NCBI RefSeq assembly: GCF_000143415.4
Contig: NW_003314264.1
Coordinates: 4,081,229 to 4,145,228, forward strand
Reading direction: 5' to 3'
DNA length: 64,000 nucleotides
Source: Selaginella moellendorffii
Lineage: Eukaryota; Plantae; Lycopodiophyta
Shown here: positions 1 to 64,000 of the stretch, piece after piece
Layout of the letters: each line of letters begins with the position of its first letter
Position numbering within the stretch: position 1 is the first letter of the stretch
Made by a program: the position numbers and the translations under genes
Notes under the pieces: model-generated
Seen by the model: only the letters and a program-made list of their open reading frames with translations
Database searches by the model: none
Told to the model about the DNA's origin: nothing

Positions 1-117
1 CCTCCTCTATACAGAGAATGCGTCACCAGGGACTATATCACCCAGTTCTATTCCAAGCCGCTCGATGGCAAGAGGTGCTTGGACTATGTTAAAGTAGATC
101 ATGGCGCTGAAGTTTGA
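1..117 (+). CDS. 3' end of a 2-oxoglutarate/Fe(II)-dependent dioxygenase (partial, continues off the left edge)
   Basis: Frame 1 reads PPLYRECVTRDYITQFYSKPLDGKRCLDYVKVDHGAEV*, closely matching the C-terminus of the intact 2OGD at 24801-26018. The 3'UTR is also shared. Confidence 0.85.
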   Translation, partial: PPLYRECVTRDYITQFYSKPLDGKRCLDYVKVDHGAEV

Positions 118-534
118 GAAGAACAATGCATGAACATATAATAATTTGTCTTCTCTGAAGTTGGAGTTTGTGTAAGAAAACTAAAGACCTTGCTCTACAT
201 GCATATAATAATACATGGTTTTGGGGTTTTTTAGCGCCCATGTAAAGGCACATGACCTCTTGGATGAAACAAGAGGGATCATCTCTAATAATCTACCTCC
301 TACACTACCTCTTTACCCACCTCTTACATATTGTTCTAAAACATTTGGTGGTGAATTGCTATGTGAACGATGCCATATTTTGCGATGTACAGGTTTAAAA
401 GTGGAAGTGTGCTTCAATCGTGCTTTTCTGGTGAAACTTTTCTCCATAAAAGCCACCCCAGCTCTCGCGAAGTTCCCGGCGGCGGCACTCCTTTCGAAGA
501 AGTAAACAATGCGAAGTCCATCTTATGTATGTAA

Positions 535-615
535 GTCAGGATGGCCGAGCTGGTCTAAGGCGCTAGTTTCAGGTACTAGTCCGCAAGGGCATGGGTTCGA
601 ATCCCATTCCTGACA
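535..615 (+). tRNA. trnL-CAG: tRNA-Leu (anticodon CAG)
   Basis: GTCAGGA...TCCTGACA acceptor stem, A-box TGGCCGAGCTGG, anticodon stem CTAGT/ACTAG around loop TTCAGGT, long variable arm, GTTCGAATC T-loop, and a TTTT run about 8 nt downstream. Confidence 0.95.
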
Positions 616-867
616 GTATACATTTTACAAGCTCAAACTAGCCTCTGGAACTTAGGCTTGAACTTGAACCTAGATTCCGCCAAAAAACTTCGGTTTAAGA
701 ATAATCATTGTTGATAATTCATGGAGAAGTCTTGAGCTTCCATGCACCCTCGTCTTTGGCGAGAATCAACGAGTTCCACGAAAATGCTCTCTTCTGTTTA
801 TTTATTTATTGTGACGCCACTTTCGCGACTCCCTCTTAAACACATCCTCAATTTTTTTCACTACGGT

Positions 868-1935
868 ATGGGAGAAGAGAATCATCTCCAAGATCTTAAA
901 GAAGGATGTGCAAGATAGATTTCAAGAAAGAACTTGCGAATCTTGATGAGTCTCAAGTTCCTATAGTTGATTTCTCTTATATAGAAGATGCTATAGCTTC
1001 AGCTTGCCAGGATTCAGGAATGGGGATTTTTCCAGGTGGGGAAATGGTTATTCGTTTTATCTCTTCGTGCTCAGGCAATAAATCACGGGGTTCCAATTGC
1101 TAGTATGCAAAATGTCCTCGATTTAGCCAAAGAGATTTTCAATCAGACATCAGAGGAGTACAATTTCCTGGGGGATAAACTCAGTGATAATGATCCATCT
1201 AAAGCATACAGGTAGAGAAAAGAAAAGATAAAAGATAAAACTAACAAGATCATGGCTTTGCAATAGATATGGACAGCAGGAGAGACATGAAAGCAATCGA
1301 CTTAAAGTATTACCTCATGCTGGACTATGGTCTTGCTCGAGAGGTGGACCTTTGGCCAGAGTCACGGAGGTAAAGTTTTTTCTGGACTAAACGTTCTTGA
1401 AGGGAAGTGATGAAAGAGTACCACGACCAGGTTTCAGCCTTTGGACACTGCTTGCTTGATATTATCTCCAAAGGCCTTGGCTTGGAGAATATTTACGATT
1501 TTACCAAGTTAATGGGCGAGAAGTTAATTCATGTGCGTCATGAATTACTGCCTTCCATACCACAAACCCGAGCTCGTCAAGGGCACCTCGGCCCGTGCCA
1601 TGAGCATCCTCCTCCAAGACGACGGGGGGATTGGAAGTTTGCAAAGATGGTCGCTGGTTTGCGGTAAAGCCAGTGAAAGACGCCTTTGTTGTCAACATTG
1701 CTGATCAATTACAGGTAGGTTTCGTTCTTTTTCTCCCAATAACATTGCTAAGCGAATGCAAAGTATAAGAGCGCCGAGCACCGAGTCCGAGCACACCCAG
1801 AGAAGTCGCGACTCGTGGTGGTTTTCTTTAGTGGTTGGTCCCCTGCCCGAGATGGTAAGCGAGGAAAATCCTCCTCTCTACAGGGAATGCATCACCAAAG
1901 ACTATTTGACCTAGCTCTATGCAAAACTAAAGCGA
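868..1935 (+). pseudogene. 2OG-Fe(II) dioxygenase pseudogene
   Basis: Colinear with the intact copy at 24801-26018, but the ATG868 frame stops after 16 codons, there are further frameshifts, the HxD codons are deleted near 1585, the last intron acceptor is lost and there is a premature TAG at 1912. Confidence 0.85.
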
Positions 1936-2822
1936 ACATATAACAATTTGTCTTCAAAGAAGTTGGAAGTTTGTGTAGGAAGACTGTTTGCACGGCATTG
2001 TTATAAACAGGAAGAAATATTCTCTCATGTGATCTCCAAACTTTCCTTTAGAAGAACTAACATATGTGAGATCGATATTTATCATGACGAGAGAAATTTC
2101 TTGTGTCAATAAATCCATAAATCTTTGGGCTTTAAGACAGTCCATTTCCTCTTGTGAAATATCTGCTAACTCGTGGCAAAAGAGTTTGTAGAGCAGCTCT
2201 TCCCCTTGGTATTTGTGTGATTTCACTATGAGACATCATTCCTTTCGTGTATAACTGATCACCAGCAACCAGACTCATGTCGATAAAGGTCTAATTAAAG
2301 AAAATATGTGCTTGGAATATACTAAGGGCCCACTTGTTTCCTTTTTGAAATATCCGCCATTTAGGTTTAAAAAAATCTAAACGTCCTTTTCTCTGAAAGT
2401 CTTGTTTTCTGTATGAACTTTTTTCTTAATAAATTCTATTAATTTTTTTAATTAAAGATATGCATATAAATTTTAAACACCAAAGAAATTGCGGGCTGCC
2501 AAAACAGCGCTTAACACCTTTGCAAGGGCCATGATTTGCCACTGATCAGGTGATCCCAGCCTAGTTAGCCTAACCGCACTACCAATCTAACCTAACCGGA
2601 GTTAGTGCTAGTTATATACTTTTTTTTGTGGCATGATCCATGTGGGATAATATAAAATAGGTTTAAAGAATCGTGACGGAAAAGCTAACGAATACGCGAA
2701 TATTCCAGTGGCTTTATTTGGGGAATTGCGAGATTCGAACTCCCGACCTCATGCACTGGTACTTGAGGGTTTATTTGTCGGACCGATGACAACGATGGGA
2801 ATGACCTCACTCTTGTAGATCA

Positions 2823-5677
2823 ATGCGCAAGGCCATGGCGCTCTCTTCGTCCATCGCGCTCTGCCTAGCCCTGTGGATGATCGCCGCCGTGTCTCGGGAA
2901 TACAGAGTCTTGTCCGTGATCGAGCAGGCCAATGCCGGGGGGGGGAGCGCGATCCTGGTGGAGATCGCGGACAGGATCGACGATTTCGGCCCCGACATTG
3001 AGCACCTTCTCATCAGCGTCAGGTGATTTTCGATCGATCAGTTGCTTTCTTGGAGATTGGTTGATTTCCCCCCTCTTTCTTGAATTTCCCAGCTATGAGA
3101 CCGACGAGCGCTTGCATCTGATGATCACGGACGCCGATAGCCCTCGCTGGGAGATCCCATTCAAGCTGATACCGCGATCGATGGACGGCAACAGCAGCAG
3201 CGCCAGATTTTCCCAGGAAGTTCGCAAGATCACGTCGCCCAAGCTCCAGCTCTCCTACACGGTGAATCCATTCAGCTTTACGGTCACTCGGGTCTCTAAC
3301 GGGGAAATTCTCTTCGACTCGCCATCGTCGTCGAGATTCGTGTTTAAAGATCAATATCTAGAGATATCAACGAGGATTCCAGCCCAGGCAGCGCTCTATG
3401 GGCTCGGGGAGAGCACTCGCAGCGATGGCTTTCGGATTCTTCCAAACTCGACTTACACACTCTGGGCAGCTGATACAGGTGCCGACAACACGGACGTAAA
3501 TCTATATGGATCGCATCCTTTCTATATGGACGTGAGAAGCGGAGGACAAGCTTACGGTGTTCTTCTTCTCAACAGCAATGGCATGGACGTGAACTATGAG
3601 GGGGAGTTTTTGACGTACAAAGTTCTTGGAGGTGTGTTTGATTTCTATTTCTTCGCTGGGCCGTCTCCCCTCTCCGTTGTCCAGCAGTACACAGCACATG
3701 TTGGAAAACCGGCAGCGATGCCATATTGGTCGCTCGGTAAGCTCTCCATTTTTTCCTTCGATCACTTTGATCACCATCTTGATCTTGCAGGATTCCACCA
3801 GTGTCGATGGGGATACAAGAATGTATCCCAGCTCGAGCATGTTGTTGCCGAGTACAAGAAGGCGAATTTGCCTCTGGAAGTTATGTGGAACGATATAGAT
3901 CACATGGACGTGTATAAGGACTTCACTCTGGATCCTGTAAATTATCCTGCTGAACAGCTGCGAGCGTTTGTGGAGAAACTCCACAAGAACGGCCAGCGAT
4001 ATGTTCTTATTGTAGATCCTGGTAAGTTGCTTGTCTCACGCTTAAGTTTGTTGATAGATATTCCTTTTGACAGGACTCAAACCAGAGAAAAATTACGAGA
4101 CTTACAGACGGGCCAAGGAAATGGATGTTTTTATCAAGGACGTGCAAGGCAAACCATATCTCGGTCAGGTTTGGCCCGGGCCTGTGCATTTCCCGGACTT
4201 CCTCCATCCAAGAGCTCTAGAGTTTTGGACAGGAGAGGTCTCCAGATTTCACAAGGAGGTTCCATTTGATGGTCTCTGGATTGATATGAACGAGGCCTCA
4301 AATTTTTGCCAGGGAGTTACGTGCACCTTACCAGCCAACGTTACGTGTCCGATCCCCGGTTCCTTCACTCAGTGCTGCCTGGTTTGCAGCAACGACCTCG
4401 CTACAAAGTGGGACAATCCACCTTACGCCATCAACAATGCTGGCACTCACAGAAGTCTGGGTGGAAAGACTATACCGACGAGCGCTACGCACTACAATGG
4501 GACTTTAGAGTACAACGCTCACAATCTCTACGGGCTTGCCGAGGCCATCGTGATCAACAGTGCTCTCAAGACAGTCGTGAAGAAGAGGCCGTTCGTGCTC
4601 TCGAGGTCCACCTTTGCTGGAAGTGGCCGAGTCACTGCTCACTGGCTGGGTGATAACCGGGCGTCTTGGAACGACTTGAAGTACTCCATCTCCGGCATCT
4701 TAGGCGCGGGGCTGGCTGGAATTCCCATGGTGGGAGCGGACATCTGTGGCTTCTCAGGCAACACTACCGAGGAGCTTTGCAACCGGTGGATACAGTTGGG
4801 AGCATTCTATCCGTTCTCGAGGGACCACAACGATTTTTTCAGCAGTCCACAGGAGCTCTTTGTGTGGAAGTCAGTGACTCGATCGGCAAGGAAGGCACTG
4901 GAGCTTCGCTACAAGCTCCTCCCATACTTGTACACTCTTTCCTTCGAGGCACACACGCTGGGCTCGCCGGTAGCAAGGCCGCTGTTCTTCACGTTTCCAA
5001 ACGATCGGGCCACCCTCGACATTGACAAGCAGTTCCTTCTCGGCCGCGGCATTCTCGTCTCTCCAGTGTTAACTCCCAACGCCACCACCGTCAAGGCATA
5101 CTTTCCTCAAGGCACTTGGTACAGCCTCTTCGACTACACGAAGTACGTGACATCCCCTTCGGGGTCTTACCAGCAGCTGGACGCTCCCTGGGACACGATC
5201 AACGTTCACGTCCACGAAGGCTCTATCATCCCCATGCAAGAGTTCGCGCTCACAACAAGGCTGGCTCGCAAGACTCCCTTCACTCTGGTGGTAGCCTTCT
5301 CTTCCACGGACAGCGAGAATTCGACGGCGTCGGGAGAGCTTTTCCTGGACGACGACGACGCGCTGGAGATGAAAGTGGCAGAAGGAAAGTCGAGCTTCAT
5401 TAAATTCGCGGCTTCCTCGAGTGGATCAAGTGGCGGGAAAGTGTTAGTGAAAGCGTCCGTGGCTCACGGAGACTTTGTGAAACGCCAAAGCCTCGAGCTC
5501 CACAAGGTGGTGGTTCTAGGTGGAAGAAAGAATACGAGCCAACGACCACGAAAGGTGCTCGTCAATGGGAAGAATCCATCCGAGAGCGTCACAGCAAAAG
5601 TGTTTCAAACTGGAGTGGAGATTTCTGGACTTTCTCTGCCGCTAGGCAGTGATTTCCAGCTCTCCCTCGAATTATGA
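2823..5677 (+). CDS. Secreted GH31 alpha-glucosidase/alpha-xylosidase, copy 1 (exons 2823-3022, 3093-3736, 3791-4021, 4074-5677)
   Basis: Signal peptide, NLYGSHPFY, GFHQCRWGY, catalytic WIDMNE, HWLGDN, GADICGF and QLGAFYPFSRDH motifs. Three GT-AG introns restore the frame. Confidence 0.93.
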
Positions 5678-5707
5678 CAAAGGGACTTTTGGCAAAAGCT
5701 TTGCGAC

Positions 5708-5829
5708 AACGATGTTGTACGAAGTTCTAGACTTTCAACCAAAAGAAAGATAGACAATGACTATGAGATCACGAACGATGTTGTACGGAGTTCTAGACTT
5801 TCAACCAAAAAGATGCCTCTGAGATCACG
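5708..5829. repeat. Imperfect two-unit tandem duplication (about 66 and 56 bp) between the two GH31 genes
   Basis: AACGATGTTGTACG(A/G)AGTTCTAGACTTTCAACCAAAA...TGAGATCACG starts at both 5708 and 5774. Confidence 0.85.
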
Positions 5830-5900
5830 GATTCTATCACGTAGAAACTTTGTTGATAAATATATAAATTTCTTGATCTTCGAGAGGTTCAACAGCGGCC

Positions 5901-8698
5901 ATGGTTCGTAGTTTGCTCCTGTTCTTGTGGCTCTTAATTCTCTCGCGATGCTCGCTCGCTGGCTATAAGATCAAGTCCATCACCCAAGACACGAATGGCA
6001 ACATCGATGCTCGTCTAGACCTCCTCTCACCGACAAGCACATATGGTCCTGATATCAAAGAGCTCCAACTCACCGTAAGGTACGTCAGTCGTTCTCTTTC
6101 TTTCGCCATCTCCTCCACGAACTCAAACTCTCCATTGTCCATTGTCCAGCTACGAATCCCAAGACCGGCTGCGAGTTCACATCACCGACTCCTCGTCCCC
6201 GCGGTGGGAAGTTCCAGCCTCGCTCGTGCCAAGGCTACCACCCACGAAGAACGGCAGCGCTAGCGTTTCCAAGCTCCAGTTCTCGTACACCCGGGACCCC
6301 TTCACGTTTGCAATCCTCCGGAGATCATCCCAGGAGCTCCTCTTCAGCTCCACCCCGGGCCTCACTTTCAAGGACCAGTACCTGGAGATCTCCACCACGC
6401 TCCCGAGCAATGCGTCGCTCTACGGCCTCGGGGAGAGCACTCGTACCGCGGGCTTCCGGCTCGTCCCGGACTCCACGTACACGCTGTGGGCCTCGGACAC
6501 CCCTTCGCAAGAGACCAACAAGAACCTGTACGCCTCCTGGCCCTTCTACCTGGATGCCCGCCTCTCGGGGGCCTCGCACGGAGTCTTCTTGCTCAACAGC
6601 AACGCCATGGACGTGGAGCTTGCGGAGGAGAGGCTCACGTACAAAGCCGTGGGTGGTGTCCTCGACTTTAGCTTCTTCGCGGGGCCGTCGCCATTGGAAG
6701 TCGTCCAGCAGCTCACTGATATGGTCGGGAAGCCCGCTCCAATGCCTTACTGGTCTCTAGGCAAGTCCTCCTTGGTCTCGGCTGGAAGTGTTCCTTCAAA
6801 GCTTTTCTTCCTTTGCAGGCTTCCACCAGTGTCGATACGGCTATAAGAATGTCGAGGAGCTCCAGGACGTGGTCGAGAAGTACAAGTCTGCGCGCATTCC
6901 TCTCGAGGTGATGTGGTCGGACATAGATTACATGGACGCCTTCAAGGACTTCACGCTGGATCCCATCAACTATCCCCAGTCGAAGATGGACGATTTTGTC
7001 AAGCAGCTCCATGCCAACGACCAGAAGTACGTGATCATCATAGACCCCGGTGAGCTCTCCCTTCCCTGGTCTTCTTTCTTGCATCCGCCAGCTTACAGCA
7101 GTGCCTTGCCAGGGATCAAAGTCGAGAGGAACTATTCGTCATACGAGCGTGCAAAAGCTCTCGAGATCTTTGTCAAAGACTTGCACGGCGAGCCATATCT
7201 CGCTCAAGTGTGGCCGGGCCCTGTCCACTTCCCAGACTTCCTCCACCCGAAAACAGCCTCTTACTGGACAAGCGAGATTTCCAACTTTCACAAAATCCTC
7301 CCCTTCGACGGCCTCTGGATCGACATGAACGAAGCCTCCAACTTTTGCACGGGCGTGAGCTGCTTGCTTCCTCCGAACGTGACAAAGCCTTGCCTCACAA
7401 CATGCTGCTTGATCTGTACCGAGAACTCCATATCCAAGTGGGACAATCCACCTTTTGCGGTAAATAACAACGCTGTCCGCAATAGAATCGGCTCCAAAAC
7501 CATGGCTGCCAGTGCCGCCCACCACGGAGGAGTTCTCGAGTATGATGCTCACAACTTGTACGGGCTCTCGGAAGCGATAGCCACCAGCAGCGCTCTCAAG
7601 TCTGTCTTGAAAACCCGGCCCTTCATGCTCTCGAGGTCGACGTTCGTTGGCTCTGGCCGCGTCACCGCGCACTGGAGCGGTGACAATGGAGCAACCTGGG
7701 ACGATCTACGATACTCCATTGTCAGCGTTCTCAACTCTGGCCTGGTTGGAATACCAATGGTTGGCGCGGACATCTGTGGATTCCTGGGTAACACCACTGA
7801 GGAGCTTTGCAACCGCTGGATCCAAGCCGGAGCCTTCTATCCCTTCTCCCGGAACCACAACGGATTCAATGCAGTGTCACAGGAGCTCTATCTCTGGAAG
7901 TCCGTCACCCAGTCCGCAAGAACAGTTCTGTCGCTGAGATACCGGCTCCTTCCTCATCTCTACACGCTCTTTTACGAGGCCTGCTTGAAAGGATCACCAG
8001 TTGCCAGGCCTGTCTTCTTCGCATTTCCCAAGGATCCGGCAGCTCTTGGTGTTGAAACTCAGTTCATGCTCGGGAGTTCCATTCTTGTCTCCCCTGTTCT
8101 CGTGGAAGGCGCGAGGGAGCTCCAAGCTTACTTTCCCAAAGGAAACTGGTATAGCTTGTTCAATTACTCGCAAGTTATTCTGTCGCCGGGATCAACTTTC
8201 ATACTTCCGGCCACGCTGGATTCGACGAACGTCCACGTTCGAGGAGGCTCGATACTCGCCATGCAGGATGCTGCCATGACTACTGCTGCTGCGAGAAAGA
8301 CAGCCTTCACGCTGCTAGTCGCTTTTCCCGGCGAGGAAGAGGATGACAACCTAAATGCTTCGGGCAGTGTGTTCCTGGACAGTGGCGAGGACCTTGAGAT
8401 GAAACTTGAGCAAGGGTCGGCTACTCTCGTTGAATTTGCTGCGAAGAAAGTTGGGAACCGGCTCTCCGTCAAGTCTCGAGTGAGTTACGGCGAGTTTGCT
8501 CTCCAGCAGAAGTGGATCATCAGCAAGGTTGTAGTGCTCGGGCTCGGCAGTTTTGCGTTGGACAAACAGCAGCAGGAACTCGTAAAAGGAAAGATTCTGT
8601 TGCCTCAATCAGCGGACCATGTCGAAGAAGTTAATGAGCTCAACTTGCCTCTGGGAAAACCTTTTCATATCTCGCTAAAGATGGCGTCATATCAGTAA
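5901..8698 (+). CDS. Secreted GH31 alpha-glucosidase/alpha-xylosidase, copy 2 (exons 5901-6079, 6150-6760, 6819-7049, 7113-8698)
   Basis: Signal peptide, WIDMNE, HWSGDN and GADICGF motifs. Intron positions match copy 1; intron 2 has a GC donor. Confidence 0.93.
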
Positions 8699-8737
8699 CT
8701 AGTCCTCACTGTTTACAAAGATGTTACGAACAAGCCT

Positions 8738-10435
8738 TCAAGAACAGACCTGGTGAGCACTCAAAGGCCCAACAAACGGAAGAGACTCAATAACGGCATC
8801 AGCTAAGTCAGCAATAAACGTTGGTTCGCATCCGAGTGCAGGTACACGCCGCCAATTCGTAATACCGGATTCTTCAGCTAGCTCCCTATACTCCATGTCG
8901 ATCTCCTCAAGCGTTTCTATGTGCTCGCTGACAAAACTAGAGGACCAGAAAGCCGTGTAATAGAATGAAAAGCTGAAAGCATTTACCTGATTGGCACAAC
9001 TAAAAGACTTTTTATGCCTCTTTCTCCCAGATCTCTGATGGTCTGATCTGTGTATGGTCTTAGCCATTCTACAGGTCCAACTCGGCTCTGGGAACAAATC
9101 AACACCATTTGAGGCAGGAAGTAGCGAAGAAGTAGCTCCTAACCTGATATGCAAGCGTGTGCTCGCAAATGACACCTTCCTGTCGTAAATCTTTCATAAT
9201 GAAGTCAACGCATTCCTCCATTTCGTCCTTGTAGGGATCTCCCGCTTTCTCCACGTAAGAGACTGGCACACCGTGTGCACTAAAGAAGATATGTGCCTGC
9301 ATCTAACGGTGTTATTCTCTTCGTTACCTCGGCCTCGTTACCTCTTCAGGCTTCTCGAACTTCAAAAGTTCATTCTTGATTAGGTTTGACATGGACTTCA
9401 CGTATCCCTTACGATGATACCACGAAGGGATCACAGTGTGCTTCATGTTTAAAAGGTATTCGTCTCGCCTGTAATACAGTGGAAACAGTCTCATATAAAC
9501 GAAAAGTATTGCCTACAAAGCACATACCTGAAAATGCTTTCTAGCAAGCGAAGGCTAGAACCACTGGTGGAGATTGAGAATTGTGGATATAAAGGTAAAA
9601 TTACAAGTCTGTTGATCCCATCGGCTTTGACCTGATATTCCTCCAGCGAAATCAGTTTCTAGATTACTGAATATGTAGAGATAAAAGATGTACCTTATCT
9701 ATAGCTTCTTCTGTGAAAGGATACCAGTACCGCATTCCAACGTAGATTTTAGCTGGCAATCCCTTCCGTTCCAATTCTTTTGCAAGAGCAGCAGCCTGTG
9801 TGACAAAAATGGGGGCGTTAAAAAGACACCAAACAAAACGAAGGACAAAAAAGTTAAACCTGCTCGTCCGTGATTTTTCTCAAGGGCGAGCCTCCACCAA
9901 TAGCAGCATAACCTTCACTGCTTTTAGGCGCCCTCAGTGTTGAGATAAGTCGAGCAAGAGGCTTTTGCAGGAAACGGAAAAGTCGAGGCAGTCGAATAAT
10001 GTCCTGATTAGGAAATCGTCTTTAAACGTATCACGTCGAATGGAAACACTTACCGGATCAGCAAAGAGGTTGTAAAGAAACGGCTGAACATCCTCGAGCT
10101 TATCTGGACCACCAAGATTTAGCAGCAACACGCCTAGCTTGTCTCCTGGTTCGTTGTAAACACTTGCTTGCTCCGAAGTAAGCACTCCGGGACTACTGGT
10201 ACTCGAGCAACAAACTTCTATCGATCGCCGAGAAAGGGCGAACGCCTGCTTTGCCCCGCTTGACAGCCCACACCTCCGCTGAAAATGATAGTTCGATCCA
10301 AGTCGAATGTGCTTTGGCGACGTATCAAAGAGTGGCTCGCAGCTCAGGTTATGTGATGGCGAGGGAATAGACCTGAAAGTCTTGAGTCTTGAGAAGAAAA
10401 AGATAGAAATGACTAGCTTACCTGTGAGCCAGCAT
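8738..10435 (-). CDS. FC: Ferrochelatase (protoheme ferro-lyase), multi-exon, with a predicted transit peptide and a short C-terminus
   Basis: [48 protein letters not shown] and [13 protein letters not shown] motifs. ATG10435 (MLAH, 14-nt coding exon) splices in frame to a Ser/Arg-rich leader. Confidence 0.9.
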
Positions 10436-10870
10436 CGTGACGAGCTCGAAATTTCAAATCGAATGACGATCCCTGAAGCTCTGGCGAAAATCTAGACGCT
10501 ACCTGCGAAAGAAGAGCGATTGTCAGCTCGATCGGGCCGCTAGAACACTGAAGAACACAGAAATAAGCACGAATTCGCTTCTACCTGGAGAGTGCTCGAT
10601 CGGATCGGGAATACAGCGATCTTGAAGGCGATCGATCGATATTTCGCGAAGCCAGCCCTGAAATGCGGCTCTTTGAGCGGCACCGCCTTCGACCAAACTC
10701 TTCCCCACTAGTCAACACGCGGACTCTTCTCTAAACCCTACTCTAATGGTACCTTTTCTTGCAAGGCAAGTAGAATGCTAAGTACTTTAGGGCTCGTGAG
10801 GAGGAAGAGACGAGCAATGGCATTCTTCCTGTAGCTAGGGCAGAGGGCAAGGTTGATCGATCGAGCGAGG

Positions 10871-11041
10871 ATGCTGGGGATTTTCAGGACCTCCTTTTCA
10901 TTCACGGCGGGCACACTGGTGGGGATTTACATTGCCCAGAACTACGATGTCCCAAACATCGAGAAGCTGTTTAGAAGCACAATGGATCGAGCCAAGGAGT
11001 ATGAGGAAGCGTACCGACGGCGCGGCAGTGGCAAGGAGTGA
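10871..11041 (+). CDS. STMP1: Short transmembrane mitochondrial protein 1-like (DUF4535), 56 aa
   Basis: MLGIFRTSFSFTAGTLVGIYIAQNYDVPNIEKL carries the family motif G(I/V)Y.AQNY.VPN. Confidence 0.85.
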   Translation: MLGIFRTSFSFTAGTLVGIYIAQNYDVPNIEKLFRSTMDRAKEYEEAYRRRGSGKE

Positions 11042-11124
11042 TTGATCGATCCTAAAGAGTGGTAGAGATGGTTTCTACAAATTTAAAGAATTCTCATGAA
11101 GTTTTGGATGGAGTTTTCTCCTTC

Positions 11125-11436
11125 CTAGTTCTTTCTTTTGGGGTTGCTCTTGGGCTTATTCCGTGAATTCGATGCAGGGCTGTTGTAGTCATTGACAAAC
11201 GCAGCTAGTAACTTTCGAGCTCCTGGTGGTTTGATGAAATCGAATGATAGCTCTCCAGTAGCTCCATCGACAATCCCAGAAGCATAAACTTGATCGTCAC
11301 TCGTGACGCCTGGAAAGAAGCAGCAGGAAGAATGTAAGTATCAAGTATCTCTTTCTCGATCGATTCACTTACCTTGAGTGATCACAAATGCGATCGCCTG
11401 AAAGAGGATGATCACTGCGATTGCCCTCGCATTCAT
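11125..11436 (-). CDS. PSY: PSY-type (tyrosine-sulfated) secreted peptide precursor, 82 aa, 2 exons (11436-11373, 11309-11125); not in the ORF track
   Basis: Exon 1 encodes the signal peptide MNARAIAVIILFQAIAFVITQG. A 63-nt GTAAGT...TTTCCAG intron follows, and exon 2 ends RKLLAAFVNDYNSPASNSRNKPKSNPKRKN*, resembling the PSY pattern R.L....DY..P..N..H.P. Confidence 0.75.
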
Positions 11437-12259
11437 CTTGGTTCTCACTCATCCCACGGCCCTCTCCTCGAATTTAAAGAACTTCCTTGTCTCGCAAAGT
11501 CAACCTCGCAAATTCATGCCATGATCAATCCTAGAATCGAGCACTCGGTGGATTCTCGCAATAGCTGGTAACCGTGTGTCATTGACTTCCCAAGATATTC
11601 ACACTCGTGGGTCAAAGCCCGGGGATGAAAACCTCGTCCGTAACAGTTAAAAAACGATTTTCTACCACTGATCCAATGGTGGCGATGACGAATGGCCTAT
11701 GTCACGACCTCCGCCCAAAAATACTGGAAGATAAGATGAAGACAAAGGCGTTGTTTCTTCCCCGGATTATAAGCACACGTGTCAGTAGCAGCTGGGTGCC
11801 ACGCACGCACGCATGTGACACGAGGGCTGCCGTACGTGCGATTCGTGGCTTTTAGGGTTTAAGGGCGTCGCCAATTCGCCAGCGGTGGAAGAGCGCCAGG
11901 ACAGTGGAGTAGTGGGATTTGGATCGATCGCTGGATCCATTTTGGATCGATTGGGCGCCAGGAGGGCAAAATCTCGCTCACAGGTTTGTGTTTCGATTCA
12001 TCCAGCCGCGAGGAGGTGGAAAGAATTGGCAAGAGCGAGAGGAAGAAGAAGCAAAACAAAAAAAAAAAAAAAATTATCAGGCGCATCGACGGTTTTGATC
12101 GCCCTTGCATTTAGCTAGAGGCGGTTTCTTCCTCTCTCGCGGTGGTTTCCAAGAATCAAGATAGGTTTGGGGGAAGTTCTAGCTAGCGCTAGCGAGGATT
12201 TTGGGGAGCTGGAGCTGTGATCGATCGATAATCTACCGACAGGCGCTCTGGATCGCCAG

Positions 12260-13033
12260 ATGATGGCTAGGGTTGGGAGAGCCGATGCGCTCGCCGCCCA
12301 GCGCGAGGGGATCTCCAGCCTGAGCAGCGTGATCAGGGATCACCGGATGGCAATGGGAAGCACCAGCCGGCGGGACAGGCTCCTGGGCGTGAATTCCTCG
12401 CTGGATTTCAATGGGAGCTCGAGCGAAGCTAGCGAATTCAAGGAAGAGGATGTCTGGGGGATTGTTCCAGCGGCGGTGGAGCGCAGCAAATCCTCGCTGA
12501 GCTTGGAGGACGTGGTGTCGGATCACCATTCCACCTCCAGCTTGGTGGGATCGTCGGGCAAGCGCGGCCTTGCGCTGGATTACTCCTCTGGAGCTCTCGG
12601 CCTCTCCTCGATCGCTCGCAGCAGCTCCACTGCTTCTTCCGGCGGTGGAGGCGGGCGAGTGACATCGGCGTCGAGGATGATCCCGCAGAGGGTGGCGGGC
12701 TCCGGTGTTGGTGGCGGCGGCGGCGGAAAGGCGGCGATCCAGCACCAATCCGCGCCAGTGAACGTCCTGGACTGGTCGAGGATCCTCGGCAGCAAGAACA
12801 AGGATCGCTCCTCCGGCAATTTTGGAGAGGATGGAACCGCTGGTGGCGTGGTCGACGATCTAGAGGATGATGAAGACGAGAATTTCTCGGTGGAGAAGCT
12901 CCCTCCTCACGAGCTCGTCGCGAGGAGCCAGACCACCACCTTCTCGGTATTCGAGGGCGCCGGGAGGACGCTCAAAGGCCGGGATTTGAGCCGCGTGAGG
13001 AATGCCGTGCTCAAGCAAACGGGCTTCCTCTAG
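12260..13033 (+). CDS. S40: Senescence regulator S40 family (DUF584), single exon
   Basis: EFKEEDVW, QSAPVNVLDW, PPHELVAR and C-terminal SVFEGAGRTLKGRDLSRVRNAVLKQTGFL. Confidence 0.92.
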   Translation: MMARVGRADALAAQREGISSLSSVIRDHRMAMGSTSRRDRLLGVNSSLDFNGSSSEASEFKEEDVWGIVPAAVERSKSSLSLEDVVSDHHSTSSLVGSSGKRGLALDYSSGALGLSSIARSSSTASSGGGGGRVTSASRMIPQRVAGSGVGGGGGGKAAIQHQSAPVNVLDWSRILGSKNKDRSSGNFGEDGTAGGVVDDLEDDEDENFSVEKLPPHELVARSQTTTFSVFEGAGRTLKGRDLSRVRNAVLKQTGFL

Positions 13034-13297
13034 ACCTCTTCCTCCATCGCCCAAGAACACAAGAAAAAAAAAAAAAAAAAACCCGAAAACAAGAGAAGAA
13101 AACAAACAAAAAGAATTGGAGCTGTCTAGAGCTCATCGATAATTCATCGTTTTTTGAGAGATCAATCTCATCAATGATTTCAATCACACAAGATTTACAT
13201 TCTATCCTTATTTGCCATGTCAGAAGAGATTGGAACCAATTCCTTTTGGATTTCTGGCTGGCACTGGCGAAAGCAAGATCCTCCACGGAACCTCGAC

Positions 13298-13402
13298 GAA
13301 TATTCTGATTCTCGAATATGCTTGGACAGGAATATGCCCGACACGGGAAATGCGCGTGAATATACAGGTAGCATGTTGGTGGCATATGCCGTCGGAATAT
13401 TT
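13298..13402. promoter_or_regulatory. Cluster of 5 perfect P1BS (GNATATNC) elements plus one near match, upstream of NADP-ME
   Basis: GAATATTC 13298, GAATATGC 13314, GAATATGC 13330, GAATATAC 13358, GCATATGC 13382 and GAATATTT 13395. Confidence 0.75.
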
Positions 13403-13742
13403 TTGGCCGGGCTGCGTTTCCCGCCCACGATAATAGCGCGTTGTACTTTTTGGAAGAAGGTAGCGGCGTTACCTAGTTGACGGAGACCACTGTGCTGTGA
13501 GTGTAAAAGATTTTCTTCGTCTCCACAGAAGCTTCTCTCTTCTCTGCGCTTTGGCCGCCGTCGTTGACGCCCGGGCTGGGGTTTTTGGTCGCGACGCCGC
13601 GGCTTGATCCCCTTAAAGTGCGATCTCTGTGCGCTCTGGGGCGGCAAGATCCCCTTCTTGTGGATCCATCGATCGATAAATTTCCAGCGCTTGCCTTGGA
13701 TCGCATTGCATTGTGCTTCTTGTGCTTGATTTTGATTCGGCA

Positions 13743-16548
<2,806 letters not shown>

Positions 16549-17846
16549 TAAACCATGAAACGTATCACACTTTCCCTGCACTTATATAGAACGGGGAAAT
16601 TTTATCATGTGATTTTCTTATGAACCATAGTAAATCCTGAGGTGTGATTTTTATCTGGAGGAAGCTCAAGCGTATAGTAGTAAATGTTACAGTACACATC
16701 CGATGAGCGTGTGTGTTGTACTTTTGTTTTTCTTACCACAACGGTAACTAAGTAACGGGTGAAATGGAGCTAGATCTCCAATGATCTAGTTTTACATTCT
16801 TTTCTCACACACCACACCACACTTGAGTGTCGGGTTCAATTCCTTTGCACGCAACATAGAGACGTTGACACTAAATTGCACACAGACACCACTTCCGTGC
16901 GCTCTTTTCTTTCTGTGATGCAGTGTTTCGTACTTTGTGACTTGACCTCTGGGCGATAAGCTAAGCTCCATCGATTAAACGCCAAAAAAAGAGAGAGAGA
17001 GAGCTCTGTTTCTGGCTGTTACATTCTTTCTTTCGAGGTTCTTCGTTGGGATTCATCATAGCTTCGACTTCTTCTTCTTCTTCTTCTCCTGCTAGATCTG
17101 TGCTTTGCTCTTTCATCTTCTTACGCTTTCCACAAGAGTGGACGAAAGGGTGATTGCGATCACTGCCGGCCGCTACATCTTTTCCTCCTTTTTCTTCTTT
17201 GCCGCTTGCAATCACTCCTCGCTCGCGCGCCTAGAGACGCAGCTCATCGAGCACGGCAACATGAGTGCTCCACCCGCAGTGGACTCCAACCGGACGAGAT
17301 GAAACCAAGAGTTACCTCGCATCGGCAGCAAGAAAATCACCGCGCGGAGATCCAGGGGCGATCAGTATAAGTAAGCTTTGCTGTGATCTTGTCCATCTCT
17401 GTGCCTGCGTGTGCGTTCCTTGTCTTGCAGCGGCTTCCCATAACCGGGCTTGAGATCCATCGCGAGAGGGGAAAGCTGGCTGCCGCTCGGAGGAAGAAGG
17501 CGGCACCGCAGTCGAGGAGCAAAGCCTCTGTTTCTTTAATCTTCTGTGAAGGTACATTTTTGTTTCTGCATTGGATTCCTTTGCCTGTCTGCCTGTGAGA
17601 GCTGCAATACGTGCTTTCAAAGAGACCTCAAGGCTGGACAGCAGTCTCTCTTCCAGAGTGAAGCGAAGATATGATACTCTGCTTTGTTGGTTCTTGTTGT
17701 TTCTCTCTATGCCTCTTCCTAGGCTCGATGCCGAGGGACGTACCAAGGTGAGAAGCGCGAGAGAACCAAGCGTGTGCTGCTAGAAGCTGTGCAATCGCCG
17801 GGAGGTTCGTGTCTCTTTTAAGTGATCTCCGAAACGTCTTTCGAGG

Positions 17847-19151
17847 ATGACTACCTGCAGAGAAGAAATGGCAGTAGCAGCCCACCTTCTAGATTCACCG
17901 GGGAGGAAATCCAGGCAACCAGGTGCAGCACAGACAAAGATTCTAGTAGCGTTTCTTCACATGACTTCCATTCTGGTCCAGCAAACATCGGCTCTCCTGT
18001 GGCTGGACTCGTTGGAAGTTCGGGCTCTAAACGACATCCGGAGCAGCCTCCGCGACCTCCCTGGCTCGAACTTCCTGGCGAGCTGGGATTTCTCGCACGA
18101 CCCCTGCAGCAGCTTCAAGGGGGTGGTGTGCTGGTCGATCGGAGGCGTCAACCACGTAACCATGCTCAGCCTTGGCAGCGGGATCGCAGGGACTCCGGGA
18201 CTAGCAGGAACTCTGAGCCCATCGCTGGGGAAGCTCACGTACCTCCGGAGCTTGGCGCTCGTCCCGGGACAAGTCCACGGTTGCATCCCAGACAGCATCG
18301 CCGGCCTCAAGGACCTCCAGTTCATCGGCCTCGCCAACAATCGCCTCTCGGGCTCGCTCCCATCGTCCTTCTCCGAGCTGTGCAGCGTCCAAGGCTTGGA
18401 CGTGAGCTACAACGCTTTGACGGGGAGTCTACCGGAGGGGGTGGCGAAGCTCCCGAATCTCAACACGCTGACGCTCTCGCACAACTCCATGTCGGGTGCG
18501 CTGCCGCTCTTCTCGGCCCCGCTAATCCACCTCGACCTCCAGAGGAACGGCTTCACGGGGCCGATCCCCTCGCTGCCAGGAACTCTGGAGTATCTATCGC
18601 TTGCTAAGAACTGCCTCACGGGGACGATCCAGGGGATGGCTACCCTGCAGCGCCTGGCGTTCCTCGACCTGAGCTTCAACCAGTTCACCGGAGGCATCCC
18701 ACCAGAGATCTTCGGCTTCCGGATCAGCAACCTCCTCCTCCAGCGCAACCAGCTCTCGGGGCCGGTCCAGGTTCTAACATCGCCCTCCAGGCATGCAACC
18801 ACGTCCTTCACAGGCATCCCAGCGATGGTAGATCTCAGCTACAATTGCCTCACGGGGCAGGCTCCCGCGGGGCTGGCATTCGCGCAGAAGCTCTTCCTCA
18901 ACAACAATCGCTTCTCCGGGGCGGTGCCGCAGGAGTTTGTGGACGCCATGGTGTTCGGGGACCTCCAGGTCTTGTACCTCCAGCACAACTACATCGCCAA
19001 CATCAACCTGGCGTCCACCATCCCGCTGCCAACTACATGCACATTTTGCATCCAGTACAATTGCCTCAGCCCGCCGCAGCAGTCGTCGTGTCCATTCAAC
19101 GTCGGGAGACAAGCGTCCAGGCCGATGACCCAGTGCTCCACCTTCCACTGA
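17847..19151 (+). CDS. Extracellular leucine-rich-repeat protein without TM or kinase domain (At1g03440/At4g03010-like), single coding exon; true start may be 17868 or later
   Basis: LRRNT cap DLPGSNFLASWDFSHDPC, plant LRRs LxxLDLSxNxxxGxIP, and Cys-rich C-terminal cap CIQYNCL...CP...RPMTQC. Confidence 0.9.
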   Translation: MTTCREEMAVAAHLLDSPGRKSRQPGAAQTKILVAFLHMTSILVQQTSALLWLDSLEVRALNDIRSSLRDLPGSNFLASWDFSHDPCSSFKGVVCWSIGGVNHVTMLSLGSGIAGTPGLAGTLSPSLGKLTYLRSLALVPGQVHGCIPDSIAGLKDLQFIGLANNRLSGSLPSSFSELCSVQGLDVSYNALTGSLPEGVAKLPNLNTLTLSHNSMSGALPLFSAPLIHLDLQRNGFTGPIPSLPGTLEYLSLAKNCLTGTIQGMATLQRLAFLDLSFNQFTGGIPPEIFGFRISNLLLQRNQLSGPVQVLTSPSRHATTSFTGIPAMVDLSYNCLTGQAPAGLAFAQKLFLNNNRFSGAVPQEFVDAMVFGDLQVLYLQHNYIANINLASTIPLPTTCTFCIQYNCLSPPQQSSCPFNVGRQASRPMTQCSTFH

Positions 19152-19249
19152 GACCATGTAATTGCCATATAGAAAAAAAGGCTTTACGAAAGTGGTGGCA
19201 ATAAATTGTAACTCTTAGATTGAACCGTGGAATTAGAACTCAAAGCAAC

Positions 19250-21400
19250 TACAAAGTAGTAAACTCAATTAAGTTTGTATGTAAGCTGAGTTTGTATTCA
19301 ACTGGAGCCACTCCTTGAAAAAATTGTGCTCCAAACAAGCAACATTACATTAGATCTCAAAATGTCCATGCAACTCCTCATACCATTTTTTCTGCTAGCT
19401 TATCCAACTCCTAGATAACCACACACTTTGAAGAATGCATCACTAAAGCCAAGGATGGATCAATCCATATATCTAAATAGTTAACATATATCAGACAGAC
19501 ACGATGTATGTCTTATGGAAGAAGAAGAATTTGAAGCACATTGCAGCAACAATAGATATTACAAACTTTTGCTTTACACCAGTGAATAGCCAAGATTGAA
19601 AGCCTGTAGGAGCACCAAGTATATGATGATAGTGTGTTTCAAATGTAGATATTGAATTCAAAGCTAACTCTAAAAACTTGTTCAAAACCACTATTCTTTC
19701 TTCCTTTGTTATCACTTGATCTTTTCCTATAAGGCCATAAGATAAGAAGCCATATGATCTTTCTATCTAGCTCACCATTTCAAAACTAGCAAATTCCATA
19801 TACTAGTCCCCAAGAGGCTGTCTATTGGGATGTTGTAGAGGACACTTATGGCTTAGCCAAGTGTTTCAAAAGAGGTAAAATATGGCATTTAGGATTGCTA
19901 AAATGCTCAAAACTTAAAACTTTTGTGGTTCTTATATTGATAAACTGTAAGACACAAATCCATAAGTCTCAAAATAGAGTTAATATGGGAGGAAGTATAA
20001 CACATTTAAATTAAAATCTCTAGCTTAAAAAGTTTAAAATGGGAGTGAAATTTCTAAAGAAGTGCTCAAAGAATGAGTATGAATTGATTAATAGATGAAT
20101 CTTTAGAAAAAGGATAATAAATAAGTCTTTAGATTAACACGTGGCAAGTATAGTGATATGAGATTAAAATTCTAGAACCCAAAAACTTGAAATAAAGCAA
20201 TGTCAACATCTCAGTGTACCAGAAAACCAAGTGTTTAAAATGTCAAAGGCCAAACATATTCAAGGTTCAATATATTTGGATTTATAGTGGGGTGAAATAC
20301 TAAAGCAATCATTTCTCAAACCCTAGGGGGTTTAGTAGAAAGAAAATTCAAAAGGAATTATACCCGGGAAGTAATATAAACATTAAAGAACATAACTAAA
20401 TTGAAGATAGACAAGTGGAATGACTTAGAGAAATATTCAAAAGTTGACTCTAGCTATTGGGATATTAAATGGTCAATATTTTTAATTCAAATGTGGGTGG
20501 CATTATTTATTAGGATACTTTGTGTTTTATTGAAACTTTGCTCTAGCCATGTGGCTAAAACACTCTAATGGTGAAAAGTGGGGAAAGTACTCACAAAACT
20601 TGAATTATGCTGTAATGTTTCGAAATGCATCCCAAAATCTCTAAAATCCTAAAGATTAGTGGGTTTACTAAACAGGCTTCAAAACCCTAATTTAGTGTCA
20701 ATGTTGGTAAACACTACTATGTATGAAGAATAAAGGACATTAAAGGGTGGTATTCCCCATGGACAAATGGTTTAGTCTTGAGGAGACAGGATTATAAATA
20801 GTTTTGGAATAGCATAAGAGGTTAGTATGTTAATGCTACCTTAGATACATAAAATACATAAAATACAAAGTTAGTGCGGTTTTGAAATCACCTAGGGTTA
20901 CCTCAAATTGGGATGAAGACTTATTAAGGTTGATTGAGACTCTTCCAGGTGGTCAAAAGTATGATTAATTGACTTAAAGCTACTCAATGGCCAAGGATGA
21001 AATCCTGTTGATTATGAATATTAGCATTAAATCTTGATTACAAATGGATAGAGAATATTTTAATAGGAGAAAACCACACCTTATAAGATCCATATCATTT
21101 ATATAAGGTGTGACCAAGTGGATAGGAATATATCCTAAAACTTGGTTAGGTATAGTAATATTTATAAAATGTAATTATTAAGGTAAAATATTTCATCATG
21201 TTACTAAAGAAAATAAGAATAACTTCTCAATGGGGAATGGCTTTGTGGCAAGGATAACATTTGAAGATTTGTCCAGTTGGGATATTTATCTATTATTTCA
21301 CAATAGAAAGAGCACCAAGAGTATCCACTTTTTATTCAGTTTAGAGTTGTTAGTGTGACAAATAATACAACAATGCTAGGACAAGAGTTTGAGGCCACTG
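19250..21400 (+). mobile_element. Highly degenerate AT-rich TE remnant, possibly LINE/L1-derived
   Basis: CG dinucleotides are nearly absent and there is no ORF. 19450-19590 is homologous to the reverse complement of 23555-23700, which reads WINVQ..(R)LDRMYV, like the end of an L1 endonuclease. Weak RGCLL and GGL relics lie further on. Confidence 0.35.
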
Positions 21401-22380
21401 TAAGAATATTTATATTTTTTTAGAGCCTAGACTAACTGGAATTGTAGCTTAGCTCTAGAGTTAGAGAAACTAACTGGTTTCATTAAACTGCAGGTCAAAA
21501 AACACTAATAGGTAGTGTGGCTCACTTTTCTTGATCCCTTCCTCTCTTTAACTAACTTTTTCAGCTTGCCCCCTTTTCTCTGTTTTTCTTCTTTGGAGAT
21601 ATTACGACTAACCAGATTGCAGGCCACAATCTTGGTAGTAGATGCTACTGTAGATATCCATTCCCTACAACAAGAGAAATGTGTTACAAAGCAAGTAGTC
21701 TCCGCTAAAATTCCTAGAAATCAAGTCAAGCTTTCTCTATTGTTCTAAAAGGATTTCCTGTAATGCATTCTTTTGACACAATTAAACAGGATGTGATTAA
21801 TGCTAATACATTTACTGAGCTATTGATAGATTAAATGCAACTCCAACTTCTAACTCAGTGGATATCTCACATTGTCTAGAAATGTACTTTCTTATTTCTT
21901 ATTGTATAAGAAAGAAAACTAAGTGGAGACTGGTTTTGTTCGTGGAGAAAATATGGAGCTTGGTCGTGATTCTGACATATGGGGCCAGGTGAAACAAAAA
22001 CTTTGTTTATTCTTCTCTAGTTTTGACTTGTGAATCGTATAGGTGAAATATATCTTCAAGTTCATGAGAGCTCTGGCTTTGATGCTGGAAGTCTACCATG
22101 TTGATTTGCTCTCCACTTCCAACATTTGAGTTAAAGGTTGAGCTCATCAGCTTGAATGTTACTATTATTCAAACCAGCTTGGACAGTGATGAGAACCAGT
22201 TGAGACAACCGTTTTAGTTGGAATTTTACTTGCATTTGTTTCTCATTAAAAGCAAAGGCAAGCACAAAGATTTCGAAGTAGAATGAGAAAGTTTTAAAAG
22301 GACTAGCTTATGGCTAGGAGAATAAATCTCTACAATGTTGCGTCGGATGTCTGCAATTGCAAGTAACTTCTTGGCAAAGT

Positions 22381-23379
22381 CCTCTGTTTCTTTAATCTTC
22401 TGCGAAGCATTCTTGTTTCTGCATTGGATTCCTTTGCATGTCTATCTGTGAGAACTCTAATGCGTGCATTCAAAGAGACCTCAAGGCTGGATAGCTCTCT
22501 CTTCCAGAGTGAAGTGAAGATATGCTACTCTGCTTTGTTGGTTCTTGTTGTTTGCCTCTTCCTAGTCTTAATGCCAAGGGATGTACCAAGGTGAGAAGCG
22601 CAAGAGAACCAAGCGTGTGCTGCTAGAAGCTATGCAATCACCAGGAGGTTCGTATCTCTTTAATCGATCTCTGAAGAGGACAAATACCTGCAGAGAAGAA
22701 ATGGCAGTAGCAGCACATCTTCTGGATCCACCGGGGAGGAAATCCAGGCAACCAGGTGCAGCACAGCAAAGTTTCTAGTAGCGTTTCTTCACATGACTTC
22801 CATTCTGGTCCAGCAAACATCGGCTCTCCTGTGGCTGGACTCGTTGGAAGTTTCGGCTCTAAGCGACATCCGGAGCAGCCTCCACGATCTCCCCGGCTCG
22901 AACTTCCTGGCGAGCTGGGATTTCTCGCACGACCCCCTGCAGCAGCTTAAACGGGGTGGTGTGAGGCGTCAACCACGTAACCATGCTCAGCCTTGGCAGC
23001 GGGATCCCGGACTAGCAGGAACTCTGAGCCCATCGCTGGGGAAGCTCACGTATGAGGAGCTTGGCTCTCGTCTCGGGCCAGTTTTGCATCCCAGACAGCA
23101 TCGCCGGCCTCAAGGACCTCCAGTTCATCGGCCTCACCAGTAATTGTCTCTCTGACTCGCTGGCATGGTCCTTCTCCGAGTTGTGCAGCATCCAAAGCAT
23201 GGACTTGAGCTTTGACAGGGAGTCCACCGGAGGTGAAGCTCCCGAATCTCAACACGCTGACGCTCTCGCACAACTCCATGTCAGGTGCGCTGCCACTCTT
23301 CTCGGCCCTGCTCATCCACCTCGACCATCTAACGCTGGCCACAGGGACGATGCAGGCGTTTCTCGACCTGAGCTTCAAC
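22381..23379 (+). pseudogene. Truncated, deletion-riddled duplicate of the LRR gene, including its upstream region (copy of about 17525-18680)
   Basis: Near-identical to 17525 onward (CCTCTGTTTCTTTAATCTTCTG...), with frameshifting deletions. Ends at GACCTGAGCTTCAAC. Confidence 0.92.
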
Positions 23380-23499
23380 TAATTATTAAAGTTTGCGTTA
23401 CTTATAGAAAATAAGAATACTAATCAGAGATAGGGTTTCACGGTTATCTACGCTCTGGGCGCACAGGAAGAGATCGAGGGAAGAAATCTCTAGAAATAA

Positions 23500-23950
23500 T
23501 AGTGGTTGTGGAGAGATCCATGCTCAAGCTTTAATCAACATGGGTGCTGGAATGGGGCTGTTCAACAGTCCAAAGCAGAAGTTCGTAACTTGAGGCCGGT
23601 AGCATCCATTGCAGCCACAACGTTCTTCAAGTTGTTTTTGCATAACACATACATCCTGTCTAGCTGCTATTTTGATCTGCACATTGATCCATCCTTGCAG
23701 TTTTGTTATTTTGAGGTGGAAAGAAAGGATGATGCACTTCTAGGCGTGTATTTAAATTTGAAGCTCCTCTCCAATCTTGCAAATTTTTGCCATGATTTTG
23801 TCCTCGGCCATGAGTAGCTTTAGGTGTGTTTTGTCAATGCAGGGAGTGCAAAAGCTTTAGGTGTTGAGCATCTCAGCAATCTTGGATGCCATCTACTGCC
23901 TTTTTGGAAAAAAATGTCCAGCGCTGGAAAATTCTCCCACTAAAAAAGTG
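23500..23950 (-). mobile_element. Fragment related to the degenerate element at about 19450 (putative LINE endonuclease remnant)
   Basis: Shares CAAGGATGGATCAAT and GATGTATGT blocks with 19450-19590 in inverted orientation. Confidence 0.3.
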
Positions 23951-24199
23951 AGATTTTTCTGACAAAGTGTATATTAGATACTTAAATTATTTGATGCTCC
24001 TATGACCGGAGAAGGAGACCAAATGCCATTGTTCATATTTGCAAATTATCTCTGGTTAGAACATTTTAACTTTGTGGTGGTTAAAACCATTTTACCCGGA
24101 CAAAACTATCCCAATCTTCCAAGTCCAAAGATAACTGGGAGAGTCTTACACCCGTGTCTCACGTGCCAAGATCGAGAAGAAAAGGTCGCATCGCCTATA

Positions 24200-24595
24200 A
24201 AAGATATATCCAGCGGTCTTACCGGAAGGAAGTCGTGTTTCTGAGCTAGTTGACGACGAGGGCCTCTCGCCAGTCCCGGTCTTGGCCTTTGCTCCTCGCA
24301 AAGTCCTCACGGTAGGAATTAACTCCCGATTGGTCCTTCCAGATGCCTCTGAGTTTCTCGTTTGCAGCGTTGGAAGGTCTCTTCTTGTCGAGAGGGAGAT
24401 CAAAAAACTCGCGCGCCAGGTCGATGCTTTGGACGCTGGACGCTGGAACTCCATGGTTTGTAGCCTGAAAATGTGTAAAAATCCTGTCGATAGAATGTAA
24501 GTACTATCGGTCACCGCCTTGATTGTCTCACAGCGTTCGCCACTAAAATCAATCACTGGAATTGCCGGGTCAAGTTTGGCTTGCGACGCTGCCAT
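24200..24595 (-). pseudogene. 5' fragment of a divergent 2OG-Fe(II) dioxygenase
   Basis: MAASQAKLDPAIPVIDFSG followed by ATNHGVP...AREFFDLP...DWRE in a different frame. The WGFFQ segment and intron donor are missing, there is an in-frame stop, and no catalytic half. Confidence 0.75.
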
Positions 24596-24800
24596 AACTC
24601 GAGTAATTCACGCCTGCGACGTTGTAGATGTTTGAGAGGAGAAACAATGTCTTATATAGAAGTCTGTCCACAACTCAAAACGCCCAGAAAACTGAAGCCT
24701 CAAACAATGCCATGCAGAGCAAACAAAGTCTTTAGTCTTCCTACGCAAACTTCCAACTTCTTAAAAGACAGATTATTATATGTTCATGGCATTGTTCTTC

Positions 24801-26018
24801 TCAAACTTTAGCACGGTCGAGCTTAACATAGTCCAAGCTCCTTTTGCCATCAAGCCCGTTGGCGTAGAACTGGGTCAAATAGTCTTTGGTGGCGCATTCC
24901 CTGTAGAGAGGAGGATTTTCTTCGCTTACCATCTCTGGCAGGGGGCCGACCACTGTGTCCATTCCAGGCCCAAAAAACGCAACCACGGACAATCTCGACT
25001 TCTCAGGGTGTGCTCGAACTCGGTGCTCGGCGCTCTTGTATTTTGCATTCGTCATTATCTGGAAACTTAGATCCTCAGCAATGGTATTGGGAAAAAAAGA
25101 AGGAAATTTACCTGTAACTGATCAGCAATGTTGACGACGAAGGCATATTTCACTGGCTTTACCGCAAACCATCGACCATCTTTGCAAACTTCCAGTCCCC
25201 CAACATCGTCTTGGATGAGGATGCTGATAGCACGGGGGTCCGAGTGAGCCGACACGCCCTTGACGAGCTCCGGTGTGTGGTATGGAAGGTAGTAGTTCAT
25301 GATGCATATGATCTTCTCGCCCATTACCTTAAGATCGTAACTATTCTCCAAGCCAAGGCCCTTGGAAATATTATCGAGCAAGCAGTGTCCAAAGGCTGAG
25401 ACCTGGTCATGGTACTCTTTCATCACTTCCCTGTTGCATCAATTTTGATTCAAGGACTTTTACGCAAGAAAAAACTTTACCTGAAGTAACTCGGTGACTC
25501 TGGCCAAATGTCCTCCTGTTGAGCAAGACTATAGTCCAGCCTGAGGAAATACTTTAAGTCGATTGGTTTCGCGTCTTTCCTGTTGTTAAATCCAGAGCCA
25601 TATCTATTGAAATGCCATGAGATTCTTGTTAGTTTTTATCTTTTATCTTTCTCTACCTGTATGCTTCAGATGGATCGTCACTGAGTTTATTCCCCAATGA
25701 ATTATAGGCTTCATTCTCCTCTGATGTCTGATTGAAAATTTCTTTGGCTAGTTTGAGGACATTTTTCATACTAGCAATTGGAACACCATGATTTATTGCC
25801 TAGACAAGAGGGACAATTGCAAGAGATAAAATGAAGAATCTTTTCCCTACCTGGAAAAAACCCCATTCTTGGCAAGCCCAAGCTATAGCATCTACTATAT
25901 ACTTGGGATCACCAGAGAAATCAATTATTGGAACTTGAGAATCATCAAGAACTTCTGCCTCTTGAAACCTATCTTTCAGATCTTGGAGATAATTCTCTTC
26001 TGGTGCAACTCTAGCCAT
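24801..26018 (-). CDS. 2OG-Fe(II) dioxygenase (DOXC-like), intact, 336 aa (exons 26018-25851, 25799-25657, 25603-25481, 25430-25112, 25058-24801)
   Basis: VPIIDF, ACQEWGFFQAINHGVP, the H-S-D...H facial triad (AHSDP, SAEHRV) and the RLS 2OG-binding motif. All four GT-AG introns keep the frame. Confidence 0.92.
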
Positions 26019-26214
26019 ATCCAAAGTGAAATAATCTGTGTGCAAGTGTGGATAACGGCTATGGGAGTGTCAGCAAGGAAGATAGGCAATAATTGTTACA
26101 ATATTAGGGATTAAGTTATTTCAGTTTATGTATAAGATAAAAGTATGCAATTATGAAATTGAGTTCAGTTATAATCATATATTAAATATGATAAAAAATG
26201 AATCTAATTCATAC

Positions 26215-26386
26215 GAGTGCTTGGAATATAGAAAGGGAATATAGAAATGTGCATATCAATTAGCCCAAAAATCCTAATTTATATACAAGAGTGAGTGGTC
26301 CAGATTGAAACCAATTCGACAGCTACTAAAATCCCATTACGCTAATATTAGTATATAGCATTGTAGCCATACACTTGGCCCTCACA
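26215..26386 (-). repeat. Gypsy 3' LTR, truncated to about 170 bp
   Basis: Starts TGTGAGGGCCAAGTG at 26386 (minus) and aligns with 31190-31021. Confidence 0.85.
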
Positions 26387-29300
26387 TCATCCCCTCATCT
26401 TGGAATAATGGAAGACTATTAGAGTTCTCTTGTAGATGGGCCAAGATCTAGAGGAACATCAGGAGGAGGCATTGGCAGATTTATAGGTGGTATTAACTAC
26501 TTCTAATCCCTTTGTATGAAATGTTTCAATTGCTACACATGCACAATCTCTAGAGGATTGGCTTGCTAGACGTCATGCCGAACCTCATAAACTTGTGGTC
26601 CCACTTGATGCAACACCCGATATAGTCTTTTCCATTGCATAACCTCTTAGATAAACCACGTACCATAAGATGGGGAAAACAGACAAACACTAAATAATCT
26701 ACTTTGTACTTTGCAGGAGGATAATGATGGGAGTTATAGTGTTGTTGTTGTCCCACTTATACATGGCCTAAGTGTTTGGTAGACTCTGCTCAGACAAATG
26801 GAAGAATGCTCATTAAATACTGATCCCACGACCTAGCATTAGCAACTCGTGGCAATGGCAAAGGTAAACCTAGCTCCGTTAGTAATATTAGATCATAACT
26901 ATATAGGAGTTTATATGGTAAAGCATTAATAGAACTTTGCACCCTTGTGACATATGCATACCGAAGAGATGGCAAATAACCATCCTAATTCGAATGCTGA
27001 AAATTCACATACTTCACAATTATCCCTTTGAATGTCCAAACAAGCTATTTCACCAAACCGTCTAATTGTGGATGATAAGCATTCGTGAAAGTGTGGCGTA
27101 TCCCCAACTGAGATATCAAAACATGAAGTGCCTCAGCCATAAATGCAGGACCATTATCCGAAAGAATCCGCTTTAGACAAGAATGTTGGAACGCCACTCA
27201 ATTGAGAAAGAAGTATCTAATAGCAGTTGCAAAGGCGCTAGCAAGAGCACCAACTTCCACCCAACAAGTTAAGTAGTTAGAAGCAATAATAACATACTTA
27301 TTGCCAGCTGTTGATCGTGGAAAAAGTCCCATAAAATCAAACGCCACCAACTCAAACAAACGGGAAATTGCAATTGACTCTAACAGTCCTTCTGTAGCAC
27401 GAGGGGGAGTATTATGAGCTTGGCACCAAACGCAGCTTCGCACATACCGGATAATATCATGTCACATCTCCGGCTAATAAAAAGACCTGTGCAGTTTCTT
27501 GGTTACCCGACGATATCCCATATGCCCACATAGAACAGAAGAATCATGGTAGGCATGAAGAAACTGCAGGAATAAAGACAGAAGGCACCACTAGCCGTAA
27601 ATGATCATCAGGATCTATCCCCACAAAATAAAGAAGGCCGTCTTCAAGGCAATATTAAAAATGTAAATGCCGGAAAGGTAAGTCATCAGCAAGTGATGCA
27701 AGATTCTCAAACCCATTTCGAAGCCTTCAAATCCATAGCTCAATCTTTTGAGCCTCACGAAGCTTATCAAGAGAAGGTAGATCTTGCTCTGCGCCTTGTG
27801 GATACTGAACGTCAAGTACAGCAACCACCGACGGCATAGAATCCTCGTTTAGAAAATCCACAGATGCTGGAACAACAAGCTCGTTAAAAACATGAGAATA
27901 GAGTGGAGAGGGAAGAGGAGCTCGAGAAAGGGCATTAACATTAGCCATAGAACTCCCTGGGTGATGAACAACATCAAAATCATATATTTGAAGCTTCAAA
28001 GCCCATTGAGCAGTACGACCAACCAGGTTCTTCTGTTTCAATAATGAAGTAACAACAACATGGTCACCTTCAAATAATGTCTGAGAACCATGTAGATATG
28101 CATGAAGTTTCTTGAAACCCTAGACTGCTGCTAAACACTCTTTATCTGTCGTGGAGTAATTCATCTCTGCTGGTTGTAATGTATGGCTTATATACACAAT
28201 AGGATAGCACTGACCAAGCACACTCGAGCTCTCTTGCATCAACACACCTCCAAGACCAATGTTAGAAAGCATCCATGCGCAAAATAAAAAGTCGAGTATA
28301 GTTAAAATATGCCAAAATTGGAGGAGTCGTCAATAACTCTTTGAAATCCATGAATGCCCACTCACAATCCGAAAACCAAATGAAAGATGACGTTAATGAC
28401 TTTAGCAATGCTCGTAACGGTGCAGTGCAATTAGAGAGATGATCCACAAAACGACCGAGATACTGCACCTTGCCCAAGAAGTGTTGCATATCATTCACAC
28501 ACTTCGGAGTAGGGAACTTTAGAACAGCCACAATTTTGTCAAGATCAACTTATAAACCTTCACGAGAAATACGGTACCCAAGATAAGTCGTGTCCTTGGA
28601 CCCAAACATGCACTTTGATCGCTTTAGCTTTAAACCAACGTCGCGTAATCGATCTAACACTTTACAAACATCACGAACGTGCTCCTCCCACGTCCCCTCC
28701 GAGTGGATCAAGACATCATCAATGAAGTCAGCAGTCACCTCCAGTATATTACAAAGAACTTTGTCCATCATCCGCTGGAAAGTTGCTGGAGCATTGTTCA
28801 AACCAAACGGCATCACCAAGAACTCGCACAAACCAAATGCTATACGAAAAACAATCTTAGGAATATCTTCTTCGGCCATCAATACTTGCCAGCACCTAGA
28901 AGTAAGATCTAGTTTGGTGAATTAACGACTTTGCCCCAAACAATCCAAGAGATCAGCAGTGTAAGGAAGAGGGTACACATTGGGGATTGTCACTTCGTTT
29001 AATGGACGATAGTCAATATAGAAACAAATACTCCCATCAAGCTTCGTCATAAGATGAAGTTCACATGCCCAAGGACTTTACGACTTTCTAATAACACCCT
29101 TCTCTAACATCTCCTTAATGTTTGTAGGTAAAATCTTGATCTCCTTGAGTGACCGACAATGAATAGGAACTTTAATTGGACAAGCATCCCTGATTGGAAT
29201 CGGATGATGTGTGGCAGACGATAAGTCAAATTCAAAGAGATTAGAATACTCCTTCATGAGCCGGCTACCACACAAAGATTGTTGGAGGGATTGAATAAGG

Positions 29301-30702
29301 GAAGAGCAGAACAAGACGGAAACATAGGAGGAAATAGTGGGGGAATAAAAGTAATGGAAGCAAAAGTAGAAGTAAAAGGACAAAAAAGTATGGAAGTGAG
29401 AGGAATGGATGAAACATAAGAAAGTATGAAACAAGGGGGAGAAGCCTCAATGTCATACTTGGTATGATTGCACTGCAACTAATCTATACCAAGAATGAGG
29501 TCAAAAGCTTAACTTGGCACCACCCGCAATGATTGTAACTCAAGCTCGAAATTGCCCACATGCACAACCAGATCCACCTCATCCCGTGCACATGCATGTG
29601 TATGGCTATTGCTATAAAGAATGAAAATTGGTTCCGCCGCACAATGCAAGTGTAGACAGCAACGTGTGGCAACAGGTCAAGCAATAAAAGATAAACTCGA
29701 ACCTATATCAATTAACACGGAGAGAATAATAGGAGGCCTCTTGTTATAAAAACAAGCTTGGAAAGTAAACATAGAATAAACTAGTGCCGAGTGAACCCCT
29801 TGATGATACTCTCAAAAGAAAGATGAAGGGGTCACTGACTTATTCGTGCAAGGTCCATCCATTACTCACGTGACTCCTCATTTCCTGGATGCATCTCGGT
29901 GTCCAAACCTTCCACTGTAGCAGCACCAATAGGACGTTGCTGACGCCAAGGTCTCCACCCAGGAAATAGAGGTTGCCAATTTAGAAAATGCCGACAACAC
30001 CGATAAATATGATCAACTTCATCACACGCCCAGTAGTGAACATCACGGCCACAACCACATCCTCACCCTTGTCCTTGGACTCGAGCAATAGCAGCATCAA
30101 TCTCCATTGGAACAGGACTATCACCCATAGGAAGTGGAGCTAAAGGATGTGCAACGATAAATGGAAGAGGTGACGTCTCATAACGTTGTGCCAAGCGAAG
30201 AGCATCGTCAAAGGTGGCGGGAGCAAGTGTATGCACAAGTCCAACAAGATTTTGACGAAGTGTTGGCCACAACATTTTTAGCTTGAACCGCTCTGACATA
30301 TTTGGCTCCACACGAAACAAAAGACTTCGAAAACAAATGCCAAATTGCATCACCGATTCAGATGGCCCTTGGCAAAGACGATGCTATTGTTGGAAGGCAT
30401 TATCACAATCGTCGGTATGTCCGAAGGCGCATTTGAAGTCGTTCGGGAGAACACTCCAATCCCCACGAGTGGCTGCGCTCAAACTATTGTACTATTGCAA
30501 TGCCATCCCTTGGAGGCACGTGGGAAACTCATGCAAATGTCAAGCATCGTCCCACAAATAATATGTGGCAATCACCGTGAAGTGATCGAACTAATGGTAC
30601 ACATCATCCCCAGGATTCCCGCAAAAGAACTCTGGCCGAACGTGAGGACTGGCACCAAGAGCAGGATGAGTTGTACCATGTGCCGTGAACGCTGCCATTA
30701 AC

Positions 30703-31190
30703 TGAGTTTGGTTGTTCAATTGCAAACGCATAGCATCATACCAAGTATTGCTCCAGAGTCAAAAAAGGAGATTGCTGATCTGCCATGAAGATGAACGAAA
30801 AAGAAAGAGCAAAAGAAGAAAAATGACAAAAAGCTAGAAGGAATGGTAGGTCTAAACAATGAAAAAGTTAGATTTAAACCAAAATCCTGAAAAGAAAGAA
30901 CAAAATGAAGGAAATGGAAAAAGCTAAATCTAAACAATGTAAAAGTTAGATATAAACCAAAATCCCAAATCCAAATACTCTTCAAGGACAATCAAAGGTG
31001 CCCCTTACTTCTACTAATGTGAGTGTTTAGAATATGGAAAGGGAATTTAGAAATGTGCATATTAATTAGCCCAAAAACCTTAGTTTATATACAGGAGTGA
31101 GTGGTCTAGATTGAAACCAATCCAAGTTACCAAAATCCTACTACACTAATATTAGTATACGGCATCGTAGCCGTACACTTGGCCCTTACA
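30703..31190 (-). repeat. Gypsy 5' LTR (about 490 bp; 3' boundary approximate)
   Basis: Starts TGTAAGGGCCAAGTG at 31190 (minus) and is followed by TGGCAGCG, a possible PBS, before gag. Confidence 0.75.
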
Positions 31191-31502
31191 ACTACAAATT
31201 ATCTTATGAGTGCAAAGTAATATACCACAAAGATGCATATTTCTATATTTAATGCCCTCATGGCTTTTGATTTTTCTAAATTGAAAACTATTGAAAATAT
31301 ACATGTCAGAATCTAAAACAATATGAAGAGAAATTAACAATAAAAATATTTTTTATTTAATAAATATTGTAAAGTATTATATTTTTTGTTATGTTTCTTT
31401 GAAATATTTAAATTATAGTATATTAATTTTTTTCTTGATTAACAGATATGATAACTAAGCCCCTAAGCTAGTATAAATAGTTGATAATTATTTTTTGAAA
31501 TG

Positions 31503-33150
31503 TGTGAGGCCTAAGTGTACAGTTACAATGCCATATACTATTATTAGTTTAATAGAATTTTGGTAGCTATTAAATTTGTTTCAATCTGGTTTTGGTAGCC
31601 ATTGAATTGGTTTAAATCCAACCATTTGCTCCTATATATAAGTTAAGGTTTTGAGCTAATTGAATATGCATATTTTTCAATATTCTCTACAGTCACATTA
31701 GTGGAGGTGAAAAATAGCTTTAATTGTCCCTTAATAGTGCTTGGATTTGTGCTTTTGGTTTAAATTTAACTTTTGTAAGCAACTAAATAGACAATTCAAA
31801 AATTTAAATATAGAGGGAAAATGACTCATAAACAAAAGTGCAATCCCTTTTTTATGGGTCTTGGGATATTTACAATTAAGAGTAGTGTTATATATAGGTA
31901 CCTACAAAAAATTCAAGTCCTCCCATATTATATATGCCTCTTTTAGGTAATTGGGGCTTGAGATTTGTCCAGGTCAACTTGGTAATGTCCTAGGCCTTGA
32001 TTCCGAGTCTGGGATCATTCGAGTCAACTATGGAGAAACCTTGGTAGTACACAAAAAAAAACAAAAAAACTTAAGGTGAATTAGGGCAAATTAAAGGCCA
32101 TTAAAAATCACCACATATAATGACTTTAGAGTATCAATTGGTGCAGTTGCTTGATGTTATGTTATTGTAATTGAACAATTAAACTCAATTGATAGTGGCA
32201 TTTATAATACATGGTGCAACTCCTCCTACTAATTCTCATGTCCAACAAATGTTCTTCTATAGGAATCCTTTCCATTGATTTGATCAATTTACAGTGATTA
32301 CCACCTATCATTCTTGGGATAATACCTAATGTCTTGCTCAACTTTCCCACTTGTTTTCAAAGGATAGTGTTACAGTAGTACAATAATTTGAGCGTAACCA
32401 CTCGTGCGGATTAAAACATTCTCTTAGATATCTTCAAGCGTATATTTAGCATACTATAATTGTGATGATGCCTTTTAGCAATTGTATCATCTTGAATCAA
32501 TGATGCAATTTGGCATTCACTTTTAGATTCTTTTGCTTCATTTGGAGGCTAAATATGTCAAAAAAAATTAAGTTGGGAATATTGTAGTTAACGTTTCATT
32601 AATATCTTATGGAACTTGTGCATGAACTTGCTTAAGGTGTTTTTGACACCATTCTTCAATTAAAACAATATTATGAGACATCACCTCTCCCACTTATCGT
32701 TGCATAGACTTTCTATAGGAGATAATTTTGTTTTGATGAAGGTTGACTTTGTTATTGCCCAAGTTCAAAAAAAAAGGTGAGGATGTGGTTGTGGCCATAA
32801 TGTTCACTATTAAGTGTGTGATAAGGTTAGCCATATATATTAGCGTTGTCAATATTTTCTGAATTGACATCCTTTATTTTCTTGGTGTTAATAATGTTAT
32901 GTTGGTGTTGTTACAATGGAAGGTTTTAACACAGAGATTCTTTTGGGAAATAAAGAATCATGCAATTAGTGGGGGGTTCTTACACAAATAAGTTAGTGAC
33001 CTTTTTATCCTTTTTTGGGGGAGTATTATCAAAGGATTCACTTGGTACAAATTTATTAGTGTTTACTTTCAAGCTTGTTTTTATAACAAAAGGTAGGTTT
33101 ATAAAGTTTATAAAGTTAATGTGATGGGTTTATAAATTCTACATCACTTA
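31503..33150 (+). mobile_element. Older inverted copy of the same Gypsy family (LTR plus gag remnant)
   Basis: TGTGAGGCCTAAGTGTAC at 31503 matches the LTR. 32160-32350 matches the gag region, and 33021-33095 is the reverse complement of about 29740-29812. Confidence 0.8.
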
Positions 33151-33184
33151 CTCATTACTTATTGTTATGGCATTTATATTCTCA

Positions 33185-36100
33185 ATATGACTTTGAGCGA
33201 ATAGCCAAAGGTGGACTTGCATGTGTCACAGTCTCCCCCAAAATCAGCATCACAGTAGCCTGTGAGGGTAAGCACTTTTCACTGGTAGCACAATCCAAGG
33301 TAAGTAGTACCTCGAAGGTACCTGAAGATGCATTTCACCGCTGCCCAATGTTGAGATCCAGGATTAGCCAGGAATTGGCTAACTTTGCTCACGGCAAAAG
33401 AAATATCTAGGCATGTACAAACAGCTGGATACATGAGACTGCCAACAGCTTGTCTGTAAGGGATGGAGTCCATGGCTCTCTTGTCGTCCTCTGTCTCAGG
33501 AGACATGGCTCGTGAAAGCTGGCAGCCTAGTTCCATTGGTGTCGCCACTGGATTAGAGCTCGTCATAGAAAACCTTCGCTCTTTATGTTGATGATACTCT
33601 TGTCATCCATAATCATCGCTTAATGTTTCTCCAGGTTAAGCGAGATCTTTGCAGCCAATTTGAGATGAAAACTCTTGGCTCGGCTTCCTACTTTCTTGGC
33701 ATGGAACTTGTGCGTGATACTATCTATCTTCACCAAGCCAAGTAATGATTCACCCTCCACCCGAATATAAAGATTCGGGTCTGCCTCGCTACGGGAAAAG
33801 CCCACACTTAGTATAAAATCGTCAAAGCGTTTGTACCAAGATCTGGGTGCTTGTTTCAAGCTGTAGACAGCTTTCTTGAGAAGCCAGAGATGATCCTCTT
33901 TTCCAGCGGCTAGAAATCCTTCTGGCTGTGCCATATAGATTTCTTCTTCAAGCGCACCATAAAGAAATGCCGTGGTCACATCCATCTGTTCCAGATCAAA
34001 GTCTCCCACCGCAGCAAAATTAATCAAGGAACGAAGAGTAGAATGCTTAACCACTGGAGCAAAGGTGTCGTTGTAGTCAAGTCCAGGAACTTGCGAGCAT
34101 CCTTTCGCCACCAATCGCGCCTTGTAGCGAACCGAGGAGGCGGTGGGGTTGGTGGTGTTGGAGTAGAAGCGGGCATGGGTTGTTGCGTAGGGACTGTTTG
34201 AAGCGGCACAGTGATCGTGCCGACAGTCAACTGATCTTGTTCCGCTTCAACGTCATTTTCTTCGGTCAAGGTAGGTCTGGAAGTAGAACCTTGACTAGAA
34301 GGAAGAAACGAATTCTCGTTGAAAACCACATCTCTGCTCAGGATCTCCTGCTTCGTGATTGGATTCCAGAGACGATAGGCTTTGTGATCGAGGCTGTAGC
34401 CCACAAACACAGACTTCTGGCTCTTGGGGTCCAATTTCTTGCGCATTCCATCAGGGATGTGTGCCCACGCTTCACACCCGAATATTCTCAGATGCGTAAC
34501 TGTAGGTTTCTTGCCACTCCATGAGGAGATAGTTCGCCGTCAAGACAGCGTGAAACCAGAAGCTGCGAGGCAAACCACTGGAAAGTAGCATTGCCCGAGC
34601 ACTCTCCACTAGTGTGCGACTCTTGCGCTCAGCTACGCCATTCTGTTGTGGAGTCTCTCGCGTTGTAAGTTCTCGCACAATCCCTCCTTGCTCACACAGC
34701 TGGTTGAAAGCATTGGAAGTGAATTCGCCTCCACCATCACTTCTCAATCGCTTGAGCATTTTCCCAGTTTGTGTTTCGCCCATATCCTTGAAAGTCTGGA
34801 AGTAGTGTAACGATTGGGATTTGCGAGCCATAGGGTAGATCATAGTGCGACGACTGTAGTCATCAATGAAACTGATAAAGTATTGGATACCTCCCACTGC
34901 TGTGGTGGCCATCGGGCCACACACATCAGTGTGTACAAGTTCCATGAGCTCTGTAGCTCGAGATGCTCCAGTCTTGGGGAAAGGTTGGCGAGTAGATTTT
35001 CCGAGCTGACAGCCCTGGCAAAATGGAAGAACGGCTCTTGGGTCCAGGTCTAGACCTTCAACCATCTGCTCGCGTGCGAGCTGCTTGATTCTATCAGCAC
35101 TAGGATGCCCCAGGCGTGCGTGCCAAAGCTCCAGTGAGTGACTGGTCGTTGTCTTTTGTACGTGTAGGCCCAGACTCCGTCCAGCAAGATCTGGCAGCAT
35201 GGTAAGGCGGTAGAGATCACGCCGTCCAGGCCGGGACGCTGTGAGGATGGCTCCTGTGGTCGAGATCAGCTGGAATTGGCGAGGTGTAATGGCGAACTGA
35301 TACCCATCCTCAGCAAATTGTCCCACAGAGAACAAATTAGCACATAAACCAGGAATATAAAGAACCTCGTGGATCTTTACGACTATTAACATAGGCTTCA
35401 AAGTACTTATCACTGTTGAACATATGGTCTGTAGCAGCAGAATCCAGGTAGATGCACTCTGCAGACAGTGCTGCCACAGCCATAGCTCGTGACAAGATGA
35501 AGGCGTGTACCACCTTTTTCTTTGCATTGTTCCTTACAGGCTTGAGAGATGGATTTTTCACCCAGCATTGAGCTTCGTCATGGCCTTTCTTGTTGCAATG
35601 AGAACACTTGGGCTTCTTGGATGAAGAGGCTCCTTGTTTCCCTTTGTTCACTGGTTCTTTCCTGAGAGAAGAGTAGAATGCAACGGCCTCTGATCCTGTT
35701 GTTGCTCTTCGTCTCAGATCATCGTCCTGGAGGCTACTGATCACGCCATTCAGGGTTAGAGGAGTTCCAGTGGTAGTGAGGCTACGTATGAGAGGATCAA
35801 AGGATGGAGGAAGTGTGACGAGCACCAGCTCTGCTTCTTCTTCATCCTCTATGGTTGCTCCCACATCCTTAAGATCATCTAAGATGGTTCTCACAGCAGC
35901 AAGATGATCCTTGAGGTCGTCCCCTTCAGCCATCACCAGTGCATGAAGCTGCTTCCGTAAAAAAATGCGATGGGATGTTGAAGGGATCTGGTAAGTCTGC
36001 TTCATGGCCTCCCACGCTTCCTTTGCACTCTTGCACCGTCCAATGCAATGGAATTCTCGCCCCTCCAGCGCTGCATGGAATTTGCCCAAAGCTCTCCGGT

Positions 36101-36689
36101 CCTTCTTGCGATACTTCGCAGTTTCATCCACTGTAGCTGTATCTGGAAGTGTCTCAGTTCCTGTGGTGATGTCCCAGAGGCCTCGTTCATCCATATAGGA
36201 TTCGAATTTTGTCTTCCAGAAGCGCCAGTTCCTCCCATCAAATTTTGGTGGATTTGCGTCCACTGAAACGATATCCGCTGTAGGCACAGTCGGATTTGTG
36301 ATGGGAGGGGAAATAGGTGGTGGATTTGGAGGCGGATTTGTAGGAACAGTGGCTGCCATGGGTGCCGACACCCAATCCCACCACTCGTTCAAGTCTAGGT
36401 CCAGGTTCTTAGTTGGAGCGTTTGGATTAGGGCACGCCTCTGTCTACGTAGACGGAGGCTCCGATTCACCCTAGCAAGTGTCGCCCTGATCCTACGGTTT
36501 CGAATTCTTCTCGCTCTCCCAGGCATTGCTCCGATACCATCTAACGAAAGGTGAAACCGTGTGATGGTGCTCAAGATCCGTCATAGCATATATGGAATGG
36601 AAAATGTACATATATGTGACATGGTGAACCGGTGAAGACTCGTGTCTCTCTACGTGGACTTGCCACGTGGCACAGGGCCACTCTCAACA
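33185..36689 (-). mobile_element. Ty1/Copia LTR retrotransposon, defective (internal deletions, inversion, 3' truncation)
   Basis: gag KFDGRNW and CSHCNKKGHDEAQC knuckle, protease YLDSAATDHM, integrase LWHARLGH/VHTDVCGP/RSDGGGEF, RT QMDVTTAFL and YRQAVGSL, RNase H start GYCDAD. tRNA-iMet PBS TGGTATCGGAGC at 36539-36528; short 5' LTR starting TGTTG at 36689. Confidence 0.93.
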
Positions 36690-37020
36690 AGATCATGCAT
36701 ATTGGAGCCTTTTCTACCCCAAGTCCCCATAACCTTCATAAACAGTTATCTATCTATCTATCTGGCACTGGGCTTCTGTTTTGTGAGCCACCCACAAATC
36801 GTTGGCCTTGGCTTGTGATATTTGAGATTGCTCAATGTTAAAAACAATTTTAAAAAGATGACTGAAGCTCTAGACGTTGGGCCTCTTTCCATATATTATA
36901 TAGTTAGCTAAATCCCTTAGTTTAACGTATTATATTTTTGAAAAAAGTTCTATTTTATGCAACTTTTAGACATTGCTTTTATGGTTTATAAATCCTTTAC
37001 TGTTAGCTTTAAACCTCTTC

Positions 37021-38655
37021 CTATATGCTTCGATTCTGTAGCTGCAAAAGCCTGTAGGCCCTGCTCGCAGCGTAATTTCCCAGCTTGAGCTCCTGTTGTA
37101 GCTTGCAAGCACCAGCCAAAGTGCTCCATGCAACATCGTTGGGAAAGAATGGCATGTTGTTGATCAGTTCATCGGCCTGACTGAGCTCCCCCGACCTCGC
37201 AAGTATGTCCACCATGCAAGCATAATGCTCCGCCGCGGGAGTCAATCCAAACTGCGACACCATGCTTGTGAAGCACCACCAGCTGATCTTTACAAGCCCC
37301 GCATGGCTGCACGCGATGATTACGCCCAGAAATGATACCTGGTTCGCCTTGAATCCTTGCACGACCATATCCAGCAGCAACTCCACACACTCGTGGACGC
37401 ATCCAATGCGCGCAAACGCTGCAATGAGCGAGTTCCACGACAGCAAATCTCTGCCGGGCATCCTCTCGAACACCCGCTTGGAGGAGCTCGGCTGGCCGTT
37501 CAATGCGTACATGGCCAGCACGGAGTTCCACGACGCCACCTGAGAGTGCGGCATTTGCGTGAGGATCCTCATGGCGTCTTCGACGTAGCCGCTCTGGCCA
37601 AAGACCACAATAATCGAGTTCCACGACACGGAGCTTCGCGCGGGCATCGTGTCGAATATCAACTTCGCCTCCTCGACCCGGCACTGCTGACCATATATTC
37701 GAATGAGCACCGTCCATGAGACGACGTCCTTCTCGGGCATGGCATCAAAGATCCTCTTGGCCTGGCGGAGATGCCCGTTTTGGGCGTAAGCAGCAATCAA
37801 GGTGTTCCATGACACGGCATTCCACTCGGGCATCCTGTCGAAAGTCCGCTGTGCTTGCTGCAAGTAGCCGGACTGCCCGTATGCGTCCACCATGGCTGTC
37901 CAGGAAATAATGTTCCTCTCGGGCATCCCCGCAAAGAGCCTCTTGGCCGCCTCCAGCTCGCCATTCAAGACGTAAGCCTGAAAGAGAGCGTTCCACGACG
38001 CGGTGTTGTGCTCCGGCATCCGGTGGAACAAGCGCTCGGCCTGGCGGAGGTCCGAGTTCTCGCCATACCCCGAGATCATGGAGTTCCACGAGACCAAGCT
38101 CAAGAAAGGCATCTTGACAAACAGCCCCACAGCTTCATTTAAATGCCCGTTTTGGGCAAATGCTGCAACCATAGCGGACCATGCCACAAGATTTCTCTCC
38201 GGCATTTCATCGAAAACCATCTTTGCTTCTATCAAATAGTTGCTTTGTGCAAAAGCTACAAGCATGCTCGTCCACGACACGACGTTTCTCTCGGGCATGG
38301 CTTGGAAGAGTTTTCTTGCTTCCTCGACATGCCCGTTCCGGGCATATGCTTGGATCATGATGCTCCAGCTGAAAACGTTGGGGTCCCGGATGCTGGCAAA
38401 GATCCTCTGGGCCTCCTCGACGCTTCCGCAGTCGCCATACATCTGGACGAGGATATTGGCCACGAATCTATCGTCCCGGAACTCGCTGTCCAGAATGCGC
38501 GAGTGGAGAAGCCTTGCCTGCGTTAGATCACCCACCTCGCGCACCAGACGCTCGATCAAATCGCGACGCTCCTGCCGCCGCTGCTGGAGTTGGGTTCCCA
38601 GTCGCTCTCGCGGCTCCGATCCGTGTCGACACAGCGGATCGGCGCAAAGATTCAT
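37021..38655 (-). CDS. PLS-class PPR protein ending within the E domain (no DYW), single exon
   Basis: Tandem 31-aa repeats MPERN.VSW..M..AY.QNG, followed by ACSHAG, HYACMVDILARSG and MPFFPNDVAWSTL, then a stop. Confidence 0.9.
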   Translation of the reverse strand: MNLCADPLCRHGSEPRERLGTQLQQRRQERRDLIERLVREVGDLTQARLLHSRILDSEFRDDRFVANILVQMYGDCGSVEEAQRIFASIRDPNVFSWSIMIQAYARNGHVEEARKLFQAMPERNVVSWTSMLVAFAQSNYLIEAKMVFDEMPERNLVAWSAMVAAFAQNGHLNEAVGLFVKMPFLSLVSWNSMISGYGENSDLRQAERLFHRMPEHNTASWNALFQAYVLNGELEAAKRLFAGMPERNIISWTAMVDAYGQSGYLQQAQRTFDRMPEWNAVSWNTLIAAYAQNGHLRQAKRIFDAMPEKDVVSWTVLIRIYGQQCRVEEAKLIFDTMPARSSVSWNSIIVVFGQSGYVEDAMRILTQMPHSQVASWNSVLAMYALNGQPSSSKRVFERMPGRDLLSWNSLIAAFARIGCVHECVELLLDMVVQGFKANQVSFLGVIIACSHAGLVKISWWCFTSMVSQFGLTPAAEHYACMVDILARSGELSQADELINNMPFFPNDVAWSTLAGACKLQQELKLGNYAASRAYRLLQLQNRSI

Positions 38656-39748
38656 TCCATACAAGTTTTTCTTCTTTTGTGATTTGGCAAAACTACCAGT
38701 GTCTGCAAGTTTTCAAGAGGACCACTTCATTCTCTTTCGAATATTACAACAAGCAATGATCTTAGGTGATTCTCTACTTGATTATTGGAAAACCAAAGCA
38801 TCATCCTTCTCTCTTTTTCTTTCTCTCTTTTCTCTTTCATGCCAATTTGAAGAGAAGAAACCATTTTCACGAAGGAAAATGGGGATCATGCATTGCGGCT
38901 AGATAAACCCAAAGGATCAAATCATTGTCAACGGGAGTGAGCTAAAGAAAGAACTCATCCACTTTGCGTGGCAAACTTATTTGCTTTCTTTTTTTTCGTG
39001 CTCCCGTTTCTCGAAACAGTACGGACATTCGAATGGAAGAATCAAAAGTTGACTCTTGTGAGTGAGGGCGCTTAACAATAATTTGATTGCGGTTTGCTTA
39101 ATTCCGGGACTTACATTTTAAATCCTCGCAAAAGACACACATCCCATCTCATTTGTACACGGTACAACAAAAACACACACCCAAACACACACTCTCTCTC
39201 GTAGTTCCCTTTACATTCTTTTAGCGCTTTAGTTCTCTTCTCTGGGGTGATCTTTGCCTTGCGGCTTGCCCTTCCCAAAATCGCAAGCTTGCGCGCCCAC
39301 TTCGATGATCCAGCAGTATGCAAGCGCTGGCTCTAGAAGCTCGCCACCAGCAGCAGCGCGCTTTGCCGGGGATGATCCTCTTCTTCCTAGTGATCATGCG
39401 GCTTCCTTTGGATGAGATCCATGTCACAGCTTCCTCGATCACGATCCCACCACCACTTGCTCCCCACAGATCCCAAGATATGAGCAGGAAGAACACCACC
39501 ACCGCCACCACTGCCGTGCTACAATCGAGTTCGAGGGGCGACAAAGTTTCCTCTTCTGTCCAAAAGTCTCGGTTTTGATCCACTCGTCGATCCATCCATG
39601 GCTTTGTGTAGTGATCAGTCACCTCCACTGAGTGATACTTCGATTTGATATCACTTACACATCTTGGGAGTGATCTTGATCCTAGGAGAGGAAAGGAAGT
39701 AAACAAGCGAGAAGGGGGAACGGTCGACTATCAAATCACTCCCCCGGA

Positions 39749-41174
39749 ATGATGCAGCAGCTCGATCAAAAGGACAAAGCCATGGCCCGCGAGGAACACT
39801 GTGCCAAGAGCCACTCGCAAGCAAACAGCAGCTCCAGCAACAAGGAGGAGGAACAGGCACACAAGAGCATGAGCGTCAGCTCGCCCGAGAGCTCCTCAGC
39901 GGGGACGAATTCAGGCAAGAGCTGCGACAGCAGTAGCCGCAAGAACAGCAGCAGCAGCGCCGCCACCGCGGGCGGCGTCCGGCAGTACGTGCGATCCAAA
40001 ATGCCGCGCCTCCGATGGACGCCGGACCTCCACCACTGCTTCGTCAATGCCGTGGAGCGGCTGGGCGGCCAGGACCGTGAGTATCTTGTTCGCGCTTGTT
40101 TGATCTTCTCATGGATCATCAAACGGGCTTTTATATCATAGTACCATCTTCTTTCCTTTCAAGATCTTGATCACTTTTGCTTCGTTTGTGTTGCTCAGGA
40201 GCCACTCCCAAGCTGGTTCTACAGCTCATGGATGTCAAAGGATTGACAATTGCGCATGTCAAGAGCCATTTGCAGGTTCCACTTCTTTTTCTGCATTCGT
40301 TTATTTTGGGAAAAACCGCAATTCGGTTTCAACTTCGCAGATGTATCGGAGCATGAAGAATGATGAGAATCACGGCCAAGGTCAGTGCAAAATTTATTTT
40401 GTCAGTCAGACTCATTCCCCGATCCCAAGTAAAAAGCTTTGTGGTTTTCGCTGGTTTTTTCGTTTTTTTTTTTCTGTAGCGAGTTCCGAGGCAGGCCAGG
40501 ATCATCTGGCGTTGATTGACGATCGGAGCTCCCTCGTCGGCACCGCCTTTGCATCTTCTCTACAGCAACACCTTGATCTTGGACACCATCACCCACACGA
40601 AAGCTTTGCAGCCTTCCAGCAACAGGAACAGCAGCAGCAGCACTTCTTCTGCCGTCCTGTGCTTCAGCCACTCGCGAGGTATTTCAATCTCACTGGGATA
40701 CCACCCAAGTCTGACGAGTGATTTCCTGCTTTGCTCATCCGGGGAACCGTGCCTCTCGATCCAATCCTGAAGGCACCACCACCACCAACACCAGCAGGAG
40801 CATGGGTTTATGGTGGAGAGCTCGAGCTCGTCGGGCCTGCGAAGCCACAGGAGCCTGCCAAACGATCTCGTCCACCTCAACGACTACTGGCTGAATTTGC
40901 AGACGCACAAGCAGATCAGCCCCGGGAGCAGCAGCAGCAATTACAGCAGCCGATCCGAGTGGACTCAGAATCATCTCATGCAGATCGATCACCACCACCA
41001 CCACCACCACCACCGAGCTGCGCAGCAGGCAGCGATTAACAACAACAACAACAACGTAATTGACAACAACATCAACAACAGGCATCGAGTTTTCGAGGAG
41101 CTGAGGAAGCAGAGACTTGTTCTCGACTCCTCCTCGCACAGCACCCACGCAACGATGCAACTCCTGGTCAGTAC

Positions 41175-41232
<58 letters not shown>

Positions 41233-41522
41233 ACATCGGTGTGATCGGTTCTCATCGTTTCTCTTTTTGGAAACAGGACCGGATGAACAATCGAAGATCA
41301 AGCCCCGACTCCACTGACGATGACGACGATGATGATGGCAGTAACTTATCACTGTCACTAACAAGTTCCCCCGCTGGCATGAAGAACAAGGCAAAGCGGC
41401 GAAACGGGAAATACATTCGCAGGGGCAGCAGCAGCACTAGTAGCGGGCAGCCGGATCAAAATCGCGGGGAGCCGGTCATAAGATTGGATCTCACGCTCTC
41501 CATCGCCCACAAATCACCGTGA
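39749..41522 (+). CDS. GARP/G2-like MYB transcription factor of the SHLQMY type (At1g14600-like), 6 exons, with C-terminal EAR-like motifs
   Basis: [20 protein letters not shown]...[29 protein letters not shown]; LSLSL and LDLTL near the end. Exons 39749-40076, 40199-40275, 40341-40380, 40480-40678, 40773-41166, 41277-41522. Confidence 0.88.
41180..41235. repeat. Compound microsatellite (CT)14(CA)14 in the last intron of the GARP gene
   Basis: Directly visible. Confidence 0.95.
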
Positions 41523-44500
41523 TCAATCAATCAATCAACAGCAAACTCAACTAAAGTTGGAAGCTAACTCGAACTGAATATTTTGCTAATCTACTATTCA
41601 TGAACCTAGTCACCTAGGGATTTTTGGTTCCTTTTTCTTTCGAGCGTGAGAGATGCCAGACACAATTCTCCTGCGCGTGGATTCCAAGGGCCTGTTCGTC
41701 GCTGATCCATTCAAAACTTCCCGAGTGAAACTTACGAACTCTGCGCCACGGCCGAGCAATAGCTTTCTTTGATTTGACAAAGCAAAGCTCTGGATCCACA
41801 GCAAGGAACTGCTTGAAAAGTCTGTTTTGTTTAAATGGAAGCGAACCATTGAAATGGAGATCGTAGCTCCCCCATGGCTGTCGTCACCACCTTCGTACTG
41901 CAACACTCCACAGTTGTTGTACAGTTGGCTCCTCTTCTCTGTTAGAGCTTACGTTACGAACACTCGAGCAGTCGGTCAAACTACACACAAAGAAAAATAG
42001 AAAGAAAATGAGAAACCACGGAATGTAAAGCAACTAGAAATGGAAGGATTAAGAAACTCTAGCGTGATTTTAATCGGCTCTGGCTGGACTGCACATATAA
42101 CTTCACCATTGTTTATATGCGGCTGCAGGAGCGAGCAGACGCGAAGCGTTACCTAAGCCTCCTCCGGTGATTATCTCTAAAAAGTTCTCATATCACAGGA
42201 GATTAATCGAAGAAAAAGAGGGAGACGATTGTCTATCATGCCATCATTTGCATGCTGCAGCTCCGGACATGGTCCTCAAGAGCAAACAAACAAAGTATTT
42301 CTGCTGGCTAGCTGTACTTGGCTTGTGGACTTTTCATCCATGCGAGAAAAGAAAGAGAAAAAGAAGAAGAATCCTGCCGTGAACTCTCTTCATTCCCGAG
42401 AATGTCACGGAGATGATTGATCGATCCATGCAACACTGCAGGGATTGATCGATCCATCTATCCGACTCCAACACAAGAGTGTGGGTCGTCAGGGAGAGTC
42501 AAGCAAGGCACTCGAGAGATCACCATCCATCAATCTAATCTCTCTAAATCCAAAGTTAAGAAGCTCAAGCTTCCTAGCCGAACGAGAGGGGGCTTTAATG
42601 CTCTCTCGGACGCTTCTTTCCTGCCAAAAGATTTGTTTACGAACCCGGAGAGAAAAAAAAACGAGAGAACTTACGTTTTGGATGATAGCTAGTCAATATC
42701 CTTCACACTGTTGCAGAGCCTCACGTTTGTTTCCTGGTCAATGTCCACAGAGAACTCTAAACAAAAAATAAAAGAGAAAAACAAAAAACGAAATAAAAAA
42801 TTCCTACCAGAAAATAGCATAGCCGACTGTGCACCTCTAGCTTCTACCAAGAACCAACCACGAATAAACACTAAAATCAGAGCAAATGCAAGCTAGCTAC
42901 AATCTATAGGAATAGAGAGAACACTATACTACACCAGGCAGTCAGCAGATTTCACCTTCCTGCAAGGAAGGAAGGATGGAATCATTCATGAAGAACTTGA
43001 ATGCCAACATTTATTCTGTGCTGTGCACTTTGTCGTCACACAAGGTAGAGGACTTCCTTACACACAAGACTCACATACACACACACCCACACAGGAGAAC
43101 TCATCAAAAAGAGTTTGACAAGAAACCAGGAAGAAAAGATAAAGCAAAATCATGTCACATACCTTGGAACAACATAGATGTTCGGTTCGAGACATTAATG
43201 TCGCTCCAAAGCAGCCTCGATCGAGTGTCACCCTCGACTGCAAAACGACATTCTCCATCTTAGCACATTTGCGGACGATGTAATAAAAACCATGAGCAAA
43301 AACAAACGGGCACACTCCAAACAGAGCAGTGCGCAAAGCAAGCAACAACGAACGCAAAACATACCTCCTTCACCAAACTTTTCCCCTCTTTGCTCCCCAG
43401 TGCACGTCTCTGTCCCAGAAGCAGGCGATGCTTCCACTTCACATCCATTCGAATCCGATCGCTTCAGCCTTTTATCTTTAAAAACCAAAAGGAGGAATTA
43501 ATATAAAGCGAAAGAGAAAAGAGAAAAAAAAAGTGGTAAAAGAAACTTCCTGGACGTGCGTCTAGGTTGGTGTCATTAAAATCTCTCCTCGTTGATTGCC
43601 TAGACGTGCTGCAGTAGCAGCTGCAAAATTCTGGCCCTGCTTCTATACTTCTCCCCTGATGCACAGAAGCGATACAGAACGACACTAGTTTTTTCCTCCC
43701 GGCTCGACTCGACTCGAGAGTCATGTCTTAGAAAACAAACAGGGGTGCGTTACGAACCAGATATCCATAGCCGGCCCCGGCTGCCCGTTAGAACCTTAAA
43801 TATGCCATGCTTGACATTCTATGTCTGCTGCATTTGCTGCTGCGCATCAGGAAAACGATGGTCATACTCCACAGAGTCCACCCGAAACAAACAAAGCAAG
43901 AAACATATTAAATGACTGGAGGGGTGTGTGTACTCGGCACATACCTCTATACTTACTTGTTCTTCGTCTTCTATTTCCAGGGTCTAGATTCTCCATTCAC
44001 AATAGCATGTCAACGTTTGAGTGTTTGGCCACCACCACCACGGACGTGCTTGATTGTTCTTTCTTTGTCTCGTAATTTCACTGCGAGGCATCGAAGGAAT
44101 TAGGTAGGTAGAGGGACTGATAAAAAAGAAGTCACCAGTCAAGCGTAAGCAAAGCTCCTAAATCAGAAAAGTAGCAAAGCGTACCCGCGCATATAACATT
44201 CCCTCTCGGTTATTCCTTGTTCCTTGCAGCAGCTACAAGTCCGGAAAAGAAAGGAAGAAAAAAAAAGAGAACATCACCATCAGATCAAGCAAAGCGAGAA
44301 ATATAAAGAGAAATTCCACTCACGAAACTTTATAAGCGCTTGCATGAGAGAATCAGTCGTTCTCCTCCACCATCTCTGAGATGGATGCTCAAAGGGTCAT
44401 CCGATAGTTGCCTCTACCAAATCCAGAATATATTGCACCAAACCAAGGACAATCCCCGTGGATCGACAGATTGCAACCTTCAACAAGATCCAAAAGCCAA

Positions 44501-44860
44501 GCATTAGTAGGTGCCAAAACCAACAAAGAAATGTAAGAAGTATCAAAAGCTTCAGGCTCTCAACAAACAGCCCATACCCCGTAACTGCACCAGTCGATGT
44601 CAATCGCCTTGTTGCTTGCTTGCTTCCTTTCTTCCACCTTGAAAAAACCAAGTCCCCCGCAAGGACGAAAGAAGGAAACAGAGAAAACAAAGCAGAATTG
44701 AATGAAGCGAAGCTGCCAAAAACTTTGGAACCAAACCCGGTCGTTTTAAGTCGGATCATTGAAAACTCTGTTTGCTGATGATATACAGAAGAAAAAACGA
44801 CTTTAGTCTGTTGTTCTCCCCCCCAATCACCCCGCTATCCCCTGTGTAAAGTGTCCCTTT

Positions 44861-46172
44861 TCAAAACGGGACCAAAGAGACGCCTTTGCCATGATGCCAA
44901 GCCAAGCTCGTCTGCGTGAGAAAGGCTGCCAGCGACCACAAGGAGAAAATGCCCAGAAGTTGCAACGATGACAGGAGCATCTGTAGCGAGCTCGTAATTG
45001 CCGTGGTCTGCACTGATGCCTCCAGAGTTTTCATGGAAAATATAAGCCCCGCGACAAGCTGTGCTGCTCTGTTTAGCTGGTGAAGACGATAAACCTGGAA
45101 TATCAAGCTTTACAAGCTGGCCTCTACGAAAAACTCATTGCCAAGCAAACCTGGAAAATCATCGGTACTAGAGGTCGAATCGATGGCTTGTCCTCGGCAA
45201 ACTTCTCTCCGCAAAATTGCACCACCAGCCCCGACACATATGGAACTAGAGCAGCGATGGCCGCGGGGCCCGTATACTTCCAGGCCACGAAGAAACTCGA
45301 AACAGCCAAGACCGTGGAGAGGGCAGTGCATACCGTGGCCGACACATTGTATCCCCAAGTGTAGGAAGCAGCAGCTAAAGCATCGCCTTTGGAACCGCGA
45401 ACACGAACAGGTCCTCGAAACTTATGAGCAACGAAAAGGAATGCTGATACTCCGATGTAAAAGTAGGCTTCCGTGAAGAACAAAATGATAAAATCTGCAT
45501 TCACGAGAGAGATTAAGTCGATCTCAATGGAGATGGAAAATAGAAAAGCGAGACAGAAGAAAGATGGTGAGAAGTACCTGTTACTACTGTATCGTCGAGA
45601 AGATATTCAAAGACGGTCCGAAAAACGTATGGCGGTAGCACGACCGAAGCAACCAGCACAAAAGGTCCAAGCAGCCAGAGAAGCGATCGTCGCTTCACTC
45701 CTGTAAGCAAACGATCTTCTCCAGCAGCTCCGCTATAGAACGAAACGAATCCAGTTTTGCCGCTGATATCTGCGTCCTCCAAAAACTCCAAGTCGATGTG
45801 ATCGGGTTCTTGAGAAGCTGCTGCTACTTCTTCTCCAGCAGGCTTCTCTTGCGAGTCGAATTCTTGCGGGCTGTTGCTGCTCGTCACCTCGTCTTTCAGA
45901 GAGACTCCACGAGACAACCGGCATTTTGATCCACCTCGGAGTCGTTCTAGTCGCGAAGAATGCAAAGCTGGGGTGATCAATCGGGAAGAAACGTTTGGAG
46001 CAACGGCAGTGAGTCGACTCGAGAGGTTTGGAGTAGCGGCAATCCTTCCTTTTAGCTTGAGCGAGCTCCTGGACCCGGTCTTTAATCGCGCTAGCTCGCT
46101 ACTCCCGATAGCGTACCTGTTATACGCTGGTTGCGCCGGGAGCAAGAGGGCCGGGGCAGCCAATCCTGCCAT
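44861..46172 (-). CDS. Conserved plant multi-pass membrane protein with a likely plastid transit peptide (At5g63040-like), 390 aa (exons 46172-45578, 45494-45151, 45094-44861)
   Basis: GFVSFY, SLLWLLGPFVLVAS, DFIILFFTEAYFY and IFQVYRLHQLNRAAQLV motifs. Two GT-AG introns keep the frame. Confidence 0.85.
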
Positions 46173-46317
46173 TACCACGACCGCGACCTCGATCGACGCC
46201 TACGCCACGTCCATTCCCTGCAAAATATCGCGATTTCTAACGCCCTAGCATGGAACACCTTCTTACAGGGAATGCGCGCAACTCTCTCGCCAAGCCCTAA
46301 CAACAATGTTCATGCCA

Positions 46318-46368
46318 GCCACGTGTCATAAGGTTCCAGCTTGGACGACACGTGTATCCAACGTGTCA
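46318..46368. promoter_or_regulatory. Three G-box/ABRE-like elements
   Basis: GCCACGTGTC, GACACGTGT and AACGTGTC within 50 bp, about 150-200 bp upstream of the minus-strand gene. Confidence 0.5.
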
Positions 46369-46431
46369 TGGCATCTGTCCTGAGATTCGGGCTTTTAGAT
46401 CAAAGATTTTTTCTTGACAGCAACGGCGGCT

Positions 46432-46767
46432 GAATATTCGATGGGGACAGTGACGCGCGAATATTCGCGCTGGGGACCACGCACGATGGATGAATATTCA
46501 CCACCCATTACCAGTGAGAATATACTCACTGAGAGCAAATAAATCGTGGCGCCATAGAAAACGATTATAGCCCAAATCTGTGAACGAGAGTCGCACACAA
46601 AAACTATAGTCCCCAAACTAGAAAGGCGACAAAGCCTGGAGAAATACCGGCATGCCGTACAAAGATTCCCATGTTCGTACTGGGCCCGCATCATCACGAA
46701 TATGCTTCTGCGCCGCGGCATATTCGGCGGGATAAGTATATGCTGCTCTTTTACGAAAGGAATATTC
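46432..46767. promoter_or_regulatory. Cluster of 8 perfect P1BS (GNATATNC) elements upstream of MYB-CC gene 1
   Basis: GAATATTC 46432, 46459, 46492; GAATATAC 46518; GAATATGC 46698; GCATATTC 46718; GTATATGC 46736; GAATATTC 46760. Confidence 0.82.
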
Positions 46768-46935
46768 GCTCGGCGACACACAAAAAGAGGGCGGGGGAGC
46801 GCGGTTTGGTGATTTTTTGTTGATGCTTTGCGCAGCGGCTGTAGGATTTTTGATCAATTGCGCGGATGGGCGTCACGGAGCTCCAGGCGAGGTGAGGCTC
46901 TAGGGGAGATCTTCCCGAAAATTCGATGATATCAT

Positions 46936-48165
46936 ATGTCTAGCATTTGTGGGAATGATCTTTCGGCTTCATTGTCCCACAGCGTCAAGGCGCTGGTGAG
47001 ATCCGGGGGTGAATTCAACCAGGACAAGGCGTGCTCTACATTCTACTACGTTCCATCGTCGGGCGAGGCATCGGCGCATCTCTCCGCCTCCGGGCTTGGA
47101 AACGATCAAAAGCCGCGGTTGCGATGGACGCCGGAGCTGCATGATCAGTTTGTCAAGGCCGTGGCGCAGCTCGGTGGCCCCGAGAGTCCGTAGTTTTCTC
47201 TCTTCAGAGTTTTTACTTTTGGTCTTTTACTAACCAAAAGAACGTTTGATTTCAGAAGCTACACCAAAGTCGGTCCTGAAGCTAATGGGCGTTCAAGGGC
47301 TAACACTTTACCATCTCAAGAGCCATCTCCAGGTAAAAAAATCTCGTTTTTCTGGAGGATTGGACACAATTTTTCCTGTGATCGTAGAAGTATAGACTTG
47401 GAATGCAAATACCCCGACCCGAGACTAGCGGCGATGGTAAAAAATCTCTTTTTCCCGCTTCTTGTCGTTGATTCGAGCTCACAAGTAACAATTCATCAAC
47501 AGGCAGGAGTAACTCCGAGGACAGCAGCAAACAACAAGAGTGAGCATTTAATTCATTTATCTTGGCCGATCTTGGAAAATCAAAACTTTGATGGTTTTCC
47601 ACCAGGAGTTTGCCTCTCACGCAGATAATTGCGGTGCACGCGGAGGTCGAGAAGAAACTCCGGGAGCAGATGGAGGTAATGACTAAGTTCGTGGAGGATC
47701 CATTCTCATTTTGATTGGTGATTTTACACGATCCATGGACAGATCCAGCAGCAGCTACAGGCCCGGATCGACGAGCAATGCCAGCACCTGTACAAGCTGA
47801 TGGAGAGCGCGAGCCCTCAGAAGAAATCGATCATGGCGGACCTGGAGGCCGCTCGAAAGCTCCAGCTCGACGGCATCATGGAGCTGTCCAAGATGTACTC
47901 GGGGCTCCAGAGCGCGGTGGAGCAGCACGGCAAGCTGGATCAAGCGACGAGCAACAACACCGCGGGGATCAAGAGGCGCCCCAACGACGATGATCCCCAA
48001 CGCCAGCTCGAGGAGGAGCAAGAGAGGGTGACAAAGTCGCTAGTGCAGTGGAAGAAGGAGCCAGTGTGGGATGACGACGAAGCGCAGCATGCATCAGGCT
48101 CCACTGCCGAGATCTCGACGGGGCTCAATCTCAGTAGCGGTCGCGGCTTAGACTTGAATGGCTAG
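46936..48165 (+). CDS. MYB-CC (PHR/PHL family) transcription factor with a divergent coiled coil and C-terminal LDLN (exons 46936-47185, 47256-47332, 47388-47436, 47503-47539, 47606-47675, 47743-48165)
   Basis: KPRLRWTPELH...[31 protein letters not shown]. The CC reads QIIAVHAEVEKKLREQMEIQQQLQARIDEQCQHL. Confidence 0.88.
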
Positions 48166-49760
48166 CTAAGATAGAGCTCCACGAAAAAAGGGTGAACAAG
48201 TAAAAGCCCTAAAAGCGAGAGGAAATGATTCGATTCTCGACAGAAAAAGAAAAAAGATTCCATTTGGTGCGGTTCCACTGTCCCGGAAAGAAAGAAAAAA
48301 GATGCGGCGAAACTTTGTGGGATTCCTCTTGCTTATGTTAATTCTAGAGGATGAACTGTACGGATACGTTGATGTTTTTCTGCATGACAGTTACTGATTG
48401 CCAAAGGGAATTGACCTAAAGCCTGGATGGATTGAAGTGAATGCGACGAAGAGCCCATTCGTGCATTGCAATGACACAATGTTCGTTTGCAAGATAAGGT
48501 GGGGAGGGCCCAATCCCTAATAAACCCCTGGACTGCATCTATATCTACACCAAGAGAGGGACAAGACGCGAGCAAAAAGGTATATTTATACTGACAATTT
48601 CTTGTTAATAGATTACATTAGTTTGGATATCTCTTGGTGATTTACAAAGTGGTGGTTTTGGAATCTCTTGCGAATTGTTTGAGCGTAATGATAGTGTTGA
48701 ACTTGCATGATTGATGACCTGTAGGCGCACCAGAGGAGAAGCATGGGAGAACCTTCTGCCAAGAATTGCGTGGTTTGCGAGATTATATATATCCATCTTC
48801 CAATCCATGTCTATATGAATGAAGCCATAAAGGTGGCAGCGATCCACCATATGTCTGGATGGATCGAGAAGGTGGCATACGAGCGTGAGAATCGTACTAG
48901 TGACAACGTTTTTAGGGTTATCCTCTATCGTGGCTCGTGTTTCTTGGTCTGGTTAACGAAAAAAGGAAACAAAATGTTAGGATACATTTTGGCTTTCCAT
49001 CTCGCAAGCAACGTAATGCATTAAAGTTCAAAAGAGGAACTTAGCTTAATTGAAAAGCCACCGGCTGCGCCCGCCACGTGTCGGTGGGCACCAGTTTTTT
49101 TTTGTGTGTGTCTTTGTTAATAATTTTTTTCTTCGCCTTGTGTTCCGCCATAGCCATCGAGCTCGCTCCCTGCTTCGCGTCCCCGCATTTCACTTCGATT
49201 TCTCTCTCAAGCAGGCGGGGCATCAATCTCTACAGTGCAACGATCTGGATTTCGACCATTGAGCGTTCCATCGCAGGTCAAGGAGGGAATTCGCAGGAAT
49301 TGCCGCGTTTCCAGTGTTTCTTGGCATCTCCTCTTCCAGCAGGGGCGCCAGACTCTCGCAGGGGACGGTAGCAGCTTCAATTCTTGCGCTCCAAGGCTGG
49401 AATCTTGGGGCTAAGATCGCAAGAATTTCTAGATTACTGTAGCATTCTCGGAGCTTCCTCTTGGTTCTAGCGCCGTTCCCTCTTCGCTCTTTCTTCTTCT
49501 TCTTCTTCTTCCTCCTTAATGTGTATCTCTGGAAAGCGAATTTCCAAGCGGTTAGGGTTCTAGCCTAGAGGATCGCGAACTCGCTCGCTCGCTCGCCTAG
49601 AAATTTTTCTTTTCCCTGGGCTTTTTTTCTTCTTTTTTTCTCAATTTTTTCTCATTCGACAGGCGGTATACTATATCACAAAGATTATTAGTTGGCAAGG
49701 CCTTATCCAAATCTGTGATGTCCGTATCGCGCGTTTTGGGTTGTAGCGTCTACAGCCGAA

Positions 49761-51265
49761 ATGCTGTATGAGGCTCTCAAGCAATCCACGACAAAGATGT
49801 CGCAACACCAAAGGCCGTCGCTTCCATCTCCTTCCCCGCATCATCACCAAGCGCTGTCCGATCCACAGAGAATTGCGAGCGGCTCTTCTCCCGGCGCTAC
49901 GAGCTCTGGCGGCGGAGGAGGAGCAAGCAGCAACGCCGTCTCGAATGCGGCGGCCGCCGCCGCTAAGCAGCGCCTCCGATGGACGCCGGACCTTCACGAG
50001 CGATTCGTAGAGGCTGTTGGGCAGCTGGGAGGAGCCGACAGTAAGTTTCTCTTAGATCTCCGAAACACTGTTGTGTGTTGCTTTCGGTCAGGAGCTACTC
50101 CCAAGGGTGTTCTTCGCGTAATGGGCGTGCAAGGACTCACAATCTATCATGTCAAGAGTCATTTACAGGTAGGGGGTGATTGGTTTAGCTCGTTTTTTCT
50201 ATCCTGTCCTCTGCCAGTGATCATGATCTCTGGTGTCTCCGCAGAAGTACCGACTTGCGAAGTACATACCAGATCCGATGGGCGATGGTAAGTTCAACTA
50301 GTTAGATTTTCTGACCGGTCTGCTTCCTGTGTTTGAATGCATGGGAATGGCCCCGAGGGAATCCAGTTTGGAATTAAACTATGTCTGACAGGGAAATCGG
50401 ACAAAAGGAGGCACCCGGATTTGCCGAGTCTCGGAGGATCGTAAGTTGGTGAATGGGTTTTTTCATTGTAAACTTGCTACAACTCCCCCTCTCCTCTCAA
50501 CAGTGTTCAGATCAACGAGGCATTGCGTATGCAAATGGAGGTACAAAAGAGGCTTCAGGAGCAGCTCGAGGTAAGCTGTTTTCCGTGCTTTTATGATTTC
50601 TTCTCCTCCCGCGAGGACAGAGGGACACCGACTTAATATGTCCTGGATGGAAAAACCTGAAACGCAGGTGCAACGGCACCTCCAATTGCGAATCGAAGCG
50701 CAAGGGAAGTACCTGCAGAAAATTATTGACGAGCAGAAGAAGATGAGTGGGGGTCTTGACAACCAGCCAGGTGCCAGTCCCGGATCGACGCAAGTTTTTA
50801 GCTCAGATATAACAGTCCAAGGCTCAGATCTCAAATATGAATTGACCGAGAGCGTACCAGGTCTGATGGATCCACCAGGAGGAGGTGGAGGAGGAGCTTT
50901 GCCAGCGATCACATCAGCGCTTTCGGCACTGGGATCAATGGCAGCTAACAACAGTTTGTCGCGAGAAAACTCGCCGGCGTCAGTCCCAAATCCTTTGGGA
51001 GCCAGTTACACTTTACTCAACAACAACAACAACAACATTAGGACCGATGACGCGGTAGTAGTATCACCGAGACACCAGGAATCAGTAGAAGAGTATCTTC
51101 ATTCGAAATCTTTACAACAGCAGCAGCAGTCTTACCACCATTCGAGTTATTTGCAGTGTAACACAGCAGGTATGCTTTTCAGTCCTGTTTCCAGGAATTA
51201 AGTTGGTTTCTGTTTTGGTGCAGGCAGGCTTCCATGACCACAACACTGGCGAGAGTTTTCTGTAA
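49761..51265 (+). CDS. PHL7: MYB-CC transcription factor, PHL7-like; 3' end uncertain (51201 if the last intron is not spliced)
   Basis: [19 protein letters not shown]...[36 protein letters not shown]; [43 protein letters not shown]. Confidence 0.88.
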
Positions 51266-51441
51266 TATGTAGGAGCTCTATAGCCGCCGCAGCAAACGAC
51301 TTTGTCCACTTTGGTACGATCGTTTCTTGCCGCTTGTTGAAAGAATTGAGACTTTTGTAACCGCGTTCCTGCTGTACTTTTTTTTTTCTTCTAGACTTCT
51401 AGAATGGGAGAACGAGAAAAATATTATATCGGAGAGAAAGC

Positions 51442-53775
51442 CTACCAAAAGTCGGCACAAGCGCACGCTCCATCTTGAAAGTGGTGAAAGCGATGAGCAT
51501 CTCTCACAGTGATCGCCCTCTTGGCGATCCGGGACATGAACTTCGTGGCGGTGTGGCAGTCGGTGCACATCCGCAAGTTCTTCACCACGAAGAGAGGATC
51601 GCTCCTCCCGCGAGTGCTGATCATCCCAAACACCACCGCCAGCTTCTCGCTGTGGAAGCTCAGCGATTGCTCCTTCTCCTCGTCGTCGAAGTCGTGGAGT
51701 ACGTTGCTCGTATCGGGTACGTATCCGGCCTCTCTCATCTTTGCATTGAGACTATGGAGCTCGTCCAGGATCGCGCTGATTTCGGGGTGGTTTTTCCCTC
51801 CCGCCACGAACTCGTGAGCTCTACCTTTGATCGTGATGCTACTTAGACCCGCGGGCTTTCTTAAACGCCTGGCGTCCATAGCCTTCCTAACGGAAATCCC
51901 ATCGCCGTGCTTACCAGCGGCATCGTAGAGCCTTGAGAGTAGCACGTACGGAGAGGAGCACACCGGGTTGGCATTTGTGGCCCGTCGGGCGAGCCTGGCG
52001 CCACGGCCCACGTCTCCGTGCGTACGGCAGCCCGCGAGGAGGGACTTCCACGCGGTATATTCCGGCTGGAATGGCATGGCGTCGAGGAGATCCTCGCCGT
52101 CCATCAGATGGCCCGTTCTGGCCAGAAGATCCACCATGCATGTGTAGTGGGCCGCGTGTGGAGCGAGCGCGAAATCTCCGACCAGCGAGAGGAAGTAGCG
52201 GTGGCCGAGATCGAGGAGGCCGGCGTGGCTGCAAGCGCTGACCATCGAGACGAATGTGACGGCGTCGGGATGGATCCCGGAGAGAATCGCGCGCTGGAAG
52301 AGATCGGCAGCTTCGCCGGCGCGGCCGCTCTGGGCGTAGGCGCCCAGCATCGAGTTGAGGAGGATCGCGTCGCAGAAGGCCATGGCGTCGAAGAGCGATC
52401 GCGCTTCGTCCAGGCGGCCGCATTTGGCGTAGAAGTTCACGAGCGCGGTGGCGAGGCTGGCCTCAACGAAGATCTCGCCCTGGCTTGCAAGGAGGAGCTC
52501 TTCGTGGAGAAGTTTTCCCTCGCGCAGCGCCGTGAGGATCGTGCACGCATCCAGCGCGCTCACGAAGCTGATCCCGTCGGGGTGGATCCCTTCCAGATCC
52601 ATGCCCGCGAAGATCCCCAGCGCCTGGCGAGCGTGGCCGTTCTGGGAGAACGCCGCGAGGAGCGCGTTCCAGGAGATCACGTCGCGCAGATCCCCGGCGC
52701 TATCGAAGAGATCCTTGGCGCGAGCGATCTCGCCGTGGAGGCCATAGGCCGCGATCATCGCATTCACCGCTGCCGCGTCCTTGATCGGGATCGCGTCGAA
52801 CAGATCCCGGGCCTCTTGCAAGAAGCCGCTGTGGGCGAAGGCGGTGACGATCGCGGTCCAGATCACTACGTCCGTGAGCGGCATCCGCTTGAAGAGATCC
52901 CACGCCCGGTGGAGATCGCCGCTGTGGACACAGCCCTGGATCATCGCGATCCAGGATACCATGTCCCGGAAGGGCAGCGCCTGGAAGAGCTCAAGCGCGT
53001 CGGGGAGGCGACGGTTGCGACCCATCCCCGAGATCAAGGCGTTCCAGCACACCTCGTTCCACTGCGGCATCAAACCAAAGAGCTCGGTGGCGTTATCAAG
53101 ATGCCCGGCTTGGGCATAACCTCCAATCATGGTATTCCACGTCACCACGTTTCGTACGGGCGCCCGGTCAAAGATCTCTCGCGCGTGGGTACACAGGCAT
53201 CGCTGTGTGTAACCCGCGATTAGCACATTCCACGTCGCTGCGTCGCGGATCTTCATGGAATTGAAGAGATTCCTTGCCTCGGCCAAGTTCCCCTGGCGGG
53301 CAAATGCTGATATCAAGGTGTTATACGACACGGTGTTCTTGTACGGCATCTCGTCAAAGAAAAGCTTTGCATCTCGAAAGCTTCCATAGCGGGCGTAGCC
53401 AGAGAGCATCCCATTCCACGAGACGACGTCCTTGTTTGGCGTCCGATCGAAAGTTCTTGCTGCGAGATCCAGATACCCATTCTGGGCATATGCTGCGACC
53501 ATGACATTGTGAGAGAATGCGGTCGGATTCCGGATAGAATCGAAGCAGATGACGGCGTCGGCCACGCAGCCGCATCTTCCGTACATCTGCACGAGTAATG
53601 TGCCCAGCAGGGTGTGGCGATCCGAGCCCAGCCGCCGGAGCTCCGAGTGGATGCGCTTGCCATTGGCGAGATCCCTGGACAGGCAGCACTGGCGAAGCAG
53701 CGACGCATAGATCGATTCATCGCGGTGGCTGGATTCCTTGCAGAAAGATCGCCGAGCGATGTCCCGGCATTTCAT
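51442..53775 (-). CDS. PLS-class PPR protein with E and complete DYW deaminase domain (organellar C-to-U RNA editing factor), single exon
   Basis: PPR array, PG-box-like KPAGLSSI, HSEKLA, KNLRMCTDCH and terminal CACADFW. Confidence 0.95.
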   Translation of the reverse strand: MKCRDIARRSFCKESSHRDESIYASLLRQCCLSRDLANGKRIHSELRRLGSDRHTLLGTLLVQMYGRCGCVADAVICFDSIRNPTAFSHNVMVAAYAQNGYLDLAARTFDRTPNKDVVSWNGMLSGYARYGSFRDAKLFFDEMPYKNTVSYNTLISAFARQGNLAEARNLFNSMKIRDAATWNVLIAGYTQRCLCTHAREIFDRAPVRNVVTWNTMIGGYAQAGHLDNATELFGLMPQWNEVCWNALISGMGRNRRLPDALELFQALPFRDMVSWIAMIQGCVHSGDLHRAWDLFKRMPLTDVVIWTAIVTAFAHSGFLQEARDLFDAIPIKDAAAVNAMIAAYGLHGEIARAKDLFDSAGDLRDVISWNALLAAFSQNGHARQALGIFAGMDLEGIHPDGISFVSALDACTILTALREGKLLHEELLLASQGEIFVEASLATALVNFYAKCGRLDEARSLFDAMAFCDAILLNSMLGAYAQSGRAGEAADLFQRAILSGIHPDAVTFVSMVSACSHAGLLDLGHRYFLSLVGDFALAPHAAHYTCMVDLLARTGHLMDGEDLLDAMPFQPEYTAWKSLLAGCRTHGDVGRGARLARRATNANPVCSSPYVLLSRLYDAAGKHGDGISVRKAMDARRLRKPAGLSSITIKGRAHEFVAGGKNHPEISAILDELHSLNAKMREAGYVPDTSNVLHDFDDEEKEQSLSFHSEKLAVVFGMISTRGRSDPLFVVKNLRMCTDCHTATKFMSRIAKRAITVRDAHRFHHFQDGACACADFW

Positions 53776-53898
53776 CTACATCTTCGCCATACACATCAGA
53801 TGTCACGTCAGCTTGATATATTGGTGATGTGGCATGCCACGTTCAGTGTTTGCTTAGTCATTAAAAGTTCATGTCATTAGGGTGCGGTGTAGGATAGC

Positions 53899-54675
53899 AT
53901 GGCGATGGCCACTACTACGGCTGGGGCGATGGCTTGCACGATGCCCCAAGCGCGGCATTACAATGCCGCTGGAATTTGTGGTAGAGTAGCCGCTCCTAGG
54001 GCTTGTCCACGGCCGATTTCGCGATCTCACGCTCTCGGAAGCACCAGCGCTGGAGGATTTCGGCCTCTCAGAGCAGTTGCGACTGCGGATCCAACGGCTT
54101 CTTCTTCCCCATCGTCGGCAGTGCAACAGGTTCGTGATTTCTAGATTGATGGAAGAAAGCAAACACGAAACTGTGATTCCAGAAGAAGCAGTATCACTTC
54201 TTGCTGGCCAACGCGAAGTTCATGCTGGACGAGGAGGAGCATTTGCAGGAGCTCTTGAGAGAGCGCCTCCGGAACTACGACGAGCGTAACAAGGAGCAAG
54301 ATTTCTGGCTGGTGATAGAGCCCAAGTTCGTGGAGAAATTCCCAGAGATGTCGGCTCGGCTCAACCGGCCCGCTGTGGCTCTCGTGTCCACTGACCCCGT
54401 CTGGATCACGTAAGTTCTTCTAGTCTCTCGCTAGTTTTTCTTTCGCTCTCCTCTCTAATCAATCGATCTTCGTGGATTGGATTGGATTCATGGAGCACAG
54501 ATTCATGAAGCTCAGGATCGATCGCGTCTTGAAAGGCGTGATCGAGGCGGAGAGCTTGTCGGAAGTGGCGGAATCGAATCCAATCGACGTCCAGTTCGAT
54601 CGGCCGGACAAATGGACAGCGCCATATCCAAAGTATGAGACTGGATGGTGGACTCCATTTTTGCCCCCAAAGTAA
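53899..54675 (+). CDS. YCF54: YCF54/LCAA, accessory subunit of the Mg-protoporphyrin IX monomethyl ester cyclase (exons 53899-54129, 54183-54409, 54501-54675)
   Basis: Transit peptide, then YHFLLANAKFMLDEEEH, DFWLVIEPKF, RPAVALVSTDPVWITFMKLR and WTAPYPKYE. Confidence 0.93.
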
Positions 54676-55268
54676 ATGCGAGAGAATATTCCGCGAACGT
54701 TTGCCCTCGCATATGCTCCAGAATCTTGCCTTGTAGCTTATACTCTAGAATCTTGCGACACGTGTATCAATGACATTGCAACGTTTAGGCTAAATATCCA
54801 CAAAGCAATTTGGGCGGGGCGATTTTTCCAGTTCGCGCGCGAGCGCGGCAAGCGATTTGTCGGAATCGAACCCTGATTTTCAGTTTGTCTTTCTTGCCGG
54901 GGCGGCGCTCGTGGTTCCTCGCGATTGATCGATCCATCCATCGTCCATCGGCCACGAGGTCAGTTTTTTAGGTCTTCCATCCATCTGCGCCATCTTCTTG
55001 CACAGTGGAATCAAAAGGATTTCCTCTCTTTCTTTCCTTTCTTCCTTTTTTTCTCGGTCTCTTGGGATGATTAGGACAGGGTTTTACTTTTGACCGTGAT
55101 AGCACTTTCTTTTGTGGGTCGATCCATCCGTTCTACGGCACTGTTAGTCAGAAGAGAGCTAAAAAATCGTTTTTTTTTGTTCGTTGCTAGGCTGCATTCG
55201 ATCTATAGCACTGTTTAGTCAGAAGAGAGCTAAAAAATTTGTTCTTTGTTAGGCTGAAGGAGAGAAGT

Positions 55269-56251
55269 ATGCATTCAAAGAGTCTTCTCAAGGCGGCACT
55301 CAAGCACAGGAATCTGCCACCCAACGTAATAGCAAAGCGAGAGAACGAGGTTTCTGGCGGGGAAGGCTCTGCAAACTCGCCCTCTCAACCGGCGGTGAAG
55401 AAGGCCGCCATCGCCGCTCCTCCTCCGCCTCCTCCGGTGGTCAAGAGATCCTGCCTTTGCGCGCCGACGAGCCATCCCGGATCGTTTCGCTGCCGCTTCC
55501 ACCGCTCCAGGCAGAGGCAATGGGCTGGGAGGCCTCTCAGCTCCGCGATCAAGACATTGCCGAGGCCGAGCACCAGCGAAGGCGTGTTGTCATCATCGTC
55601 CAGCACCGCCACCACCACCACCACCAGCAGCAGTAGCAAAGGGGCTGTTCTTCCTTTTAAGAAGTTCGTCCCGGTGCGAAGCAGCATTAGTGCGCATGAG
55701 ACGACGAGGCCGAGCAGGCTGAGCCGAATGGAAGTTGCTGCTTCAGTAAGTTCCAACTCTGAGACAAGTGCTTCTCGGTGAGTTTTTCCTTGTCTAGAGT
55801 TTTCTCATTATCTTTCGGATGCACATGTGTTCTTTCGAATCACGTTGGATAGTTTCTCAAGGTTGTGCGAATTGCGAATGCAGGTGTAGCACTCCCGGAA
55901 GCTGCAATTTGGATGCGACGGAGCCACAACTGGAGCAGATCGTCAAGGATGAAGGTGAGTTTTACGTTCTTTTTTCGTGTCTTGAGTTTGATCCAGAACG
56001 AGAGAATGTTATTTGTGAGATTTAGGGAGCGCCGAGAAGGTTCAGGATGTGGTTGAAATCACGAGCAATACTGCAGTCCTCGAAGACGACTACAAATGTG
56101 CCTTGCGAGTCATTCAAATCTCCCAGACCGCCTCCGAGTTTGCTACGGACCACCCAGTAAGAAACTGACAGCCGTGGTTTTAGCTCAACTTGTTCTCTTC
56201 ATTCTTCTTTTATCTTTCCCCTTCTCTCAGGTTGAAGTAGCCAGCTTGTGA
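55269..56251 (+). CDS. Serine-rich plant protein with a CxCxPTxHPGSFRCxxH motif; likely exons 55269-55777, 55884-55954, 56025-56155, 56231-56251
   Basis: CLCAPTSHPGSFRCRFHR and RPSRLSRM family motifs. Three downstream GT-AG exons stay open; the unspliced stop is at 55781. Confidence 0.75.
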
Positions 56252-56398
56252 GCTCTGATTCGTCCTTTAGTGTACATACAATCTTCATAAATACATAGGG
56301 CTTATGAAAAAGAGCATGTAGTTATTCTCAAGTTTAATCAAACAATTCATACAAATTTTTTCATACAAATTTTATTGATCGTAGTTGTGCGCACAATT

Positions 56399-56864
56399 CT
56401 ATCCGCTGTTTACGAGGGCCAGCAGCAGCGCGAGAAGAACAAGGAGGAGGCGAGTAATCTGCGTTGGATCGGGAAGCTGTGGAGCGCAAGCTAGCAGCTG
56501 ATTTATCACAGTGGTGAGCAAGGGAAGACTGGATGCACCGACAGGAGCCAGATTTCCCGAAAGTAATGCGAGCAGGATGCTCGAGAGCTGTTGCACCAGC
56601 GCCGAGATTGATCCTCCATTCACAAAGGACTGCAAGATGGGGAGCACATTCGTGGTGAGAGACTCGTCGGCTCCGCCAACTGCGAGGAGGAGATCCTGGA
56701 GGGCTGCTGTCGAGCAATTGCCTGAAGTCGGACTTGGTGCTGCCATAGTTCACACTTAAGCTAAAAGAAAAAAAGAGAGAAAAGAGCTGCAAACCTGTCT
56801 GCGCAACGGATGAATTCATCATATACACCAGAACTACAAGAACCATAGTCATTACTCGCGCCAT
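56399..56864 (-). CDS. Unknown secreted Leu-rich helical protein, copy A, 136 aa (exons 56864-56795, 56739-56399)
   Basis: Signal-peptide exon MARVMTMVLVVLVYMMNSSVAQT and a 55-nt phase-1 intron. The second exon has the same length (341 nt) and conserved sequence as in copy B. Confidence 0.8.
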
Positions 56865-57264
56865 TTGGGGTTGATGTTGGAGCAATCCGAGCAGCAATTT
56901 ATATAGAGCTCCTTTCAAGATTCTTGCTTGTTATGGACACCAGTGTTGAATGGATGAGTGTACTGCTCACTTGCAGCAGCAGCTCATCTAATAGTTTCCC
57001 AATTTCAGAACGAGATTCTCAAAGGCTCGAAGTATGAGAAGGAAGCTTTCTTCTGTGCATGCCATCTTTGAGAATACACTAGGATATTGAAGTTTACTAA
57101 TGAAATAGTTAATTTAGATATTGTATACATTTAATTATATTATTTCGTGATAGAACACTCATCCATTTGACGGACTTCTGGATGTTTGGAATCAAGCAAC
57201 TTATATTAGAGCACTCAAACGCTTCTCTTTCTTTTCGTGCGTGACTCGAGATTTTGAAAAGCTT

Positions 57265-57472
57265 TCTGTGGCAGTAGCAAGCCTGAGTTCAGGAAATTGC
57301 TTGACGGCAGCTCTCCAGTGGCGGAGCTGATGAGCCCCTCACTAAGCTTCTTGCTTACATTCCTTTTTGGGAGGTTTGGCTCCTAGTGTTCCCTTGATCA
57401 CTACTGCTGTAAATCAGTTGCTAGCTTCATTGCGGATCCAACACAAATTGCTCGCCTCCTTATTCTTTTTGC
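57265..57472 (+). pseudogene. Inverted, deletion-riddled third copy of the secreted Leu-rich gene (exon 2 only)
   Basis: TCAGGAAATTGC..ACGGCAGCTCTCCA, GGCGGAGCTGATGAG, TTGATCACTACTGCTGTAAATCAG and GCGGATCCAACACAAATTGCTCGCCTC blocks match copies A and B. Confidence 0.8.
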
Positions 57473-57759
57473 AAGAGCAGAGAGAGTTATAACACTTCTC
57501 CATAAATATTTTATCTAGATTTACGTTGGGGCAGCTTTATTGATTTGCTTGTGTACTGTGGACTTCTAGTTCTGCAAAATCTAATCATTTAGTTGTTGTG
57601 TATCTACCAGTTTAGTTTAGCCATGAGTTTTTCTCATGGTAAAATACATATCTTCTTCAACAAAAACTTGGGAAATTTTTGATGTGATATCTACCTTTGA
57701 TGTTACTTCAATAAGGGTAAAATATATTAGGCATTAAACTTTACATGTTTTGGATAATT

Positions 57760-58269
57760 TTATCCGCTCTTTACGATGGCCAGCAGCAGAGCAAGAAGAA
57801 CAATTACGAGGCGAGTAATCTGTGTTAGATCCGCAATCCGTGAAGCACAAGCTAGCAGCTGCTTTACAGCAGTGGTGATCAAAGGAACACTGGATGGACT
57901 GACAGGAGCCAAACCTCCTAACAGGAATGCAAGCAGGAAGCTTAACAGCTGTTTCAACAACGCAGCTATTGATCCTCCATTCAGGAAGCTCTGCAAGATG
58001 GGGAGCACATTCATAGTGAGGGACTCATCAGCTCCGCCGGCCATGAGAAGGAGATCTTGGAGGGCTGCTGTCGAACAATTGCCTGAACTTGAACTTGGTG
58101 CTGCCATAGTCAACCCTTTTCAAAATCTCGCCGAGTTGCGACAAACAGAAGGAAAAGCGAATTGTTTGAGTAGCAAACCTGGGCTCGTCCCAGCAGCAGA
58201 TGAATCGACCATACACATCAGAGTTACAAGAGCCAGTGTTGACAAGAATACTGGGGAAAAGAGCGCCAT
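57760..58269 (-). CDS. Unknown secreted Leu-rich helical protein, copy B, 143 aa (exons 58269-58179, 58100-57760)
   Basis: Signal peptide MALFSPVFLSTLALVTLMCMVDSSAA and a 78-nt phase-1 intron; paralogous to copy A. Confidence 0.8.
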
Positions 58270-58492
58270 TGCTTGGGTTTAGATGTTTGGAGCGATCAAG
58301 CAATTTATACTAGGCACGCTGCTGTGAGAGAGTGTTAAGTTGCCAAACACGTTGAAATAATTGGTTTGAAAGGTAGGTTTATCTTAATGTAATTAGTTTT
58401 TACAACCCCGTTTCTTTAAGCGCGGTTGAGTGAAAATTAGGGCAACAGTTCTTCTCCCTTTTGTTTGCCTTGTGGTTTCCATTTTGGCGAGA

Positions 58493-59371
58493 ATGAGCAG
58501 GAAGCCCGGGGATTGGGACTGCCCCTTCTGCGACCATCTCAATTTCAGCCGCCGCGATTCCTGCCAGCGCTGCGGCGAGCCACGCCCCATGTCCGAGCGC
58601 CCCCGCGATGTGGAGTTCATCGGCAACAGCAGCGGCGGCGGCGGCGGCGGCGGCGGCATGCGGGGTGGATCTTACGGCTTTGGCGGCGGCGGGGGCGGCG
58701 GCCGCTCCTCCATGGCCGGATTCCCGGCCGAGGATGTGAGGCCCGGGGATTGGTACTGCGTCGAGTGCAATGCGCACAATTTCGCGAGCAGGACGGGGTG
58801 CTACAAGTGTGGCGCGTTCCGCGACCACGACGGCGAAGTGGGCATCGATCGCAGGTTCGATCCTTCCTCGGACCGCCGAGACTCGTCCTTCTCATCCAGG
58901 AGGTATTTTACCTCGCCTTCTTCCTCGGCCTCCTCGTATGCTAGCGCCGGTGCCGGGGGTGGTGGTGGCGGCGGCGGCTTTGGCAGGTCCGTGTGGAAGT
59001 CGGGGGACTGGATATGCCCGAGGTACTTCTCTTCACAAAACTCTCTTTTGCCAGGATTCTTTATCTTTCGAGAGAAAGGTTCTCCTTTTTCTCTCTCTCT
59101 TCTTTTTCTCTTTGCTACAGTTTCTTTGTTTCTCCGTTTTGTTTGGCTATGGAACTGGCATTTTCTTTCGTGAATTGATGCTTCAATGGAGGCTGACAAG
59201 GTTTTCTTTGGATTTTGCCAGAACCGGCTGCAAAGAGCACAACTTCGCCAACAGGGTCGAGTGCTTTAGGTGCAATGCTCGTCGCGAGCCAGGTGAGTTG
59301 GAAAAAAAACCGACTTTGTTTCTTTTCTCTTGTCGTTGCTGATGGATCCCTCGTCTCGTACAGGCATGTAA
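58493..59371 (+). CDS. RanBP2-type zinc-finger RNA-binding protein (three fingers, Gly-rich linkers)
   Basis: KPGDWDCPFCDHLNFSRRDSCQRC, RPGDWYCVECNAHNFASRTGCYKC and KSGDWICPR/TGCKEHNFANRVECFRC. The last micro-exon encodes GM*. Confidence 0.9.
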
Positions 59372-59474
59372 ATTTGATAACAATTCCAACACGGATGTGA
59401 TTTGTCCCGGCAGCCGCATTTGTGTCTCTCTCGTCCAGCATCGAGAAGAAGGTGAAACTCCGTTACCAAGAAGA

Positions 59475-62400
59475 CTAGAGGTAATAGTAGTCGCTGAGCA
59501 TGACCCTTTGCTGGAGATCATCCTCGTAAAACCTCCTCCCCTCCTCAGTCTCTAGCAGCTTGTCCAGGTTCTCTTTGTTCTGTTTTATTCTTTTGTCCAT
59601 GTACTCCCAGGCTTCGTCGCGCACGCGTTGGACCTGGGAGAGACAAGAAATATATATCAGCTTGTGATTGATCAACACGAGTATCTCGAGTACCTGTCGT
59701 GGCTTTGGCGCACCGAATGTTGCGTATCCAACATTTCCAGGATAATAACTTGCTCTTCCAGGAAGAGAAGCGCCATAAATCCCCCAACGGCCTTCATAAA
59801 TAAGCGCACCGTATTCGTCCACTGGATAAACAACAGGCTGCAATCCAATCCAAATAGTGATTATCCAGAAGAAAAAAGAAGAAAAAACAAACTTCTCGTA
59901 CCTGGGGAATTCGTGGTGATTTGTTGAAAACCTCCCACATCTCTGCAGCTTGAAGCTCTGTTTTCTCCATAAGTCGGTCTACGAAAAGAACCGACTTGCG
60001 AGCTTGAGCAAGAAAGAAAACATAAAATAGTAAGGAAATGCATTACCTGCCATGGTTTCTAGAGCAGACCGATACTCCAAGAGCACCGACGTGCACTTCT
60101 CAACGGCGTATCTCATGTATTCATCTCGTAGCGCTTGAATTTTTGGATTCAGCTGCAAGAAGTTCTCCGTTGTTAGGCCATGATTAGAGCAAGCGGGTCC
60201 TCTTACATGAACCAGGACGTCCTTTCTCGTCTTGTAGTATGTCTTGCCCAAGGCAGTGAACCCCGTCTGAAAGATTAGCCGATCAATGAGAGCTCCAGCT
60301 TGGCCAAGGAAAGATCCTGATAACCAAGAGGTATTGTCTCTGCCAAAAATCAGCTCTTCTACAATTCTGGCTGCGGGTTCATCAAAGTGAGCAATAAATT
60401 TGATGGACGAATGGAAGGAAACTTACGAGCACATAGTCGGACAGCAGCATCTACATACTCTTGCTTCTTTGAGTAAACAAAATCCGGGGGCTCTGCGTAT
60501 TGCATGTTAACAGTGGTATCCATTTTACGGATGTTAGTCTGAAGCATAAAAAGAAACATTATTCCTGGAGATAAAACGGCAATATACCTTTATGAATGGA
60601 GTATGAGGATTCGGGAAGTAGCAGTCTAGTACAGCAACAGCAGCTTCCCGATACGCTAACCTAGTGCGAGCTTCGCCAGTTTGATCTAGCACGTCTTCCT
60701 GGCCAGTAGCAAAAGACCCTCCTTGCTGCAGGAGAAAAGAATTCAGCACGGCAACTAAAATGCTCGTGGCAGGAAACGTACTCTACTTATTGCTTCTTCG
60801 AGTTCCGCTTTTTCAATGAATTCCTTGTCATGCCGTATTGCTAGAATGACTGCCTCGTTTCTGTAAGACTAGAAAGAGTGAGAACACAAGTGGCTGTGCA
60901 ATCTTACAGAATATTAGCTAGTTCCGCTCCACTAAAACGGTTGGTCAATTTGGTAATATCTTTCAGCAATCTGAGCTTCTCTTCCTCCGATTTAAACGGT
61001 TTGTTTTTAGCATGAACCTGATGCACGAACAGTAAGTAGCGATGGATGAAACTTGGCGAGAAAAGTAAACCTTTAAAATTTCTAATCTTCCTGCTTCTGA
61101 AGGAAGCCCCACTGCCATGATTTTGTCAAACCGTCCTTTTCTCAGGAGAGCTGCATCAAGCATATCAAGCCTGTTAGTCGCTCCGATGACCAGCACCTGG
61201 ACAAACATTTGTAATCAGTGCCGGATTCAAAACTGCAAGTAACGTAAGATACGCACTCTTGATGACGTGAGGCCGCTCTGAAATCCATCAAGCTCGGTTA
61301 GCATTTGTATAAGGCCCTGCTCACGCTCCCTACCTCCCTGCACTTCAAGAGTGAATAACTCATCAAGTAATAGAAGACGGCATACGTACCCCTCCAACAT
61401 CATAGTTTCCACGCTTTCCACCAATAGCATCAATTTCATCAATGAAAATGATTGATGGAGCAAAGTTTCTTGCTCTGGAGAACAGATCTTGCACACGAGC
61501 TGCGGCAACCCCGGCATACATCTAGAGTGTGACCGCAAGTTTCGGTTAACAAGACATGATACGAAATATATGGAAAGCTTACCTCAACGAACTCGGCACC
61601 ACCAACAGAAAAGAACGGTAGTCCAGCCTCGCCAGCAATTGCTCTAGCTAACAATGTCTTGCCAGTCCCTGGAGGCCCATGCAGCAGCACGCCTTTGGGA
61701 ACATAGACCGTAGGATCTTCTTTGCTTTCCTTGAGCAACTTCACAACTTCTTGAAGCTCAGCCTTGATATAATCCTGTCCGGCAAAGTCGTCAAAAGTTA
61801 CGCCTGTTTTCTCCTCGGCCGAGAGAAATCTTGCTCTGGAAATTCAAAGAAAGACTACTAGATTAGAACCAAAAGATTCACTGCTTGATTTACCTGCTCT
61901 CACCAAGTGCGCCAAGCACGTAGTTACCAGCCGTGAGATCGCGCTCTACATTCCATCCGCGATCTAAAGGATCTCTAAACCTGGTGAAGTAAGACAAGGA
62001 CCACTTGAGAAAGAAAAAGACTGATGCTGCCAGTGCCACCCGCATTCCCCACACGGTGACGATTTTAGCCTGTGGATAGAGCTGGTTCGCTATGGTGTTC
62101 GTCTTGATCACTTTTATGTCCTTGAGCTGCGGATGGAGAAGCTTCCAAACATCGCTCATGCAATCACCCGGCATTTTGTCAACCCAGTGGCGCCTGTAGA
62201 CGACGGGCCTTTGCTCTACGACTGTCACTCCATCTTTGACAACAAGCTTTCGAGCAGGCTCGTCGGCGGCCTTTCCATCCACAAAATGTGGCAGTAGAAC
62301 TGGCGAAATGAAAAGCTTGCAAGTAAGCCAAGTGAAGAGAAACAATGCTACGCAAACACTTACCAGCAATGTGCTGCCCGTAATTCGCGTACTCGACGTA

Positions 62401-62961
62401 CTCCACCTTTCCTGCTTCCAAGAGCTTCCAGAATTTGCTAAAAGCAATGTTTTGCCCGGGCTCGGGATCCAAGTGTGTTCCCCTGAGAGCGCCTGAGAGC
62501 CGCTTGTGAAAAGTTCTCCATAACTCGAGCTGTTCTTGTTCGCGGTCGATCTGAAGTGCTACTTTCCTGTCCATTTCCAGCTGCTTGTCAATCCTTTCCT
62601 TCTCTCCCTCGGATACTTTCTAAGAAACACACAAAAAGAAACCAGAGCTAAGTATACAGAGTCTTGTGAGAAAAAAATTTAATACCTTGAAGATTTCTTG
62701 CAATCTCTCCTGTCCATCGACCGCGTTTTGAGGCTCTGCCAGCGGCTTAGAACTCAGATTCTGGCCCAGCCAGGCCATTTTGCCAGCCGCATTCTTCATC
62801 GCAAGCCCCTCTTTCTTGAGGGGCATCAAATGCCCTCTCCCAACGGGCAATTGCTCTGCCATACCTCGACACAGCAGCGCATTTGGCACCGAAAATCTCC
62901 GGATCGCATCGACGCTCCTCCGCCCGTCATGGCGCATCCGCCACAGGCAGTAGTCGCCCAT
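59475..62961 (-). CDS. FTSHI4: Proteolytically inactive FtsH-like AAA ATPase, FtsHi4-type (chloroplast envelope), multi-exon
   Basis: Walker A GPPGTGKT, Walker [32 protein letters not shown]. HExxH is replaced by AYREAAVA; [12 protein letters not shown] and EALRDEYMR-like motifs match FtsHi4. Confidence 0.88.
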
Positions 62962-63033
62962 GGCTCTAAAACCTTATCCCCATTTGAAATGTTTAGGGTT
63001 CTTGAGCTAGGGTTTTAGCGAAAGAGGAGAGCA

Positions 63034-63454
63034 ATGCACAAGGACACGATCTTGAAGCTTGCCAGGGGATTCCGGGGCCGCGCCAAGAACTGCATCCGAA
63101 TCGCCCGCGAGCGCGTCGAGAAGGCGCTGCAGTATGCGTATCGCGATCGGCGCAGCAAAAAGAGGGACATGCGCAGCCTGTGGATCATGAGGATCAATGC
63201 GGGCGCGCGGATCTATGGGGTAAGCTCTCACATTCTCGTTTTGAGAGATTTTTTCGAGAGATTCATCGCTGGTCTCGCAGCTGAGGTACAGTAATTTCAT
63301 GCACGGCCTCAATCGCGAGAACATCCAGCTCAATCGCAAGGTTCTTTCCGAGATCGCGATGAACGAGCCCTACTCCTTCAAATGCTTGGCGGATATCAGC
63401 GATCAAGCCATCAAGGCCAAGGCCGCCGCTGCCAGGCCCAAGCTTGTCCCTTGA
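63034..63454 (+). CDS. RPL20: Mitochondrial-type 50S ribosomal protein L20 (exons 63034-63219, 63281-63454)
   Basis: [46 protein letters not shown] and [10 protein letters not shown]. Confidence 0.93.
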
Positions 63455-63537
63455 GAAAAAAAAAAAAAGGAAAACGAACTAGGCCTATTTGGCCCCAAGA
63501 ATTTTAGGGTTCTTCGTCTTCTCCAGGGTTTGGATCG

Positions 63538-64000
63538 ATGAGTGGCGGTACGCTATCGGATGTCTACCAGCAAGCTCGCGTCTCCCTCTTCAAAGTACGC
63601 GATGGTTTGGAGAGGCTAGAGCGCTTAGAATGCTCCACCAGTAGCAGTAGCAGTAGCCCCCGCGATGGGACTCTCTCCGGATCCGAGATCACCCAGTCAG
63701 TGAAGCGTGATCTAGGCCAACTCCAGAAGTATAGCGAGGAACTCGATCAACTGTGGCGGCTCCAGCTCCAAAAATCTCAGCGAGACTTGTGGAAACGGTG
63801 AGTTTTAGATCTCTTTCTTGGTTTGTACTTGATCTTGCTGTGGATCGATAGGAAAGTAGAACAGGTCCTTGAGGAAGCTGATTCCTTGAGGCTTGGACTG
63901 GAAAAGTATCTTGGTCGCCAGCATCGACGTCAGATAGAGGCACAAGAGCGAGCGGATCTTTTCAGGAGAATGGTTGGCCTTTTGATTCCTTTCATCTATA
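63538..64000 (+). CDS. MEMB11: Membrin (Qb-SNARE, GOSR2 family), 5' part; runs off the right edge
   Basis: TLSDVYQQA...RDGLERLERLE, QRDLWKR/KVEQV.EEADSL and ERADL motifs. Confidence 0.88.

Follow-up and report, generated by a model that had tools for sequence, protein, structure and literature searches.

Does the interval between a DUF4535 gene and a senescence-regulator gene in Selaginella moellendorffii encode a secreted, sulfated peptide of the PSY type? The window, which is the whole 64,000-nucleotide stretch of DNA analyzed here, lies on scaffold GL377568.1 (assembly GCA_000143415.2), and its source is a seed-free vascular plant, as the original prediction had supposed. PSY-PSYR signaling balances growth against stress responses and dates to the common ancestor of land plants. 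Putative PSY orthologues have been reported for P. patens, M. polymorpha and P. abies (PMC8462819). In the literature that we examined, which describes PSYs of angiosperms, a gymnosperm, a moss and a liverwort, no explicit PSY ligand of Selaginella or of any lycophyte was found. TPST genes do occur in S. moellendorffii (PMC8462819), and the leucine-rich repeat receptor kinase clade of At1g17230, At2g33170 and At5g63930 is represented in S. moellendorffii by one orthologue (PMC8462819, Table 3). These three Arabidopsis genes are AtPSYR1-3 (PMC13618415). A lycophyte ligand candidate would fill this gap in a plant that has both a sulfating enzyme and a PSYR-clade receptor. From reading the DNA, our confidence is about evenly divided over whether the interval holds a real, unannotated nuclear gene for an 82-aa secreted prepropeptide of the DY class that most resembles PSY.

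The candidate gene occupies positions 11436-11125 of the minus strand and consists of two exons with a total of 249 nt, corresponding to 82 codons and a stop. Exon 1 (11373-11436, 64 nt) starts with an ATG at 11436, contains 21 complete codons and the first nucleotide of the Gly22 codon and has the signal-peptide-like translation MNARAIAVIILFQAIAFVITQ(G). A 63-nt intron (11310-11372) follows in phase 1, interrupting the Gly22 codon, with the donor CAAG/GTAAGT and a pyrimidine-rich acceptor that reads ...CTTCTTTCCAG/G, also quoted as CTTCCTGCTGCTTCTTTCCAG/G. Exon 2 (11125-11309, 185 nt) translates as (G)VTSDDQVYASGIVDGATGELSFDFIKPPGARKLLAAFVNDYNSPASNSRNKPKSNPKRKN, with its terminal part quoted as ...GARKLLAAFVNDYNSPASNSRNKPKSNPKRKN, and comprises an acidic pro-region (VTSDDQVYASGIVDGATGELSFDFIKPPGA), an RKLL motif, a core beginning with Asp-Tyr (DY) and a basic tail, ending with TAG at 11127-11125. 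Its C-terminal part reads ...ARKLLAAFVN-DYNSPASNSRNKP-KSNPKRKN followed by the stop. If the intron were retained, exon 1 would run on as ...ITQGK and then terminate. Because the intron holds stops in both exon frames, no six-frame open reading frame spans the gene. The original prediction of a two-exon minus-strand gene hidden from the list of open reading frames thus agrees with the DNA base for base. Its canonical 63-nt phase-1 intron lies at 11372-11310 as AG/GTAAGT...CAG/G, and the predicted exon end, RKLLAAFVN followed by the core and KSNPKRKN, is read where it was placed.

Upstream of the ATG, a TATA-like TTTAAAT at 11472-11478 of the minus strand was read from the sequence 36-42 nt 5' of the start codon; one could speculate that this element at 11478-11472 is the core promoter of the candidate gene. 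An out-of-frame ATG at 11452, 16 nt 5' of the candidate start codon, would impair translation of the candidate unless transcription begins downstream of 11452. Speculatively, a transcription start about 30 nt past TTTAAAT would fall near or just beyond this ATG. On the opposite strand, the antisense of the signal-peptide exon forms a hydrophobic ATG-initiated open reading frame (MITAIALAFILVL..., 11408-11524, plus strand). This frame is a mirror effect of hydrophobic codons and gives no independent gene signal.

The deduced product has the features of a secreted precursor. The signal-peptide-like segment MNARAIAVIILFQAIAFVITQG combines a basic n-region with a 12-residue hydropathy maximum of 2.99, which ranks in the top 8 of the 2060 ATG-initiated open reading frames in the window. 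The sequence T-Q-G fits the -3/-1 rule, and by reading it we predict cleavage after Gly22; hydropathy and T-Q-G together support the signal-peptide exon of the original prediction. The predicted 13-residue core DYNSPASNSRNKP, a PSY-like domain, spans 11152-11190 of the minus strand, with its DY codons starting at 11190. Including the tail KSNPKRKN (to 11128), the segment from DY through the C-terminus comprises 21 residues. Known PSY motifs, DYxxxx[AP]NxxHxP, lie near the C-terminus of secreted precursors of 60-200 aa (PMC7913133, PMC11641228); in the candidate, which is 82 aa long, 21 residues lie between the start of the core and the stop. RKLL (11203-11214, minus strand), located five residues upstream of DY, is an RxLx/RxxL motif of the kind cut by subtilase SBT6.1 (S1P) and reported for AtPSY1-5 (PMC7913133). 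RKLL, which corresponds to the RxL(L) motif expected ahead of DY, is a predicted SBT6.1-type processing site, at which cleavage would occur.

The local order of genes is two alpha-glucosidase genes, ferrochelatase (8738-10435, minus strand; GenBank model of 420 aa), a single-exon DUF4535 gene of 56 codons (10871-11041, plus strand), the candidate (11125-11436, minus strand), a senescence-regulator (S40) gene (12260-13033, plus strand) and an NADP-malic enzyme gene. GenBank calls no gene between 10436 and 12259, as one would expect if the candidate is unannotated. The DUF4535 gene (Pfam PF15054, 76.5 bits, E 1.2e-21) is missing from the GenBank annotation of the scaffold as well; its two haplotypes differ at one coding substitution (10889). 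Since the same annotation gap holds this clearly real unannotated gene, the status of the candidate as a gene is supported. Two small genes within 600 bp would have been missed at this locus, which suggests that the S. moellendorffii annotation overlooks genes of this size.

One alternative is that there is no gene here, that the intergenic or 3'-UTR space between the DUF4535 and senescence-regulator genes happens to contain an open frame, and that attention to PSY motifs has turned this frame into a plausible gene model. We consider this unlikely. The candidate and DUF4535 are convergent, and 84 bp separate their stop codons, so that the stretch could be the 3' UTR of DUF4535 read antisense; the 3' end of any transcript of the candidate must overlap or abut that UTR. 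The upstream out-of-frame ATG at 11452 would also fit a chance frame. Against a chance frame stand a hydrophobic start in the top 0.4% that leads directly into a perfect AG/GTAAGT donor, a strong acceptor that follows at 63 nt in the correct phase for a 61-codon frame, and a motif placed near the C-terminus behind an RxLL site.

Several other features of the surroundings were examined. The candidate was rejected as a part of ferrochelatase, because the GenBank model of that gene ends at 10435 and the opposite-strand DUF4535 gene intervenes. The ATG of the ferrochelatase model at 10435 (minus strand) opens an unspliced frame of just 5 codons (MLAHR), while a long open frame at 10491-9937 encodes a transit-peptide-like N-terminal region and has no ATG. 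An ATG at 10823 (minus strand), MPLLVSSSSRALK..., resembles a transit-peptide start, and the true 5' end of ferrochelatase may differ from the model. A perfect 11-bp direct repeat, AATTTAAAGAA, at 11080-11090 and 11471-11481 (spacing 391 bp) brackets the candidate, and a perfect 10-bp repeat, TTGATCGATC, at 10853-10862 and 11042-11051 brackets the DUF4535 open reading frame. With 0.1-0.5 such repeats per kb expected by chance, the bracketing is probably coincidence. A transposon-borne unit was rejected, as the flanking 11-bp direct repeat comes without terminal inverted repeats and a single such repeat per kb is close to what chance would give. Rfam and Tandem Repeats Finder scans of 10700-12300 gave no alternative explanation for the candidate. 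Further along, an 83-codon open reading frame at 11859-12110 (minus strand) has a very hydrophobic Phe-rich start and lies in a stretch full of A/T homopolymers, with an A21 run at 12053-12073, just upstream of the senescence-regulator gene. This open reading frame is most likely a low-complexity artefact of the shared promoter region and not a gene.

How often would such a combination arise by chance? Translating the window in six frames yields a single match to DY..P..N.[KR]..P, compared with 0.005 per shuffled window. Extrapolated to the 212-Mb assembly, roughly 3-17 chance matches are expected; the motif alone is therefore not significant genome-wide, and the several matches expected per genome are a point in favor of a chance frame. 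The other elements are more selective. Of the 2060 ATGs on both strands of the window, 43 begin an open reading frame that has 16 codons or more and a comparably hydrophobic start, and the candidate is the sole one of these 43 with a GTAAGT after it. The sequence AGGTAAGT has three occurrences in the 128 kb of both strands. At 63 nt, the candidate intron has a locally typical length, as introns in the neighboring ferrochelatase gene measure about 50, 64 and 62 nt. In each exon the proposed frame has the highest codon-usage score, which is +0.16 for exon 1 (-0.62 and -0.34 in the shifted frames) and +0.06 for exon 2 (-0.23 to -0.46 in the five alternatives). When all open segments with 60 or more codons are ranked by this score, exon 2 falls within the top 19%. 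As a rough estimate, the complete model, in which the motif lies in an open frame that soon reaches a stop and an in-phase consensus intron links this frame to a signal-like exon, would arise by chance at most 0.1 times per genome, a figure obtained as the inferred product of rough separate frequencies and not by simulation. A chance origin of motif, signal, intron and codon usage together is thus unlikely.

A second haplotype of the locus, on GL377652.1 (L002), is 97.4% identical over a 1.9-kb interval. Its start codon, both of its splice sites and its open frame are preserved, and its intron and core are identical. None of the six indels in the interval falls within the exons or the intron of the candidate, and an intact frame in both haplotypes alongside six indels elsewhere argues against a chance frame. 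One of the indels is a 9-bp insertion in the second haplotype directly 3' of the candidate stop (L002 3859-3867, opposite window position 11125). The coding sequences differ at four positions, three of them nonsynonymous and one synonymous. The amino-acid changes are Phe12Cys, within the signal peptide, a Phe-to-Leu exchange in the pro-region and a Lys-to-Arg exchange two residues ahead of the stop; the intron has no differences. None of the four substitutions lies inside RKLLAAFVNDYNSPASNSRNKPKSNPKR. A 3:1 ratio of nonsynonymous to synonymous changes is the neutral expectation, and with four changes the core would be spared by chance in about 1 case out of 5. Haplotype differences that look neutral would also be found in a chance frame. 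With four differences only, and these split in a neutral-like manner, the candidate is intact in both haplotypes while constraint is not demonstrated.

Searches for relatives were run exon by exon. A Pfam scan of both exon products gave zero matches. A word-index protein search with exon 2 came back blank; since the adjacent, real DUF4535 protein gave an equally blank result, we attach no weight to either outcome. An exact look-up likewise retrieved no record for the DUF4535 product. A full HMMER search of 1.84 billion cluster representatives returned neither the candidate itself nor a credible relative, in keeping with the expectation that the protein is unannotated. Three HMMER matches with E of about 1e-4 were rejected as spurious; these repeat proteins (bacterial Ig-like repeats and one repeated eukaryotic protein) align on low-complexity stretches rich in N, S, T and A. 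The best score among ESM Atlas look-alikes was 0.79 and uninformative, and a scan of JGI metagenomes found no relatives of the candidate. A lack of relatives and of annotation would be consistent with a chance frame. Known PSYs have themselves been found only through motif scans or at very loose E-values (PMC11641228).

If the candidate is a real gene, the next question is whether its product is a PSY. Of 32 aligned PSYs, 31 have all of D, Y, N, H and P; the exception is without the last Pro, and His is found in 32 of 32 (PMC7913133). The peptide of AtPSY1 is DYGDPSANPKHDPGVPPS with the domain DYGDPSANPKHDP, and that of PpPSY1 is DYEKPCANKKHDPSVCKNG with the domain DYEKPCANKKHDP (PMC12637578). 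Aligned to these, the candidate reads DYNSPASNSRNKPKSNPKRKN and has D1, Y2, P5, N8, K/R10 and P13 in common with both at the same spacing. The Asp-Tyr start, the minimal requirement of TPST, is present in ...FVN-DY-NSP, and the PSY Asn at position 8 (DYNSPAS-N) and Pro at position 13 (...SRNK-P) are kept. Position 7 is Ser instead of Ala or Pro, position 11 is Asn instead of His, and position 12 is Lys instead of Asp. In total, the candidate matches four of the five invariant PSY residues, and of the nine positions that Arabidopsis and moss PSY1 have in common it keeps six. Its identity to the AtPSY1 domain, 5 of 13, is about the level of 38.1% reported for AtPSY8 (PMC7913133), a PSY whose mature peptide has been identified by LC-MS alongside PSY5 and PSY6. 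The replacement of the conserved His by Asn, which the original prediction had pointed out, is found in both haplotypes. The prediction had also called the product a divergent PSY ligand. The resemblance stands, with D, Y, N and P kept; family membership is not supported, since positions 7 and 11 depart from the motif. With two defining positions different, one of them the invariant His, we describe the candidate as PSY-like and do not file it as a member of the PSY family.

Another possibility is that the gene is real and encodes a secreted, probably sulfated DY peptide that is neither a homolog of PSY nor a ligand of PSYR, being specific to this lineage and similar to PSY by convergence or fortuitously. 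Such a peptide would act on another receptor or have another role. We regard this as rather improbable. The evidence from gene structure would be the same as for the PSY-like reading, and the PSY-defining His and [AP] positions are replaced. The candidate differs from AtPSY1 and PpPSY1 in its strongly basic tail, KPKSNPKRKN, and no sequence search ties it to PSY. The 21 residues from DY to a terminal Asn resemble the arrangement in CIF1/2, whose precursors of about 80 aa close with some 21 residues that start with DY and end with Asn. Arguing in the other direction are the six of nine positions kept at identical spacing, the much worse fit of the RGF and CIF patterns, and the existence of a PSYR-clade receptor that needs a ligand.

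Under the preferred PSY-like reading, a pathway can be proposed from the Arabidopsis and moss PSY/RGF literature, from which all of its steps are inferred. A 22-residue signal peptide would be removed in the ER after Gly22, and TPST would sulfate the Tyr of Asp-Tyr in the Golgi. An SBT6.1-type subtilase would then cut at RKLL, and N-terminal trimming to Asp would release a peptide of about 13-21 residues starting DY(SO3)NSPASNSRNKP, whose prolines may be hydroxylated. This mature peptide would act on the plant's single PSYR-clade LRR receptor kinase. In Arabidopsis and moss, PSY binding switches off the growth-repressing stress output of PSYR. More broadly, Selaginella might have a lineage-specific set of histidine-less PSY-like sulfopeptides, including the product of the candidate gene, that are the native ligands of the single PSYR-clade receptor or of another one, an idea that we put forward very tentatively and hold to be doubtful.

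If this were true, the "invariant" PSY His would be dispensable for lycophyte signaling, and ligand-receptor recognition would have been rewired after the euphyllophyte split. Independently of this idea, a natural His-to-Asn variant would offer a direct way to learn which residues the receptor reads. The candidate would represent a correction to the annotation and a variant of the PSY type rather than a new class of peptides.

Comparison with known sulfopeptide systems places the candidate closest to PSY. With the PSY family (AtPSY1-9, the OsPSYs and PpPSY1; ligands of PSYR1-3) it has in common the Asp-Tyr start near the C-terminus, and its P17 aligns with one hydroxyproline position of AtPSY1; beyond the core, it has no detectable similarity to the family. 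The RGF and CIF motifs fit the candidate much worse than the PSY motif does. RGF/GLV/CLEL peptides are like the candidate in having a DY start, often P5, a 13-residue C-terminal domain and SBT6.1-type sites. RGF domains have Pro at positions 9/10 and end with His-Asn, His-His or Ser-Asn at positions 12-13 (PMC8708909), whereas the candidate has Ser-Arg at 9-10 and Lys-Pro at 12-13. The CIF search pattern is DYxxxxPxPPLxxPxPF (PMC8462819), of which just D and Y match, and the Pro/hydrophobic pattern of CIFs is missing. The RaxX and MigPSY mimics carry a DY...N..H.P-type core as their signature and, unlike the candidate, retain the His. A single intron located near the core in MigPSY genes is a further point of likeness. 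The mimics are effectors of microbial and nematode pathogens, whereas the candidate would be a plant gene. The moss peptides PSYL1 and PSYL2 have displaced His and Pro and are growth-active when sulfated (bioRxiv 10.1101/2024.05.13.593875), and PSYLs have been reported as bryophyte-specific (Lyapina et al., bioRxiv 10.1101/2024.05.13.593875). Activity of these displaced-His/Pro peptides indicates that a departure from the canonical motif does not exclude activity. Like the candidate, they are DY peptides of non-seed plants that lie off the canonical motif and were missed or mis-annotated. The two differ in what was given up, as PSYL1 and PSYL2 keep His and Pro at shifted positions (DYDNH.P types), whereas the Selaginella candidate keeps the spacing and loses the His.

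Follow-up and report, generated by a model that had tools for sequence, protein, structure and literature searches.

What does a dense array of P1BS sites do at the promoter of a gene that itself encodes a MYB-CC factor of the PHR type, and what kind of factor is it? The locus that raises this question lies in a 64,000-nucleotide stretch of Selaginella moellendorffii DNA, the whole of which was analysed and is called the window below. The prevailing view is that control of PHR factors is mainly post-translational, through SPX proteins that sense inositol pyrophosphates. A promoter packed with P1BS on a divergent PHR-type gene suggests a phosphate-induced second-tier regulator.

Transcripts and coding constraint

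The gene downstream of the array is expressed and spliced. Spliced RNA contigs from four runs, one from each of four studies, define a plus-strand mRNA at 46773..48309, with 3′ ends falling between 48240 and 48309; at the 5′ end, contigs from two studies begin at 46773/46774. Its coding sequence (46866..48165, plus strand, 294 aa) occupies seven exons, 46866-46891, 46983-47185, 47256-47332, 47388-47436, 47503-47539, 47606-47675 and 47743-48165 (stop included). The six introns are all GT..AG in the spliced contigs of all four runs. The Myb domain is encoded by exons 2-4 and the coiled coil (CC) by exons 6-7. More broadly, 20 runs from 8 studies contain 23-46% of the words sampled from the stretch, about its exonic share; the contigs report presence rather than expression level, and the runs come without condition labels or usable depth.

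The original prediction began the gene at ATG 46936. That codon sits in the intron 46892-46982, all four runs splicing 46891 to 46983, and the true start is ATG 46866, to which the annotated start in GCA_000143415.2 also maps in window coordinates. The 93-nt leader holds a single upstream ATG (46823), which opens a uORF of 32 codons (46823..47012, plus strand) spanning intron 1. The frame of the uORF differs from that of the main ATG, which it overlaps, and the uORF may limit translation.

A tandem canonical MYB-CC gene follows on the same strand (49087..51500, plus; mRNA from about 49087, CDS 49761-51238, 343 aa). The two genes have intron positions in common, with the coiled-coil intron at the same point in both, and their proteins are 50% identical across 142 aligned residues. 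Public annotation joins them into a single gene (46866 to 51265) whose product, 793 aa on the window haplotype and 692 aa on the other, has each of the Myb and CC domains twice. The contigs show two separate mRNAs, and none of the four runs has RNA coverage at 48331-48891, so this fusion is probably an annotation error. With such a fused model, surveys of the Selaginella MYB-CC family will have miscounted the gene and overlooked its odd coiled coil.

The assembly GCA_000143415.2 holds a second haplotype of the locus. We compared GL377568.1 (the window) with GL377652.1, locating the two loci through both copies of an intronless PPR protein, the allelic copy being XP_002988301.2. The MYB-CC coding sequence differs at 4 positions in 885 bp, three of them synonymous and the fourth giving N235S in the tail, while the introns differ at 11 positions in 415 bp (Fisher P = 0.001 against the coding sequence). 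A decaying pseudogene was ruled out: both haplotypes have an unbroken reading frame, the transcript undergoes splicing, and variation is six times lower in the coding sequence than in the introns. The gene is under coding constraint despite its strong divergence.

The P1BS array and its shared promoter

A motif search of the window returned eight perfect matches to GNATATNC within 336 bp (46432-46767), in two clusters of four, as originally predicted upstream of the MYB-CC gene. Neither group is assigned a strand. The distal one (46432..46525) has three copies of GAATATTC, starting at 46432, 46459 and 46492, and one of GAATATAC at 46518; the proximal one (46698..46767) has GAATATGC at 46698, GCATATTC at 46718, GTATATGC at 46736 and a further GAATATTC at 46760. 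Half of the eight sites are thus the perfect palindrome GAATATTC. Seven have one GAAT half-site or more, and GAAT accounts for 16 of the 26 half-sites across the two P1BS clusters of the window.

Such density is far beyond chance. About 0.05 sites are expected in 336 bp, where eight are observed, and in Markov-1 simulations the richest 336-bp span held one to three. At least eight sites would occur with a Poisson probability of about 1e-15 at a given position, which amounts to about 3e-7 for an assembly of 2.1e8 bp.

The array also lies closer to the gene than the 170-500 bp first supposed. From the RNA contigs, the eight sites are 99-434 bp 5′ of the ATG and 6-341 bp 5′ of the transcript start, the distal group falling at -341 to -248 and the proximal group at -75 to -6. 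PHR-target promoters carry P1BS in the promoter or 5′ UTR, and here the 341 bp before the mRNA 5′ end contain eight perfect sites. One of them, GTATATGC at -37, includes TATAT and could double as a TATA-like element; the promoter has no other TATA box.

The likeness among the sites is confined to their 8-bp cores, so the array is not a duplicated block. Their 12-bp flanks match at 7.0 of 24 positions, against 7.2 +/- 0.4 at random positions of the same spacer, and a repeat search returned the cores plus a few flanking bases and no longer repeat unit. The proviso attached to the original prediction, that the block might prove to be a dispersed repeat, was checked in this way and did not hold: a tandem or dispersed origin of the 336 bp was ruled out, there being no unit beyond the cores and no further copy in the window.

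All eight sites are identical and in register on GL377652.1, conservation of the array being assessed between these two haplotypes only. The 483-bp spacer in which they lie differs by six SNPs and an 11-bp indel, all outside the P1BS cores; the cores make up 64 bp of the spacer, and that none of the seven variants falls in them is not significant alone (P = 0.37).

It may be that promoters of this genome generally carry GNATATNC clusters for some abundant MYB-related factor, in which case the clusters would tell little about phosphate and their presence at a PHR-like gene would be coincidental. The window as a whole does have 23 sites against 10.3 +/- 3.5 in shuffled sequence, and clusters occur in it at unrelated genes too. 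We nevertheless think this explanation improbable. The other array in the window, five P1BS in 92 bp (13298-13389), is upstream of a gene for NADP-malic enzyme, an enzyme that is part of the classical Pi-starvation bypass, and P1BS are absent at the canonical MYB-CC neighbour and at most other window genes. The upstream spacer of the neighbour has none, nor is there any GNATATNC site between the end of the array and 52055.

Other GARP factors could also be the main readers of the array, namely NIGT1/HHO repressors, which bind GAATATTC as dimers, or KANADI-like proteins, whose half-sites are GNATA(A/T). In that case the gene would answer to nitrate, development or N-P cross-talk. The four GAATATTC sites are a documented NIGT1 site, common to PHR1 at NIGT1 promoters, and NIGT1-like genes exist in S. 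moellendorffii (PMC11082045). A third GARP gene also lies about 7 kb upstream of the array. Set against this, GAATATAC, GAATATGC, GCATATTC and GTATATGC fit P1BS and not the strict NIGT1 palindrome, and we regard a mainly GARP-directed array as unlikely. The two readings are not exclusive, since shared sites in Arabidopsis are bound by both types of factor.

The array stands in a divergent (bidirectional) promoter of 483 bp (46290..46772, no strand), bounded in contigs from two studies by ends at 46288/46289 and 46773/46774. One of the left-hand contigs has a CT..AC joint at 46216-46266 and is therefore a minus-strand transcript. It belongs to a gene that we call gene U (44861..46288, minus strand; 390 aa in three coding exons, ATG 46172, stop 44861). 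The product looks like a membrane protein. It matched no Pfam family, and the one lead from the Atlas, to Mpo1-like proteins, is weak (score 0.91, low recognition).

As the promoter is bidirectional, the distal four sites may serve gene U. The array, or at least its distal half, might even drive chiefly gene U, leaving the MYB-CC gene a bystander: the distal group stands 144-237 bp 5′ of where the gene U transcript begins, nearer than the 248-341 bp that separate it from the MYB-CC start, and palindromic P1BS acts in both directions (PMC5398999). The proximal group argues otherwise: it is no more than 75 bp away from the MYB-CC start, against 410-479 bp to gene U. So do three ACGTGTC boxes (46321-46367) between the array and gene U, which look like that gene's own proximal elements. 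A bystander role for the MYB-CC gene thus seems very unlikely.

The protein, its coiled coil and its tail

The product appears to be a real MYB-CC factor, as had been proposed for the downstream gene. The Myb exon pieces match the MYB chains of AtPHR1 (6J4R, E 3e-8) and OsPHR2 (7D3T, E 8e-7) in the PDB. The recognition helix, KSHLQKYR, is intact, which makes the domain a Myb of GARP type, and Pfam PF00249 is recorded for the public (fused) model.

The coiled-coil region (47607..47811, plus strand) reads LTQIIAVHAEVEKKLREQME / IQQQLQARIDEQCQHLYKLMESA and is interrupted by the intron 47676-47742. Its motif is EKKLREQMEIQQ, with LREQME where the family has LHEQLE. The position and heptad core of PF14379 (the CC family, LHEQLE) are kept, with a score noted as weak on the public model and an E of 0.026 on the exon-7 piece. 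The CC exon pieces, short as queries, matched nothing in the PDB. The coiled coil of the canonical neighbour does match those of AtPHR1 and OsPHR2 there, which gives a residue-by-residue register, with AtPHR1 GITEALRLQMEVQKQLHEQLE/IQRNLQLRIEEQGKYLQ opposite PLTQIIAVHAEVEKKLREQME/IQQQLQARIDEQCQHLY in the divergent protein. In this register the AtPHR1 oligomer residues L317/L319/L327/I333/L337/I341 (residues per PMC7810988) become I/V/L/I/L/I.

For comparison we used 44 full-domain PHL7-like land-plant proteins, fetched with the last exon of the neighbour. The coiled coil is almost invariant among them. The Selaginella protein departs from their consensus at 23 of 38 coiled-coil positions, the next most deviant, a fern, doing so at 9; in the Myb domain it departs at 18 positions, where no member of the sample exceeds 11. 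The PHR-family member of the original prediction is in this sense even strongly diverged from the family consensus. A profile search with a PHL7-like protein and exon pieces was dominated by angiosperm PHL7, and no Selaginella relatives surfaced in it. The best explanation of the gene is a lineage-specific MYB-CC paralogue, fast-evolving yet constrained.

Divergence reaches the surface that meets SPX. The KHR surface (AtPHR1 K325/H328/R335) reads K/R/Q in the register taken from the PDB sequences of AtPHR1 and OsPHR2; the retained K, the change of H328 to R and that of R335 to Q were anticipated, and they are borne out against both proteins. Among the 44 PHL7-like proteins, position 328 is H in 38, Q in 6 and R in none, and position 335 is R in 41; the position of OsPHR2 L342 is M in 43 of the 44. 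With OsPHR2 numbering and the contact residues defined in the rice OsPHR2-SPX complexes (PMC8639918, PMC8948245), the replaced positions are R302 (M), L342 (A), Q345 (E), H349 (R), L352 (M) and R356 (Q), and those retained are R248, R250, H294, K297, Y298, K346 and E353. The protein thus lacks, by its sequence, the combination that would mark an SPX-controlled PHR, a KHR surface together with OsPHR2 L342, L352 and R302.

In vitro, OsPHR2 with L342A no longer bound SPX1, complex formation was compromised with H349A and with R356A, and binding was weaker with R302A (PMC8639918); Arabidopsis KHR mutants lost SPX1 binding and retained P1BS binding and oligomer state (PMC7810988). The positions changed in the divergent protein are the same as in these engineered AtPHR1 KHR/A and OsPHR2 interface mutants. 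The alanine mutants show weaker SPX binding and constitutive starvation responses with P1BS binding and oligomer state kept (PMC7810988, PMC8639918), and single mutants are mild in planta (PMC7810988). The Selaginella changes differ from the engineered ones in being natural, and H to R keeps the charge. Weakened SPX binding of the divergent protein is made more plausible by the change of two further contact positions, L342 to A and R302 to M. Some SPX binding may persist, since H349 to R stays basic and K346, E353, H294, K297 and Y298 are retained.

The protein ends in GLNLSSGRGLDLNG followed by the stop (48121..48162, plus strand), within a predicted disordered tail. This end had been called EAR-like for its LNL and LDLN. 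EAR motifs are defined as LxLxL or DLNx(x)P (PMC6283911, PMC9956375), and neither consensus is satisfied, LNLSS and LDLNG failing the first and DLNG-stop the second. Just upstream of the tail end is an acidic stretch with a Trp, EPVWDDDEAQ (net charge -5 per 20 aa), which is at least as suggestive of an activation region. For exon 7, a single-sequence AF2 model shows three helices followed by a tail of 37 disordered residues (pLDDT 70, pTM 0.31; too weak for a fold search). The C-terminal 140 aa, encoded in the last exon, found only three weak coiled-coil-like matches among 1.84 billion representatives and no match in the Atlas; this blank is no sign that relatives are absent, as the window's own product also failed to appear even though the searched collection includes S. 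moellendorffii NCBI proteins.

These features bear on whether the product could be a repressor or a dominant-negative partner, which would exert negative feedback by dimerising with canonical PHRs or by holding P1BS without activating, and whose LDLN tail may recruit TOPLESS. Only 51 aa precede the Myb domain of this short protein, which ends in GLNLSSGRGLDLNG; its dimer core is kept and its surface residues are heavily changed. Repressing MYB-CC members have also been proposed, as an idea, for Marchantia (PMC7672586). The failure of LNLSS and LDLNG-stop to meet either EAR consensus speaks against repression, as does the acidic Trp tail, of a kind typical of activation regions, and we hold a repressing product to be quite improbable.

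A possible place in phosphate signalling

We favour, by a little over an even chance, a homotypic cluster of PHR-dimer sites that would form the proximal promoter of a MYB-CC paralogue acting as a second-tier amplifier or latch. At low phosphate, a constitutively expressed canonical PHR would be freed from SPX; the tandem neighbour, which resembles the constitutive AtPHR1 in having no upstream P1BS, is one candidate. The freed PHR would occupy the array and turn the divergent gene on, and the distal group may let it activate gene U too. The product is predicted to bind the same motif, since the P1BS-reading helix and the coiled-coil core are kept; it could do so as a homodimer or paired with a canonical PHR, and its own promoter would be among its targets. 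Its activity would probably be set mostly by transcription rather than by SPX and inositol pyrophosphate, because four SPX-contact positions are replaced. In that case the divergent factor would amplify or latch the starvation response from a second tier, the part that OsPHR4 plays in rice.

That a PHR paralogue is itself a P1BS target is already known from OsPHR4, a close precedent. Like the Selaginella gene, OsPHR4 encodes a MYB-CC factor and has P1BS in its promoter; that promoter is bound at P1BS by OsPHR1-4, OsPHR4 included, and OsPHR1/2/3 activate OsPHR4 (PMC6947268). In Marchantia, low Pi induces MpPHR1 (PMC7672586). Induction by low Pi rises with P1BS copy number, and P1BS enhancers are bidirectional (PMC5398999). 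The EZ2 enhancer, with two P1BS, and a multimerised bidirectional synthetic promoter resemble the present array in placing several P1BS near a core promoter and in driving both directions (PMC5398999); the Selaginella array differs from those constructs in that it occurs naturally, flanked by two endogenous genes, and has eight sites in two groups. Compared with OsPHR4, OsPHR3, PHL2/PHL3 and MpPHR1, the Selaginella gene has a far higher density of sites, eight in 336 bp abutting the transcript start, and a heavily diverged coiled coil in which four SPX-contact residues are replaced.

In 2016, Sun et al. reportedly described PHL2 and PHL3 as induced by low Pi. The Selaginella protein is like PHL2/PHL3 in its short N-terminus and extra C-terminal region (PMC6174329). 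With AtPHR1 and OsPHR2 it has in common the Myb SHLQKYR, the domain order and the coiled-coil core for dimer and tetramer formation (PMC7810988); it differs from them in the K-R-Q form of the KHR surface and in having A, M and E as the equivalents of OsPHR2 L342, R302 and Q345. The promoters differ as well, AtPHR1 transcription being largely constitutive whereas the divergent Selaginella gene has a P1BS-packed promoter. The NIGT1/HHO repressors offer another parallel: these GARP factors are regulated by nutrients, have GAATATTC sites common to PHR1 in their own promoters and act in feedback loops (PMC11082045). NIGT1 has its coiled coil upstream of the Myb domain and true EAR motifs, unlike the Selaginella protein, which has the PHR1-type order and no consensus EAR.

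A bolder version of the amplifier or latch is doubtful in our judgement. The gene would encode a naturally SPX-insensitive PHR paralogue whose sole control is the array that it recognises itself, a positive-feedback latch, with memory or bistability, that bypasses inositol-pyrophosphate sensing; or its product would be a heterodimer partner that makes canonical PHRs SPX-resistant.

If the second-tier amplifier or latch is true, the phosphate circuit would have been rewired to transcriptional feed-forward control in an early vascular plant, with DNA binding and dimerisation kept and several SPX contacts lost. The divergent protein would also be a natural test of the interface that has been mapped in the rice and Arabidopsis structures.

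Annotation and transcripts of the tandem MYB-CC genes

The public annotation (GCA_000143415.2) presents the two tandem MYB-CC genes as a single merged product, at 46866-51265 of the window; the merged model occupies 12511-16910 of L002 and 12510-16920 of L001, the annotated loci around the two haplotype copies. This product has two Myb and two CC domains; its length is 793 aa here, and the other haplotype's version has 692 aa. In the RNA contigs the divergent MYB-CC gene and its canonical neighbour have separate mRNAs, and none covers 48331-48891, between the two mRNAs. Contigs of two RNA runs (X1 and X3) match rightward from 49067, while their leftward extension consists of 255 letters absent from the whole window. 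Either a remote alternative first exon of the canonical neighbour or a chimeric assembly could account for this. A CACGTGTC box is found at 49066-49073, immediately upstream of the mRNA start of that gene (about 49087).

A third GARP-type Myb gene (at about 40016, plus strand, with its end at 41522; annotated product of 427 aa, Myb only) is found about 7 kb upstream, so that three GARP genes fall within 12 kb. A GCATATGC site lies at 38342.

Leader and shared promoter of the divergent MYB-CC gene

In the mRNA of the divergent MYB-CC gene, the 93-nt leader contains one upstream ATG. The reading frame that it opens (46823-47012, 32 codons) extends across intron 1 and overlaps the main ATG in a different frame. 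The divergently transcribed gene sharing the promoter (44861-46288, minus strand) encodes a membrane-type product of 390 aa, for which no Pfam family was found and Atlas returned a weak lead to Mpo1-like proteins and no other. Some of its transcripts have a 5'-UTR intron (46217-46265) spliced, and three ACGTGTC boxes (ABRE/G-box-like) are located at 46321-46367, 33-79 bp upstream of its 5' end.

Other P1BS-type clusters

Five GNATATNC sites lie within 92 bp (13298-13389), upstream of an NADP-malic enzyme gene whose coding sequence begins at about 13745. A P1BS pair, GAATATTC and GCATATGC, 25 bp apart (54684-54716), directly follows the stop of a Ycf54-like gene.

Coiled coil of the canonical neighbour

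At 50504-50570 the coiled coil of the canonical neighbour has LQEQLE in place of LHEQLE, placing glutamine at the equivalent of H328 (AtPHR1 numbering), the SPX-contact histidine. Among 44 sampled PHL7-like proteins, 6 share this H-to-Q change, and therefore the SPX-contact histidine is not universal in the PHL7-like subfamily.
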